Of a stretch of DNA of 64,000 nucleotides, positions 1 to 64,000 are shown piece after piece. The stretch spans positions 1-64,000 of the forward strand of contig CBDUPA010000002.1 in NCBI GenBank assembly GCA_965368975.1, given 5' to 3'. The notes under the pieces were generated by a model. It worked only from the letters and a program-made list of their open reading frames with translations. It did not search any database and had not been told where the DNA came from. The position numbers and the translations under genes were made by a program. The stretch's first letter is position 1; each line of letters opens with the position of its first letter. This stretch comes from an uncultured bacterium. GTDB taxonomy: Bacteria; Acidobacteriota; Thermoanaerobaculia; Multivoradales; JAHZIX01.

Positions 1-78
1 TGAGCGCTATTCTTAGCCGTGAAGCGCAAAAAGCTGCCTTTCTGGATGCGATCTAACTAAAGCGCGACAGAGACGGGA

Positions 79-1659
79 TCACCCGCCTTGCTGAATCTGG
101 CGCCGCAGCAATTCATTCTCGAACGCCATGCCGACCTGAGCGGTGGCGAGTTCGAGGATGTCGATGTCTTCGATCGGGCGATCGATGTCCCCGTTGTCGG
201 TGTAGATCACCGAGATGACGCGTTGCGCGCCAAGGACGGGAAAGACGACGACTTGGCCGGTAAGCGGAGCACCGAGGACGCTTTCGAGCTGGCGCGGGAG
301 GGTGGCTTCGTCGTACTTGACGGACATCGCCTCGCGGCCGTCCAGGGTCTGAATGAGGACGTTGTCTTCTTCCAGCGGTAGACGCAGGCCGCGTGTGAGT
401 TCGGCGAGGGAGCGCCCGTCGGTACCGAGGCCGAAGGCGCCGAGAGCTTGCAGGCAGTCGGTGCGCACCAGGAAGAGCACCGCCCGCTCGACGGACTCGG
501 AGATGATGTGCATCAGGTTGAGTGCGACGGTGGCGGAGAGCAGGCCGGAGCGCAGATCACCGAAGACCCGGCGGAGGCGGGCGACTCCGGCTTTGTTGTC
601 GCCTTCGGGCTGATCGGGCTGTCTGGATTGGCCGCGAGCGGCAGCGGCTTGCAGTTGCGTGAGCTGCTGCTGGCTGCGGATGACGTTGAGCACGCAGGCG
701 ATGACGGCGTCGACCTCGGCAGGCAGCGCGGCGAGGGCGCCGGCGCCGTAGACCTGGGACACCGGCACCACGCGGTCGACCAGGGCGATCACCGGGGTGG
801 TGGGACGACGGTCGTGCAGCAGGGAGATATCGTCGAGGGTGGCGCGGCCGTCGCGCAGATCGACCAGGACGATCGGGGCCAGAGAGTTGGGCGGCGCCGA
901 GCCGGCATCGAACAGGCTGGTGATCTCGACGCGGTCGATGGCCGGCGGCATCTGCGCGCGCAGTTCGTCGGCGAACTCATGATCCGGCGACGCCAGGTGC
1001 AGGACGTGCGGCGTCAGTCCCTCGTCCGAGCGCTGCGGCGGCTGTACTTCCAGCGCGTCGAGCTCTCGGAAGCTGTCTTCGCCGTCGAGACTGGAACTAG
1101 AAACGCCACCCATCGGCGGCACAGTGACCTCTTCAGCGACACCACCGTCACGGTTGCGCTCGTCGAAGATGCGCGCCGCTTCGAGCAGCACCATTTGGGT
1201 GTTGATATCGGTGTCGGGTACCACGTCGCCGGGGGCGACGGCGATGTCGTCCACCGGACGCAGATCGTCGACCACGAACTCGAAGGTACCGAGATCCCAG
1301 CCAACCAGCTCGGAGATGGTCTGCTCGATCTGCTGCGACACGACTTGCCGCAAGGCATCTTCGTCCACCTTGCCGTCGGCGATCAGGATCTGCCCGATGG
1401 AGCGCGTTTCCGGTGCCTCGCCCTGTGCCTGGACTGCGGCGTCGAGAGTGTCGTTGTCGATCACCCCAGCCTTCACCAGCAGATCGCCGAGCTTGGGCGT
1501 TTCGGGGCCGCGGGCACTGACCAGCCGACCGGTGTGGAAGCCGATCATGGCTTCTTCCCCGGTGCGGTTCAGCAACAATGTGCCGGTCCGCCGCCCGAGG
1601 TGGATGAACTGCATTACATCAGCGACGGAGACGTCTTCGAGACTGCCAGAAATGCTCAT
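79..1659 (-). CDS. DUF4388 (PatA-N-like) domain protein with degenerate receiver-like middle and C-terminal GAF domain
   Basis: N-term MSISGSLEDVSVADVMQFIHLGRRTGTL...WDLGTFEF is typical of DUF4388; KLGDLLV/RSIGQILI MshEN-like repeats; C-term VVVFPVLGAQRVISVIYTDN...LELATAQVGMAFENELL is GAF-like. Confidence 0.75.
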   Translation of the reverse strand: MSISGSLEDVSVADVMQFIHLGRRTGTLLLNRTGEEAMIGFHTGRLVSARGPETPKLGDLLVKAGVIDNDTLDAAVQAQGEAPETRSIGQILIADGKVDEDALRQVVSQQIEQTISELVGWDLGTFEFVVDDLRPVDDIAVAPGDVVPDTDINTQMVLLEAARIFDERNRDGGVAEEVTVPPMGGVSSSSLDGEDSFRELDALEVQPPQRSDEGLTPHVLHLASPDHEFADELRAQMPPAIDRVEITSLFDAGSAPPNSLAPIVLVDLRDGRATLDDISLLHDRRPTTPVIALVDRVVPVSQVYGAGALAALPAEVDAVIACVLNVIRSQQQLTQLQAAAARGQSRQPDQPEGDNKAGVARLRRVFGDLRSGLLSATVALNLMHIISESVERAVLFLVRTDCLQALGAFGLGTDGRSLAELTRGLRLPLEEDNVLIQTLDGREAMSVKYDEATLPRQLESVLGAPLTGQVVVFPVLGAQRVISVIYTDNGDIDRPIEDIDILELATAQVGMAFENELLRRQIQQGG

Positions 1660-1678
1660 AACTTGCTCGTGGACCGCA

Positions 1679-2491
1679 TCAGCCGCGGGCCAGCTTCACC
1701 AGGCTTTCGAGGGTGCGGAGCTTGCGGTCCTTGGTGGCGAACAACCGGGCGGCGAACAGCGCGGACGCCGCGTGCGCTGACAGCAGGTCCAGCAGGTCAC
1801 GGTCTTCCGGGCGCAGCACCGGCTTGTGATCGAAGAGCTTGAGGAGTACCAGCGCACCAACGATGGAGTCCTGCACACGCAGCGGCACCGCCGCCAGGGC
1901 ACTCGACCCCTGTTCCGGACCGATGCGCAGTACGCCGTCTTCGAGTGTGGAATCGACCATCGCGTCGCCACCGACGTAGCGACCGCCAGAGTAGAGGCCG
2001 CTGAAGGCGTCATCGTCGCCGTGCGAGAAAGCGACCTCACACTCGTTGCCGGTGCCCTCTTCTTCTTTACGTAGTAGCAAGACGAAGCGCTCGGCACCCA
2101 GCAGATTGATGGCGATCTCGGCGATCGTCTCCTGCACTTCTTCTGGATCCAACGTGGCATGCAGCTGGAAGGTCGCGACGTACAGGTTCATCAGGCGGCC
2201 AGCATGGTGCTCGGAATCCACCAGGCGCGACGACAATTCCTGCACGTCAGCTTCGGCTGCCACCAGTCGGCGCTCGAGATCGACGATACGGTCGCTGCTG
2301 GCTGGGCCACCTTCCTTTTCGGCGCGTTTGAGATTGGCCTCCAGCGCACCGAGCAGGTCCGTTGCTTGATCCAGGGTTTCGCGCAGCCCTCCCACGACCT
2401 CGAGACCGGTGAGGCTTTGGGGATCGACGTTCCCGATCTGGGATCTTTTCTTACTCATCTCCTGCGCATCTCTCTCCGGACCTTGAGGCAA
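1679..2491 (-). CDS. Coiled-coil plus GAF domain protein (start may be ATG at 2458)
   Basis: Heptad region LERRLVAAEADVQELSSRL; GAF signature LAAVPLRVQDSIVGALVL...DRDLLDLLSAHAASAL. Confidence 0.7.
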   Translation of the reverse strand: MPQGPERDAQEMSKKRSQIGNVDPQSLTGLEVVGGLRETLDQATDLLGALEANLKRAEKEGGPASSDRIVDLERRLVAAEADVQELSSRLVDSEHHAGRLMNLYVATFQLHATLDPEEVQETIAEIAINLLGAERFVLLLRKEEEGTGNECEVAFSHGDDDAFSGLYSGGRYVGGDAMVDSTLEDGVLRIGPEQGSSALAAVPLRVQDSIVGALVLLKLFDHKPVLRPEDRDLLDLLSAHAASALFAARLFATKDRKLRTLESLVKLARG

Positions 2492-2558
2492 GCTAGTCTA
2501 GTGCAGCCCGCCCCGCCTTTCAACAAAGCACCGACAACAAGCTCTTACGACTGTACCG

Positions 2559-3302
2559 TCAAACACCCGGCGCGCTGTTTCCGCTTGCCTCTGCCAACGC
2601 TGAGAGCGCGGCGAGGAAGGCACGGATGCGCGCGGCATTGGCCCCCAGATCGCCGGTTCCGTCACGCGATGTCGAGCGCACGTCGATCACCGACTCACCG
2701 TCCCCCTGGGGGCGCACCCGCACTACGACATCGTCGGCGAAGCCGAAGATACGTGTGCGGTCGACCGCCTCGAAGCTCGCAGAGCCCGTGCCCTCGTCTC
2801 CGAGCAGCGTCCAGCCCTGCGCGCGCGCGGCGCGGCGTGCCAACTCCAGGGCTCGGGCCGCCGGCACCTCGAGGCGCAGCGGTCGTAGATCCGGATAGAA
2901 CCGCCTCTGTTGCTGCGAGGTATCGCTGGGCCCTTCGGGATAGCTCAGGTCGCGCCCCTGGTTGGCAACCTCTCTAGCGGCGAGCACGAAGACTGGAGGG
3001 TCATCGAGGTCGGTGGTGACATCGTGCATGCGCGCCGCCCGCGACGCCTGCACCGCCAGGACAACAGGATAGGCGAGCAGGAGGACGGCGATGAGTGCCG
3101 CCAGCGGTGACCGCTGCGTCCAGACCAGCACCAACGCCGCCAGTCCACCGAGCGCGCACCCCCCCGTCACCAGGCCGAAAGCAACCAGCGCAGGCAGCAG
3201 GCGCAGCAGTGCCGCCACCAGACCGAGGAGCGCGGCCAAAGCACCGACCAAGACCACGAGGACTCCGGGAGACGGCAGCTTGTCGAGCATCGACGATACC
3301 AA
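2559..3302 (-). CDS. DUF1499 family membrane protein
   Basis: Three N-terminal TM helices; HDVTTDLDDPPVF, QQRRFYPDLRPL, TRIFGFADDVVVRV, DVRSTSRDGTGDLGANAARIR motifs. Confidence 0.85.
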   Translation of the reverse strand: MVSSMLDKLPSPGVLVVLVGALAALLGLVAALLRLLPALVAFGLVTGGCALGGLAALVLVWTQRSPLAALIAVLLLAYPVVLAVQASRAARMHDVTTDLDDPPVFVLAAREVANQGRDLSYPEGPSDTSQQQRRFYPDLRPLRLEVPAARALELARRAARAQGWTLLGDEGTGSASFEAVDRTRIFGFADDVVVRVRPQGDGESVIDVRSTSRDGTGDLGANAARIRAFLAALSALAEASGNSAPGV

Positions 3303-3305
3303 CGC

Positions 3306-4901
3306 TTACCAGGGACGAGAGATGATGCAGGCGTTGATGCCGCCAATGCCCATCGACAGTTTGCCCGCTGGGCCCGGTGGCGCGGTGCAGCCACGGTCGA
3401 ACACGAAATTGCGATGCAGCTGGGCGATCTCAGGGTTCAGGTCGTCTTCGTTGAGCGTGGTCGGGAACAGCTCGCCGCGCTCATAGCCCAGATACTGCGC
3501 CGTCAGCTCCCAACCGCCACCGGCCGACATGCCGTGCCCAAAGGTTCCCTTGCGAGCACTGATCAGCACCGATTCCGGCAGCACGCCACGCACCGTCGCC
3601 ACTTCCTGGTAGTCACCCGGCGTGGCGGTGGCGTGCATGTCCCAGGTGGCGACCTCGTCGGCCGCGACGTCGGCGATGTCCAGCGCCTGCCGAATCGCGA
3701 CCGTCGGGCCTTCCTGCGATGGCGTGATGATGTGGTCGGCGTCCGAGCTGACGCCCACCGCCAGGGGCTCGATACCCACCGGCTTGAAGCCGCGCGCGGT
3801 CATGTGCTCGTAGTCGCCGAGGACCCAGATCACCGAGCCGCCCGCGACGTGGGTGCCACGCAGACCGCTGAGCGGCTTGGAGACCTGGCCGTCAGCGGCC
3901 AGCACGCGGCCGGAGTAGAAGGCCCCGACAGTCATGCCAACCGGCGGCGGATCGGTGGCACCCACCACCACCGCCTTGGCCTCGCCGCGGCGGATGGCGT
4001 CCAGGCCCAGCTTGAGCGCAACGCCGAAGGTCGAGCAAGCGGCTACCGGCGCGAAGGCGAGACCGCGGATGCGGCCAAGGATCGAGATCTGCGACGCCGG
4101 AATGTTCTGGATGTTCCAGATGACGTTGGCACTGACCTGACTCCACGGCGGATCCGGAGCACCCCATTCCTTCTGCAGCCGTGCACGGCGGCGCTCCTTT
4201 TCTTTGAGCACCCGCATCTTGCCCGACTCGACGTCCCCCTCGATGCTCAGTGAATCGATCTCCCGGTGCGACTGCAGGTACTTGTCGAGCTCCGGCGAGC
4301 GATCCGCCCAATAGCGCCACCAGACTTCCTCGGCATCCTCACGGTCCAACTCTGCCGCCGCCGACGGCTCCGACGGTGCATCCGGAAAGCGTTCGACCCG
4401 CTCGGCAGGCGACAGCTTCAGGTAGTCCCGTAGCGTCGAGTTGCGATCAGAGGTCGCCCAGAAACGGATCCAGCGGCGCATCGCCCGATGCAGCGAGATC
4501 GACGCCGACTCGATCGTCTCTAAAGAGCCAAGACCGGTACCGACATAGACGTGTGCCTCCTCGCCAAGATCGACCAGTTCCTGCTCCAATCCCTCGTTCT
4601 GGCCTAGCGCCTGGATAAACGCCCCGGCGGCATAGAGCGATGGCTTGTCCATCTTGTCCATCAGCTGACGGAACCGGTTGGGCGGAAAGCGCGCATCGAT
4701 CCAGGACCGGTAGTCGGCGAAGTCGAACTGTGGCTCACCAACCAGGAAGTTGTCTTTACCGTAGCCGTGGAACGGTTCGAGCCACGTCTCCGCCGCTCCC
4801 AGATTGCGCGCGAAGGCTTCGATATTAGGGGAACGAGGGGCAACGATGCCCCAGCCGAAAATGCCTACTCTGGTCAAGGTGTCGATCTCCATCTCACCCA
4901 C
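3306..4901 (-). CDS. Beta-ketoacyl synthase (FabF/FabB-like) with a large insertion
   Basis: Catalytic Cys in AACSTFG, His in DMHATATPGD, His in KGTFGHGMSAGG, C-term SMGIGGINACII. Confidence 0.8.
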   Translation of the reverse strand: MGEMEIDTLTRVGIFGWGIVAPRSPNIEAFARNLGAAETWLEPFHGYGKDNFLVGEPQFDFADYRSWIDARFPPNRFRQLMDKMDKPSLYAAGAFIQALGQNEGLEQELVDLGEEAHVYVGTGLGSLETIESASISLHRAMRRWIRFWATSDRNSTLRDYLKLSPAERVERFPDAPSEPSAAAELDREDAEEVWWRYWADRSPELDKYLQSHREIDSLSIEGDVESGKMRVLKEKERRRARLQKEWGAPDPPWSQVSANVIWNIQNIPASQISILGRIRGLAFAPVAACSTFGVALKLGLDAIRRGEAKAVVVGATDPPPVGMTVGAFYSGRVLAADGQVSKPLSGLRGTHVAGGSVIWVLGDYEHMTARGFKPVGIEPLAVGVSSDADHIITPSQEGPTVAIRQALDIADVAADEVATWDMHATATPGDYQEVATVRGVLPESVLISARKGTFGHGMSAGGGWELTAQYLGYERGELFPTTLNEDDLNPEIAQLHRNFVFDRGCTAPPGPAGKLSMGIGGINACIISRPW

Positions 4902-5015
4902 TAGGGGTCGGCGCCGGAGGTTTGGAAGGGGCGCCGATAGCTTGCCGCCATTGTGTCACAACCGCTCGCGGCCCCCGCCGAACCCAGACCTCGCCAGGCC
5001 GTATAAGATGCACAA

Positions 5016-6257
5016 ATGACGCCCAACTCACCGCCCCAACCCCCTTCGTCGCGGAGCCCATCGACCAAGACCACCGGCCGCCTCAACACGCGCCTGGTGC
5101 GCGGCGGCGAACCGCAGCCGCCGATCCACGGTGCCGTCACCCTGCCGATCTTCCAGACATCCACCTATGAGCACCACGATGGCGACAAGTTCTCCTACGA
5201 CGACCTGCGCTACGCTCGCCTGAGCAACTCGCCGACGCACGACGGCTTGCACGCCAAGCTGGCGGCAGCGGGCGAGAGCGAGGCGGCGCTAGTGACCAGC
5301 AGCGGCATGGCGGCGATTTCGACGGCACTGCTCTCAGTGCTCGGCCAGGGCGACCACATGCTGGCCCAGGACACGCTCTACGGCGGCACGCTGGCGCTCC
5401 TGACTCAGGACTTGCCGCGCTTGGGCATTGATGTCAGCTTCGTCGACAGCCGCGATCCGGCGTCCTGGGAAGCAGAGCTGCGCCCCAGCACCAAGGCGTT
5501 CTACGTCGAAGCGCTGAGCAATCCGCTACTGCAACTCACCGACTTGCACGCCGTCGTCGCCTTCGCGCGCGCCCGCGGGCTGGTGTCGCTGGCCGACAAC
5601 ACCTTCCTGTCGCCGGCCTGCCTATGCACCGTGCCACTCGGTTTCGACCTCGAACTGCACAGCGCCACCAAGTACCTGAACGGCCACAGCGACCTGATCG
5701 CCGGCGCCGTACTGGGCACTGCCGAGCGCGTGCACCAAGTACGGTTGCGACTCAACCACCTGGGCGGCAGCCTCGACCCGCACGCCTGCTTCCTGCTCTA
5801 CCGCGGGCTCAAGACTCTGGGCCTGCGCGTCGAGCGTCAATGCGCCAACGCGCTGGCGCTGGCACGCTTCCTCGAAGAGGACTCGCAAGTCGCGCAGCCT
5901 CGCGTGTCGCGGGTGCTCTACCCGGGACTCGACGAAGGTGCCCAGAAGCATCCACAAGCCGAACTCGCCCGACGGCTGCTGCCGCACGGCCAAGGTGGCA
6001 TGCTGGCCTTCGAGCTTTCCGGCGGCCCCGAGGCGGCCGAGACACTATTCCAACACCTGCAGATCGCCACCATCGCTCCGAGCCTGGGCGGCGTCGAGAC
6101 GCTGGTGACACGCCCTGCCACGACGTCGCACGCCGGCATGGCCCCGGACGCGCGCCGCGCCGCCGGCATCAGCGACGGCCTGGTGCGCGTGTCGGTGGGC
6201 ATCGAGGACGCCGAGGATCTGGTCGCGGACTTCCAGCAGGCGCTCGACCAGCTCTGA
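5016..6257 (+). CDS. PLP-dependent transsulfuration enzyme (cystathionine gamma-synthase/lyase, methionine gamma-lyase family)
   Basis: PIFQTSTY, YARLSNSPT, SSGMAAI, DNTF, HSATKYLNGHSD (PLP Lys), SLGGVETL, LVRVSVGIED. Confidence 0.9.
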   Translation: MTPNSPPQPPSSRSPSTKTTGRLNTRLVRGGEPQPPIHGAVTLPIFQTSTYEHHDGDKFSYDDLRYARLSNSPTHDGLHAKLAAAGESEAALVTSSGMAAISTALLSVLGQGDHMLAQDTLYGGTLALLTQDLPRLGIDVSFVDSRDPASWEAELRPSTKAFYVEALSNPLLQLTDLHAVVAFARARGLVSLADNTFLSPACLCTVPLGFDLELHSATKYLNGHSDLIAGAVLGTAERVHQVRLRLNHLGGSLDPHACFLLYRGLKTLGLRVERQCANALALARFLEEDSQVAQPRVSRVLYPGLDEGAQKHPQAELARRLLPHGQGGMLAFELSGGPEAAETLFQHLQIATIAPSLGGVETLVTRPATTSHAGMAPDARRAAGISDGLVRVSVGIEDAEDLVADFQQALDQL

Positions 6258-6380
6258 CCGCCGAGAAAAGTAGGAGCGAAACTTGTCACCCGGCCGCTAC
6301 ACGCTGTAGATTCCTCATACTCTAGGCGTTCTCGCCGAAGAGCACCTACCTATCGACACTGCCGCCGGAGAACCATCGCC

Positions 6381-6911
6381 ATGGCCGAACACCGCTTGAA
6401 TTACGAGCGCATGTTGCGCAACGCACTGCGCGACGTGGTGCGCCAGGCATTGCTGGAAGTCGCCGAGCAGGGCCTGCCCGGCGAGCACCATCTCTACATC
6501 GTCTTCCGCACCGACCATCCCGGCGTCGAGTTGCCGCCCCCGCTGCTGCAGCAATACCCGGAAGAGATGACCATCGTGCTGCAGATGCAGTTCTGGGACC
6601 TGCTGGTGGAGCGCGACAGCTTCGCCATCACCCTACGCTTCAACGGCATGCCGCGGCGCCTGATCGTCCCGTTCGAGGCGGTCATCGGCTTCGCCGACCC
6701 GTCGGTCAACCTGGCGCTCGAATTCGACGCCGTGCTGCCGCCGGGGCCAGAGGGCGTAAAGGCCGACGAAAACCCCTTTTCCCAGGCAAGGCCACCAGCT
6801 TCTTCCGAAGCGGCCTTGTCCGATGGCAGTGCCCCGGACACGGACGGCGACGATCCCGGCGAGCAGACCGGCGGCAAGGTCGTCGACTTCCGCAGCTACC
6901 GCAAGAAATAG
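6381..6911 (+). CDS. sspB: SspB-family ClpXP adaptor (alphaproteobacterial-type)
   Basis: GLPGEHHLYIVFRTDHPGV, YPEEMTIVLQMQFWDL, LIVPFEAVIGFADPSV, C-terminal KVVDFRSYRKK tail. Confidence 0.85.
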   Translation: MAEHRLNYERMLRNALRDVVRQALLEVAEQGLPGEHHLYIVFRTDHPGVELPPPLLQQYPEEMTIVLQMQFWDLLVERDSFAITLRFNGMPRRLIVPFEAVIGFADPSVNLALEFDAVLPPGPEGVKADENPFSQARPPASSEAALSDGSAPDTDGDDPGEQTGGKVVDFRSYRKK

Positions 6912-6924
6912 GCGTCCCTACCCC

Positions 6925-7725
6925 CTACTTGTCCGTCCCCAGGCTCAGGCCCCCGTCCGCCGGCACGATGGCACCGGTAACCCAGGCGCCCATCGGGGAC
7001 GCCAGGAACAGCGCCACGCGTGCGATGTCGCGCGGCTGGCCGACGCGGCCCAACGGCGTCGTGCCGGCGAAGTAGTCGAGCGCGCTCTGGATCTGGTCCG
7101 CCGGCATCATGGTGTCGAAGATCGGCGTCTCGACGATACCCGGGTTGATCGCGTTGACCCGGATACCGTCCTCGGCCAGATCGAGCGCCCAGCAGCGGGT
7201 CAACTGGTCGACACCCGCCTTGGCCGCCGAGTAGATCGAGAAGTTCTTGACCCCGATCAGCGTCACCGACGACGAGATGTTGATCACCGCCGCACCGCCG
7301 GCCGCCTTGTGTTCGCGCAGGTGCGGCACCGCCGCGCGGGTCACGAAGATCGGTCCCTTGAGGTCGATGTCGATCAGCGCGTCGACATCTTCGTCGGCCA
7401 TCGACTCGAGCGAACCGTTGCGCGAGATGCCGGCGTTGTTGACCAGGATGTGCAAGCCACCCAATCGCTCGACCGTCTGCTCCACCATGTGTGCCGCGTG
7501 CGCGGGGTCCGAAACATCGCCAGCGACCGCCACGGCGCGACCGTCGTTGACTTCGATGGCGCGCACCGCCTCCTCCAACACGTCCTCGCGCCGTCCCGTC
7601 ACCGCCACCGACGCCCCGGCCGACGCCAGCATCTCGGCGATCTCGCGACCGATGCCCGAGCCGCCACCGGTCACCAGCGCCACCTTGCCATCCAGTCGAA
7701 TCTGCGCGGTCAATCCTTCCGTCAT
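6925..7725 (-). CDS. Classical short-chain dehydrogenase/reductase
   Basis: TGGGSGIG, LVNNAG, NISS, YSAAK, IRVNAINPG. Confidence 0.92.
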   Translation of the reverse strand: MTEGLTAQIRLDGKVALVTGGGSGIGREIAEMLASAGASVAVTGRREDVLEEAVRAIEVNDGRAVAVAGDVSDPAHAAHMVEQTVERLGGLHILVNNAGISRNGSLESMADEDVDALIDIDLKGPIFVTRAAVPHLREHKAAGGAAVINISSSVTLIGVKNFSIYSAAKAGVDQLTRCWALDLAEDGIRVNAINPGIVETPIFDTMMPADQIQSALDYFAGTTPLGRVGQPRDIARVALFLASPMGAWVTGAIVPADGGLSLGTDK

Positions 7726-7850
7726 CTCTCGCTCCTTCGCCTAGCCGCCAGTTTCCTTGCCGGGCCACTGTCTGCGGCTACGACGGGACCGCTACGGCAC
7801 CCGTCCCGGCTGTCAGAACCAGCGTACCAACAACCAGCGAAGGAACAAAC

Positions 7851-8378
7851 CTAGCGACGAAACGCGGCCGTGCACAGGATCTCGACTTGTGCACCCGCCG
7901 GCAGCGCGGCGACCTGCAGCGCGGCGCGCGCAGGCGGATCTTCCGAGAAGAAGCTGCCATAGACGGCGTTGACCACGGCGTAGTCGGCGATATCGGCCAA
8001 GAACACCTGACACTGCGCGACATGCTGCAGATCCGCACCGGCCGCCTGCAGGATCGCCTGCACATTGTAGAGCGCCTGCCGTGCTTCGGCCTCGACACCA
8101 CCGTCTACCAGCTGGCGCGTCTCGGGATCAGCACCGATCTGACCGGCAACGAAGAGCATGTCACCGACCTGGATGGCTTGCGAATAAGGCCCGATCGGCT
8201 GCGGCGCCCGATCGGTCAGGATCACCTCACGTTCCAACTCTTGCACGACCGTCGCCGCGGGAGCCTCCTGTCCAGAAACGGTGGAGGTCTGCGGGGGCGT
8301 TTCCGCACACGCGGTCAGCGCAGCGGCGCACATCGAGCAGACCAGGAATCGAGACAGGCGCGAAAGGGAGCAGTCCAT
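7851..8378 (-). CDS. RidA/YjgF family protein with N-terminal lipoprotein signal
   Basis: APQPIGPYSQAI, FVAGQIG, YAVVNAVYGSFF, PPARAALQVAALP, VEI; lipobox-like ALTAC at residues 20-24. Confidence 0.85.
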   Translation of the reverse strand: MDCSLSRLSRFLVCSMCAAALTACAETPPQTSTVSGQEAPAATVVQELEREVILTDRAPQPIGPYSQAIQVGDMLFVAGQIGADPETRQLVDGGVEAEARQALYNVQAILQAAGADLQHVAQCQVFLADIADYAVVNAVYGSFFSEDPPARAALQVAALPAGAQVEILCTAAFRR

Positions 8379-8496
8379 CGAGTTTCTCCTCGGCCAATTT
8401 CTACTTGCAAAAGGCGGTGAGTCGGGAACGGAGTCAATGCTAACATCGCACCCTCACCTTCGATTCCCACTCGCAGCAGGAGGCAAGCTGGACGCA

Positions 8497-9750
8497 ATGG
8501 ATATCGGTATTCGCAGAGAAGACAAAAATCGATGGGAACGGCGCACTCCGCTGACGCCCCAGCACGTGGAAGAGCTGGTCAAGGAGCGTGGGGTCGGCGT
8601 CATCGTGCAGCCTTCGCCGATCCGCATTTTCGACGATGAAGAATACCGCCAGGCCGGTGCCCTGGTGCAGGACGACCTTTCCGCCTGCCGCGTCATCTTC
8701 GGCGTCAAAGAGGTTCCCACCGAGCAGGTGCTGCCGCGCAAGCCCTACATGTGCTTCTCGCACGTGATCAAGGGCCAGGAAGCTGGCATGCCACTGCTAC
8801 GCACCTTCTTGGCACGCGGCAGCACGCTGATCGATTATGAGCCGATTGTCGACCGCCAGGGGCGACGCCTGCTGTTCTTTGGCCGCCAAGCGGGGCAGGC
8901 CGGCATGATCGACGGCCTGTGGGCACTCGGGCAGCGGCTCAAGATCCAGGGCTTCGAGACTGCGTTCGAAGGCATCCAGCCGGCCCACGGTTACCGCAAC
9001 GTCGACGAAGCGCTCAATTTCCTCTCCGGCCAGGTCACCCAACACATCCGCGAGCAGGGCGTGCCGCGCGAGTTGCATCCTCTGGTCATCGGCGTTACTG
9101 GTGGTGGCAACGTCGCCCAAGGAGCGCACGACATCCTCGACCGCCTGCCGATTGTCGAAGTCGATCCTGAAGAGCTGCCCCAACTAGCCGAGCAAGAAGG
9201 GCTATCGCGGCGCGTGCTCTACAAGGTGGTGTTCCGGCGTGATCAGCGCAAGCGCTTCACTCGCCACTTGCCCTACATCACCCTCCTCGTCAACGGCATC
9301 TACTGGGAACCCGGCGACCGCCGGCTGGTGACGCGTGAGGATGTCGACACACTGTGGAGCCACGGGGCGACACCCAAGCTACGAGCCATCGCCGACCTGT
9401 CGTGCGACATCGAAGGCTCCGTCGAGATCACCACGCGCGCCACGTCACCGGAAGATCCAGTCTACGTCTACGACCCGGCCACCGGCAGGGACCGTCCCGG
9501 CTTCGAGGGCCACGGCCCAGTGATCCTGGCGGTCGACAATCTGCCCGCTGAGATCCCGCGCGATGCCTCCGCCTTTTTTGGCGATGCCCTTTTTCCCTTC
9601 GTCAGCGGCATTCTGGCCGCCAACTTCAACGTTGGCTTCGAGCACCTCACGCTGCCGGCCGCCGTGCTGCGCGGCGTCATCGCCCACGGTGGCGAGCTGG
9701 CGCTGCGCTATCGTGACCTCGAGGACGCCATGCGGAGAGCCGGCGTATGA
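8497..9750 (+). CDS. Lysine-ketoglutarate reductase-like protein (AlaDH/PNT fold, LKR half of AASS)
   Basis: MDIGIRREDKNRWERRTPLTP, GVKEVP, FSHVIKGQ, LIDYE, GGGNVAQGA, NGIYW, IADLSCDIEGS, VDNLPAEIPRDAS; start moved to ATG 8497 after AGGAGG. Confidence 0.85.
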   Translation: MDIGIRREDKNRWERRTPLTPQHVEELVKERGVGVIVQPSPIRIFDDEEYRQAGALVQDDLSACRVIFGVKEVPTEQVLPRKPYMCFSHVIKGQEAGMPLLRTFLARGSTLIDYEPIVDRQGRRLLFFGRQAGQAGMIDGLWALGQRLKIQGFETAFEGIQPAHGYRNVDEALNFLSGQVTQHIREQGVPRELHPLVIGVTGGGNVAQGAHDILDRLPIVEVDPEELPQLAEQEGLSRRVLYKVVFRRDQRKRFTRHLPYITLLVNGIYWEPGDRRLVTREDVDTLWSHGATPKLRAIADLSCDIEGSVEITTRATSPEDPVYVYDPATGRDRPGFEGHGPVILAVDNLPAEIPRDASAFFGDALFPFVSGILAANFNVGFEHLTLPAAVLRGVIAHGGELALRYRDLEDAMRRAGV

Positions 9751-11132
9751 GCACCACAAACCAACAGCAGAGGAAGCGGGTCCTGGTCCTCGGCGCCGGG
9801 CTGGTCGCCAAACCCCTGCTCGACGAGCTGCAAGCCCGCGGTGACGTCGAGATCGAACTCGGCGCGATCAACATCGACCGCGTTCACAGCCTGCTCGAAG
9901 GTCGACCACACGCCCACGGCACGGAACTGGACTCCGGCGACCACGACGCACTCAGCGCCGCCATAGACCGTGCCCAGGCGGTCGTCAGCTTGCTGCCGGC
10001 CACCCTGCACGTCAAGGTCGCCGAGGCGTGCGTCGAACGCGGCAAGCCGCTGGTGACCACGTCCTACGTGTCCGAGGAAATGGCGGCTCTCGACGACGCG
10101 GCGCGTCGAGCCGGCGTCTTGCTGCTCAACGAGTGCGGCCTTGATCCCGGCATCGACCACGCCATGGCCAGCGAAGCGATCCGCAAGGTCGAGCGGGACG
10201 GCGGCTCGGTGCTGCGCTTCGGCTCCTACTGTGGCGGCCTGCCAGCACTCGAAGCGGGCACCAACCCATGGGGCTACAAGTTCAGCTGGAGTCCGCGCGG
10301 CGTGCTGATGGCGGCCCGCAGCCCGGTGCGCTACCTGCGCGACGGCGAAACCGTGGACCGCGACACCCCCTACTCTCCCGAGAGCGTGACCGAACTGGAA
10401 GTACCCGGCATCGGCAACATGGAGGGCTACCCCAACCGCGACAGCCTCGCTTACCGCGAGATCTACGGCCTCGACAAGCCGCCTCACCAGCTCGAGGGCA
10501 TGATTCGGGGCACCCTACGCTACGCCGGCTGGAGCAAGACGGTACGCGGCCTGATGAACATCGGCCTACTCGACCTTGAGCCCGAAGCGCTCGACGACGT
10601 CACCAGCTATCGCGACTGGCTGCAACGCAAACTGCCTACCGGCACCGCTCCGCTGGTGACGCGCCTGGCCGCGGCTCTGGACCTGCACGTCGACGACGAC
10701 GTGATCTCGCGCATCGAGTGGCTCGGCCTCCTGTCTGAGCGCCCCGTCGCAGTACCGGCCTGGAGCGAGAACAGCCACGTCGCGCCTCTCGACGTCCTCG
10801 CCGAGCGCATGCTCGCCAAGCTCCAGTACAAGTCTGGCGAGCGCGACATGGCATTGCTCGAGCACGAACTGGTGATCCGCGACGCCGAGGGCAAGAAGCG
10901 CTACCGCCGTGAGCGCATCCTGGCGATCGGCCTGGCTGGCGACGACTCCGCCATGGCGACCACGGTCAGCATCCCTGCCGCCACTGCCTGCGGCCTCATC
11001 CTGGATGGCCGCCTCGACCACCTCAGCGGCATCCAACGCCCCCTGCAGCCAGAGATCGCGCGCCCCATCCTCGACCGCCTGGAAGCACACAATATCGTCG
11101 TCGAGAGTTACGAAGACCTACTGGACGACTGA
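9747..11132 (+). CDS. Saccharopine dehydrogenase (SDH half of AASS / Lys9-like)
   Basis: LVLGAGLV, VTTSYVS, NECGLDPGIDH, SYCGGLP, NPWGYKFSWSPRGVL, EGYPNRDS, RGTLRYAG; ATGA overlap with upstream gene. Confidence 0.9.
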   Translation: MSTTNQQQRKRVLVLGAGLVAKPLLDELQARGDVEIELGAINIDRVHSLLEGRPHAHGTELDSGDHDALSAAIDRAQAVVSLLPATLHVKVAEACVERGKPLVTTSYVSEEMAALDDAARRAGVLLLNECGLDPGIDHAMASEAIRKVERDGGSVLRFGSYCGGLPALEAGTNPWGYKFSWSPRGVLMAARSPVRYLRDGETVDRDTPYSPESVTELEVPGIGNMEGYPNRDSLAYREIYGLDKPPHQLEGMIRGTLRYAGWSKTVRGLMNIGLLDLEPEALDDVTSYRDWLQRKLPTGTAPLVTRLAAALDLHVDDDVISRIEWLGLLSERPVAVPAWSENSHVAPLDVLAERMLAKLQYKSGERDMALLEHELVIRDAEGKKRYRRERILAIGLAGDDSAMATTVSIPAATACGLILDGRLDHLSGIQRPLQPEIARPILDRLEAHNIVVESYEDLLDD

Positions 11133-11159
11133 AGCGTCGGCAGAAGACGCCCAACCAAC

Positions 11160-11831
11160 ATGTCCAGCCGTCGCAGCCCGCTGCTCCCCCTCCTCGGTGC
11201 GCTGCTCGCCCTCTTCGGTGTCGTCGCGGCTGGGCTCGCTGCCTGGAGCGCCCGCCAGCAGCCCGAGACGGAACTGCAGTGCGTCGACTCGGGCACCACC
11301 ACTCGCACCGCCTGTTCTCCCCGGCACTTCCACACCGGCGACCTCCTCTTCCTGCGCGGTACCAGCCTGCGCACCCGAGTCGTCCTAGGAGCCGACCCCG
11401 ACTCTCCTTACTCCCATGTCGGCATGGTCCAGCGGCGCGGCAGCTTGGTCCTGCTCCTGCATGCGGCCCCCGATCCACCCGTTCCAGGCGGAGCCTCCGT
11501 GGTGCGCGCCGAACCGCTCGTCACGGTGCTGCGCCGCGCCGTCCATGCCGCCGTCTACCGACCTCGCAGTACCGAAGCCGAGATCAACGCAGCCGTGGAC
11601 GCCGCACGCACCTACCTCAGCCGTCCCTTCGACGCCGACCTCGACCTCGACAGCGACGCCGCGATCTACTGCACCGAACTCGTCTGGCGCGCCTGGAACC
11701 AGGCCGGCGTCGAGCTGCTGCCCCACGGCCCCGCCGAGATCTCGACCCCCTTCGGTCGCGGCACCTACGCCCTGCCCAGCCAACTCCTCGACAATTACCA
11801 CTTCGCCCTCGTCATGCGTCTCCAGCCGTGA
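11160..11831 (+). CDS. Permuted papain-like amidase, YiiX/YebB (permuted NlpC/P60) family
   Basis: N-terminal TM/signal; GDLLF, YSHVGMV, LHA, PFD...IYCTELVWRAW (His precedes Cys). Confidence 0.8.
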   Translation: MSSRRSPLLPLLGALLALFGVVAAGLAAWSARQQPETELQCVDSGTTTRTACSPRHFHTGDLLFLRGTSLRTRVVLGADPDSPYSHVGMVQRRGSLVLLLHAAPDPPVPGGASVVRAEPLVTVLRRAVHAAVYRPRSTEAEINAAVDAARTYLSRPFDADLDLDSDAAIYCTELVWRAWNQAGVELLPHGPAEISTPFGRGTYALPSQLLDNYHFALVMRLQP

Positions 11832-11921
11832 CCGGCTTGCGATATCCTCGCACTCACCACCCTTGCACTCGCCATCCTTGCAACACGCCGTTTCAACCCG
11901 ACCTTCCAGGAGACGTTCACC

Positions 11922-12413
11922 ATGCACGCCGCCACCCTGCAAGCCATGCGACCGCTGTTCGCCACGATCCTCTTCGTCCTGCTCGCCCTCACTGCCTGCG
12001 GCGGTCTCGGCGGCGGCCCCGAAGCCACCGTCTACAAGTTCAACCAGTACGTCGCCGACGGCAACATCGACCAAGCCATCACCCTACTGGGCAGCGACTG
12101 CCGCCGCATGGGCGACCAAAAGTGGCGCCGCATTCTCGAAGAGCGCAGCAGTGACATCAGCGAGAAAAAGGGCATCAAGAAGCTCGAGACACAGGCCGAC
12201 GCTCCGAGCGCCAGTGGTCATGAGGAGGCCAGTAGCGACAACGGCGAAGTCAACGCGGAAGCCAACGCCGAGGCAGAGGCCAAGGCGGAGCGAGAGCGCC
12301 AGACGATCCGCGTGCGCACCACCGTCACCTATGGCAACGGCGAGACCGAGAGCGATTGGGTCACCCTGGTGAAGGAAGAAGAAGGCTGGAAGATCAGCTG
12401 CACCGGTAAATGA
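11922..12413 (+). CDS. Lipoprotein, DUF4878/NTF2-like
   Basis: Lipobox LTAC; GPEATV, GNIDQA, VTYGNGETE, LVKEEEGWKI; SD AGGAG upstream. Confidence 0.65.
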   Translation: MHAATLQAMRPLFATILFVLLALTACGGLGGGPEATVYKFNQYVADGNIDQAITLLGSDCRRMGDQKWRRILEERSSDISEKKGIKKLETQADAPSASGHEEASSDNGEVNAEANAEAEAKAERERQTIRVRTTVTYGNGETESDWVTLVKEEEGWKISCTGK

Positions 12414-12428
12414 GGCGGCCGCGCACCG

Positions 12429-12458
12429 TTGACACCACCCTGCCGCCCCTGCTAGATT
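12429..12458 (+). promoter_or_regulatory. Sigma70-type promoter for the tRNA-Val/thrS unit
   Basis: TTGACA-18 nt-TAGATT with extended TG. Confidence 0.7.
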
Positions 12459-12561
12459 CCTCGTCCTCGTCCGGCGGAATCCGCCACGACGAACTTTGAC
12501 AGCTGGAGCGCCTCAGCGAACGCGATACTGCAACGCGATCCGGAAGCGCAAAGAAGATCAC

Positions 12562-12638
12562 AGACCCGTAGCTCAGCTGGTTAGAGCGCTACGTTGACAT
12601 CGTAGAGGTCAGCGGTTCGAGTCCGCTCGGGTCTACCA
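12562..12638 (+). tRNA. tRNA-Val(GAC)
   Basis: Cloverleaf: acceptor AGACCCG/CGGGTCT, D-arm GCTC..GAGC, anticodon loop TTGACAT, T-loop TTCGAGT, encoded CCA. Confidence 0.97.
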
Positions 12639-12669
12639 TCTCCCTTCAAGCTGTCGCGACGGTTCGAGC

Positions 12670-12746
12670 AGGCGCTTAGCTCAGCTGGTTAGAGCGCTAC
12701 CTTCACACGGTAGAGGTCAGCGGTTCGAGTCCGCTAGCGCCTACCA
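12670..12746 (+). tRNA. tRNA-Val(CAC)
   Basis: Acceptor AGGCGCT/AGCGCCT, anticodon loop TTCACAC, T-loop TTCGAGT, encoded CCA. Confidence 0.97.
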
Positions 12747-12823
12747 CTCGCCACCGCCGCCCCGCACACCGCCCGAGGTCCCCCTTCCCTCCCTGCCAAT
12801 CCAGCAACCAGCGGAACCCGATC

Positions 12824-14755
12824 ATGGCCAATGCAAGCGTGAACCTGACCCTCCCCAACGGCGACGTACGTTCGGTGGAAGCCGGGACTACCGCGCTGGA
12901 CGTGGCCAGGAGCATCGGCCCAGGCCTGGCCAAGGCGGCTGTGGGCGCCGAGCTGGACGGCCAGATGATCGACCTGCGCTTGCCGCTCACCGTGAGCGGT
13001 GCTTTCCGCCTGATCACCACCAAGGACGCGGAAGCGGGTGACTTCATCCGTCATTCCGCCGAGCACGTGCTGGCCGACGCGGTCAAGCGCCTGTGGCCGG
13101 AAGTGGAGATCGACGCCGGACGTCAAGATCATTCGGAAAAATTCCAGTACGACTTCCGCTTCCCGCGCGCCTTCACGCCGGAAGACCTCGAACAGATCGA
13201 GGCCAAGATGAACGAGATCTTGAAGGAGAAGGCAACCTTCGTGCGCCGCGAGGTGAGCCGCGAGGAAGCCACCGAGATCTTCCGCTCGATGGGTGAGAAC
13301 CTGAAGATCGAGCGCCTGGCCGACATTCCGGAAGGCGAGACAATTACGCTCTACCAGCACGGCGAGTTCCTCGACCTGTGCCGCGGTCCGCACGCTCAGA
13401 CCACCAAGCAGGTCGGCGCCGTCAAGCTGCTGGACACGGGTGGCGCCTACTTCCGGGGCGACGAGAACAACGAGATGCTACAGCGCATCTACGGCACCGC
13501 CTTCGGCAGCAAGAAGGAGATGGAAGAGTACCTGCAGCGCATCGAAGAAGCGCGCGCCCGCGACCATCGCAAACTGGGCCAGGACCTCGACCTCTTCAGC
13601 TTCGACGCCGTCGCCCCCGCGACGCCGTTCTTCCACCCCAAGGGTACTGTGCTCTACAACGGCCTGGTGGACTACGTGCGCGAGCGCTACTTCCAGTACG
13701 GCTACGGCGAGGTGATCACGCCGCAGATCATGGATGTCGACCTGTGGCACAAGAGCGGCCACTGGGACAACTACCGCGACGGCATGTTCTTCACCGACGC
13801 CGACGAGCGCCAGATGGCGGTCAAGCCGATGAACTGCCCGTCGCACTGCTTGATCTTCGCCACCCGCCGCCGCTCCTACCGCGAGCTGCCGATCCGCTAC
13901 GCCGACTTCGGCCGCCTGCACCGCTACGAGCGCAGCGGCGTTACCTCGGGCCTGTTCCGCGTGCGCTCCTTCTGTCAGGACGACGCCCACATCTTCTGCA
14001 CCGAGGACCAGATCCAGGAAGAAGTGCTGAGCGTCACGCACATGATCCTGGACCTCTACCGCGCCTTCGGCTTCCAAGGCCTCAAGATCGAGATCTCGAC
14101 GCGTCCCGAAAAGAGCGTCGGAACGCAAGAACAGTGGGACATCGCCGAGGCGGCGCTCAAGGCGGCGCTGGACAGCGAGAACATCGAATACGGCATCGAC
14201 GAAGGCGCCGGCGCTTTCTACGGCCCCAAGATCGACTTCCAGGTACAGGACGCCATCGGTCGCTCCTGGCAGCTGGGCACGGTGCAGCTGGACTACCAGA
14301 TGCCCGAGCGCTTCGAGCTCAGCTACATCGGCACCGACGGCGGCGAGCACCGTCCGGTCATGATCCATCGCGCCATGCTCGGTTCGCTGGAGCGCTTCCT
14401 CGGCGTCTACATCGAACACACCGCGGGCGCCTTCCCGCTGTGGCTGGCACCGGTGCAAGCCGTGGTGCTGCCGGTGTCCGAGAAGTTCGCCGACTACGGC
14501 GCCGAGGTCTACAAGCAACTCAAGGCCGCCGGCCTGCGCGCTGAGCTCGACGACCGCAACGAGAAGCTCGGCTACCGCATCCGCGAGGCGCAGCTGCAGA
14601 AGGTCCCCTACATGCTCGTCGTCGGTGCCCGTGAAGCCGAGGACGGCACCGTCGCGGTACGGCGGCGGCGCGGCGAGGACCTCGGTACCATACCGGTTAC
14701 CGAGTTCGTCGAGCATGCCGAGAAGCTGATCGGCGAACGCAGTCCGGAGCTGTAG
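12824..14755 (+). CDS. thrS: Threonyl-tRNA synthetase
   Basis: TGS domain, RHSAEHVLA, DLCRGPH, RDHRKLG, KPMNCP, AFYGPKID, HRAMLGSLERF. Confidence 0.98.
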   Translation: MANASVNLTLPNGDVRSVEAGTTALDVARSIGPGLAKAAVGAELDGQMIDLRLPLTVSGAFRLITTKDAEAGDFIRHSAEHVLADAVKRLWPEVEIDAGRQDHSEKFQYDFRFPRAFTPEDLEQIEAKMNEILKEKATFVRREVSREEATEIFRSMGENLKIERLADIPEGETITLYQHGEFLDLCRGPHAQTTKQVGAVKLLDTGGAYFRGDENNEMLQRIYGTAFGSKKEMEEYLQRIEEARARDHRKLGQDLDLFSFDAVAPATPFFHPKGTVLYNGLVDYVRERYFQYGYGEVITPQIMDVDLWHKSGHWDNYRDGMFFTDADERQMAVKPMNCPSHCLIFATRRRSYRELPIRYADFGRLHRYERSGVTSGLFRVRSFCQDDAHIFCTEDQIQEEVLSVTHMILDLYRAFGFQGLKIEISTRPEKSVGTQEQWDIAEAALKAALDSENIEYGIDEGAGAFYGPKIDFQVQDAIGRSWQLGTVQLDYQMPERFELSYIGTDGGEHRPVMIHRAMLGSLERFLGVYIEHTAGAFPLWLAPVQAVVLPVSEKFADYGAEVYKQLKAAGLRAELDDRNEKLGYRIREAQLQKVPYMLVVGAREAEDGTVAVRRRRGEDLGTIPVTEFVEHAEKLIGERSPEL

Positions 14756-14793
14756 GAGACAGGCGCCCTAAGCCCTGATCAGGACAACAGAGC

Positions 14794-14822
14794 TGGACGC
14801 CGCTGCCGTCATCCGCTACAAT
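14794..14822 (+). promoter_or_regulatory. Sigma70-type promoter upstream of rpmI
   Basis: TGGACG-17 nt-TACAAT. Confidence 0.6.
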
Positions 14823-14946
14823 TCACGATTCCTTCACGCCGAGCCGGGGAAGGGCATCTCCCGGCCGGCCTTCGCGTCCCAACGGATCACATCCAAGCGG
14901 ACGCCACCACCCAATAACAAGCATGCCTACAGCAAGGAGACGAGCT

Positions 14947-15141
14947 GTGCCCAAGCAGAAAACGCACAAGGGAGCGGCCAAGCGGTTCAAGCTGACCGCC
15001 AAGGGCAAGGTAGTGCGGCATCACTCGATGACCAGCCACATCCTCACCAAGAAGACCACCAAGCGTAAGCGCAACCTACGCAAGTCGGCACTGGTGAGTC
15101 CGGCGTTTGCCGACCAGATCAAGCAGATGATCGACGTCTGA
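14947..15141 (+). CDS. rpmI: 50S ribosomal protein L35
   Basis: GTG start after AAGGAG; [20 protein letters not shown]...[15 protein letters not shown]. Confidence 0.95.
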
Positions 15142-15354
15142 GCCGGCCGAGCGCCGGTTCTCTCTACATCGACATCAGGGGCGCCGAGCATCGGCACCAC
15201 GGCAAGTACCCCGGGGCGAACCTGTCCGCGGGTGCTTGATGATTCCATGAGTCCACGGTCGCCTGACGGCCGAGCCGGACTCATTCACAAGCTGTTCAAC
15301 TCGAGTTGACAAGGCTGGCCACGGAGCCGGCCGAAAGAAACGAGGTTCACGACT

Positions 15355-15726
15355 ATGGCACGCGTCAAGCGCGGAAACGTCCGCATTCAGAAGCGCAAGA
15401 AGGTTCTCAAGCAGGCCAAGGGCTACTTCGGCATGAAGTCGAAGAACTACCGCCTGGCCAAAGAAGCAGTGGATCGGGCTCTGCAGTTCGCCTACCGCGA
15501 CCGCCGTCAGCGCAAGCGTCAGATGCGCCGTCTCTGGATCCTGCGCATCAACGCCGCGGCGCACCAGAACGGGCTGAGCTACAGCCGTCTGATGCACGGC
15601 CTGAAGACCGCTGGCATCGACATCAACCGCAAGATCCTGGCCGATCTGGCGGTCCGTGACCCGCAGGGCTTCACCAAGCTCGCCGAAGCGGCGCGCGGCG
15701 CTCTGGACGAGGCCGCGGGGGGCTGA
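15355..15726 (+). CDS. rplT: 50S ribosomal protein L20
   Basis: [48 protein letters not shown]. Confidence 0.98.
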
Positions 15727-15730
15727 GCCA

Positions 15731-16798
15731 ATGGCGGCGGACGCGTTGACTGGCGACGCACTCGCCGGTGTGGCGGCACGTGGTGAAGCTTTCGACCAGG
15801 AAGCCGCCACGGTCGCCGACCGAGACGCCTGGGAGGCCTTGCGGCTCAAGTGGGTCGGGCGCAAGCAGGGGATCCTGCGCGCCCTGCTCGCCGGCATCAA
15901 AGAGGTGGCGCCGGAGCAGCGCAAGGACTACGGCCAGCAGGTCAACCAGCTCAAGGTACGCGTCGAGGCACGCCTCGAGGAGCTCGGCGGCAACCTGAGC
16001 GCGGCCGAGAAGCAGCAGGCACAGACCGCCGCCGCGGTCGACGTCACGCTGCCGGGCCGCCGGCCGTCGCTCGGCAGTCTGCACCCGGTGACCCTGGTGG
16101 CGCTGGAGATCGAGCAGATCTTCGCCGAGCTCGGATACAGCGTCGCGCAGGGGCCGGAGGTCGAAACCGACTTCCACAACTTCGAGGCTCTCAACATCCC
16201 CGAAGACCACCCGGCGCGCGACACGCAGGACACCTTCTTCGTCGAGAGCAAGGCTCCAGACTCCGGTACGCTGCTGCGCACGCACACGTCGCCAGTGCAG
16301 ATCCGTACCATGCTGTCGCGCCAGCCGCCGATCCGCGTCATCTGCCCGGGCCGCGTCTACCGCAACGACAACGACTTGCGGCACTCGCCGATGTTCCATC
16401 AGGTCGAGGGCCTGGCGGTCGCCGAGGGCATCACTGTCGGCGACCTCAAGGGTACGCTCAACGCCTTCCTGCAGCGCCTCTTCGGCGCCCACACGCAGGT
16501 GCGGCTGCGCCCCAGCTTCTTCCCCTTCACCGAGCCGTCGGCCGAGGTCGACGTCACCTGCACGAACTGCCGCGGTGACGGCTGCCAGGTGTGCTCTGGC
16601 ACCGGCTGGATGGAGATCCTCGGCTGCGGCATGGTCGACCCCCGCGTGCTGCGCAAGTGCAACATCGACCCGGAGCGCTACAGCGGCTTCGCCTTTGGTC
16701 TCGGTATCGACCGCGTGGCGATGATCCGCTACGGCATCCCCAACATCCGTTTGCTGTTCGACAACGACCTGCGGCTCCTGCGCCAGGTCCGCGAGTAG
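15731..16798 (+). CDS. pheS: Phenylalanyl-tRNA synthetase alpha subunit
   Basis: DVTLPG, NFEALNIPEDHPARDTQDTFF, LLRTHTSPVQIR, FHQVEGL, RPSFFPFTEPS, GFAFGLG; start ATG 15731. Confidence 0.97.
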   Translation: MAADALTGDALAGVAARGEAFDQEAATVADRDAWEALRLKWVGRKQGILRALLAGIKEVAPEQRKDYGQQVNQLKVRVEARLEELGGNLSAAEKQQAQTAAAVDVTLPGRRPSLGSLHPVTLVALEIEQIFAELGYSVAQGPEVETDFHNFEALNIPEDHPARDTQDTFFVESKAPDSGTLLRTHTSPVQIRTMLSRQPPIRVICPGRVYRNDNDLRHSPMFHQVEGLAVAEGITVGDLKGTLNAFLQRLFGAHTQVRLRPSFFPFTEPSAEVDVTCTNCRGDGCQVCSGTGWMEILGCGMVDPRVLRKCNIDPERYSGFAFGLGIDRVAMIRYGIPNIRLLFDNDLRLLRQVRE

Positions 16799-16825
16799 CA
16801 GGGTCCGCGAGAACGAGATTCTTCC

Positions 16826-18913
16826 ATGCAGTTTTCCCGCAACTGGATCTGCGAGCACGTCGATTGGGGCGCGAGCGATGCGCTACCCGAGGTCGACGAT
16901 CTGGCGCACCGACTGACCCAGGCCGGTCACGCGGTCGAAGGTGAAGAGACCGTCGAGGGGCATGATGGCGGCAAGGATGTCGTGCTCGACTTCGACATCA
17001 CCACCAATCGACCGGACTGCATGAACCACTTGGGGCTCGCGCGCGAGCTATCAGTGCTCTACGGCCGGCCACTGCGCCCGCTCGAACTGCCCGAGGTCGA
17101 GGTTCTCGCCGGCAACGGAGATGCTGAGCAAGCGCTGGCCTACATTGATGATCCGCAGCTGTGCCGGCGCTATGTCGGCCTGATCGTGCGCGGCGTCAAG
17201 GTCGGCCCGAGTCCGGACTGGCTGGTGGAGAAGCTGCAGGCGGTTGGCGTACGCTCGATCAACAACGTGGTGGATGTCACGAACTACGTGCTGTGGGAAC
17301 TCGGCCAGCCGAGTCACGCCTACGACCTCGAGCGCGTCCACGACCGGACCCTCCGTGTCCGTCGCGCGAGCGGCGGCGAAAAGTTGGTGACGCTCGACGG
17401 CGAGACGCGCGAGCTGACGGAAGACATGCTCGTGATCGCGGACGGCGCCGAATGCGTTGGCCTGGCCGGCGTCATGGGTGGTCTGGACAGCGAGGTCACC
17501 AACAACACCCGCGACATCCTGCTCGAATGCGCCTGGTTCGATCCCATCAGCGTCCGCCGCACCGCACGCGTGCTCGGCATGCACACCGACGCCAGCCATC
17601 GCTTCGAGCGCGGCGCTGACCTGGAACTGTGCGCCCGTGCCGCCCGCCGGGGAGCCCAGCTGATCCTGCAGCTGGCCGGTGGCGAGTTGGGACCGATGGT
17701 CGACGTCTATCCGCGCCCCTTCGAGCCCCGCACCCTCGACCTGCGTCTGGACCGCCTGGAAGCCTTCGCCGGCATCGAGTACGGCCAGGACAACGTCGAG
17801 ACCTGGCTGACGGGCCTCGGTTGTCGACTGGAGGACCAGGACGCGCAGAACGGCCCCGCTTGGCGCGTGACTGTCCCGAGCTGGCGCCACCACGACATGG
17901 AAGAGACGGCGGACGTCTACGAAGAAGTGATCCGCGTCCATGGCTTCGACGCCATCGAGCCGACGCTGCCGCGCTTGCGTGGTACCGATGGTCACACACC
18001 GGTCGAGCACCTGCGCGCCATGGCCGTGCGCCGGCACCTGGCCGCCTGCGGCTACGCCGAAGTGATCAACTACGCCTTCCACGACGAAGCCGCCGACCGC
18101 AGCTACCCCGGCCTCTACGCTGACCATCAGCCGCTGTACCTGAGCAATCCTCTGTCCGAGCGCTACGCCTTGATGCGCCGTTCGCTGTTGCCCGGCCTGA
18201 TCGAGTCGGCGCGCTTCAACCAGCGCCGCGGTGCCGAAGCGGTGTGCCTGTTCGAGATCGGCCACGTCTTCGCGCAGGGACACGAGACCGAGGCGCTCGC
18301 CATGCTCGCCGGAGGCCAGCCCGGTACCCCGTGGCAAGGCTCGAGACAACTCGACTTCTTCGATCTCAAAGGTGCCCTGGACAGCATCGCCGAAGCCATG
18401 GGCGTGACGCTCGACGCCGAATCCGTGACCGACGGCGAGGACGGCGCTACCAGCGCTCTGGTCCCCGGCTGCCGCGCGGTGCTGCGCCTACGAGCACAGG
18501 GGACGGACGGTGCCGTCGTCGGCTACTGCGGCCAGCTGCACCTCGAGGATATCCCCTTCCCGCTCTTCGTCGCCGAGCTGGAGACCCAGGCTTTCGCCAC
18601 CGAAGACGCCTCGCTCGAAGTCGAGGTGCCGTCGCGCTTCCCGAGCGTCCATGCCGACTTCACCCTCACCCACGCTCGCACGCTGCCCTGGACCGAGATC
18701 GAGGCCGCGATTCGCGAGCTAGCGCCTGCTGACCTCCTCGGCTTCCACCTGCAGGACCGCTACCAGGGCAAAGGCGTGCCGGACGGCGCCGTCAACACCA
18801 CCGTGCACTTCCTCTACAACTCGCCGGCCGGCTCGCTGACCCAAGACGAGGTCAACGAGCGCCAGCAGGGCCTCACCGATGAGCTGGGCCGCCGCTTCGG
18901 CTGGTCGAGCTAG
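16826..18913 (+). CDS. pheT: Phenylalanyl-tRNA synthetase beta subunit (short form lacking the B2 OB-fold)
   Basis: DITTNRPDCM, SINNVVDVTNY, LAGVMGG, TDASHRFERG, NPLS, MRRSLLPGL, C-terminal anticodon-binding domain. Confidence 0.95.
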   Translation: MQFSRNWICEHVDWGASDALPEVDDLAHRLTQAGHAVEGEETVEGHDGGKDVVLDFDITTNRPDCMNHLGLARELSVLYGRPLRPLELPEVEVLAGNGDAEQALAYIDDPQLCRRYVGLIVRGVKVGPSPDWLVEKLQAVGVRSINNVVDVTNYVLWELGQPSHAYDLERVHDRTLRVRRASGGEKLVTLDGETRELTEDMLVIADGAECVGLAGVMGGLDSEVTNNTRDILLECAWFDPISVRRTARVLGMHTDASHRFERGADLELCARAARRGAQLILQLAGGELGPMVDVYPRPFEPRTLDLRLDRLEAFAGIEYGQDNVETWLTGLGCRLEDQDAQNGPAWRVTVPSWRHHDMEETADVYEEVIRVHGFDAIEPTLPRLRGTDGHTPVEHLRAMAVRRHLAACGYAEVINYAFHDEAADRSYPGLYADHQPLYLSNPLSERYALMRRSLLPGLIESARFNQRRGAEAVCLFEIGHVFAQGHETEALAMLAGGQPGTPWQGSRQLDFFDLKGALDSIAEAMGVTLDAESVTDGEDGATSALVPGCRAVLRLRAQGTDGAVVGYCGQLHLEDIPFPLFVAELETQAFATEDASLEVEVPSRFPSVHADFTLTHARTLPWTEIEAAIRELAPADLLGFHLQDRYQGKGVPDGAVNTTVHFLYNSPAGSLTQDEVNERQQGLTDELGRRFGWSS

Positions 18914-18929
18914 CTGAGGAAAGGGCACG

Positions 18930-19229
18930 ATGTCGAAGAAGAAGAGTGACGACGGCTGGCTGGAAGCGCTGGAAACCAAGGTCGGGCAAGCGGCCGCCGA
19001 GCTGAGCCGCTTGCGGGCGTCCAATCAGCAGCTGGCGGCGAAGGTCGAGGAGCTGCAGACGAGCCTCGGTCAGGCTCAGGAAGCGGCGCAGGGTGCGACC
19101 AATCAGGCGGACGAGGCGGCCTGGCTGGACGAGAAAGCACAGATCCGCCGGCGCGTCGAAGAGCTGGCCGAGACGCTGGAAGGCCTACTCGACGTCGACG
19201 CGGACGCCGGCACCGAAGCCGCCCGATGA
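18930..19229 (+). CDS. ZapB-like coiled-coil protein
   Basis: All coiled coil (LEALETKV...LSRLRASNQQLAAKVEEL...IRRRVEELAETL); conserved position pheT-zapB-zapA. Confidence 0.6.
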   Translation: MSKKKSDDGWLEALETKVGQAAAELSRLRASNQQLAAKVEELQTSLGQAQEAAQGATNQADEAAWLDEKAQIRRRVEELAETLEGLLDVDADAGTEAAR

Positions 19230-19383
19230 TCTCCCGATCGCACGCCTGCAGGTCCGCACCCAGCGAAGACTCTGCGGACCGTGTGGTATAGTCTGACCTC
19301 ACCAAGACCGCCGCAGCGGATCATTCCGAGAGTCAGGCCGATCTGACTTTGGCGGTTCTGGGGCGCGGAGAACACGAACCGAC

Positions 19384-19677
19384 ATGAGCGCCAAGGGAAC
19401 GACGACGGCAGTAGAAATCTTCGGTTCCGTGTACTACGTCCGCGGTGACAATGACACTGAGTCCCTTCGCCAGCTGGCAGGCATGGTCGACGCCAAGATG
19501 CGAGAGATCGCCAAGCACGTCACGACTGTCGATACCGCGAAAATCGCGATCCTGGCAGCACTCAACCTGGCCGACGAGCTGAGCAAAGCGAAGGACCAAC
19601 AGCAAGGGGAACGGGTAGAACTCCGGGAGAAGGTAGAAGCGCTGACCGCGCAACTGGAGCAGTCCCTACAAGAGTAG
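19384..19677 (+). CDS. zapA: Cell division protein ZapA
   Basis: VEIFGSVYYV, LAGMVDAKMREI, KIAILAALNLADEL. Confidence 0.9.
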   Translation: MSAKGTTTAVEIFGSVYYVRGDNDTESLRQLAGMVDAKMREIAKHVTTVDTAKIAILAALNLADELSKAKDQQQGERVELREKVEALTAQLEQSLQE

Positions 19678-19698
19678 TCACGAACCGAGCCAGTTTTC

Positions 19699-19888
19699 GC
19701 GTCCCCTGCGCAGATCGTGCTGGGTTATAGCGAGTGTAGAACCAACACTTATGCCGAGGGAGTCTGAATACCGCCTGCTTGTGCCAGCCCCGCCCGTACG
19801 GGGACGCTGATGGCTCGCGGCAAGGACACCCACCTGTTGAGAAACAGGTTCTAATCCCGACGGCCCTGTACGGCTGTGCGGGGGATGC
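19699..19888 (+). ncRNA. ssrS: 6S RNA
   Basis: ~190 nt between zapA and rny (known synteny); termini GCGTCCCCTGCGCAG and CTGTGCGGGGGATGC pair into a long closing stem. Confidence 0.88.
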
Positions 19889-19967
19889 ACATACCTCCAT
19901 CCGACGATACCGCCCGCACCCCCCCTCCGGCTCCCTGATGCCGGTTCCACCATAAGGGGTGTAGACC

Positions 19968-21533
19968 TTGGGCTCCTACCTCACCACATTGATTCCGGCG
20001 GTGATCGTCGCGGGCGTAGCTTTGGGCGTCTGGTGGTTTCTCGTGCGGCGCAAAGCTGCTGCCGTCCTGGCCCAGGCTGAAGTCGACGCCAAGCGAGCGG
20101 CCGAAGAAGCTGAAAAGCAGGCCGCCAGCAAACTGCGCGAAGCCGAGATCGCGGCGCGCGAAAAGCTGCTGCAGGCACGTTCCGAGTTCGAGAAGGTTTC
20201 GCGCAAGCGGCGCGGCGAGCTAGAGACACTGGAACGCCGGCTGAACCAGAAAGAAGACAGCCTCGACAAGCGCGTCGAAGACTTCAACCGGCGCGAGAAG
20301 GATCTCAACGACCGGGAACGGCGCCTGGTCGACCAAGAGCGCATGCTGCAGAAGCGGCAGGATGAGGTCGACCAGTTGCTAAGCGAAGAACGCCGGCACC
20401 TGGAACAGATCGCCGGCCTCACCGCCCACCAGGCACGCGACGAACTGGTGCGCGTGATGGAGAGCGAGGCACGCACCGAGGCCGCGCACCTGGCCAAGCG
20501 GATCGAAGACGAGGCGCGCGAAACTGCCGGCAAGCAGGCGCAGCGTATCTTGAGCCTGTCGATCCAGCGCGCGGCATCCGACTACGTGGCCGAAACCACC
20601 GTGTCTGTAGTGATGCTGCCCAGCGACGAGATGAAGGGCCGCATCATCGGCCGCGAGGGCCGCAACATCCGCGCTCTCGAACTTGCCACCGGCGTCGACC
20701 TGATCGTCGACGATACCCCGGAGGCGGTCATCCTCTCCGGCTTCGACCCGCTGCGCCGCGAGGTCGCCCGCGTCGCCCTCGAACGCCTGATCTCGGACGG
20801 CCGGATTCACCCGGCGCGCATCGAAGAAGTGGTCGAGAAGGTCAAGGCAGAGTTCGACGAACGCATCTACAGCGAGGGCGAATCGGCACTGCTCGAATTC
20901 AACATCGCCGACGTCCACCCCGAGCTCGTCAAGTTGCTCGGCCGCCTGCGCTACCGCACCTCGTACGGCCAGAACGTGCTGCAGCACAGCAAGGAAGTCG
21001 CCTTCCTTGCCGGCACCATGGCCTCCGAGATCAAGGCCAACATCCACGTCTGCCGGCGTGCCGGCTTGATGCACGACATCGGCAAGGCAGTCGACCGTGA
21101 GATGGACGGCTCCCACCTGGAGCTGGGCATTGACCTGCTGCGCAAGTTCGGCGAGACCGAAGAGGTCATCCACGCCATGGCCTGCCACCACGGCGACTAC
21201 GACCCCGAAACCGTCGAAGCCGTCCTGGTCACCGCTTCCGACGCCCTCTCCGCCGCCCGCCCCGGCGCCCGCCGCGAGATCCTCGAGACCTACGTCAAGC
21301 GCCTGGAGAAGCTCGAAGAGCTCGCCTCCAGCTTCCGCGGCGTGCAGAAGAGCTTCGCCATCCAGGCCGGCCGCGAAGTGCGCATTATTGTCGATAGCGA
21401 GAAGATCCCAGACGAACAGGCCTATTGGCTGTCCAAGGACATCGCCCGCAAGATCGAAGGCGAACTCACCTACCCGGGCCAGATCAAAGTCACTGTCATT
21501 CGCGAGACGCGCTCCGTCGAGTACGCCCGCTGA
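19968..21533 (+). CDS. rny: Ribonuclease Y
   Basis: N-terminal TM, coiled coil, KH ([14 protein letters not shown]), HD (MHDIGKA), AIQAGREVR. Confidence 0.97.
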
Positions 21534-21560
21534 TCCACTTGCTCACATCCGGAGCCACAC

Positions 21561-22352
21561 ATGAAAGTCCTCTTCGTCGGTGACATCATCGGCAAGCCGG
21601 GCCGCAGAGCGCTGCGTGCCCTGCTACCCCAGCTGGTCGACGAACACCTGATCGACTACACCATTGTCAACGTCGAGAACGCGGCCGGCGGCTTCGGCGT
21701 CACGCCTGAGATCCTCAGAGAGCTCGACAGCCTCGCCGCCCCGATCCACTGCTACTCGACGGGCAACCACATCTGGGACAAGAAAGAAGGCGTCAAGCTG
21801 CTCGGCCTCGAGCCCCGCTTGCTGCGCCCCGCCAACTACCCCAGCGGCAATCCTGGTGTCGGCCTGCACATCGGCGAAACCAACACTGGCGCCAAGGTGG
21901 CAACGATCAACCTGGAGGGCCAGGTGTTCATGAAGAACCTCGAGTCCCCCTTCACCGTCGCCGACCGCCTGCTCGACGAGCTACCGCCCGACGTCAAGGT
22001 CGTGATCGTCGACTTCCACGCCGAGGCGACGAGTGAAAAGCAAGCCATGGCCTACCACCTCGATGGCCGCGTCAGTGCCGTCTTCGGCACCCACACCCAC
22101 GTCCCCACCGCCGACGAACGCATCCTCTCCGGCGGCACCGCCCTGATCACCGATGTCGGCATGACCGGCCCCTACGATGGCATCATCGGCTTCCGACCGG
22201 ACAAGGTACTGCAGCGCTTCTACCTGCAGACCAACGTGTCGCTGGAAGTCGCCAAGCGCGATGTCCGGCTGGCCGGGGCGCTGGTCGACGTCGACGAACA
22301 GACCGGCAAAGCGGTGAAGGTCGAGAGGCTGTTGGTGCCGTACACCGGCTGA
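21561..22352 (+). CDS. ymdB: YmdB/TIGR00282 metallophosphoesterase
   Basis: GDIIGKPGR, NVENAAGG, TGNHIWD, RPANYP, VDFHAEATSEK, GTHTHVPTAD, TDVGMTGP. Confidence 0.93.
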   Translation: MKVLFVGDIIGKPGRRALRALLPQLVDEHLIDYTIVNVENAAGGFGVTPEILRELDSLAAPIHCYSTGNHIWDKKEGVKLLGLEPRLLRPANYPSGNPGVGLHIGETNTGAKVATINLEGQVFMKNLESPFTVADRLLDELPPDVKVVIVDFHAEATSEKQAMAYHLDGRVSAVFGTHTHVPTADERILSGGTALITDVGMTGPYDGIIGFRPDKVLQRFYLQTNVSLEVAKRDVRLAGALVDVDEQTGKAVKVERLLVPYTG

Positions 22353-22420
22353 GCGGCAAGCCACCGGCACAACCACCAGCCCTCAGCCACTCCCCAGATC
22401 AGAGGCGGGCTAGAAGAACC

Positions 22421-22466
22421 AAAGAAACGAGAAAGTCGATGACAAGGCGACTTTCTCGTTATCTTT
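22421..22466. terminator. Strong inverted repeat between convergent genes, possible bidirectional terminator
   Basis: AACGAGAAAGTCG-N9-CGACTTTCTCGTT 13-bp perfect stem, extendable with AAAG/CTTT. Confidence 0.5.
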
Positions 22467-22559
22467 CGTAGGGCTCAGCTCAGCGGCACGGAGGTACTAG
22501 CCAATATCTGGAGGCACCTCTCGGCCCAGCACTTCCGGCGCTAGTTCCGAACCGGGAAA

Positions 22560-23741
22560 TCAGTTCGCGGTGCAGGGCGGCGTTCGCGTGCCGGTGGTCG
22601 ACAGCTCGAAGGTCTCGACGACGCTGCCCAGCGAGTTGACGCACCAGCTTCCAACGCAGGCGACGCCACCCAGGCGCGAATAGGCGATCTGCAGGCGATT
22701 GTGCCAGTAGGCGGAACAGGCCAGATCGTGGCTCGATGCTTTACCGAGGTCGACGACCTGGGCAATCGGCTCGGTACCCCAGGAGCAGTCGCTGTCGGGG
22801 TCGTTGCTGGCGGCCTGGGCGAGGGCGACGAGGGCCTGGCCGTTCCCGGCGGCGGTGAGTGAGACGCCGGCCAGTTCGAATGGCACACCGCTCCAGGTCC
22901 AGACGGGACGGCTGGGACGCGCATTGCCGAGCTGGTAGAGGGCGACCGCGTCGCGCTGGCGCACGGCCAGGTAGACGTGGTCACCGATGCGCGCGACGGC
23001 CCCCGCGACGGCGTTCTCCGCCCCCAGGTTCAGGGTCCACTTCTGCTGCGGAGCTCCACCGCTGGCCACGGAGTACGCGGTGACGGCGCTCAGGCTCGCA
23101 TTGCCGACCACGATCCAGCCGTCTCCCGCCGCGGCCCAACGGTTGCCGCTCCCCAGTGACTGCTTGGAGGGCTTGCCGGCACCGTCGAAGCGGTAGACCC
23201 AGGTACCCTGGTTGGACCCTTCGTCGAACACCGCAACGGCGTAGTCGCCGGTGCTGGCCACTGAGCAGTCCTGACCGTTGGTGCTGGCGTCCTGGTAGAG
23301 CAGTTGGTTCTTGCCCGTGACGCTCCACGCCGTGTAGCCGATATCGGGACCACAAAGATCGATACGGGAGCCCGCTTCGTTGATGTCACCGTCCGCGACA
23401 GGCCGGAAGTTCTTGGCGTCTGGAGGGCAGGTGATTCCCGGTGTCTGGCCGCAGACGATGAAGACCCGAGAGGACGCCGCCGACAGCGCGCCGCGCTCCT
23501 GCTGGCTGACGACCCACGCGCCGTGGGTATGGGGGATCAGGACCCGGCTGCGCGCGGCTGTGGGTATCAGGCCGAACGGAGGCCAGTGGCCGTAGCCATC
23601 GAAGCTGGAGGCGTCGTAGCGCACTTCTTGCTCTTGCATCCAGCCGATGGCGGCTGGCGGCGGCGGTGCCGGGTGGACGTCGCACTGGACGTCGCCGGCG
23701 GCGACGATTCCGATCCAGGCGAGTAGAGCTTGGGTGAACAT
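22560..23741 (-). CDS. Hypothetical exported Cys-rich all-beta (propeller-like) protein
   Basis: SD AAGGAG; hydrophobic N-terminus; 10 Cys; repeated short beta-strand motifs (TWVYRFD, WIVVGN, VTAYSV, KWTLNL, VYLAV, VALYQL). Confidence 0.6.
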   Translation of the reverse strand: MFTQALLAWIGIVAAGDVQCDVHPAPPPPAAIGWMQEQEVRYDASSFDGYGHWPPFGLIPTAARSRVLIPHTHGAWVVSQQERGALSAASSRVFIVCGQTPGITCPPDAKNFRPVADGDINEAGSRIDLCGPDIGYTAWSVTGKNQLLYQDASTNGQDCSVASTGDYAVAVFDEGSNQGTWVYRFDGAGKPSKQSLGSGNRWAAAGDGWIVVGNASLSAVTAYSVASGGAPQQKWTLNLGAENAVAGAVARIGDHVYLAVRQRDAVALYQLGNARPSRPVWTWSGVPFELAGVSLTAAGNGQALVALAQAASNDPDSDCSWGTEPIAQVVDLGKASSHDLACSAYWHNRLQIAYSRLGGVACVGSWCVNSLGSVVETFELSTTGTRTPPCTAN

Positions 23742-23780
23742 GGGGTTCTCCTTGGTTGGTGAAGTGTGAATGGATGCGGG

Positions 23781-24020
23781 TCAGGCCGCTGGACTGGCGG
23801 CGGCGGGGCCGGCTGCCTGGGCGCGGCGCTGGTGGCCGGTACGAAGCGCTTCGAGCGTTTCGTAAGCCTGTGCGGCCGTGGCCCGCGAGGTCGGGGCCAG
23901 GGATACGGACGCCTGGCATCCCGGGCAGGAAAACTTGCTGCCAGAAACCAGCAACTCGACGGCGACGGGAATCGCGCTGCCACACGGGCAGGGCACGGAC
24001 ACAGAGTTCTCAGGGGCCAT
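23781..24020 (-). CDS. Small zinc-ribbon protein (79 aa)
   Basis: SD AAGGAG; CPCG...CPGC motif followed by a helix; co-oriented within the operon. Confidence 0.65.
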   Translation of the reverse strand: MAPENSVSVPCPCGSAIPVAVELLVSGSKFSCPGCQASVSLAPTSRATAAQAYETLEALRTGHQRRAQAAGPAAASPAA

Positions 24021-24145
24021 ATCGGCGCTCCTTTGCTGGGTCGCAGGTGGAAAGGATGGAAGGGACTAGAAGGACCGTGTGCCCGCCGCCGTTCGCAGGA
24101 CTGCGACGGGCACGCGTCCGTGACGGAATCGCTGCTCGGCCGGCG

Positions 24146-24835
24146 TCAGGTCTTGTTGTCGGCCTTGCCCGAGCTGAGCGTGATCGGCTGAATGTTGTTG
24201 GAGTAGGCTTGGATGATCGTGGTCACTCCGGGAGGCAGCGGCAGCTGCCCAGCGTGCACCTTGACCTGGTACTCGGCGGAGTTGCTCTTCTGATAGTGCT
24301 GCGCACTGGAGCTCTTGGACTCCTGCGAGTGGGACAAACTGCCGCTGATCGAGACACTGTACGGACCCCAGCCAGCCTTCCCCGTCATCGTGGCCTTACC
24401 CTTGGTCTGCGAGTCGGTCGAACTCGTGTTGTCCTCGCTGTAGCTGGACTTCACTTCCATGGTGAAGCTGATGTCGACATTGTCGACGGCCAGCGAGTTC
24501 AGGGGCAGGATGGTCAGCAGGGGCAGGTCGAAGGTGGTCGAGAACTTGCTGATGTTCGGCGCATCGGTGTCATCGCTGGCCGGCGTGATCACCGAGCGTT
24601 CGAGGATCAGCGAGATCATGATCGGCTCCAGCGTCTGGGGCTTGGAGTCGTCCGTCGTCCCCTGCGGTTCGAAGCACGTCTTCATCAGGAAGTTGACCTG
24701 TTCGGTGCCCATGGCGCCGTTGGCCTGGGCAGCCGCCATCAGGGGGCCGCCGATCAGGCTCTTCATCGGCAAGCCGGTGAACTGCTGCGCCATGGAAAGC
24801 AGCGGAGGTCCTTGGGAAACATTGGTATCAGCCAT
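24146..24835 (-). CDS. DUF2589 family protein (copy A, with long Ser/Thr-rich hairpin)
   Basis: FTGLPMKSLIGGPLMAAAQAN, LPLLTILPLNSLAVDNVDISFTMEVKS, SNSAEYQVKVHAGQLPLPPG; SD AAGGAG. Confidence 0.8.
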   Translation of the reverse strand: MADTNVSQGPPLLSMAQQFTGLPMKSLIGGPLMAAAQANGAMGTEQVNFLMKTCFEPQGTTDDSKPQTLEPIMISLILERSVITPASDDTDAPNISKFSTTFDLPLLTILPLNSLAVDNVDISFTMEVKSSYSEDNTSSTDSQTKGKATMTGKAGWGPYSVSISGSLSHSQESKSSSAQHYQKSNSAEYQVKVHAGQLPLPPGVTTIIQAYSNNIQPITLSSGKADNKT

Positions 24836-24902
24836 TTCGTTCTCCTTCTTCTGTCAGTTGCGGGGACATCCACGCGCTCACGCGGCGCGGGGACGAGTTC
24901 TG

Positions 24903-25580
24903 CTAGCCGGGGATCTGGGCGCGAAGGGCACGGTGGTAGCCCTCCAGCAGCACTTCCAGCCCCCGCGGCGGTTGGTCGGCACGGATCTCGATGTCGAGCG
25001 TCGCCCGGTGTGGGCCACTACTCGGCGGGCTCTTGGCGTCAGCTGCCTGGGGATCTCCCGGCACGGCTGGACCACTCGGCGACGTCGCGGCTCCTGACGA
25101 ACGCTTCTGGGGAAAACCGCACCGTAGCCGGCCGTCGACCTCCTCGATCTCGAGGTCGGTGGTGAAGCGCAGGTTCGACAGCTGCAGCGTCGACGCCGGC
25201 GTCAAGGCGATCAGCGGCACCAGGACCGGGTGTGCCTTGGGCCCGTCGGCGTCGACATGCGGGAATTGCAATGCCACCATCTTGGGCTGTAGCTGCCCCT
25301 TGCTGACTCCCTGCTTGGCGTCTTCCTTCAGCGCCGCCGCGGCCCCCTCCATCGCCTTCAGGGCTTGCTGCAGGGACGCGGACGCGGCCTGCGGATCAGC
25401 GTCACCCGCCAGGTCCCCCGAGACGCGGCTCAGACGATCGGCGAGAGCGTCGAGACCTTCAGAATCGGGAACCGGTTCGAAGTAGTCGTCGAGGATCTGC
25501 AGGTTCTGAGCCCGCAACGACGCACCCGCCTCGACGACGCTGTCGTGGATCGCTTTCAGCAGTTCTTTGAGATCGAGCAT
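24903..25580 (-). CDS. DUF2589 family protein (copy B)
   Basis: LKELLKAIHDSVVEA...QNLQILDDYF, VPLIALTPASTLQLSNLRFTTDLEI, LDIEIRADQPPRGL; SD AAAGGA. Confidence 0.72.
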   Translation of the reverse strand: MLDLKELLKAIHDSVVEAGASLRAQNLQILDDYFEPVPDSEGLDALADRLSRVSGDLAGDADPQAASASLQQALKAMEGAAAALKEDAKQGVSKGQLQPKMVALQFPHVDADGPKAHPVLVPLIALTPASTLQLSNLRFTTDLEIEEVDGRLRCGFPQKRSSGAATSPSGPAVPGDPQAADAKSPPSSGPHRATLDIEIRADQPPRGLEVLLEGYHRALRAQIPG

Positions 25581-25676
25581 GGTATTCCTTTCTCGTCAAC
25601 AATGAGCGCCATGGATCGCACTCCTGGAGAATTCTTGCTGACTTGAGGTATCTTCTTCGTGCTGACAAACGGGTAG

Positions 25677-25692
25677 AGCAAGTCCGGTGCCA
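25677..25692 (-). promoter_or_regulatory. Sigma54 -24/-12 promoter for the DUF2589 operon
   Basis: Minus strand TGGCAC-CGGAC-TTGCT, exact consensus spacing, ~100 nt upstream of ATG 25580. Confidence 0.88.
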
Positions 25693-25785
25693 GGAGTACT
25701 CGGAAGCGGCGGAAGTGGTCAGAACAGCCTGAATATGGCGAAAAGTGGGACTTGGGGGCGGGTCTCGGAGCTCGCGACCGACCGC

Positions 25786-25838
25786 GCGATGACCGTCCAG
25801 ACGTCGGTGGCGAGCGTCGGACGGTACCGTCCGGCGGT
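25786..25838 (-). promoter_or_regulatory. Candidate bEBP upstream activator sequence (copy 1)
   Basis: Near-perfect ACCGTC-N-GACGGT palindromes at 25813-25825 and 25826-25838; block aligns with 30661-30712. Confidence 0.7.
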
Positions 25839-25889
25839 AACCGGTGCGGCTTGCGTAGGTTCCGCGGCGAAACTAGAATCTACGGGGCC

Positions 25890-27500
25890 ATGTCAGCTTT
25901 CCAGATACCGCGTGACAACACGCTCGAGGCCTCGACGCAGGTCAGCGATACCCGGGAGCAGCGGAGGGCAGGCCTGAGCATCCCGGCCCTGACCGTGCTC
26001 GCACATCCGCAAGTGAGCTACGTAGGAGCGCGTGTCCTGCTGCCGGCCCTGACTTCCGGCAAGGAGGTCGCCCTGTCGCGCCAGCAGCCGCTGTTCGCTC
26101 AGCCGGGGAAGACGGAGGCGAGTCCGCTAGCAGACTCGCACCTGAGCCGCAAACCGGTGCTGCTGATCCCCGGCGAGGCGGGCTCGATCCGGCTGGACGC
26201 CGGAGGCGCGCGCAGCCGGATCGAGATCTTCGGCAGCACCGGGAGGGAGAGCTTTTCGGCGGAGGAGCTGGAGGCCGGTGTCTGCCTGCTGCTAGGGGGC
26301 TACGTCGCCTTGCTGCTGCACCTGCACCCCCCAGGTCAGCCGACATACGGCGAGCGCTACGGTCTGATCGGTGACAGCGCCGCCCTGACCCGACTGCGCG
26401 GCGACATCCGACGGACAGCGAGAGCGCAGGCACCGGTGCTGCTGCGCGGGGAATCGGGTACCGGCAAGGAACTGGTGGCGCGCGCGTTGCACCAGGCGTC
26501 GAAGCGGCGCGCCAAGCCCTACGTGACGCTGAACCTGGGAGCCGTCCCCGCCTCGCTCGCCGCCGCCGAGCTGTTCGGCGCCAGCCGCGGCGCCTTCACC
26601 GGCGCCGACCAGCCGCGTCAGGGCTACTTCGAGCGCGCGGACGGGGGGACGCTCTTCCTCGACGAGATCGGCGAGGCACAACCGGAGGTGCAAGCGCTGC
26701 TCTTGCGCACCCTGGAGAGCGGCGAGATCCAGTCGGTGGGAACCTCCCGACCGCGGCGCGTCGACGTGCGCGTCATCGCCGCCACCGACGCCGACCTCGA
26801 AACCCAGGTGACCGCGGAGCGCTTCCGGGCGCCACTGCTCTACCGGCTGCAGGCCGAGTCGATCCGTCTGCCTCCCTTGCGCATACGGCGCGACGACATC
26901 GGTCGTCTGCTCCTCCACTTCCTGCGCCAGGAGTTCGAGCACGCGTCCACCGGCAATCCGATCGACGAGCCCGGTCGCCGTCAACGTCCCTGGCTATCGG
27001 CTCGCCTGGTGGCGCGGCTAGCTTGCGCTCCTTGGCCCGGCAACGTGCGGGAGCTGCGCAACGTGGCGCGGCGGCTGGTCAGCGAGTTCTCGTCCGAACA
27101 GGAGGCCGAGCTGCCGGCGGAGCTGGAAGCGGAGCTGTTCGCGGACGAGGACGTCAGCAGCGAAGCCGGCGCCGCGGCAGCGCCCGTGCTACCAACCAAG
27201 CACCGCCCTCGGCGGCAACTACGGCCGGTCACGCAGGTACCGGCAGCGCAGATCCTCGCCGAGCTGCGTGCCAGCCGCTTCAACCTGACGCTGGCCGCCC
27301 AACGGCTTCGCGTTTCCAGGACCGGCCTCTACGGCTGGGTGGAGCGGCATCCGGAGCTACGCAAGGCATCGGACCTGGAGCGCGGCGAGATCATCGAGGC
27401 CCTGAGCCGGGCAGGGGGTGATCTCGACGACGCCGCCGAGCATCTCGGCGTGTCCAGCCACGGCCTGCGCTTGCGCCGCACCGCCCTCGGACTCGACTAG
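25890..27500 (+). CDS. Sigma54-dependent enhancer-binding protein with FHA-like N-terminus and tandem HTHs
   Basis: GESGTGKE, GAFTGA, LFLDEIGE, RVIAATD, WPGNVRELRN; two Fis-like HTHs; start ATG 25890 chosen (ORF open from 25752). Confidence 0.9.
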   Translation: MSAFQIPRDNTLEASTQVSDTREQRRAGLSIPALTVLAHPQVSYVGARVLLPALTSGKEVALSRQQPLFAQPGKTEASPLADSHLSRKPVLLIPGEAGSIRLDAGGARSRIEIFGSTGRESFSAEELEAGVCLLLGGYVALLLHLHPPGQPTYGERYGLIGDSAALTRLRGDIRRTARAQAPVLLRGESGTGKELVARALHQASKRRAKPYVTLNLGAVPASLAAAELFGASRGAFTGADQPRQGYFERADGGTLFLDEIGEAQPEVQALLLRTLESGEIQSVGTSRPRRVDVRVIAATDADLETQVTAERFRAPLLYRLQAESIRLPPLRIRRDDIGRLLLHFLRQEFEHASTGNPIDEPGRRQRPWLSARLVARLACAPWPGNVRELRNVARRLVSEFSSEQEAELPAELEAELFADEDVSSEAGAAAAPVLPTKHRPRRQLRPVTQVPAAQILAELRASRFNLTLAAQRLRVSRTGLYGWVERHPELRKASDLERGEIIEALSRAGGDLDDAAEHLGVSSHGLRLRRTALGLD

Positions 27501-30197
<2,697 letters not shown>

Positions 30198-30199
30198 CC

Positions 30200-30607
30200 T
30201 CAGGTAGGCGGCTTCGCGGGCTCTCCCGGACCTTCCTTCGGCTCGTTGACAATCGACGGATCCGGAAAGTAGGGCACGCCGTCGATCTCCACCTTGAAAC
30301 GAAAGCGGAAGGCGTGCAAATCCTGGGAAGTGTTCTCATTGCTGCACGAGATCTGCAATTGCCCAGAGCCCAACAGTGAGACCGCGGGCTCCAGTGGCCG
30401 GAGACCCTTCCATTCCACGTATTCCCCAGACTTGATGGGCACGAACTCTCCACCCTTCACGTCCAGACGAAGCCGGATCCGAGCCGGGCCATAGGCGACC
30501 TGGATCTGGTTCGTGCCCGAGACGACGCTCGGTCCCGACAGGTGAAACTTGCCGTCTGCACCCTTGACGGTGACGTCATAGATCTTCGCGGACTCTCCGT
30601 TCGCCAT
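30200..30607 (-). CDS. Small beta-rich protein with C-terminal DPxIxNEP motif (DP-EP/DUF1888-like)
   Basis: ATG 30607 with SD AAGGAG; 135 aa; ends FRFRFKVEIDGVPYFPDPSIVNEP. Confidence 0.6.
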   Translation of the reverse strand: MANGESAKIYDVTVKGADGKFHLSGPSVVSGTNQIQVAYGPARIRLRLDVKGGEFVPIKSGEYVEWKGLRPLEPAVSLLGSGQLQISCSNENTSQDLHAFRFRFKVEIDGVPYFPDPSIVNEPKEGPGEPAKPPT

Positions 30608-30660
30608 CGTGCGCTCCTTGCGGTTTCCCCTCAACCTATCACGGGCACACCCGCGCCCAG

Positions 30661-30712
30661 ACCGCAGGGCCGTACCGTCCGACGGTTGCCGCCACCGTCC
30701 GACGGTCGTCGC
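30661..30712 (+). promoter_or_regulatory. Candidate bEBP upstream activator sequence (copy 2)
   Basis: Two perfect ACCGTCCGACGGT palindromes at 30674-30686 and 30694-30706, 20 bp apart. Confidence 0.72.
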
Positions 30713-30772
30713 CATCCTCAGCTCTCCCTTCCAAGTCCCCGCAATCCGGCGTGCTCACAACCCATCCGTCTC

Positions 30773-30788
30773 TGGCACAGCGCTTGCT
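30773..30788 (+). promoter_or_regulatory. Sigma54 -24/-12 promoter for the DUF1906 gene
   Basis: TGGCAC-AGCGC-TTGCT exact consensus. Confidence 0.88.
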
Positions 30789-30827
30789 ATTCCGGACAAG
30801 CTATTCCGGACAAGCTATTCCGGACAA
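30786..30827 (+). repeat. 14-bp tandem repeat x3
   Basis: GCTATTCCGGACAA repeated three times exactly, starting within the -12 box. Confidence 0.95.
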
Positions 30828-30863
30828 GCGATGCACAACGACCCCCATCCCAAGGAGAGAGCC

Positions 30864-31517
30864 ATGCAACTACCTGGAACCGTACAGACCGCCGCCCCCG
30901 GACTTCGGGGCTTCGACACCGATACTTCCCTCAGGGCCGCAGTCGCCCACCAGCTCGTCGCGCAGGGTTACCACTTCTGCGTGCGCTACCTGTCCCTGGG
31001 CTGCCCGCAGGACCCAGGCGACCTCAGCCATGGCGAAGCCCTCGACATCCTGCAAGCGGGCCTGGCGCTGATGGCCGTCCAGCACGTCCGCTACCCCGGC
31101 TGGACCCCTTCCGCCGCCCTCGGCACCGCCGACGGCACCCACGCGGCCACCAACGCCCAGAGCATCGGCCTACCGCACGGCGTCAACCTATGGTGCGACC
31201 TGGAAGGTGTCGACGCAGCGACCCCGGTTCAGGACATCCTCGCCTACGGCAACGCCTGGTACCAGGCCGTCACCACCGCCGGCTACGTAGCCGGGCTCTA
31301 CGTCGGCGCCGGCAGCCGCCTGAACGGCCAACAGCTCCAAGGGGAACTCCAGTTCCAGCACTTCTGGAAATCCGCCAGCGACGTCCCCGAGATCGTCCGC
31401 GGCTACCAGCTGATCCAGGGCGACCCGGACACTTCCCTGGACGGTGTCTCGATCGACCGAGACACTACCCAGACCGATCACGAGGGTGTCAGCGTCCAGT
31501 GGCTGAGCCAGTCCTAG
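30864..31517 (+). CDS. DUF1906 / Rv2525c-like glycoside hydrolase (putative peptidoglycan hydrolase)
   Basis: GFDTDT, GYHFCVRYL, DLSHGEA, AGLALMAVQ, GTADGTHAA, WCDLEG, GYVAGLYVG, IDRD; SD AAGGAG before ATG 30864. Confidence 0.75.
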   Translation: MQLPGTVQTAAPGLRGFDTDTSLRAAVAHQLVAQGYHFCVRYLSLGCPQDPGDLSHGEALDILQAGLALMAVQHVRYPGWTPSAALGTADGTHAATNAQSIGLPHGVNLWCDLEGVDAATPVQDILAYGNAWYQAVTTAGYVAGLYVGAGSRLNGQQLQGELQFQHFWKSASDVPEIVRGYQLIQGDPDTSLDGVSIDRDTTQTDHEGVSVQWLSQS

Positions 31518-31590
31518 TCATCGGAGGACAGCACCGGCCGATCTCCAGAGTTACTACTCAGAACCTGCCTGCGAGTTCGGACCAGCGTCC

Positions 31591-34008
31591 TCACTCGTCC
31601 CGCAACACCACCACCGGGTCGACACGCGTCGCCCGCAGAGCCGGCAGCAGCGACGCGAAGAACGCGACGACCAGCAGCAACCCGGTATAGGTAACGTAGG
31701 TCACCGGATCCGTCGGGCTGATGCCGAAGACCAGGCTGCGCAGCAGCCAGCCGACGATCAACGCCGCCGCGACACCGATGGCCAGTCCGCCCAGCACCGG
31801 CGTCATGGCGTCGCGGATCACGATCTTCAGGAGATCCCCGCGCTCGGCGCCGAGCGCAGCACGGATGCCGATCTCACGCAGGCGTTGCGTGACGGAGTAG
31901 CTGATCAGGCCATAGACGCCGATGGCGGCCAGCAGCAGGGCACAGGCGGCGAAGAGGGTCAGCAGGACGACGTTGAAGCGCGGCTGCGCGACGGAAGCGT
32001 CGACGATCTGGCGCAGGGTCTGGACTTCGAACAGGGGCAGGTTTGGGTCCAGCTCGCCGACGGCGGCGCGCAGGGGTCCCGCGAGGTTCGCGGGGTCGCC
32101 GGATTCGGCACGTAGAACGACGGTGGCGTACTCCATCGGCCGTTGCATGACGGGCCAGTAGATATCCGGACCGGGCTCGGCGTCGAGCGAGTTGTGACGC
32201 ACATTACCGACGACGCCGACGATGGTCATCCACGAGCTCTCGGGATTGCTTGGATCACCGTGCGTGATGCGCTGGCCGATGGGGTCTTGGTCAGGCCAGA
32301 ACGTCTCGGCAGCGGCGCGGCTGATGATGGCGACGCGCTGGGCACCGATGGCGTCCTGGTCGTTGAACAGGCGACCGCGGTCGAGCTGGATGCCCATGGT
32401 CTCGAAGTAGTCGGGACCCACGACGCGGATGTTGGCGTTGGGCTCCTTATTGGGCTCGGGGATCGGCCGACCATCGACGTAGAAGATGAGGACGAAGTTG
32501 CCGCCGGTCAGCGGCATTGGCATGATCGAGGCGGCGCGCTCGACGCCCGGCAAAGCTTCGGCACGCTCGAACAGCTGTTGATAGAAGCGGGCGCGCGCGG
32601 CTTCGTCGGGATACTGGCTCTCGGGCAGCGTCAGGCTGGCGGTCAGCACGCCCTCGGCGTCGAAACCCGGGCTGACGTCGAGCAGTTCGCCGAGGCTGCG
32701 TAGCAGCAGGCCGGCGACGATCAGCACGACCAGGGTCAGCGCGACTTCGGCGAAGACGAGAGAGCTGCGCGTGATGCGGTTGCGGCGTCCCGTGCCGGCG
32801 CCTTGGCTGCCCTCGCGCAACGCCGAGTTGAGGTCGGGCCGGCTGGCCTGCAGGGCCGGTAGCAGGCCGAAGAGCAAGCCGGTGAGCAGCGACAAAACGA
32901 GGGTGAAGACCAGGACATCACCATTGACGGCAATGTTGTCGGCGCGCGGGATGCCACCGTCCTGAATACCGAGGAGCAACCGTGTACCCCAGCCGGCGAA
33001 CAGCAGACCGAGGGCGCCACCGGCCAGGGCCAGCAGGGCGCTCTCGGTGAGGAACTGGCGCAGCAGGCGTCGACGGCCGGCGCCGAGAGCGGTGCGCAGG
33101 GCGACTTCGCGCTCGCGCAGCGACAGCCGCGACAGCATCAGGCTGGCGACGTTGGCACACGCGATCAACAGCACCAGTCCGACGGCGCCGAGCAACATCA
33201 GCAGGCCGGTCTCGACGTCTTCGACCATCATGTCTTGCAGCGGCTGAGCAAAGGCGTCCCAGCCGGTGTTGGAGCCCGGGTACTCCTCGCGCAAGCGGGC
33301 GGTGATGGTGTCCAGTTCTGTGTTGACCTGGGTCAGCGAGACGTCCGCCTTCAAGCGCCCGTAAACGCTGAAGTAGTGAGAGCCTCGGCCGGTCTCCTCG
33401 ACATTCAGGCGCAGAGGCGCGAAGACGTCCCAGAAGGTCTGCGGAAAGTCGGCGGGCAGGACGCCGATGACGGTGTAGGGCTCGTCGCTCAGGCGGATGT
33501 CCTGGCCAATCAAGCCTGGATCGCCACCGAAGCGGCTCTGCCACAGGCTGTGGCTGATCACGACGACGGGTGGGCCTCCGAGCTGGTCGTCTTCGGGCTG
33601 CAGCAAGCGACCGACGGCAGGACGGGTGCTGAGGACTTCGAAGTAGTTGCCACTCACCAGGCTGCCATTGAGCCGCAAGGGCTCACCGTCTCCGGTCAGG
33701 TGATAGCTGCTACCGCTGCGGGCGGCCAGCGCCTCGAAGCTCGACGCCTGGTCGCGATAATCGACGTAGTTGGGCGGCGAGACGCTGAACCGGGGAAAGC
33801 CGGCGTCGAGGTTGCGCTCCCAGATACGCACCAAGCGATCGGGCTCATCGTAGGCCAGGGGCTCGAGCAAAACACCGTTGACGACGGTGAAAATGGCGCT
33901 ATTGGCCCCGATGCCGAGCGCCAGCGTGAGGATCGCGATGAGCGTGAAGGCGGGGCTCTTGCGCAGCGTGCGCAGGGCGTAGCGAAGGTCTTGCAGCAAG
34001 CTTTCCAT
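31591..34008 (-). CDS. ADOP-family duplicated ABC permease (MacB/FtsX-like, no ATPase)
   Basis: LQDLRYALRTLRKSPAFT...LALGIGANSAIF, LLIACANVA, REVALRTALGA, REIGIRAALGA, PALRATRVDPVVVLRDE. Confidence 0.92.
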   Translation of the reverse strand: MESLLQDLRYALRTLRKSPAFTLIAILTLALGIGANSAIFTVVNGVLLEPLAYDEPDRLVRIWERNLDAGFPRFSVSPPNYVDYRDQASSFEALAARSGSSYHLTGDGEPLRLNGSLVSGNYFEVLSTRPAVGRLLQPEDDQLGGPPVVVISHSLWQSRFGGDPGLIGQDIRLSDEPYTVIGVLPADFPQTFWDVFAPLRLNVEETGRGSHYFSVYGRLKADVSLTQVNTELDTITARLREEYPGSNTGWDAFAQPLQDMMVEDVETGLLMLLGAVGLVLLIACANVASLMLSRLSLREREVALRTALGAGRRRLLRQFLTESALLALAGGALGLLFAGWGTRLLLGIQDGGIPRADNIAVNGDVLVFTLVLSLLTGLLFGLLPALQASRPDLNSALREGSQGAGTGRRNRITRSSLVFAEVALTLVVLIVAGLLLRSLGELLDVSPGFDAEGVLTASLTLPESQYPDEAARARFYQQLFERAEALPGVERAASIMPMPLTGGNFVLIFYVDGRPIPEPNKEPNANIRVVGPDYFETMGIQLDRGRLFNDQDAIGAQRVAIISRAAAETFWPDQDPIGQRITHGDPSNPESSWMTIVGVVGNVRHNSLDAEPGPDIYWPVMQRPMEYATVVLRAESGDPANLAGPLRAAVGELDPNLPLFEVQTLRQIVDASVAQPRFNVVLLTLFAACALLLAAIGVYGLISYSVTQRLREIGIRAALGAERGDLLKIVIRDAMTPVLGGLAIGVAAALIVGWLLRSLVFGISPTDPVTYVTYTGLLLVVAFFASLLPALRATRVDPVVVLRDE

Positions 34009-34118
34009 GACATTCTCCTGGACGGTTGAGGCAGTCCGCGACAGCGGTTCGCATCTTCATACGCACGGTGATCGACGCAAGTTTCTCTACGCAGAGAGGA
34101 AAACTACCACGGTCGTGG

Positions 34119-37103
<2,985 letters not shown>

Positions 37104-37393
37104 GGCGAGGGATAGTAGCAGAAGTAAGGCGGAAGTCTCAGCCCATCGCGATGCACCAAAGACGTGCCAACCGACTCGCGAACCCGAGGGAAGAAGGGTC
37201 GGAGGGCAGGCTCATGGGCCACCCCCTACCCAGAACAACCGGCTAGCGATCCAGCGCGGCCATCCGGCGCGGCAAAGCCGCGAGGATAGGGGTGAGGGGA
37301 GCAGAATCACACTTCTGCGACCCGAGGGGGCCGCCGAGGCCCCCCTCGAGAACAACATATCGACTTCTTTCGCGAGGCGGTTCTCGCCGCGCG

Positions 37394-38620
37394 TCAGAAG
37401 TCGATATAGCCGTCGCGCGTCCGGATATCGACGCTGGCACCGCTGACGCGCACGCGTACCGCACGCCAGCGGCCGTCGTTGCGGAGGTCCGACGGGTAGT
37501 AGCCGAGCACGTACTGCTCGCGCAACTCCTGCAAAATGCCTCGGTACGCACCGGCCAGCTCATTGATGTCACCCAGAAGTTCCAGGCGGCCACCGCTCTG
37601 CTCGACAGCTTGCTGTAGCAGGTCCATTTCGAGCTGGTTGCTGTTGGCGTCGCGCCAGGCGGAAGCGACGGGCATGGCTTCTTCCAGCGGCACATCGGAC
37701 AGGTGGATCCAGTAGATCGACGCCTGACTGCGCTGAGCTCGCCACAGGACCTGATCCATCGGCAGGACGCTGTGGACGTCGATGCCGTCGGACAGCAGCA
37801 CGACCACGCGCCGGCCTTGACGCTGATCGAGGGCACTCAGGGCCATGTACAGGTGGTCGTTGACCGCAGTGCCGCCACGCGCCTCGATGTCGTCCAGCGC
37901 GGCCAGGAGTTCCTGGCGGTCGCCTGTGAACTCGGTGGCGCGGAAGAGCTGGTCGGAGAACAGGATCAGCATGGCTTCGTCCAGTTCCTTCATATCTTCG
38001 ATGAAGGCTCGGGCACCGGCCATGGCAGCGTCTAAACGGTCGCCTTGCATGCTCTCGCTGACGTCGATCAACAGGATTGCGGTCAGTGGCACCTGCCCCT
38101 TTTCGAAGGTCACGATTTCTTGACGATCTCCGTCATCCAGAATGGTGAACTGCGTGCGGTCCAGGTTGAGTACGCGGCTGCCGGAGTTCGAAGCGGTGAC
38201 GTAGAGCTGCTGCAGCTCCAGATCGACCACTTCGTCGACACGAATCTCCGGGGTCTCGAAGCTGTCTTCCTTGACCTGGCCGGTCACCGTGGTCACCACG
38301 ACGCGGAAACGATGCTTGCGATTCTCCTGGCCGGCGTCGAAGTTTGCTTCGAAGGGCGGCTGGGAGCGGCGGCTGACGAGCTTACCGTCGACGTACATCT
38401 CGACCTTGGCGATCGCCTCGTCGCTCTGCACTTCGACCACCATTCGGCCTGGACCGAACGCCGGCTTCAAGAAAGAGGGCTCACTGATCATCACCTGGAT
38501 GTCCGCGGCGGCCGGGGCGGCGGTGACAACACCGAGCAACAGGGCGAGAGCACAAGCAGCCAGGCGGCCCAGCCATGCGGTAGCAGGGAAAGTAGAGAAA
38601 CAGGAGGTAGCTGATGACAT
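37394..38620 (-). CDS. Exported VWA domain protein (acidobacterial type) with Ig-like N-domain
   Basis: Signal peptide; VEMYVDG Ig-like strand; MIDAS DVSES, GGTAVND, LLSDG; ELREQYVLGYYP...DGRWRAVRV. Confidence 0.85.
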   Translation of the reverse strand: MSSATSCFSTFPATAWLGRLAACALALLLGVVTAAPAAADIQVMISEPSFLKPAFGPGRMVVEVQSDEAIAKVEMYVDGKLVSRRSQPPFEANFDAGQENRKHRFRVVVTTVTGQVKEDSFETPEIRVDEVVDLELQQLYVTASNSGSRVLNLDRTQFTILDDGDRQEIVTFEKGQVPLTAILLIDVSESMQGDRLDAAMAGARAFIEDMKELDEAMLILFSDQLFRATEFTGDRQELLAALDDIEARGGTAVNDHLYMALSALDQRQGRRVVVLLSDGIDVHSVLPMDQVLWRAQRSQASIYWIHLSDVPLEEAMPVASAWRDANSNQLEMDLLQQAVEQSGGRLELLGDINELAGAYRGILQELREQYVLGYYPSDLRNDGRWRAVRVRVSGASVDIRTRDGYIDF

Positions 38621-38632
38621 GGTGAATCTCCC

Positions 38633-39919
38633 TCAAAGGTCCGCGAGGTACTCGCGCAGCGGTTCCAGGCGATTCTCGGCGTGTTGCCGCAGGTCGGCCC
38701 GCAGCTTTCGCATCACTTCGTCCGGCCAGCGGTTGTAGAGCAAGCGTGGCGACGGCGCTGCTTGTCGCGAAGTGGCTTCAATCTCGGCCAGCACACGATT
38801 CGAGTCCGCCGAACGACGGGTGCGCTCATAGAGCAGGCTTTGCTGTAGCGCCAGACGCTGGTCCGAGGGGAAGCGCGCCCGCGCTTCCTCGAGCAGCGGC
38901 TCGGCTGCCGGGTAGGCCTCGTCGTCGAGGTGGATGCGAATCAGCTCCTGATATGCCAGCACGATGGGCCAGGCGTCGCCAGTCTCGCGAGTGATCTGAC
39001 GCAGCGCCTCGGTGCCGTCACGGGTACCGCGGACGCGCTCCAGGTTGAGCGCGTAGCGCAGCTGCCCTTCGAGGTCCTTCGGGTGGCGCTTGGTCAACTC
39101 GCCGAAGTAATACAGCGCTTCCATGTAATCGCCGGTCTTCTCCATGACTGTGCCCATACCGAGCAGCGCCGCCTGGTTACCCTGGTCGAGCGCCAAGGCC
39201 TTGTCGTACAGCTCCGTACAACGGCAGAAGGTGCTCGTCATGTACTCCTGGAGCAAGCCGCCCAGGCTGGTCAAGGCACGACTGGCGATGATCTGCGAGC
39301 CTTGCCCCTGCGCGTTGGCGGCATAGCTCTCCGTCAGCACGCGCGCCACTTCCCGCGAGTGATTCGACAGGAACCAGATGCGGCGGTCGCGGTAGCGGGT
39401 ACTCGCCTCGTGGTGCATCATGATGATGGGCAGGAGCAGTTCCGGCTGTCTCTGCGCGATCGGCTTGAGCAACCCGCTTTCGGCCTTGAACAGTTCCTTG
39501 AGCCCCAGGCGCGGTGAGACGTAGCGCATCTCGAGGTCCATCAGGTGGTCGACGGCATCGTCGAGATCCCCGCTGGCGAGTTCCCCGAGAACGTTGCGGT
39601 ACCCCAACTCGACCTTCTTGGGGTCGAAATTCTCGATCACCGGACCGCGCTCGAAGCGCCCCCGCTCACGGTTGCGGGCGCGCGATTGTGGTCGTGGTTG
39701 CGGTTGCGGAGCCGCCTCGGCACGATTGGTGAGACTCAAGTGACGGCCCACGGCCGCACCGCTCGTGGCGGATGTGCCCGTAGCCGGGACCTCCGGCACT
39801 GGCATCGAAAACGCAACCAGCGACACCAACAATGCCGCCGCCAGCGGGGTCCGTGCCCACGGAACCGCCGGATCGGCACTGTACTGCGCAGCAGGAGAGT
39901 GCAGGTTTGGGAATATCAA
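38633..39919 (-). CDS. Exported TPR-repeat protein
   Basis: Hydrophobic N-region; TPR-like helices YDKALALDQGNQAALLGMG, LEEARARFPSD; start uncertain. Confidence 0.65.
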   Translation of the reverse strand: MIFPNLHSPAAQYSADPAVPWARTPLAAALLVSLVAFSMPVPEVPATGTSATSGAAVGRHLSLTNRAEAAPQPQPRPQSRARNRERGRFERGPVIENFDPKKVELGYRNVLGELASGDLDDAVDHLMDLEMRYVSPRLGLKELFKAESGLLKPIAQRQPELLLPIIMMHHEASTRYRDRRIWFLSNHSREVARVLTESYAANAQGQGSQIIASRALTSLGGLLQEYMTSTFCRCTELYDKALALDQGNQAALLGMGTVMEKTGDYMEALYYFGELTKRHPKDLEGQLRYALNLERVRGTRDGTEALRQITRETGDAWPIVLAYQELIRIHLDDEAYPAAEPLLEEARARFPSDQRLALQQSLLYERTRRSADSNRVLAEIEATSRQAAPSPRLLYNRWPDEVMRKLRADLRQHAENRLEPLREYLADL

Positions 39920-40003
39920 GGTTCTCCCTCCCTTGGGGCTTGCCGGGGGAAACGAGGCCCCCCGGTCGTGAAACCGACGAAGCTGAAGGCTCAGACTGTG
40001 TTT

Positions 40004-40726
40004 CTACAACACATTTTCCTTGTGTTCAATTCCGAAGCGCCGTAGACGGCAGCGCAGGCGCGCCGCACGGCTGTAGATCTGGTTGGCCGTCAGGCCCTCC
40101 TCCAGGCCCTTCGACACCTCGGCGACGAGTTCCCGCCCTGCGTATCCAGCCATGCGCACGCGCAGAAGGCGCAACTCGAAGCGAGCTTGAGCTGCACTGG
40201 CAGCCGAGGTCTCGAGACGTCGCAGGATCGTGCTCACGCGTTCGCGCTGCAGCAGCCGCTGCTCCGGATCGAAGATCGAATCGGCAACCAAGCACCGACC
40301 GTCGACTTCGTGCAGGCTCAGGCGCTGCAGAGTGCCTCCCCGTTTGTCGCGGCTGGCGCGACGTAGGTAATCCGTCACCGCACAGTGTGCCAGACGAAAG
40401 AGGTACTTGCGCACCGCCCCAGGGTGCAGTTGACGCAGCCCCTGCACCAAATGCTCTTGGCATTCCAACAAGCGGCAATACACGGCCTGTAGGCAATCGC
40501 ACAGATCCTCACCCTGTAACTTCGCGGGTCGTCGACTCCAGGCGCTGTGAGCACCGGCGCGCAGGACGACGTCGAAGCAACGGAAGAAACCGTCCCAGTC
40601 GAACGATGATGGTGCTTCCCGCGGACCCGGACGGTCCACGTCGCGCACCCGATCTCGCGGTCGGAACGCCCCCTCGCCGCCGCAGTCAGAATTCCACGGA
40701 TCGCCTGTCTCGGCACGATGCTCCAT
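40004..40726 (-). CDS. Divergent ECF-type sigma70 factor
   Basis: Region 2 EDLCDCLQAVYCRLL...KYLFRLAHCAVTDYLRR; DPEQRLLQRE; region 4 IYSRAARLRCRL; start ATG 40726 after AGGAG. Confidence 0.65.
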   Translation of the reverse strand: MEHRAETGDPWNSDCGGEGAFRPRDRVRDVDRPGPREAPSSFDWDGFFRCFDVVLRAGAHSAWSRRPAKLQGEDLCDCLQAVYCRLLECQEHLVQGLRQLHPGAVRKYLFRLAHCAVTDYLRRASRDKRGGTLQRLSLHEVDGRCLVADSIFDPEQRLLQRERVSTILRRLETSAASAAQARFELRLLRVRMAGYAGRELVAEVSKGLEEGLTANQIYSRAARLRCRLRRFGIEHKENVL

Positions 40727-40927
40727 ACTCCCGGCTCCTGCGTGGAACCGAAGGCATAGCCGACGCTCTGGACTCTCGGACTTCGAAGCAAGCACGGCGA
40801 GCGTAGCAGCTGGCTCCCCTGGCGGCAACCAGCACCAACACGCACCAACACCAGCCGGGAAGCCGCCCCCGAAGCGCGCAGACGGATCCCATCACCATCG
40901 CACATAAGTGATAGCATTCGGTCGTCC

Positions 40928-41572
40928 ATGACTCCTATCGACGATAAGCCAGAACCTGCCGCGGCCACTGTGCCGGAAGACCAGACCGACGTCACCCAGT
41001 TGCTCCTCGACTGGAGCCGAGGGGATCGTAGCGCCTTGACGCGCCTGATGCCCTTGGTGTTCGGTGAGCTGCACCGCATCGCCGAAGGCTACTTCCGTCG
41101 AGAGCGCTCGAGCCACACCTTGCAGCCGACCGCTCTGGTCAACGAGGTCTATCTACGCCTGATCGACCGTCGGCGCGTCCAGTGGCACAATCGCGCCCAC
41201 TTCTTCGGCTTCGCCGCGCAACTGATGCGCAATATCTTGGTCGACCACGCCCGCGCTCGCCAGACCGCCAAGCGCGGCGGCGACGCCATCACCGTGACGC
41301 TCGACGAGGCCTTCGGGCCACTGCACACCCCCGACCTCGACCTGATCGCGCTCGACGACTGCCTGAATCGCCTGCAGGGGCTCGATGAGCGCCAAAGCAA
41401 GATCGTCGAGCTGCGCTTCTTCGCCGGCTTGACGGTCGACGAGACCGCGGAGGTCATGGACGTCTCTCCAACGACGGTCAAGCGCGAATGGCGAACGGCC
41501 AAGCTGTGGCTGTTTCGTGAACTCAGCCGCGGCCCCAAGATCCCCGGCGCCCCCCCTGCGTCTTCCGTCTGA
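40928..41572 (+). CDS. ECF sigma factor, TIGR02999/ECF43 (EcfK-like) type
   Basis: VTQLLLDWSRGD, HTLQPTALVNEVYLRL, RAHFFGFAAQLMRNILVDHAR, VELRFFAGLT, TVKREWRTAKLWL. Confidence 0.92.
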   Translation: MTPIDDKPEPAAATVPEDQTDVTQLLLDWSRGDRSALTRLMPLVFGELHRIAEGYFRRERSSHTLQPTALVNEVYLRLIDRRRVQWHNRAHFFGFAAQLMRNILVDHARARQTAKRGGDAITVTLDEAFGPLHTPDLDLIALDDCLNRLQGLDERQSKIVELRFFAGLTVDETAEVMDVSPTTVKREWRTAKLWLFRELSRGPKIPGAPPASSV

Positions 41573-41721
41573 ATTCCAGCCCGTTCGGGCCGCTTGATTT
41601 CCATCAGGGTCCGCCTTTCGAGATGGTCTGTCCGCGAGAGCGCTCTCGCGTTCTAGAACGAAGACCATTCTGCGCTGATATAGTGTTACTTAAATATAGG
41701 TGAGTCTATAGGGGAAGTCTG

Positions 41722-44262
41722 TTGGACATCGAACACAATGAGCGCGCCAGAGACTTGTGGCAGCGCGCCAAGCTGATCCTGGACGAGGTTCTGGACGCTG
41801 AGCCGGAGCAACGACATCAGCTGCTGGCTCTGCGCTGCGACGGCGACTCGGATCTGCGCCAAGAGGTTGAGGACCTTCTGGCCACGGAAGCCGCAATGGC
41901 CACCGCCAGCTTCATCGAGAAACCCGCTGTCTCGTTGCACAACCTGGCCCCGGAACCCAGCCTGGTCGGCGAGCAGGTGGGACCGTACGAGGTCTTGGAA
42001 GAGATCGGGCGCGGCGGCATGGGTACCGTCTACCTGGCCGTGCGCAAGGATGACTTCCAGCGTCGAGTCGCCCTCAAGGTCATCCGTCGTGGCCTGGATA
42101 CCGAAGCTATCGTCGGCCGCTTCCACAACGAGCGTCAGATCCTCGCCAACCTCGAGCATCCCAACATCGCCCGCCTCTACGATGGCGCGTCGACCACGGA
42201 TGGCCGCCCCTATCTAGTGATGGAGCACGTCGAGGGAGCCCCGATCGACGCCTACTGCGACCAGCGGCACCTGACCACGCGCGAGCGCCTGGAACTGATC
42301 TGCAAGGTGTGCGACGCCGTCCAGGCCGCGCACCAGAACCTGGTGGTGCACCGTGACCTCAAGCCGAGCAACATCCTGGTCACCGCCGACGGCAACCCCA
42401 AGCTATTGGACTTTGGCATCGCCAAGCTGGTCGATCCCGAGGTTGGCGACCTGACGACGCAACTGGACGGCGGTCCGCGCGCCTTCACTCCCGAGTACGC
42501 CAGCCCCGAGCATGTCAACGGCCTGCCCGTCACGGCCAGCAGCGATGTCTACTCCCTGGGCGTCCTGCTCTACGAACTGCTCACCGGTCACCGACCCTAC
42601 GAGTTCGCGTCGCTCAACCCCGTCGAGATCTCGCGCATCGTCTGCGAGCAGCAACCTCGACTCCCGAGCACCGTTGTCGGCCGTCATGTCGAGATCACCC
42701 GGCACAATGGCACGGTAAGAGCGCTCACCCCGGAAGGGGTCAGCCGCACTCGCGATGGAGACCCCCGCATCCTGCGCCGCCGGCTCGCCGGGGACGTCGA
42801 TGCGATCGTGCTCAAAGCGCTGCGCAAGGAGCCCGAACAGCGCTACGGCACTGCCGCCGAACTGGCTCGAGACCTCCGGCGTCACTTGCGGGGAATGCCG
42901 GTGCGGGCGCGCAAGGGGACGACTTCCTACAGAGCTGGGAAGTTCTTGCGGCGTCGGTGGAAGGAGATTGCGGCGGCGGCTGTTGTACTGACCCTAGTCG
43001 GATTCGCAGGGGCCCAAGTACTTGCACGCCAGCAGGGCGAAGAGAGGACGGAAGAATTTTATGAACTATTTAAGAACGCGCTCCAACGCGCCGATCCAAG
43101 CCGCACAGGTGGTCAAGAGGCTACACTTCGGGACTTCTTGGATGCTACCTCGCAACAGATCCTTGCGAGTGCTCCTACACAGTCTGACCTGACGGCTTCG
43201 CTGCTTGGGACCATTGGCAGAATCTACACAAGGTCTGGAGATCGAAGCAAAGGTCTGGAACTGCAACTAGAAGGACTGAGAATCCGTAGAGCAACCCTGC
43301 GGGCCGACGATCCCGACCTAGCCTACAGCCTATTGAATCTTGGACTTACTCTGGGCCCCAGAAATCCACAGACCCGAGAGTTGGCGGATGAGGCCCTCAG
43401 GATTCTGAAGGACCAGACGTTCTCAACTGACGACGAAAAGGAACTCCAGACTATCGGGCTGAGCCTGCTTGCGGCAGTAGAAGTCACAGATCAGAAGTTC
43501 GACCAAGCCGAGAATTTGAATCGACAAGCTCTGGCTATCAAGATAGACCTGTTTGGTGAAGAGAGCCTTGAGGTGGCAACCACCTACAATAACTTGGGCG
43601 AGATCTATTTCAGGAAGGGCGACTACGAGCGAGCGAGGCTGGAATTCGAGAGAGCTCTTGAGATTCGGCAAGCACAATTGGACGCGAGAACTCCGCATGT
43701 AGCAAGAAGTCTGAACAATCTGGGATTAACTTTGACCTACCTGTCCCCGGCAGCCGGTGAAGAGATGCTCCGAGAAACTGTATCGCTACGCCGAGTAATA
43801 TTTCCAGATTCTCCGAGAACCATCGCAAGCGCTCTGGCCAACCTTGGTGTCAATTTCAGAATTCAAGGGCAGCTGACACAAGCGGAACAAGTCCAGCGAG
43901 AAGCTCTAGACATGGTTGGCGGTCCAGAGGGTGCCAGCACCAAGATCCTCCTTAGCCTGGCGGAAACGTTGGTTGAACTCGGCCAGCCTCTTGAGGCAGA
44001 GCAGCTTGCATTGCGGGCAGTCGACAAGGACTCTGGAACCAGTCTTGCCAACGCTCAAAGCCTCCTCGGGGAGATCCGCGCCGAGCAAGGAAGATTGGAC
44101 GAGGCAATCCCTTTGCTCCGCGAATCCTGGCAAACTCTCGACAACTCACCTCTACTAGATACCGCCATAGAAGTCCGCAGAGCCCGAGAACGCATGATCC
44201 GCTACGGCCTGCTCGAAGAAGAACCCGACAAAGACCGCCCCGCTATGCCAACGCAGGTCTGA
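41722..44262 (+). CDS. Membrane Ser/Thr kinase with TPR repeats (cognate kinase of the ECF)
   Basis: IGRGGMGTVY, ERQILANLEHPNIARL, HRDLKPSN, DFGIAK, TPEYASPE, LAGDVDAIVLKAL; TM; TPRs with NNLG. Confidence 0.92.
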   Translation: MDIEHNERARDLWQRAKLILDEVLDAEPEQRHQLLALRCDGDSDLRQEVEDLLATEAAMATASFIEKPAVSLHNLAPEPSLVGEQVGPYEVLEEIGRGGMGTVYLAVRKDDFQRRVALKVIRRGLDTEAIVGRFHNERQILANLEHPNIARLYDGASTTDGRPYLVMEHVEGAPIDAYCDQRHLTTRERLELICKVCDAVQAAHQNLVVHRDLKPSNILVTADGNPKLLDFGIAKLVDPEVGDLTTQLDGGPRAFTPEYASPEHVNGLPVTASSDVYSLGVLLYELLTGHRPYEFASLNPVEISRIVCEQQPRLPSTVVGRHVEITRHNGTVRALTPEGVSRTRDGDPRILRRRLAGDVDAIVLKALRKEPEQRYGTAAELARDLRRHLRGMPVRARKGTTSYRAGKFLRRRWKEIAAAAVVLTLVGFAGAQVLARQQGEERTEEFYELFKNALQRADPSRTGGQEATLRDFLDATSQQILASAPTQSDLTASLLGTIGRIYTRSGDRSKGLELQLEGLRIRRATLRADDPDLAYSLLNLGLTLGPRNPQTRELADEALRILKDQTFSTDDEKELQTIGLSLLAAVEVTDQKFDQAENLNRQALAIKIDLFGEESLEVATTYNNLGEIYFRKGDYERARLEFERALEIRQAQLDARTPHVARSLNNLGLTLTYLSPAAGEEMLRETVSLRRVIFPDSPRTIASALANLGVNFRIQGQLTQAEQVQREALDMVGGPEGASTKILLSLAETLVELGQPLEAEQLALRAVDKDSGTSLANAQSLLGEIRAEQGRLDEAIPLLRESWQTLDNSPLLDTAIEVRRARERMIRYGLLEEEPDKDRPAMPTQV

Positions 44263-44764
44263 CGCGCTCCCACTCCTCGAAACTCATCCCGTAGGCATTG
44301 GCCGCATCCGCCGGATGCTCCCGCGACGACACCAACCGCCACTCGTCGGCGGGCAACTCCGGCAAGTGCGTATCCCCCTCGACAACCGCGTGCACCCGCG
44401 TCAACCAGGCACGCTGGGCTCGCGGCAGCGCCAAGCGGTAGACGGCTTCACCCCCGAGGATGCACACCAGCTCCTCACCCGCCGCCAGGGCCAGGGCCGC
44501 GTCCAGATTCTGGGCGACCTCGGCACCGGGAGCCTGGTAGTCAGCTCGACGCGTGAGGACGAGGATGCGGCGGTGTGGTAGCGGGCTCACGGGCTGGGTC
44601 GACTCGACCTGCATCGACTCATAGGTCTTGCGCCCCATAATCACCGTCCGATGCATCGTCAAACGCTTGAAGTGAGCCAGATCCGCCGGCAAGTGCCAGG
44701 GCAAATCGCCATCACGGCCGATGACGCGATTCTCGGAGTGGGCAGAGACGAGGACGAGTTCCAT
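44243..44764 (-). CDS. folA: Dihydrofolate reductase
   Basis: NRVIGRDGDLPWHLPADLAHFKRLT, IMGRKTYES, PLPHR, ILGGEAVY, EGDT. Confidence 0.93.
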   Translation of the reverse strand: MELVLVSAHSENRVIGRDGDLPWHLPADLAHFKRLTMHRTVIMGRKTYESMQVESTQPVSPLPHRRILVLTRRADYQAPGAEVAQNLDAALALAAGEELVCILGGEAVYRLALPRAQRAWLTRVHAVVEGDTHLPELPADEWRLVSSREHPADAANAYGMSFEEWERVRPALA

Positions 44765-44835
44765 CCCCGTATGGTGCCACAGCACCCCAGGTGCACGACC
44801 GAACCAGCTTGCAAGCAGGCAGCTATACTCCGGCC

Positions 44836-46521
44836 ATGAGCAAGGAGACCTCGAAAAACGGTTGGAGCGACGACGAACGGCGGATCCTGTCCGCGCACTT
44901 CACGGATCTGGAAGACGATGTTTTCGCGCTCGTCGGGCTACCGGAAGTCGTGAAAGGCGCCCTGTTCGCACGCTACTCGCGCTCGCCCAAGAGCCTGCGC
45001 CACCTGTTCCTGGACGAGTTCGCGCCGGATACCGAGACGGACGAGGACGATGACAGCACGGAGACACAGGGCAGCACGGAGACACAGGGCAGCGGCTCTG
45101 CCAGGGCCGAGAAGCTCTACGAGCGTGTCTTCGTCGAGTACGGCGATGACTCCGTGGCGCAGCTGGGCGGTGCGCACATCGCGGTCGAGGGAGCGTCGAA
45201 CGTCCTCACCAAGGTGCTGGAGTGGGGACGGCTGATGTCGTACCTGGAGCAGTCGACGCGCTACATCCCCTACACCCAGCGCGACCACTCCCAAGGCAAC
45301 GACTCCCAAGGCAACCGTGCCGGCTGGCGTTACGTGACGCCGCCCGAACTGGACGGGTACCCGGAATTACAAGCGCGCTACCGCCAGGCGCTCGACCTGG
45401 CGTTCGAGACCTACACCGAGCTGCTGACCCCGATGGCCGAGCACATCGGCACGCGCACGCCACGCGAGGCGGGGACGTCCGAGAAGGCACACGCACGCGC
45501 GGTGAAGGCGAAGGCGCTCGACGTGCTGCGTGGCTTGCTGCCGGCGGCGACGCGTTCGAACGTCGGGCTGTACGGCAGCGGTCAGGCGTACGAGGCACTC
45601 CTCCTGCGCATGAACGCACACCCGCTGGCCGAGGTGCGCGGCTGCGCGGCGCGAATGCTGGTCGAGTTGCGCAAGGTGATCCCGGCATTCCTGACCCGTG
45701 TCGACCGCGAGGAGCGGGGCGTGTTGTGGAGCCAGTACCTGCGGCAGACCCGCGAGGAGACCGCGGCGGTGGCGGTGGAGTTGCTGGCAGATCCGGACGC
45801 TCAGGAACACACGGGTTCGAAGGGCACCGTTGCGCCAGATTCCGTGACGCTCACCGACTTCGATCCCGACGGCGAGGTCAAGGTGGTGGCGGCAGCGCTG
45901 TACGCGGTGACCGGATTGCCCGACGCCGAACTGCTGCGACGAGCGCACCAGCTGAGCAGCGAGCAGCGCACACACGTGCTGGCAGCCTACGTCGGTGAGC
46001 GCCACAACCGCCGTCACCGTCCCGGCCGCGCCTTCGAACGCACCAGCTACCGCTTCGACATCCTCACCGACTACGGCGCCTTCCGCGACCTGCAGCGCCA
46101 CCGCCTGCTGACGCTCGAGTGGCAAGGCCTGACCCCCACCCACGGCTACCAGGTACCGGCCGAGGTCGTCGACGCGGGCGTCGAGGAGCGCTGGCGGCGC
46201 GTCATGGAGACCTGCGCAGACGTGCACGCGGCGATCGAAGCGGCCGGCTTGCCGGAGGTAGCGAGTTACGCGGTGCCGATGGCCTATCGCATCCGTTTCT
46301 ACATGGACATGAACGCGCGCGAAGCGATGCACGTGATCGAGCTACGCACCACACCGCAGGGCCACCCCAGCTACCGCCGCGTCTGCCAGCAGATGCACCA
46401 CCAGATCGCCGAGGTCGCCGGCCACCCCGCGATCGCGGCGGCGATGTCGTACGCGGACCATTCGGACGTCGAGTTGGAGCGGCTAGAGGCGGAGAAGAGG
46501 TTGGAGGCGCGGCGCGGCTAG
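44836..46521 (+). CDS. thyX: FAD-dependent thymidylate synthase, tandem-domain (double Thy1) form
   Basis: ALFARYSRS, YGDDSVAQL, SYLEQSTRY, DVLRGLLPAAT, DYGAFRDLQRHR, NAREAMHVIELRTTPQGHPSYR. Confidence 0.88.
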   Translation: MSKETSKNGWSDDERRILSAHFTDLEDDVFALVGLPEVVKGALFARYSRSPKSLRHLFLDEFAPDTETDEDDDSTETQGSTETQGSGSARAEKLYERVFVEYGDDSVAQLGGAHIAVEGASNVLTKVLEWGRLMSYLEQSTRYIPYTQRDHSQGNDSQGNRAGWRYVTPPELDGYPELQARYRQALDLAFETYTELLTPMAEHIGTRTPREAGTSEKAHARAVKAKALDVLRGLLPAATRSNVGLYGSGQAYEALLLRMNAHPLAEVRGCAARMLVELRKVIPAFLTRVDREERGVLWSQYLRQTREETAAVAVELLADPDAQEHTGSKGTVAPDSVTLTDFDPDGEVKVVAAALYAVTGLPDAELLRRAHQLSSEQRTHVLAAYVGERHNRRHRPGRAFERTSYRFDILTDYGAFRDLQRHRLLTLEWQGLTPTHGYQVPAEVVDAGVEERWRRVMETCADVHAAIEAAGLPEVASYAVPMAYRIRFYMDMNAREAMHVIELRTTPQGHPSYRRVCQQMHHQIAEVAGHPAIAAAMSYADHSDVELERLEAEKRLEARRG

Positions 46522-47957
46522 AACCTTTTTGGCGTTCCGTCCGGCCCCAACGCATCGGCCATGATCCGCTCCGGATCGTCCCACCCCGTCTCGTCCTGCA
46601 CCTCGCGACAGGCGGCCAACATGGGGCCGAACTGGGGGCCGGGTTGGAAACCGCGCTCAAGCAGGTGGCGACCGAGGACGACATCCTTCGTCGTGTGCGT
46701 CTCCTGCGCCAAGAGCTGCATCTGGCGCCAGAACTCCTCACCGGCCGGGAACTCGCGCGCCAATGCGTCAGGGGTGGTGCGGCCGAAATGGTCGGCCTGG
46801 GCAACACGGTAGAGCATTTCGGGCTCGACGCCGGCCGCGTCGAGACGGCGGGCCAGGCGACGGTAGGCGCGCGGCTTGGCGCCCCCCATCGGGAACACTG
46901 CCGGAGCCAAGTGGTGGCGCACCAGGGCGCTGACCTGCTCGCTCAGTTCCTTGGAAGTGCGCAGGCGCGCCATCAGCTTGTGGGTAATCGGCACCCCGAC
47001 ATCCTCGTGCTCGGGCGAACGAATGCGGCCGTCTTCCGAGTGCACGGTGGTGTCCGGCTTGCCGATGTCGTGGCACAGCGCGCCGAGCATGAGCACCAGG
47101 TCGTCGTGCGCAGAGTCCAGCGTGCCACGACGCAGCTTGGCGGCTTCGTCGACCACCAGCATGGTGTGCTCCCACACCGTGCCTTCGGGATGCCACTCGG
47201 GATCCTGCGGCACGTCGACCATCGCTGCGAGTTCGGGGAAGAAGCGCAGCAACCCGGTGGCGCGCAGGAACTCGAGACCCAGCGACGGCCTGCGCGCCTT
47301 GAGCAGGAGCTTCTTCATCTCCTCGAACAGACGCTCGCCGGGCAGGTCGGAGAGATCCTGGGCGGCACACAGCTCGGTCAACTCGGCATCCGGCTGCATC
47401 TCGAAGCGGGCGAGAAACTGCGCCACGCGCAGAGCACGCAGCGAGTCCTCACCGAAGGCGTCGCGATCGGTGGCGCGCAGAACACCCTGGCGCAGGTCTT
47501 CGCGACCGCCCCACGGGTCGAGGATCTCGTGCGTCAGAGGATCGTAACCCATGGAGTTGATCGTCAGGTCCCGGCGCCGCGAGGCACGCCGGAAGTCGAG
47601 CTGCGGGTCGAGTTCGACGACGAAGCCACGGTGACCGCGGCCGGTCTTGGAGTCGCGACGCGGGATCGAGAAGTCAGCATCCAGGCCCTTGATGCGCAGC
47701 ACGCCAAAGGCGCGGCCGATAGCGATCACTTCGCCGAACCCACCGAGAACCCCTTCGAGGCGTGCCAGGGGCAGGCCGTAGACCTCGAGATCGTAGTCCT
47801 TGGTCGCTCGGCCAAGCAGGCGGTCGCGCACGAAGCCTCCCACCATCAGGGCACGCCCGCCGGCCTTGCGCAGCGCGCGCGTCAAGGTCAACAACTGGGC
47901 GTCGACTTCGAACGGTGGCTCGTGAAGCGCGCGCTCCACAGAGCAGTCCGGGGACAT
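46518..47957 (-). CDS. cca: CCA tRNA nucleotidyltransferase with HD domain
   Basis: VGGFVRD, DYD, RRDLTIN, EDSLR, WHPEG, HDIGKP. Confidence 0.85.
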   Translation of the reverse strand: MSPDCSVERALHEPPFEVDAQLLTLTRALRKAGGRALMVGGFVRDRLLGRATKDYDLEVYGLPLARLEGVLGGFGEVIAIGRAFGVLRIKGLDADFSIPRRDSKTGRGHRGFVVELDPQLDFRRASRRRDLTINSMGYDPLTHEILDPWGGREDLRQGVLRATDRDAFGEDSLRALRVAQFLARFEMQPDAELTELCAAQDLSDLPGERLFEEMKKLLLKARRPSLGLEFLRATGLLRFFPELAAMVDVPQDPEWHPEGTVWEHTMLVVDEAAKLRRGTLDSAHDDLVLMLGALCHDIGKPDTTVHSEDGRIRSPEHEDVGVPITHKLMARLRTSKELSEQVSALVRHHLAPAVFPMGGAKPRAYRRLARRLDAAGVEPEMLYRVAQADHFGRTTPDALAREFPAGEEFWRQMQLLAQETHTTKDVVLGRHLLERGFQPGPQFGPMLAACREVQDETGWDDPERIMADALGPDGTPKRF

Positions 47958-47962
47958 CAGCG

Positions 47963-48223
47963 CTACTTGAGCTTGCCCCGCTCCAGGCCTACCTTCACCA
48001 TCTCGAGGGTACGTTCGACCTGGGCGCGCAGCTTCTTCTGCATTTCGGGCTGGGGAAGCTCTTGATCGAGCAGATCCTGATAGGACAAGCGTTTCTGCCA
48101 GACGATCGATCCCTGCTCCATCACGCGGACATCGAAGCAGGCCTGCGCCTCCCCCTGGTCTTCACCCTGGATGATGTAGTCGTGTCCGTCGAGCTGGAAG
48201 CTCTGATTGATGCCTGGAATCAT
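47963..48223 (-). CDS. Conserved-looking hypothetical protein (86 aa)
   Basis: TATAAT -10, SD CAGGAG, ATG 48223; MIPGINQSFQLDGHDYIIQGEDQG. Confidence 0.6.
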   Translation of the reverse strand: MIPGINQSFQLDGHDYIIQGEDQGEAQACFDVRVMEQGSIVWQKRLSYQDLLDQELPQPEMQKKLRAQVERTLEMVKVGLERGKLK

Positions 48224-48392
48224 GAAGCAAGTCTCCTGGCCGGGCATTATACAAGCTTTCGGCCGCCCACCCGGCACCGCTGTCTGACGGCCGGTCCGGC
48301 CGTGCGCCCGACTACCAGCAACCGGCTACCAACCGGCTACCGCTTGTCGCACCGCACGGAGTCTGCTAGAAGGGCTACAGGAGGACTACACT

Positions 48393-50084
48393 GTGCGCCA
48401 CTTCGACCCCATCTGCCAACACCGACACCAGCCGTGGCTGGGCACGCTCGCGCTCAGCCTGCTGCTCGCCGCCTGCAGTACACCCGAGGCCACGACACCA
48501 GCCGAGTCGGCACCCGCGCACGCACCGAGCGCAGAGGCGACACTCGCCGTAGCCGAAGATACTCCTCGGCTGGTGCTCTTCCTGGTCATCGACCAGGCGC
48601 GCTACGACTATCTAGAGCGCTTCCGGCCTCTGCTCCAAGGCGGCCTGGCGCGCTTGCTGGAGGAAGGGGTCGACTTCACCGACGCACATCACGCCCACGC
48701 CATGACCGCCACTGGCCCTGGCCACGCAACGCTGGCCACGGGCACCCACCCGGCGCAGCACGGCGTCATCGGCAACAGTTGGATCGACCGCACGAACGGC
48801 GACCACGTCTACTGCGCCGAGGACGCGAATGAGACCCCGTCCCCAGCCCAGCTGCTGCGCCCCACACTCGGAGACCGCATGAAAGCGGCGTGGCCGAGCA
48901 CCAAGAGCTTCACCGCCGCGGGCAAAGATCGCGCGGCGATTCTCACCGCCGGGCACCAAGCCGACGCGGCTTTCTGGTACGACGACGACAGCGACGGCCG
49001 CTTCGTCACCTCCGAGGCCTACCTGACCGTCAGCCCGGAGTGGTTGAACGACTTCCACGCTCGCCGCTTGCCCGACGCAGCCTTTGGTCGCTTGTGGCAG
49101 CCGCTGCCGGCGGTCGAACAAGCGCTCCTCGACGAGAGCTACGGCGTCACGCCTCTCCAGCGTGCGCCCATCGAGCGACAGTTCCCGCACGCCCTCGGCA
49201 GTCCGGCGGTGGGTCCCAGCGGTAGTTTCTACAGTGACTTCATCGCCTCTCCCTTCATGGACACCTACCTGGTCGACTTCGCCCTGGCGCTGATTGACGG
49301 CGAGCAACTCGGCCAGGACGAAGTCCCCGACTTCCTGGGACTCGGCTTCTCCCCCCTCGACTACATCGGCCACGACTACGGCCCGGACAGTCCCGAAGTC
49401 CTCGACACCCTGCTGCGCCTGGACCAACAGCTCGGCCGCCTGTTCGACGAGATCGACCAGCGGATCGGCCTGGACGCCACTCTCATCTCGCTGAGCTCCG
49501 ACCACGGCGTGGGGCCGATACCCGAAGTGGCCCGACAGCGCGGCAACGCCGAAGCGCGGCGCCTGGGTAGCCAGGATGTCCTTTGCTACCAGCAAGCCGG
49601 GCTGACGCTCGCCGCGACTCTCGGAACCACGCCCAGCGAGTTGTTCTGGTCCGGCCTCTACTTCGACCCGAGGACGTTGGAGAACCTGGGCAAGAGCATT
49701 GGCAGCGCGCGCGCCGAGTTGCAGAGCCTGCTCGGCCAGTGCGACGGCGTGGTGCGTTCTTGGACGTACGATCAACTGGTCGCCGGTGGCATGCCCGGCG
49801 TGCCCCTCTCCGAGGCCTACGTCCACGGTTTCCACCCCGAGCGCAGCGCCGACGTCCTCCTTCAGCTCGGCGAGCACGTCCTCTACTCGCTCAGCAGCGA
49901 GACCAGCCACGCCTCACCCTACCCACACGACAGCCATGTACCGTGGCTATTGCGCTTGCCGGCACCGGTGGCACGGCAGATCGACACGCGCGTCCACACC
50001 GTGGATGTCGTACCGACCCTCGCCGTCTTGCTCGGCCTGCCCACGGACGGCATGGACGGTCAAGACCGCGGGCCGTTCGAGTAG
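48393..50084 (+). CDS. Alkaline phosphatase superfamily lipoprotein (PafA/NPP-like)
   Basis: Lipobox LAAC; VIDQARYD, TATGPGHATLATG, KDRAAI, DYIGHDYGP, SSDHGV, SHASPYPHD. Confidence 0.88.
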   Translation: MRHFDPICQHRHQPWLGTLALSLLLAACSTPEATTPAESAPAHAPSAEATLAVAEDTPRLVLFLVIDQARYDYLERFRPLLQGGLARLLEEGVDFTDAHHAHAMTATGPGHATLATGTHPAQHGVIGNSWIDRTNGDHVYCAEDANETPSPAQLLRPTLGDRMKAAWPSTKSFTAAGKDRAAILTAGHQADAAFWYDDDSDGRFVTSEAYLTVSPEWLNDFHARRLPDAAFGRLWQPLPAVEQALLDESYGVTPLQRAPIERQFPHALGSPAVGPSGSFYSDFIASPFMDTYLVDFALALIDGEQLGQDEVPDFLGLGFSPLDYIGHDYGPDSPEVLDTLLRLDQQLGRLFDEIDQRIGLDATLISLSSDHGVGPIPEVARQRGNAEARRLGSQDVLCYQQAGLTLAATLGTTPSELFWSGLYFDPRTLENLGKSIGSARAELQSLLGQCDGVVRSWTYDQLVAGGMPGVPLSEAYVHGFHPERSADVLLQLGEHVLYSLSSETSHASPYPHDSHVPWLLRLPAPVARQIDTRVHTVDVVPTLAVLLGLPTDGMDGQDRGPFE

Positions 50085-50104
50085 CGATTGTTCGCGGCGG
50101 CTGG

Positions 50105-50863
50105 TCAGGAGAGCTTGCGGGCGACCGCGATCAGCTGCCGCGTGCCGACCGCTTGCTCGCGCACGCCGGGGCGGCCGTCTTCGATCTGGTTGACCAGATT
50201 GCCCAGCATACCCCGCAGCGTGCGCACGGGTGCACGCGGCGACCAGGCGGCCAGGCCCGCCGTGAACCAGCGCCCGACAGGCGTCGCGTAGACGACCTCG
50301 ACCTCGTCGAAGACCGACGCCAGCAGCTCGCGGAGCTGCTCACGATGGTAGAAGCGGAAGTCGCGCACGCCGTCGGGCTCGGCACGTCCCGGATGATCGC
50401 CATTCGGTGTCGACATCACGAAGGTTCCTCCGCTACGCAGCACGCGGTGCACCCCGCGCACAAAAGCGGCATCGTCGCGCACGTGCTCCAGCACCTCGAC
50501 CGACACGACGACATCGAAAGACGCCGCCGGCAGCTGCGATCGCGTCATGTCGTCGAACACCACCGCCTCGACATTGCTGCGGCGGCGCTCGACCAGGTCC
50601 TTCATCTCCGCCGTCAAGCCATGGCCATCGGTGTGCTGCTGCTCGGTCTCGCGTGGCAGATCGGCAACCGTGACGCGCGCCGGCAAACCGACCGTATACG
50701 GCGACCGGCGGCCACCGACATCGAGAATCCGCCTGGGCTCGGCCCCGGATGCGCGGGCAGCGTCGAGCCGTGCCAGGGCCTCGCGCAGCCGTCGACGCAC
50801 CAGCACGTGCAGAACCGGCCGCACCGGCAGTGTCAGCTGGTAGAAGCCTTCATAGAGTGTCAT
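50105..50863 (-). CDS. Class I SAM-dependent methyltransferase
   Basis: ILDVGG, FDVVVSVEVLEHV, RVLRSGG, STPN. Confidence 0.85.
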   Translation of the reverse strand: MTLYEGFYQLTLPVRPVLHVLVRRRLREALARLDAARASGAEPRRILDVGGRRSPYTVGLPARVTVADLPRETEQQHTDGHGLTAEMKDLVERRRSNVEAVVFDDMTRSQLPAASFDVVVSVEVLEHVRDDAAFVRGVHRVLRSGGTFVMSTPNGDHPGRAEPDGVRDFRFYHREQLRELLASVFDEVEVVYATPVGRWFTAGLAAWSPRAPVRTLRGMLGNLVNQIEDGRPGVREQAVGTRQLIAVARKLS

Positions 50864-50909
50864 CGACAGTCATCCGGTTCGCTCGGAGAAATGGGAAGCT
50901 CAGCCTGTA

Positions 50910-50941
50910 AGCGTTCGGAGTATAGCGTTCGGAGTATAGCG
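50910..50941. repeat. 14-bp tandem duplication carrying a -10-like TATACT on the minus strand
   Basis: AGCGTTCGGAGTAT x2 plus AGCG. Confidence 0.85.
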
Positions 50942-51056
50942 CGCGGCGACGCTCGACGCGGTGCCACACGACCCTCAGACAGGACCCGGTTTGCAACATG
51001 AAGTAGATGCACCCGTAAGGAAGCACACCTCAAGACTTCGACCTCGGGAATGTCCT

Positions 51057-51668
51057 ATGCCCCCTCTTCAGATTGACTCCGCCCGCCTTCACATGATCGC
51101 CGCCACCCCGGAACTGCTACAAGCCGATCTCCAAGGTCTCGACCCCTTACAGGCCGCTTTGAGCCGCTACCTCGACGGCTCGGCTGCCGGCGAAGTGCGC
51201 ATCCCCGCCAGCTGGCCCCCGCCTTACTCGGACGAAATGCGCCGCTACGTCCTCGACCGGCTACGCGAGAGATCCGACCTGTACGGTTGGACCCTCTGGT
51301 ACATCGTGACCCGCGAGCCGGGCGAGCCCCCGAGGGCGGTCGGCTACATCTGCTTCGCCAACGGTCCGGACGCCGAGGGCACGATCGAGATCGGCGGCTT
51401 CGTTCTCGAAGAGGAGCAGAGCCGCGGCTATGCCAGCGAAGCCAGCGACGCCCTCGGCCGTTGGGCTTTCACCCAGGGCATCCGTCGCCTCACCGCTAAC
51501 ACGCTCGCCGGCTACGCGCCAACCCGCAAGCTACTGGAGCGCAACGGCTACCGCTACATCGGCGAGACCCTGGATCAGGGAATCCCTCACGCGCAGTACG
51601 AGCTGCTACCGGAAGATCTGCCCCCTCGGCGGTCACCAGGCCCTGGGGCTCAGGCGTCGGAAGGCTGA
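51057..51668 (+). CDS. GNAT (RimJ/RimL-type) N-acetyltransferase
   Basis: TIEIGG, EQSRGYASEA, RKLLERNGY; start uncertain. Confidence 0.8.
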   Translation: MPPLQIDSARLHMIAATPELLQADLQGLDPLQAALSRYLDGSAAGEVRIPASWPPPYSDEMRRYVLDRLRERSDLYGWTLWYIVTREPGEPPRAVGYICFANGPDAEGTIEIGGFVLEEEQSRGYASEASDALGRWAFTQGIRRLTANTLAGYAPTRKLLERNGYRYIGETLDQGIPHAQYELLPEDLPPRRSPGPGAQASEG

Positions 51669-52039
51669 TCCGCGCCCTCGGGCGCTTCAGCGTCTTCCGC
51701 CACCGGTAGCGGCACTCGATCCGCGAAGCCGCGCGCGAAGTCGCGCATCTCCTCCGCCATCGCCTCATTGCCGGTAGCACGCTGGTAGGTGTCCGCCATG
51801 GACAACAACGTCTGGAAAAACATGGCGTTCATGTGCGGCACCTGCATCGCCTTGGTCCACAGATCGATGCGTAGCGTCGCTCGCTCCTCGGCGTCCCAGA
51901 AGCCGAGCAGGAAAGCTTCAGCGTTCTGCGGTTCCGGCGTTGGGGCGTCGTTGGCCTGCCAGCGAATGGTGTCGGGGATATTGCGCTCGTCGAGCTCGAC
52001 GGTGATGCGGATGTCACGGGTGCGAGTGTTGTCAGCCAT
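51650..52039 (-). CDS. gldC: GldC-like protein
   Basis: IRITVELDERNIPDTIRWQA, AFLLGFWD, TLRIDLWTK, FFQTLLSMADTYQRAT, MRDFA match Bacteroidota GldC. Confidence 0.8.
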   Translation of the reverse strand: MADNTRTRDIRITVELDERNIPDTIRWQANDAPTPEPQNAEAFLLGFWDAEERATLRIDLWTKAMQVPHMNAMFFQTLLSMADTYQRATGNEAMAEEMRDFARGFADRVPLPVAEDAEAPEGADQPSDA

Positions 52040-52101
52040 GTGCCCGATGCTAGCAGCTCGGACACCTCTCGGAACCCTCCCCACAGCGACCGTTGCGCTC
52101 T

Positions 52102-54156
52102 TCAGACCTCCGCTTCGACGCGTACCGTACACACCTTCAACTCCGCCGTGTGCGTCGTCGGGTCATAGCCCGAACCGGTCAGCTCGTTGATCGGCGTGTC
52201 ATTGAAGCTGAAGGAAGCGAAGACCGTGCCGCGCGGTGAGCGCTCTGTGGCCTTGACCTTGATGCGCACCGAGCCACGACGGCTCGACATGCGTGCCCAG
52301 CCGCCATCGCTAAGTCCCCAGGCCTTGACGTTGTCGGGATGCACCTCCAGCACCTCTTCCGGCAGCAGGTAGTCGATCCCCGCCGAGCGCCCCGTCTGCG
52401 TGCGCGTGTGGTACGACTCCAGGCGCCGGCCGGTGGTCAGCCAGACGGGGAAGTCGTCGTCCACGACCTCGGCCGGATCCCGGTAGCTCACCACCTTCAG
52501 CTTGCCACGGCCATTGATGAAGCCGTCCTCGTGCAGGCGAGGCGTGCCGGGATGCCCCTTGTGCGGAATCGGCCACTGGTATTGGCCCGTCTCGGCCAGG
52601 TCCCAATCGATGCCGGCGTAGGTCGGCGAGACACTGCACAGCTCGTTGAACACCTCCTTGGCCGAGGTGTAGTCGAAGCCCGGAACGCCGAGCCGCTGCG
52701 CCAGCTGACTCAAGATCCACCAATCCGGCTGCGCCTCGCCCGGCGGCTCGACCGCCTTGCGCACGCGCTGGATACGACGCTCGGTGTTGGTGAAGTTGCC
52801 GTCGGTCTCGCCCCAACCCGTGGCCGGCAGCACGACGTCGGCCAGCTCGGCCGTCTCGGTGAGAAAGATGTCGATCACCACCAGGTGGTCGAGACTGCGC
52901 AGCGCCTTCTCGCCGTGGTGGCGATCCGGGTCGGACACCAGCGTGTTCTCACCGTCGATCAACATGGCGCGGATCTGGTCGCCAGCCTGCTCCAGCGCCG
53001 TCACCTTGGTGATGCCGCGCTCGCAGTCGATGTCGCGACCGTAGAGCTGCTGGAACTTCTCCTGGAACTCCGGCTGGTCGACCGGCTGGAAGCCCGCGTA
53101 GTTGTTGGGCAGAGCGCCACTGTCACCGGCACCTTGGATGTTGTTCTGCCCGCGCATCGGATTGATACCGGTACCCTCACGGCCGATGTGGCCAGTGATC
53201 AGCGCCAGGTTGCACAGGCTCTGCACGTTGTCGACGCCGCAAATGTGCTCGGTGATCCCCAACGTGTAGTAGATGGCACCCTTGTCCGCACCGCCATAGA
53301 GCCGAGCAGCGCGTTCGATGTCGGCCGCTGGCACGCCGGTGATCGGCTCGGCCCACGACGGCGGGAACTGCTTCACGTGCTCCAGGAAGTCCGCGGCACC
53401 CTCGGTGCGCTCAGCCAGGAAGGCACTGTTGACCAAGCCGTCGCGCGCGATCACGTGCGCCATGGCCAGCAACAACGCGACGTCGGTGCCGACGCGCAGC
53501 GGCAGGTAGATGTCCGCCATCTCGGCGAGCCGGATACGCCGCGGGTCCGCACAGATCATCTTGGCACCACGCGCCAGCGCCTTCTTCAGCCGCGTCGCCG
53601 CGACCGGATGGCACTCGGTCATGTTGGTGCCGATGCAGAAGATTACATCCGGCTTCTCCATGTCGGCCAGAGGGTTCGACATGGCGCCCCGCCCAATCGT
53701 GGCCGCCAGACCGGCGACCGTCGGAGCGTGTCAAGCACGGCTGCAGTTGTCTATGTAGTGCGTCCCGAAGCTCGCGCGGATGAACTTGCCCACCAGGTAA
53801 CAGGCTTCAGACGGCGTGCGCCCTGAAGCCACACCGTAAACACTGTGCCGACCATGCTCGTCGACCGCGCGACGAAAGCCGGCGGCGGCGGCATCCAGCG
53901 CCTCGTCCCAGCTGGCCCGTTGCAACTCACCGGCAGCGTTGCGCACCAGCGGGTGCGTCAGACGGTCCGGGTGGTGCACGTAGTCGTAAGCGAACTGCCC
54001 CTTGACGCACAGCGCGCCCTCGTTGGCCGGGCCGTCCATCGCCGGCTGGATCCCGATGATGCGGCCTTCGCGGGTCAGGATATCAACAGCGCAGCCGACG
54101 CCACAGTAGCCGCACACGGAGCGGGTCTTCTCGAAGGTGCGATGGGTCGCGGTCAT
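52102..54156 (-). CDS. fdhF: Formate dehydrogenase alpha subunit, selenocysteine-containing (Sec142), 684 aa
   Basis: CGYCGVGC..C Fe-S motif; IDNCSRA-TGA-HAPTVAGL reads in frame into the 526-aa ORF; RGQNNIQGAGD; LTTGRR; SD AAGGAG. Confidence 0.92.
53701..53719 (-). promoter_or_regulatory. Bacterial SECIS element
   Basis: GGUCGCC-GGUCU-GGCGGCC hairpin beginning 11 nt after UGA, same geometry as the E. coli fdhF SECIS. Confidence 0.85.
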
Positions 54157-54241
54157 ATCTGTCTCCTTGGCTGTCGCGTCTCAAGCTTGTCTGGGTAGCC
54201 GGGCTTGGGTCTCGTGTCCTGCCCCGGTCTCGGTCTCGGGC

Positions 54242-54919
54242 CTATTCTGCGGCAGGCTGTTCGGTGTCAGCAAAACGAATCGCCTTGCGATCCGCCAGCG
54301 CCCCCGTCGGGCAGGTCTGTACGCACTGGCCGCAGAAGGTACACGCGGAGTCTTGCAACTGGCCGCCGAACTCGGTGGTGATCTGGGTGTGGAAGCCTCG
54401 GTTGGCGACGCTGATCGCGTAATCTCCTTCCTGCTCGGCACACACGCGCACGCAGCGGTAGCAGGAGATGCACAGATCGTAGTCGCGCAGCAGGAACGGA
54501 TTCGGATCGTCGTGACTGGTGCCGCTCTGCGCACCGACGAAGCGGCCCGTACGCGCGTCATAGCGGTCGACCAGCTCGGTCAACTCCTGCGACGCGTAGC
54601 CGCGCAGCGGATCGACGTCCAGCTCGCGATTCTCCGACGCCACCAGCTCCAGCAGCGTCTTGCGATGCTTCTCGACCCGCGCCGACGCGGTCGTCACCTG
54701 CATGCCGTCGGCCGCCTTGGCCGTGCAACTGGCCACCGGATTCTTGACGCCCTCGATCTCGACCACGCACAGCCGGCAGGCACCGAGCGGCTCCAGCCGC
54801 GGGTCGTAGCACAGCGTCGGGATCTGCTTGCTGGCGCGCGACGCCACCTCGTAGATCGTCTCGCCCTCGGTGAAGGCGACTTCCTCGCCGTCTAGCACCA
54901 TGGTCTTGTTCTCCGCCAT
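54242..54919 (-). CDS. Fe-S subunit (2Fe-2S plus 2x4Fe-4S; NuoG-N/HoxU-like) of NAD-linked FDH
   Basis: IPTLC, GACRLCVVE, VASC, CISCYRCVRVC, CTFCGQCVQTCP; ATG 54919 overlaps the upstream TGA. Confidence 0.88.
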   Translation of the reverse strand: MAENKTMVLDGEEVAFTEGETIYEVASRASKQIPTLCYDPRLEPLGACRLCVVEIEGVKNPVASCTAKAADGMQVTTASARVEKHRKTLLELVASENRELDVDPLRGYASQELTELVDRYDARTGRFVGAQSGTSHDDPNPFLLRDYDLCISCYRCVRVCAEQEGDYAISVANRGFHTQITTEFGGQLQDSACTFCGQCVQTCPTGALADRKAIRFADTEQPAAE

Positions 54920-56643
54920 CAGCTCTCTCCCTTGCGACCCGTCACGTGCGCCTCGACCTGCTCCGGGAAGTAACGCACCAGGCTCTCGACCACCAGCGGC
55001 GCCGCCATGCCCAGACCGCAGGCACTGACTTCCTTCATCGTCGAGCCGATGTCGCGCGCCTCCTCCAGCCAGCGCTCCAAGTCCGCCGGACTGGAACCAC
55101 TTGGCCACTCTGACCCATTCAGCCGCTCCGTCAAGCGCTGCGTGCCGATGCGGCACGGGAAGCACTTACCGCACGACTCGTGAGCGAAGAATTGCATCGC
55201 CCCGTGCGCCACCTCGACCATGTCGCGGCTGTCGTCGAACACCATGATCCCCGCCGCGCCCAGCATCGAACCGTGCGAGCGGATATTCGGTTCGTCCAGC
55301 GTCGCCGTCTCCAGTGCCTCGCCAGCCAGGAAGCCGCCGGACAGCCCCGCCATCGTCACCGCCTGGATCGTGCGCCCCTCCTCCGGACCACCCGCCCACT
55401 CATGCAGCAGGGTCTTGAGCGGCAATCCAAACGGCACCTCGTAATTGCCCGGCCGCCGCACGTCACCAGAGAGGCTGATCACCTTCGTCCCCGCGTGCTC
55501 GCCCAACCCCAGCCCGCGGTACCACTCGGCTCCACGACGCAGGATCTGCGGCACCGCCGCCAGCGTCTCGACATTGTTGACCGCCGTCGGCAGGTTCTCG
55601 AAACCATGCGTCACCGGATATGGCGGACGGTTGCGCGGGAAGGGATGCTTGCCCTCCAGGCTGTTGAGCAACGACGTCTCCTCACCGCAGATGTACGCCC
55701 CCGCGCCGCGTCGCAGATAGAGGTCGAAGCGGAAGTTCGATCCCAGAATGCCGTCCCCGAGTAGCTTCGCATCGTAGGCCTCGCGGAGCGCTCGCTCCAG
55801 CGTCTCGAGGGTGTGCGGATACTCGTAGCGCAGGTAGAGAAACCCGCGCGTCGCGGCCGTCGCGTAGGCAGCCAGGATCATCCCCTCGATCACCGCGTGC
55901 GGATCATGGTCGAGCAGCGCCCGATCCTTGAAGCACCCCGGCTCGCCCTCGTCCGCGTTGCACACAATCGACTTAGGTCCGCCAGCGGCATCACGTACCG
56001 CCTTCCACTTCACCCCCGTCGGGAACCCCGCGCCACCGCGCCCAGCGAGCTTCGAGTCGGAGATCACGTCGAGTACCTGCTGCGGCGTCTGGTCACGGAC
56101 GGCAGCCGTCAACGCCTCGTAACCGCCAGTGTCCCGGTAGCCGTGCAAGGTATCCCGCTCCGGCATGCGGATGGACGCGAACACGCACTCTTCGAAGCTG
56201 GAGCCTGGAACGCTGGGATTGGTCGGCGGCAGTGGCGTCGGAGCCTCGCGCAGCGTTCCGTCCGGGCTGCCGATCAGGTACTTGTGCCCCGCCAACACCG
56301 GAATCGGCTCGTCGCAGCGTCCCGCGCACGGCATCGGCGTCGCGCCCTGCTTCTCCAGGGCCTTTAGCAACTCCGCACTGCCGCGCTGGCAGCACACCGG
56401 CCCGTCGCACACCCGCGGCGCCGTCTGCGGCTGGGCGGGATCGCGGGCGAAGTGGTGGTAGAACGTCACCGTCCCGTACAGGTCCGCCAGCGGAATCCGC
56501 AACGCCTTCGCCACGTCGCGCAGGGCTTCCTCGGAGAGGTAGCCGTCGCGGTCGTGGAAGGCATGCAGCAACGGCAAGAGCGGCGCCGGCTCGTCGCGCC
56601 AACGGTCGATGAGGGTCTGGTTGGATTCGGTCCCAGACGGCAT
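54919..56643 (-). CDS. NuoE-NuoF-like fusion, NAD(H)/FMN-binding diaphorase subunit
   Basis: LYGTVTFY, CDGPVC, CAGRC; GRGGAGFPTG, CNADEGEPG, GAGAYICGEET, NNVETL, ESCGKCFPCR, CGLG. Confidence 0.9.
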   Translation of the reverse strand: MPSGTESNQTLIDRWRDEPAPLLPLLHAFHDRDGYLSEEALRDVAKALRIPLADLYGTVTFYHHFARDPAQPQTAPRVCDGPVCCQRGSAELLKALEKQGATPMPCAGRCDEPIPVLAGHKYLIGSPDGTLREAPTPLPPTNPSVPGSSFEECVFASIRMPERDTLHGYRDTGGYEALTAAVRDQTPQQVLDVISDSKLAGRGGAGFPTGVKWKAVRDAAGGPKSIVCNADEGEPGCFKDRALLDHDPHAVIEGMILAAYATAATRGFLYLRYEYPHTLETLERALREAYDAKLLGDGILGSNFRFDLYLRRGAGAYICGEETSLLNSLEGKHPFPRNRPPYPVTHGFENLPTAVNNVETLAAVPQILRRGAEWYRGLGLGEHAGTKVISLSGDVRRPGNYEVPFGLPLKTLLHEWAGGPEEGRTIQAVTMAGLSGGFLAGEALETATLDEPNIRSHGSMLGAAGIMVFDDSRDMVEVAHGAMQFFAHESCGKCFPCRIGTQRLTERLNGSEWPSGSSPADLERWLEEARDIGSTMKEVSACGLGMAAPLVVESLVRYFPEQVEAHVTGRKGES

Positions 56644-56711
56644 AGGCTGAAGCTCCTTCGCGAGAAATCAGCCTTGAGTATAGCGGAGATTCTCCACCGA
56701 ACCCGTCTGAG

Positions 56712-57413
56712 CTACCGGACACACCTGTAGGAATTGGAGGTTGAACCGTTAGTCGAACCAACCCACCCCCAGCTTGCGATACCACAGCTTCCACCACCCA
56801 GTACATTGACACCAACTCCATGACGGCCATTGTAGGCGTCTCTTGCTGTATTCGAAGCCCACTCCGGATCGTCGGTCATGTCAGATAGACCGAAAACCAC
56901 AGCGTCCAAGCAGCTGAATTGGTATTCGAAAGCCTCGGGAAGGCGCATTCCGACCTTCAGACATTCCATGCGAGCGAGCGTCCAGCTCAGAGCAGGCCGC
57001 TCATCCCGCTCAATCACCCACCCCAGATCCCCCGGAACACACTGACCGCCCGCCGTACTCTCGGACACCGAATGCACGTCGTACTGCACACCACCGTTCT
57101 TGATGCAGATCTCCGTAAAGGCATTCGGCGGCGTGAAGTCGACGATACGGTTCTCATAGATACCGTTGTTGGCGCTGAAGGAGCCACCGCCCAAGGCTGC
57201 CGAGGTCTGGACGCTTCCGTCCGGGAAACTCACCGAATCGACGCTCAGGTTGCCGTTCACGTCGGTCGGACCGTCGAGCAGGATCGTCGCTGAGCTGATG
57301 GTGACATCTTCCGGCAGGGTGTCGAAGCTGATCTCCGACATGGCGGTCAGCTGAGCGAAGAGTGACGCTGGCAGCAGGGAGAGTACAAGGGCAGCGGACA
57401 TGCAGATTCTCAT
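56712..57413 (-). CDS. Secreted protein with C-type-lectin/FGE-like C-terminal domain
   Basis: SD GGAGG, signal peptide ending LFAQ; FPDGSVQTSA; SWTLARMEC...GMRLPEAFEY, EW, terminal YRCVR. Confidence 0.65.
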   Translation of the reverse strand: MRICMSAALVLSLLPASLFAQLTAMSEISFDTLPEDVTISSATILLDGPTDVNGNLSVDSVSFPDGSVQTSAALGGGSFSANNGIYENRIVDFTPPNAFTEICIKNGGVQYDVHSVSESTAGGQCVPGDLGWVIERDERPALSWTLARMECLKVGMRLPEAFEYQFSCLDAVVFGLSDMTDDPEWASNTARDAYNGRHGVGVNVLGGGSCGIASWGWVGSTNGSTSNSYRCVR

Positions 57414-57537
57414 TGACGAGGGCCTCCTCCAAGTTGGTTCTCGAGTTGTTTGCGAAACATTCACTCAGCAAACGCGAGAAAGCGGCTCCGGAGAGCTCAG
57501 GCCGAACTCCACCTCTAGCTGCTAGGCTCCGCACCTC

Positions 57538-58722
57538 ATGCCGCGCCACGCACATCTGATCCTCTTCACCCTCTGGCTCCTGTTCTTCTGCATGTTCAGC
57601 CAGGCCATGGTGATCTCCCCGATCCTGGCGCTGATCGCACCGGAACTCGAAGTCTCGGTGGCGCACCTCGGGCTGCTGATCACGGCGTACAGCACCACGG
57701 CGGCAGTGGGCTCGCTCATCACCGGCCCGATCTCGGATCGCTTCGGACGGCGCAAGATGTTGCTGACAGGGAGCGCTCTGCTTACGGCGACACTCGCCCT
57801 GCATGGGTTCGCCGGTAGTTTCTCGACCCTGCTCCTGCTGCGAGCTCTCGCAGGCGCCGCGACGGGTCTCGTCAACGCTTCCGCGCTCGCCTTCGTCGCT
57901 GACGCGTTTCCCACTGATCGGCGAGGCTGGGCACATGGATGGGTGATGAACGGGGTGGCCGCGTCGACGCTTCTCGGTATTCCGGGCGGCACGTTGCTGG
58001 CGGAAACCTGGGGTTTCCGTGCGCCCTTTCTCGCCTATGCGATTCTGACCGGGCTCAGTGGTCTCCTGGTGTGGTGGCTGATTCCGCAGATCGACACCGG
58101 CCATCGCGGTCTCTCGATACGCAGCGCCTTGCGCACCTACGCCGACCTGCTACGCCAACCCAGGATCGCGGTTCCCGCCCTGGTCTTCTTCCCCGGCCTC
58201 TGCGGCGTCGCTTTCTTCCGTTCCTACTTCCCAACCTGGCTGCGCGAAGCTCATGCGTTCAGCGGAGCGGAGATCGCGGCGCTGTTCTTCGTCGGTGGCG
58301 TCGGCAATGTACTAGCTGGACCGCATGCCGGCAGGCTGTCGGACCGTATCGGCCGCAAGCCAGTGATCGTGGCGGCCTTCACCGGTGTCGCGGTGTTGTT
58401 CCTGCTCTCACCCCTGGCTACCTCACCGCACTGGCTGTTCTTCGTTCTCTTCTTCGTGCTCCTGGTGTGCTTTGGAGCCCGCTCAGGTCCTTTCCGCACG
58501 CTGCTCACCGAGATGGTGCCCGCGGCGCAGCGTGGGGCCTTGCTCAGCTTGACACTCGCTGTCGGCCAAGTCGGCCTGGCACTCGGCGGCGGCCTTGCCG
58601 GTGAGGTCTACGTGCGCGTCGGCTTCTGGGGCAACGCGATCATGGCTTCAGCCCTGACGTTGGTGGGAATCGCCATGCTGCTGTGGGGCCTGTCCGCACG
58701 TCACTCCTCCCGCGTTACCTGA
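57538..58722 (+). CDS. MFS transporter (DHA1-like)
   Basis: GPISDRFGRRK and GRLSDRIGRK motif A; about 12 TM segments. Confidence 0.9.
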   Translation: MPRHAHLILFTLWLLFFCMFSQAMVISPILALIAPELEVSVAHLGLLITAYSTTAAVGSLITGPISDRFGRRKMLLTGSALLTATLALHGFAGSFSTLLLLRALAGAATGLVNASALAFVADAFPTDRRGWAHGWVMNGVAASTLLGIPGGTLLAETWGFRAPFLAYAILTGLSGLLVWWLIPQIDTGHRGLSIRSALRTYADLLRQPRIAVPALVFFPGLCGVAFFRSYFPTWLREAHAFSGAEIAALFFVGGVGNVLAGPHAGRLSDRIGRKPVIVAAFTGVAVLFLLSPLATSPHWLFFVLFFVLLVCFGARSGPFRTLLTEMVPAAQRGALLSLTLAVGQVGLALGGGLAGEVYVRVGFWGNAIMASALTLVGIAMLLWGLSARHSSRVT

Positions 58723-61700
58723 ATGAGCGCCCCCGCCGACTGACCGCGCACGGCTTCGTCGTACATCATCTCGGCCTTGGCCGGTGGCTGGATGAAGCTG
58801 CCCTGCGTGGTGGCACGGGTTCGGAAGTAGAAGTCGTAGGTACCGGCGGGCAGGGTGTTGTAGTAGTAGGCGACATGGTCGTCGAGGAAGGCGACATAGG
58901 TGGGCTCGAGGGTCAACGAACCGGACGGCGTCGCTTCCGGCGGTGCGGTGGCGAGGGCAGGATTGAGCGGTTCGACGCCAGCCGCCAGCGGGATCACGAC
59001 AGCGACGTAGAAGCGCTCCTCGGGGTTGACGACCTGCACGTGCTCCTCGATCACCTGGCCGACTGTGAAGTCGAGCTTGGTGCCTGGGGTTTCGAGCGAG
59101 AAGCGCTCGGGAGGCACGCCGGCGCCCGAGGAGATGCGTAGCAGCTCGCGGCTGACGACGAAGCCGGAGGACTCAGCACTCGCCTGGCTGCCATCGGCGG
59201 CGGGGACGTAGCTCAGTTCGGCGCGCAGGAGGACGGGGTTCGTCTGGCGCGAGTTGGCATCGACGCCGAGGGTGACCGTCGCGGGGGCGGCGGTGGTCAG
59301 GGTGTGGGTCTGCACCGGGGCTTCCGGCGACAGGCGCAGCGGAATCTCCTGCCCTTCGACCTCCAACGCCACTGTGTGCGTGCCGGCACCGGCGAAAGGA
59401 GGTTCGAGGACTTCGCTCAGGGCGAGCAGGGCGGCGACGTTGGCGTTGGTGCTGCCCCAGCCGTCTCCCTTGCCGAGGGTGACGAGGCCGTTGATCAGGA
59501 CTTGCAGGCGCTCGTCCTCGGCGCGCAGCAGCGAGACGCTACGTACGACCTCGGACAGGGTGCGGCTTTCACTCGGCAGGATCAGACCATTGCGCTGGCT
59601 GCCGGCCTTCTGCAGGCCACCGTAGATCTCGTTGCCCTGGAACAGGCGGATGACGACGCCGTCCCACAGTTCGCCGAGCAGGCGCTCGACGGGTGGCGCG
59701 TCGACTTCTCCGGCGCGGCCGAAGGCGAGGCTGACACCAGCGACGCCTTCGACGCCCAGGAAGTCCGAGCGACGGGCGAGTTCGGCGCCGTAGGAGGCAT
59801 CGAAGCGACCGGCGCGAGCGAGGGCGGCGAGGGAGAAGGTGCGTTCGGCCCAGGCTTCACCGCTGATGAAGCCGCTGTAGTCGGAACGCAGGGCCTGTTC
59901 GAGGGTGCGCAGTAGCTGGTTGTAGAGGCCGGGGTCGACCTCGTAGCCGGCTTCTTTGGCCTCGATCAAGAACTCGACCACCCAGGCGGTGAGGTGGACG
60001 CTGCCGCGACTGCCGGGCCAGTAAGCGCAGCGGCCCTGAGCGTCGATCACCGACGGCAGCCAGTCCAGCGTGTCGTGGACGGCGCGTTGCAGCTCGGCTT
60101 CGCCGGTGGCGGTGTCGCCGCGCTGCTGCAAGACGTCGCGCAGACGCTGGGTGGCCAGGTAGGCACGGGCCCGGCTGACGCGCTGCTCGGTGCAGCCATA
60201 CGGATAGCTGCGCAGGAAGTCGAGCCCGGCGGCCATGCGCACCAGGCCCGGCTGGTCGGAGAGCAGGATGCGACGCTGCAGCGTCCCTGGACGCACCGCT
60301 TCGGACGGTCCCGGCACTTCGGTCGGCTGTGCGACTTCGAGGTCTTGTAGCAGCCGGTCGGTGACGCGCTCGCGGTCGGTACGGATGGGCAGACGCACTT
60401 CGAAGGCATCGCCGGCCCCGTCGCTGTCGCGTGCCACGCCGACGCGGAACAGGGCTTCACCGAGCGTCGCCTGGCTGAAGTCAGCGCCCTCGGGGGTCGG
60501 CACGGTGACGTCGAACTCGACGCGCTGGGGCTGGTTGGGCTCGAACTGGAAGCTCTGGTTGGCGTCACTCTCCAGCGTCACGCCTTCGACGGCGACTTCG
60601 GCGCTACCCGCTCCGCCCTCGCCTTCGACCACGCGGCCGATGGCGGCGGCGGTGAAGCGGTCACCGGGGCGCACGAAGCGTGGCAGGGCCGGCTGGACGA
60701 TCACTGGCAGGCGCACTTCCAGGTGACCGGTGGCGAAGCCGAAGCGGTCGGGACCACTGGTCGCCTTGGCGCGCAGCTTGAAGTTGGTGAGATTGTCCGG
60801 CAGCTGTACGGTAACGGTAGCGCTACCGCTGGCGTCGACCAGGATGCGCGGCTCGTAGTAGGGCACGGGCTGGAAGTTCTTGCGCACGGTGACGCGGTCG
60901 AGGATGCCCTTGGCTTCTTCACCCTCGCCGCCGCCGGGCAGCACGACCAGCGGCAGGTGGCCGAAAGGCATGCCGCGGGTGTCGCGGAACTCGAGGTGCG
61001 TGGAGACGTCGCTGATGAAGTCGGGCAGCGGGTCGAGACGTTGCTCGCGGCCGAGCGCCAGCACGGCCTGGTCGACCAACCACAGAGTGACTTCGCCGGC
61101 ACGCGGTGCGCCGACGGCGTCGCTGAGCTGGACGGTGACCTCGATCGTGTCCCCGGGCTGGGCCTTGGACGGATGATCGAGGTCGACGTCGAGGCGATTC
61201 TCAACCGGCTCGACCTGCAGCCAGGCAGTGGCGGCGACGGTGGCGGGCTTGCCGAGGTCGAGCGCCTGGCCGGGCAGCGGCCGGGCACCAGCGACGCGGC
61301 CACGCATCAGCACTGCGTGGACCGGCATGCGCGGCACCCAGGTACGCAGCACCGGTAGTTCGAGCGTCGCCTGACCGCTGCGCACGGGTAGCCAACGGTA
61401 CTCGTTGCCCTCCGGAGCTTCGATGACGACCAGCGCTTCGCCCTGCTGGTAGGGGCTTTGCAGCACGAGCGTCGCGGTGTCGCCGGGCTCGTACTTGGCT
61501 TTGTCGGTGCTGATCTGGAAGACGTCGGACGCCGCCTTCTGCCAGGTGACCGGCTCGTCACCACCGGCGTAGAGGTCGACGGACACGACCTGCGCGCGGC
61601 CGAGACGGTCGTGACCTTCGATCTCGACGATGTAGACGCCGGCCTCGGTGATCGGCAGCTGGACGGAGACCGGCGCATCTCCGGTGGTCACCGTGACCTC

Positions 61701-64000
61701 GGTGACCGGCTCGTCGACCACGTCGGTGATGTAGCGGGCGGCGCCGTCGGAGAAGTCGCTGGCGCGCAGGTAGGAATGCCACTGGCGATGCAACAAGCGC
61801 ACCTTGACCTCGACGCCGGCCTGCAGCTCGTTGTCGGTGCCGACGGCGACGATCTGCGGCTCGATGGTCTCGGCGCGGCGTAGGAAGCGCGGCACCTTGA
61901 GACCGAGCACGAAGGGCGGCAGCGCGATGACGCGGCGGGTGGCGGTGACGGTCTGGTCGTCGGCACCGGTGACGGTGGCTTCGACGACGTAGCTACGCGG
62001 CTGGGCGCTGGCTTCGAGCGCCGGATTGAGGCGCAGCACGGCGGAGCCACTGTCGTCGGTGACGTCGGTCTGCTCGACGGCGGGGGTCGATTCGAAACGA
62101 CCATTGCGGCTGAAGCGGCCATCGGAGGAGAAGAGGAACCCTTCTTGCTGACGAGGATTCCAGGTGTAGGGAAATTGCGTCACACGCCAGTTCACCGGCT
62201 GGCCGGCGACGCGACCACCGGCGTAGTAACTGGCGGTCAGGCGGACATCGAACTCGCGATCCAACGGCACGCGCTCGTCGCTGTGCAGGGAGACTTCGAA
62301 GCGTGGGATGCGGTAGGCCTCCATGCGCCAGCTGACGTTGCCGTAGCGGTTCTGCTGCCGGGCATCCTCGACATAGGCGGTGTAGACACCGGTGGGCAGG
62401 TTATCCGCCGTGAAGCGACGGTAGAAGGAGCCCTCTTCGGTGGCTTCCAGCGGGTAGCGCCAGAGCAGGTCACCGGGGCCGTCGACCACCAGGTAGCCGC
62501 CGGTCAGGCGCTCGATCTTCAGCTGACCGGCGCCGCGCTGCCGCAGGTAACCTTTCAGGTGCACGGGCTCGTCCGGCCGGTAAACGGGACGCTCGGTGAA
62601 GAGGTGAGCCAGCAGCTGCGCCTGCGAGCCGCGGTTGCCCAGGTACTGCTGGGTCCATTGCAACCAGGTGAAACCGGTGTTCGACCACAGGCCATTGGCG
62701 TAGCCGTCCGGCGCCAGGCGCGGATCGAGCACCAGGTGGTCGTCGCCCTTGACGACGTTGAGGCGGGCGATCTGCACCGAGCGGCGCGGGTTCGGACCGG
62801 GAGCGTCATAGCGCGCCATGCCGGCGGCGTCCGTGGTGCCCTCGAAAACGGTCTGCCAGGACGATTCGCCGCGTTCGTTGATGATCGCTTCGACGCGCAC
62901 GCGCGCACCGGCTATTGGCGCTCCGGTGGAGAGTGAAGTGACGGCGAAACGGACGGCGTAGGGTTCCTCGACGGTGGTCACCGACAGGTCGGTGACCTGC
63001 ACGCGCATCCACGAGCGGGCGGACGAACCATCTAGCCGGCGCAGACCGACCAGGTAGGTGCCGGGGCGACCGGCACCGCCGAGACTGCGCAGATAGGGCT
63101 CGAGATCGAGACCGAAGCTGGCGGCGTCGCCCTGGCGTTCGAGTGGCAGCTGGACCAGCTCGGAAACCGGCGGGGCACCGAGGGAGCTCAGCTGCTCACG
63201 CAGGTGCTCGGGCCAGATCAGGCTTGGATCGGTGAAGGGTGCTGGCGCCTCTCCGGGACCCGGCGGGCGGGAATCTTCGTCGGTGACCACACCCTGTTCC
63301 GGGAAGGGCCAGAAGGAGCGATCGAGCGGATCGACCGGATAGATGCGCAGATCCAAGCGTTCGTCGCCACGACCTTCCACCGGCACCCGCTGCGGGCCGT
63401 GACGTTCGACCACGCCCTGGGCCACCGACCATCGCAGGTAGGGCGCGCGGCGTGGAAAGTAGAGGTAGACCTCGCTCGGACCGCGCAGGTCAAGCGGCCG
63501 ACCGGCCTGGTCTTCGAGCGGATAGGGCGTCAAGGTGACGCGGTAGGGGGTCTCGAAGCGGAAATCGCCGGTGACCACGAGCTGGCGGTGCTCGAGCTGG
63601 AAGTCGAGATTCTCGACCGACGGCTCGAAGCGCACGAGGTTACGGCCCTGCACAGCGCCCAGGTCGCTCGGCGGCGCCGAGAACTCGACCAGCACACGAC
63701 GCGCGCCGTTCCTTCCGGAACCCCGCCCGGAGCCGCCTCCGCACTCGACCGCCTGGTCTTCGGTATAGCGGCTGCCCGCGGGCGTGATCGGCAAGCGCTG
63801 CGCGTCGCAACCCAGGTGCGTGACGCGGAAGGGTTCGGCGGTGGCGAAGCTCAGTTCGTAGGAGCCTTCCGGCTGCACCTCCGTGCCTCCTCCCTCTCCG
63901 GACACGCGCCCCGCGTCAAGCATCAAACGCAGCCCGACGACGACGCGACGACCGGCAGGAATGGGGTTGCGCAGGGTCAGGACGTAGGTGGCCCGATCGG
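58701..64000 (-). CDS. Bacterial alpha-2-macroglobulin (5' end beyond the window)
   Basis: LFTERPVYRP, LVDQAVLAL, LPDNLT, thioester YPYGCTEQ, PAKAEMMY; frame is open to the window edge. Confidence 0.92.
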   Translation of the reverse strand, partial: DRATYVLTLRNPIPAGRRVVVGLRLMLDAGRVSGEGGGTEVQPEGSYELSFATAEPFRVTHLGCDAQRLPITPAGSRYTEDQAVECGGGSGRGSGRNGARRVLVEFSAPPSDLGAVQGRNLVRFEPSVENLDFQLEHRQLVVTGDFRFETPYRVTLTPYPLEDQAGRPLDLRGPSEVYLYFPRRAPYLRWSVAQGVVERHGPQRVPVEGRGDERLDLRIYPVDPLDRSFWPFPEQGVVTDEDSRPPGPGEAPAPFTDPSLIWPEHLREQLSSLGAPPVSELVQLPLERQGDAASFGLDLEPYLRSLGGAGRPGTYLVGLRRLDGSSARSWMRVQVTDLSVTTVEEPYAVRFAVTSLSTGAPIAGARVRVEAIINERGESSWQTVFEGTTDAAGMARYDAPGPNPRRSVQIARLNVVKGDDHLVLDPRLAPDGYANGLWSNTGFTWLQWTQQYLGNRGSQAQLLAHLFTERPVYRPDEPVHLKGYLRQRGAGQLKIERLTGGYLVVDGPGDLLWRYPLEATEEGSFYRRFTADNLPTGVYTAYVEDARQQNRYGNVSWRMEAYRIPRFEVSLHSDERVPLDREFDVRLTASYYAGGRVAGQPVNWRVTQFPYTWNPRQQEGFLFSSDGRFSRNGRFESTPAVEQTDVTDDSGSAVLRLNPALEASAQPRSYVVEATVTGADDQTVTATRRVIALPPFVLGLKVPRFLRRAETIEPQIVAVGTDNELQAGVEVKVRLLHRQWHSYLRASDFSDGAARYITDVVDEPVTEVTVTTGDAPVSVQLPITEAGVYIVEIEGHDRLGRAQVVSVDLYAGGDEPVTWQKAASDVFQISTDKAKYEPGDTATLVLQSPYQQGEALVVIEAPEGNEYRWLPVRSGQATLELPVLRTWVPRMPVHAVLMRGRVAGARPLPGQALDLGKPATVAATAWLQVEPVENRLDVDLDHPSKAQPGDTIEVTVQLSDAVGAPRAGEVTLWLVDQAVLALGREQRLDPLPDFISDVSTHLEFRDTRGMPFGHLPLVVLPGGGEGEEAKGILDRVTVRKNFQPVPYYEPRILVDASGSATVTVQLPDNLTNFKLRAKATSGPDRFGFATGHLEVRLPVIVQPALPRFVRPGDRFTAAAIGRVVEGEGGAGSAEVAVEGVTLESDANQSFQFEPNQPQRVEFDVTVPTPEGADFSQATLGEALFRVGVARDSDGAGDAFEVRLPIRTDRERVTDRLLQDLEVAQPTEVPGPSEAVRPGTLQRRILLSDQPGLVRMAAGLDFLRSYPYGCTEQRVSRARAYLATQRLRDVLQQRGDTATGEAELQRAVHDTLDWLPSVIDAQGRCAYWPGSRGSVHLTAWVVEFLIEAKEAGYEVDPGLYNQLLRTLEQALRSDYSGFISGEAWAERTFSLAALARAGRFDASYGAELARRSDFLGVEGVAGVSLAFGRAGEVDAPPVERLLGELWDGVVIRLFQGNEIYGGLQKAGSQRNGLILPSESRTLSEVVRSVSLLRAEDERLQVLINGLVTLGKGDGWGSTNANVAALLALSEVLEPPFAGAGTHTVALEVEGQEIPLRLSPEAPVQTHTLTTAAPATVTLGVDANSRQTNPVLLRAELSYVPAADGSQASAESSGFVVSRELLRISSGAGVPPERFSLETPGTKLDFTVGQVIEEHVQVVNPEERFYVAVVIPLAAGVEPLNPALATAPPEATPSGSLTLEPTYVAFLDDHVAYYYNTLPAGTYDFYFRTRATTQGSFIQPPAKAEMMYDEAVRGQSAGALIQVTREE

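Follow-up and report, generated by a model that had tools for sequence, protein, structure and literature searches.

The window (the whole 64,000-nucleotide stretch of DNA that was analysed) carries an operon of four genes in the order B-A-z-orf393, lying behind an exact sigma-54 consensus, in which two proteins of the DUF2589 family and a small zinc-ribbon protein form a conserved trio. A wall hydrolase-like protein is encoded behind a second promoter of the same type (Table 1). The best reading of this arrangement is an inducible, holin-like membrane-breaching module, to which a probability of about 0.4 is given. This reading is favoured by the fixed trio and by the conserved hairpin of A, which stays unmodelled in a monomer with a confident core; by the fact that A, B and the hydrolase all lack a signal peptide and a transmembrane segment; by the predicted sigma-54 co-regulation, the position of the sole PF08924 gene at P2 and the recurrence of wall-active neighbours; and by the accessory, tightly regulated character of the module. 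A trio with a membrane-type hairpin, apparently co-induced with a signal-less wall hydrolase, probably represents a new, predicted way of opening the envelope from inside.

Table 1. Features of the DUF2589 operon and of the divergent regulatory and hydrolase genes in the window.
Feature	Position	Strand	Details
Terminator-like hairpin and U-tract past orf393	22419-22457	minus	10-bp stem, -13.6 kcal/mol, 9-nt loop, then GUUUCUUUGG
orf393, fourth, variable operon gene	22560-23741	minus	orphan, 10 Cys, short hydrophobic N-terminus
z, four-Cys zinc ribbon	23781-24020	minus	79 aa; C11, C13, C32, C35; C-terminal helix
A, hairpin-bearing DUF2589 paralogue	24146-24835	minus	229 aa
Ser/Thr-rich amphipathic hairpin of A	24281-24454	minus	58 residues (128-185), GWGP turn
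B, hairpin-less DUF2589 paralogue, first operon gene	24903-25580	minus	225 aa
P1, sigma-54 promoter	25678-25692	minus	TGGCACCGGACTTGC, 98 nt upstream of B ATG
Candidate activator site upstream of P1	25815-25832		palindrome GGACGGTACCGTCC overlapping ACCGTCCGACG
Divergent sigma-54 activator (bEBP)	25890-27500	plus	ATG at 25890; N-terminal domain, AAA+, Fis-type HTH
Ser/Thr protein kinase	27501-30197	plus	Pkinase E 2.9e-43; TPR families, C-terminal TPR repeats
Two candidate activator sites	30674-30706	plus	ACCGTCCGACGGT present twice, 79 and 99 nt ahead of P2
P2, second sigma-54 promoter	30773-30787	plus	TGGCACAGCGCTTGC, ahead of hydrolase gene
Rv2525c/GH25-like glycoside hydrolase-like protein, signal-less	30864-31517	plus	217 aa

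Genes of the operon

The DUF2589 pair reported in a preliminary description of this DNA is present as two minus-strand ORFs, each matching Pfam PF11655 (DUF2589): A with an E-value of 5.9e-27 (95.3 bits) and B with 1.2e-6 (29.4 bits), both above the curated gathering threshold of 23 bits. The two proteins are very diverged paralogues, since BLASTP of A against B gives no match (best E 0.90), yet a profile-profile comparison (hhalign) of a 105-row alignment of A with a 95-row alignment of B gives a probability of 97.9% (E 5.3e-13, 150 columns). For A, 1079 homologues were found, and the 120 listed matches have 52-60% identity across phyla; B has 208 representatives at E<=0.001. The ATG of B is preceded by a GGA-rich Shine-Dalgarno sequence, and A contains a single cysteine, C54. 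Both proteins lack a signal peptide, as had been described. Furthermore, neither reaches transmembrane-level hydrophobicity, the maximal 19-residue Kyte-Doolittle means being 1.23 for A and 1.37 for B.

A search of the ESM Atlas with A returned DUF2589 clusters only, the A1 profile run against PDB sequences yielded no more than a chance match (E 1.3), and BFVD contains one viral homologue (E 2.4e-8), which carries no functional annotation. Nothing significant was detected for A, B, z or orf393 in PADLOC, PHROGs or NCBIfam.

The third gene, z, is of the type that characterizes the module in the loci surveyed, an adjoining zinc-ribbon ORF on the same strand, of about 65 amino acids and with four cysteines. 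It has an AAAGGAG Shine-Dalgarno sequence and aligns with 77 others; its first zinc knuckle is CPC, compared with CPxC in the family. Against Pfam, z yields sub-threshold zinc-finger matches only, and its maximal 19-residue Kyte-Doolittle mean, 1.65, is located in the cysteine region.

The fourth gene, orf393, starts 40 nt past z, with an AAGGAG Shine-Dalgarno sequence and a GC3 of 0.84, and the 12-residue Kyte-Doolittle mean at its N-terminus is 2.19. No match was found in Pfam, NCBIfam, PADLOC or PHROG, and the gene was found in none of 40 relatives. In the ESM Atlas, matches scored just 0.85-0.87, a weak lead to BamB-like proteins being among them. A phmmer match in the PDB (E 0.0043 over 50 residues) was set aside. 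The terminator-like hairpin past orf393, with its 9-nt loop, is absent from the list of a simple scanner.

The hairpin and the fold of A

Serine and threonine account for 38% of residues 128-185 of A, versus 19% in the remainder of the protein. The peptide quoted in the preliminary description (residues 123-191) was presented as alternating Ser/Thr strands around a GWGP turn. Over 63 orthologues of A, the columns switch strictly between hydrophobic and polar at 115-133, 148-155, 158-170 and 187-198, and the stretches 134-147 and 171-180 are variable and polar. The arms are equally long and flank G155-W-G-P158; the tip half is hydrophobic on a single face, the base half polar. An alternating amphipathic hairpin of bilayer-spanning length is found at 148-155 and 158-170, though the length is marginal: the hydrophobic face is short, each strand contributing 8-12 residues, many of them Ala or Gly. 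The hairpin had been noted in one copy; it is kept in all A orthologues examined and is a trait of the A-type family rather than of this copy alone. At the equivalent position, B carries the Pro/Ser linker PQKRSSGAATSPSGPAVPGDPQAADAKSPPSSGP, and its N-terminal insert comprises about 60 residues (35-96), after the first helix, both as first described.

The AF2 model of A, built from the 105-row alignment, has a confident core (pLDDT 76-96), and the hairpin is effectively unmodelled in this monomer (pLDDT <50). A run with 25 close orthologues (mean pLDDT 52) is superseded by this model. Comparison of folds with this model, in which the hairpin is unmodelled, gave no counterpart among pore-forming proteins: the model matches neither aerolysin, MACPF and gasdermin nor any other solved fold, the best Foldseek E-value being 0.53 among 350,542 solved chains and the best VIA Z-score 4.1 among 48,161 chains, with none at Z>=5. 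This lack of a pore-former match for the model weakens the holin-like reading, as does the short, Ala/Gly-rich hydrophobic face. Predictions of the A-B complex (alignments A2 and A3) reached an ipSAE of 0.01 and 0.05, compared with a mark of 0.32, with controls absent, and are counted neither way.

A hairpin that is disordered in the monomer model could also serve as a strand-exchange arm between subunits. The paralogues and z would then form a cage, tube or filament in the cytoplasm, away from any membrane, with the variable neighbouring enzyme as its cargo or client. The 52-60% identity of A among its listed matches suits a tightly packed polymer. Arrays of several paralogues occur, and the gene next to the module changes between loci; moreover, the pair lies amid capsid and adaptor genes in some viral contigs (L096, L102-L106, L144). 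However, no capsid, encapsulin, tube or sheath fold was matched at the best VIA Z-score given above, the single hydrophobic face is confined to the tip half of the hairpin, like in membrane hairpins, and the module has links with lysis genes. Such an assembly is unlikely.

Sigma-54 promoters and the hydrolase gene

P1 and P2 both have the exact sequence TGGCAC-N5-TTGC, that is, the -24 GG / -12 GC consensus with the correct spacing. Two such sites are observed in the window versus 0.39 expected, and the 7.13-Mb genome contains 26. The two promoters are 5.1 kb apart and point outwards from the activator-kinase pair, each before a gene bearing a Shine-Dalgarno sequence. The palindrome upstream of P1 occurs once in the genome. 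The overlapping 11-mer has 11 genomic copies, three of them in this region, and is common to the regions upstream of P1 and P2; of the 13-mer ahead of P2, the genome holds just the two copies of Table 1. The motif common to both upstream regions provides candidate ACCGTCCGACGG sites for the activator.

The activator contains the Sigma54_activat (E 1.3e-59) and HTH_8 domains and shares 55% identity, along 524 residues, with the activator that adjoins the module in another locus (L005). Its N-terminal 160 residues gave no Pfam match at E<=5, and an FHA-like N-terminus is thus unsupported. The kinase ORF directly abuts that of the activator, and similar kinases adjoin the module in L004, L005 and L011. 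In the window, the locus is flanked by housekeeping genes (thrS, pheST, rny, ymdB, uvrA).

The hydrolase-like protein matches PF08924 with an E-value of 1.7e-22 (81 bits) and is the only protein of the genome to do so. It is preceded by the Shine-Dalgarno sequence AAGGAGAG and has no signal peptide, transmembrane segment or hydrophobic N-terminus. Its sequence is 41% identical (E 1e-38) to the product of the gene located two downstream of the module in a myxobacterial locus (L007). Two sigma-54 promoters and a common upstream motif predict that the module and the hydrolase are co-expressed. This regulation appears to be local, because the sigma-54 motif is missing upstream of the module at all 80 other loci. 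A homologue of the hydrolase was found in none of five other module-bearing genomes. Both counts weaken the holin-like reading.

The psp system of enterobacteria classically has a sigma-54 promoter whose activator gene lies divergently beside it. The locus described here has both elements beside an envelope-related operon; it differs from psp by the unassigned N-terminal domain of the activator, by the kinase immediately downstream and by the second promoter, driving the hydrolase. The psp-like layout weakens the holin-like reading and would suit an envelope-stress scaffold of the PspA/Vipp1 type, with A, B and z coating or stabilizing the inner membrane upon wall damage, a protective function rather than an opening one. 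A and B are cytoplasmic and have amphipathic elements, the wall-active neighbours fit an envelope theme, and a table of PMC11402942 lists a DUF2589 gene of Bacteroides fragilis among the genes responding to carbapenem. Against this, neither A nor B matches PspA or a helical coat family (nor was the PspA family matched by z or orf393), and trios are present in viruses, some near lysozymes and once near a holin. A protective system would also be odd with a promoter type and an upstream motif in common with a signal-less hydrolase. A scaffold is given a low likelihood.

Distribution and gene neighbours

All 81 bacterial loci contain at least two DUF2589 paralogues, and a homologous small zinc-ribbon ORF is present in 78. 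The common arrangement, also in 78 of the 81, consists of a hairpin-bearing A, a hairpin-less B and the zinc ribbon. The preliminary description had proposed a two-component oligomer. The co-occurrence of at least two paralogues in every bacterial locus supports a putative hetero-oligomer, but z, with its 78 loci, raises the number of components to at least three. The DUF2589 unit is a trio (A, B, z), not a pair.

The trio is also borne by phages and very large viral contigs, with lysozymes adjoining in some lineages and a holin once. A, B and z were found together in 67 of the 80 viral loci, which were located with A1 patterns; a viral scan with the A2 pattern gave no match. A tblastn search of 50,697 GenBank phage records returned 0 matches, and plasmids gave four weak ones. 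DUF2589-related genes are mentioned in a passage of PMC3949148 on an archaeon without murein. This archaeon and the absence from the phage records weaken the holin-like reading. The module is accessory, being found in two of 40 relatives, and dedicated regulators are found beside it in many lineages. In the literature searched for DUF2589, PF11655, IPR024510 and COG5830, passing mentions only were found, none describing the module.

Neighbours were surveyed over the nearest two genes in bacterial loci and the nearest three in viral loci. A wall-active enzyme lies within two genes in 14 of 80 bacterial loci, from six families: GH25, M15_4+PG_binding_1, Tlde1, Rv2525c-like, MltA-insert and PF11860 muramidase. 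The commonest of these neighbours, GH25 cluster 7, bears its own N-terminal membrane anchor. At the other 66 loci, no recognizable wall enzyme was seen within this distance; this number and the self-anchored cluster weaken the holin-like reading. In viral loci, a lysozyme or GH19 enzyme is located within three genes in 18 of 80, and in one locus a GTA holin lies directly upstream of the module. No spanin was recognized. The gene adjoining the module varies between loci. Other neighbours resemble nucleases, deaminases or peptidases, or belong to no recognized family, and they too weaken the holin-like reading.

Some neighbours recall defence: an AbiLi-like ATPase (L060), a PDC-S27 candidate (L021) and a STAND NTPase (L069), as well as integrase or transposase genes adjoining L021 and L036. 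Together with the patchy, accessory distribution, they would fit an abortive-infection effector, damaging the membrane and killing the infected cell once the kinase-activator sensor detects a phage, the viral copies having been captured. Such a role is improbable, as PADLOC matches at E<=1e-10 concern just two of 117 bacterial neighbour proteins, no gene of the operon matches a PADLOC model, and the flanks in the window are housekeeping genes. An R-body-like or Reb-associated polymer has next to no likelihood: the vicinity of reb clusters suggested in the preliminary description was not recovered, no Reb family being present among 20 ORFs of the window or 248 neighbour proteins from 80 loci.

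Proposed mode of action and comparison with known systems

The analysis shows how the genes are laid out, that the trio is conserved, and that two promoters and the hydrolase gene are present. On this basis the holin-like reading infers how the module would be regulated and assembled, how it would enter the membrane and what would follow. The module would be a silent sigma-54-dependent operon until a signal is sensed by the TPR Ser/Thr kinase, which would switch on the adjacent sigma-54 activator. By occupying the common ACCGTCCGAC-type sites, the activator would fire both promoters, P1 yielding the module and P2 the GH25-like wall hydrolase, which has no export signal. Soluble A, B and z may then assemble at the cytoplasmic membrane, on its inner side, where the amphipathic Ser/Thr hairpins of A would insert as a beta-sheet or barrel and open it; z and the hairpin-less B may nucleate, cap or restrain the assembly. 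In this, A would resemble in action a holin, or a gasdermin that attacks from within, and be a member of neither family. As in type 10 secretion, the hole would give the hydrolase access to the wall, leading to controlled lysis or to the release of a cargo, which may be orf393. It is a bolder and more doubtful proposal that DUF2589 A/B/z may constitute an unrecognized class of membrane-perforating systems with a fold of its own, spread over bacteria, archaea, tailed phages and giant viruses. Its soluble subunits would push beta-hairpins into the cytoplasmic membrane from within and take the place of a holin for signal-less wall hydrolases and other cargo; here, linked to the kinase, the sigma-54 activator and two promoters, it would serve as a switch for programmed lysis or release.

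To our knowledge, helical holins and, in defence, gasdermins are the only cases in which it is understood how signal-less folded enzymes and toxins cross the inner membrane. If the holin-like reading is true, a third, widespread device without a known fold would bring a new principle to cell lysis and protein release. The window would be a suitable test bed, with a chromosomal copy from a non-pathogenic soil organism, an explicit predicted switch made up of kinase, activator, two sigma-54 promoters and common upstream motif, a predicted client enzyme and just three core genes, transferable to E. coli. Should the pore reading prove wrong, a module of three genes without a known fold, in which A is 52-60% identical across phyla among the 120 listed matches, would still merit a structure.

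As is predicted for the module, holin-endolysin systems and type 10 secretion, as outlined in PMC10847048 and PMC10109510, combine a signal-less wall hydrolase with a separate device for crossing the membrane. Tight control of expression is another feature in common with such lysis cassettes, along with the apparent co-induction, and the neighbours of relatives of the module include lysozymes, M15 peptidases, one PF11860 muramidase and one GTA holin. Holins, however, are small alpha-helical membrane proteins, whereas no transmembrane segment is present in A, B or z, and A and B are soluble alpha/beta proteins of about 230 amino acids. The hydrophobicity maxima lower the case that the module is a holin, not that it works like one.

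Bacterial gasdermins are characterized by an N-terminal cysteine for lipidation and by an adjacent activating protease. According to 10.1101/2021.06.07.447441 and PMC10153256, they open the membrane of their own cell from inside by means of beta-hairpins. They resemble A in being cytoplasmic, signal-less and of similar size, and their mode of action is the one proposed for A. Unlike them, A shows no fold match, has no N-terminal cysteine (C54 only) and would need a paralogue and a zinc ribbon; no protease domain was detected among the window genes scanned.

Another resemblance is with the secreted beta-barrel pore-forming toxins, which include the aerolysin and alpha-haemolysin types. These share with A a Ser/Thr-rich alternating hairpin, with an amphipathic tip half and a polar base half. 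A differs from the secreted toxins by the absence of a signal peptide and of a fold match, by its three components and by its putative target, the membrane of the producing cell itself.

Most other DUF2589 arrays have the same A/B/z arrangement; the module described here has, in addition, a sigma-54 promoter, a dedicated activator-kinase pair and a hydrolase that is predicted to be co-regulated, and of these the sigma-54 motif was seen at none of the 80 other loci. Some loci consist of arrays of several DUF2589 paralogues. Longer, fused forms of A also exist, of which only three were found.

The DUF2589 unit is a trio

The module in the window is built around two DUF2589 paralogues, a hairpin-bearing one (A) and a hairpin-less one (B), both exceeding the Pfam cut-off of 23 bits. 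No significant match between A and B is found by BLASTP (best E 0.90); profiles built from 105 A and 95 B sequences align over 150 columns with a probability of 97.9% (E 5.3e-13). This alignment bears out the asymmetry reported in the preliminary description: relative to A, B carries a ~60-residue insert after the first helix and, in place of A's Ser/Thr-rich segment, a linker rich in Pro, Ser, Ala and Gly (60% of 45 residues). A has 1079 homologues, with 52-60% identity among the 120 listed. For B, 208 representatives are found at E<=0.001, only four at E<=1e-30, and aligned relatives share 24-52% identity with the window's B. At the sequence level, B is the faster-evolving of the two.

The ORFs of 80 bacterial loci and of the window (81 loci) were clustered, with taxa of the 80 assigned by record titles. 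They span Bacteroidota, Gamma-, Alpha- and Betaproteobacteria, Myxococcota, Acidobacteriota, Campylobacterota, Planctomycetota and Bacillota. All 81 loci carry an array of two to four DUF2589 paralogues, and 78 also have a same-strand ORF of ~65 aa (z, a small four-Cys zinc-ribbon partner). The aligned z proteins consist of CPxC, ~16 residues, CxxC and a C-terminal helix. In the window's z the first knuckle reads CPC instead of CPxC, one residue shorter than in 77 relatives. z was not found in three of the 81 loci (L011, L048 and L059); the L011 sequence stops ~70 nt past A, and the L048 contig is 3.6 kb long. In IMG/VR, 107 of 124 candidate stretches encode module relatives, on contigs of up to 483 kb. 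The 80 viral loci kept, a separate set, comprise 67 with A, B and z, nine with B and A only, two with z and A, one with A only and one with z only. By gene content, the DUF2589 unit is a trio of A, B and z.

Six gammaproteobacterial loci (L049, L050, L054, L071, L073, L080) have four DUF2589 paralogues in a row, followed by z. Just ahead of these arrays stands a NusG-like gene (cluster 71) in L049, L050 and L080, and an AraC-type gene (cluster 42) in L049, L050, L073 and L080.

Features of the module and its surroundings in the window
Feature	Position	Strand	Description
Terminator-like hairpin and U-tract	22419-22457		After orf393; -13.6 kcal/mol
orf393	22560-23741	minus	Fourth ORF of the operon
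z	23781-24020	minus	79 aa; C11, C13, C32, C35
A	24146-24835	minus	229 aa; Pfam DUF2589 (PF11655), E 5.9e-27
B	24903-25580	minus	225 aa; Pfam DUF2589 (PF11655), E 1.2e-6
P1, TGGCACCGGACTTGC	25678-25692	minus	Exact sigma-54 consensus, 98 nt upstream of B
Sigma-54 activator	25890-27500		Divergent from B
Ser/Thr kinase with TPR repeats	27501-30197		Directly after the activator
135-aa ORF	30200-30607	minus	AAGGAG Shine-Dalgarno
P2	30773-30787	plus	Second exact sigma-54 consensus, just past the kinase
TATTCCGGACAAGC repeats	30788-30829	plus	Three exact tandem copies of a 14-mer
Hydrolase	30864-31517	plus	217 aa; Rv2525c-like, GH25-related glycoside-hydrolase-like protein; PF08924, E 1.7e-22

Hairpin and predicted fold of A

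Ser and Thr make up 38% of residues 128-185 of A, against 19% of the remainder. Across the columns of 63 A orthologues, hydrophobic and polar residues alternate strictly at 115-133, 148-155, 158-170 and 187-198, and residues 134-147 and 171-180 are polar and variable. Two arms of equal length flank G155-W-G-P158. Only the tip half is amphipathic, with Phe/Ala/Val/Trp and Phe/Ala/Val/Gly/Ala/Tyr on the hydrophobic face and Ser/Thr/Lys/Glu/Asp on the opposite one. Beta-barrel pore formers have membrane hairpins with such an alternation and one hydrophobic face, and the A hairpin shares this pattern; at 8-12 residues per strand, its hydrophobic stretch is of borderline length for a bilayer. Judged by these columns, the hairpin is a family-wide feature of the A type.

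AlphaFold2 modelled A at a pLDDT of 52 with 25 close orthologues, and at a mean pLDDT of 72.6 (pTM 0.55) with a second alignment of 105 rows, which includes more distant A-type paralogues (A2). The core of the latter model (pLDDT 76-96) comprises helices 24-54 and 202-214 and strands 55-58, 68-84, 94-105, 114-127 and 186-198. Residues 131-182, placed in sequence between the long strands 114-127 and 186-198, are below 50; they would form a protruding hairpin with a conformation undefined in the monomer, the flanking strands presumably being paired. The model has no match among 350,542 solved chains by Foldseek (best E 0.53) and none at Z 5 among 48,161 chains by VIA-align (best Z 4.1); the sole BFVD match is an unnamed viral homologue. 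Because no solved structure matches, the model, in which the hairpin is unmodelled, does not support the aerolysin, MACPF or gasdermin fold that the preliminary description had proposed for comparison.

Operon and proposed sigma-54 switch

B, A, z and orf393 are separated by gaps of 67, 125 and 39 nt; each gene has a GGAG-type Shine-Dalgarno, and GC3 ranges from 0.76 to 0.87. orf393 has no family match in four libraries, and a search of 40 relatives found no copy of it. With 10 cysteines and a 12-residue hydrophobic N-terminus, its product may be exported; a language-model lead to BamB-like beta-propellers is weak (score 0.86). The module is accessory. It is the only DUF2589 cassette in its genome, and A turned up in two of 40 relatives searched, whereas five genomes of the same family yielded no match. 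It is flanked by housekeeping genes, with thrS, pheS, pheT, rny and ymdB to one side and uvrA and a MacB-type permease to the other.

Exact matches to the sigma-54 consensus number only 26 on both strands of the 7.13-Mb genome. The window holds two where 0.39 would be expected; a count of two was reached in 6 of 100 shuffles. P1 faces the operon, and P2 precedes a Shine-Dalgarno and the ATG of the hydrolase at 30864. The 13-mer ACCGTCCGACGGT has only two genomic copies, which precede P2 by 79 and 99 nt. Of the 11 genomic copies of the 11-mer ACCGTCCGACG, the third local one, 133 nt upstream of P1, is enclosed by the palindrome GGACGGTACCGTCC, unique in the genome; the P1 and P2 regions thereby have a candidate activator site in common. 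Over 524 residues the activator shares 55% identity with a module-side activator in a Thermoanaerobaculia MAG (L005), and similar kinases adjoin the module in L004, L005 and L011. Promoters, shared candidate sites and these relatives together suggest a small regulon, in which the kinase would act on the activator, and the activator would fire both P1 (B-A-z-orf393) and P2 (hydrolase). This wiring is local, since none of the 80 other loci showed the sigma-54 motif ahead of the module. New in the window are a chromosomal copy with an explicit predicted sigma-54/activator/kinase switch and a probably co-regulated, signal-less GH25-like enzyme.

That hydrolase, the genome's sole match to PF08924, has no hydrophobic N-terminus. 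It is 41% identical (E 1e-38) to a Polyangium fumosum gene two places downstream of the module in L007. Both keep a CDLEG stretch, which we take to be the putative counterpart of the Asp-x-Glu catalytic motif of GH25 lysozymes. The TATTCCGGACAAGC repeats, between P2 and the hydrolase Shine-Dalgarno, are absent elsewhere in the 7.13-Mb genome and may be a leader or operator element. The 135-aa ORF, which points away from the hydrolase gene across a common intergenic region, has no Pfam match and no hydrophobic segment.

Wall enzymes beside the module

The two nearest genes on each side of the 80 bacterial modules were compared with Pfam, one representative per similarity cluster (150, 78 and 20 proteins). 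The same-strand gene directly downstream differs between loci. A wall-active enzyme lies within two genes in 14 of the 80, from six families: GH25 (cluster 7; L025, scanned, and L027, L031, L036, L039, L047, L055 and L064, by clustering), M15_4 with PG_binding_1 (L038, L078), Tlde1 (L013), Rv2525c-like (L007), MltA insert (L022, E 5e-6) and PF11860 muramidase (L030, opposite strand). The GH25 neighbours have an N-terminal membrane anchor of their own; the M15, Tlde1 and Rv2525c-like ones have none. Wall hydrolases account for well under 1% of genes. Against this general share, the 14 loci, with six families recruited independently, look like an excess, although they are not independent of one another phylogenetically. 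Among the viral loci (cluster representatives, 96 proteins), a lysozyme or GH19 gene lies within three genes in 18 of 80 (three clusters of 9, 5 and 4), and a GTA-type holin directly upstream of the module in L111.

Proposed function

In the best-supported reading, the trio would be a membrane-breaching device acting from the cytoplasm and serving signal-less wall hydrolases or other cargo. Its probability is put at about 0.4, because we infer every step from the assembly of the trio onwards. The trio would work like a holin or a gasdermin, without belonging to either family. It would resemble holins in proposed action only, having no transmembrane helix, and gasdermins likewise, having no gasdermin fold match, no N-terminal Cys and, in the window, no protease neighbour.

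A psp-like protective scaffold is an unlikely alternative, and a non-membrane polymer or cage with cargo is equally doubtful. Less probable still is a defence effector; PADLOC defence models (E<=1e-10) recognise only 2 of 117 proteins encoded beside bacterial modules. The R-body connection mentioned in the preliminary description can practically be set aside, as neither the 20 ORFs scanned in the window nor 248 neighbour proteins from 80 loci include a Reb family.

A full-text search for DUF2589, PF11655, IPR024510 and COG5830 returned nothing beyond passing mentions. One is a single row of a table in a study of carbapenem and Bacteroides fragilis (PMC11402942); in the other, AF0414-AF0417 are reported to be induced on lactate in Archaeoglobus fulgidus (PMC3949148).

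Other neighbours

Further bacterial neighbours are C39-like peptidases (L026, L042), an eCIS_core protein (L051), a deaminase-like protein (L017), lipoproteins (cluster 8) and an endonuclease/exonuclease/phosphatase-like cluster (E 4.6e-5, just under the cut-off); many ORFs have no Pfam family. Regulators are common: LytTR, response regulators, a TPR histidine kinase, AraC, NusG-like proteins, sigma-54 activators and Ser/Thr kinases. Conflict-type genes adjoin the module in four loci, namely a STAND NTPase with winged-helix domain and TPR repeats (L069:1872-5087, minus), a trypsin-like protease (L029:4554-5654, minus), an ATPase_2/DUF234 protein matching PDC-S27 together with integrase and Tn3-type genes (L021), and an AbiLi-like ATPase with DUF3226 (L060).

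Viral neighbours also include nucleases and a patatin. In several viral loci, A/B stand among capsid or adaptor genes; some contigs have them between the genes for the major capsid protein and the head-tail adaptor (SU10 type) or right after a Gp23-type capsid gene (L096:4532-7547, L102:638-3886, L144); because of this placement, a virion-associated role is possible in some viral contigs. In four viral contigs, a ribosomal protein S21 gene (cluster 28) lies three genes upstream of the module, for example at L088:2783-3007 (plus).
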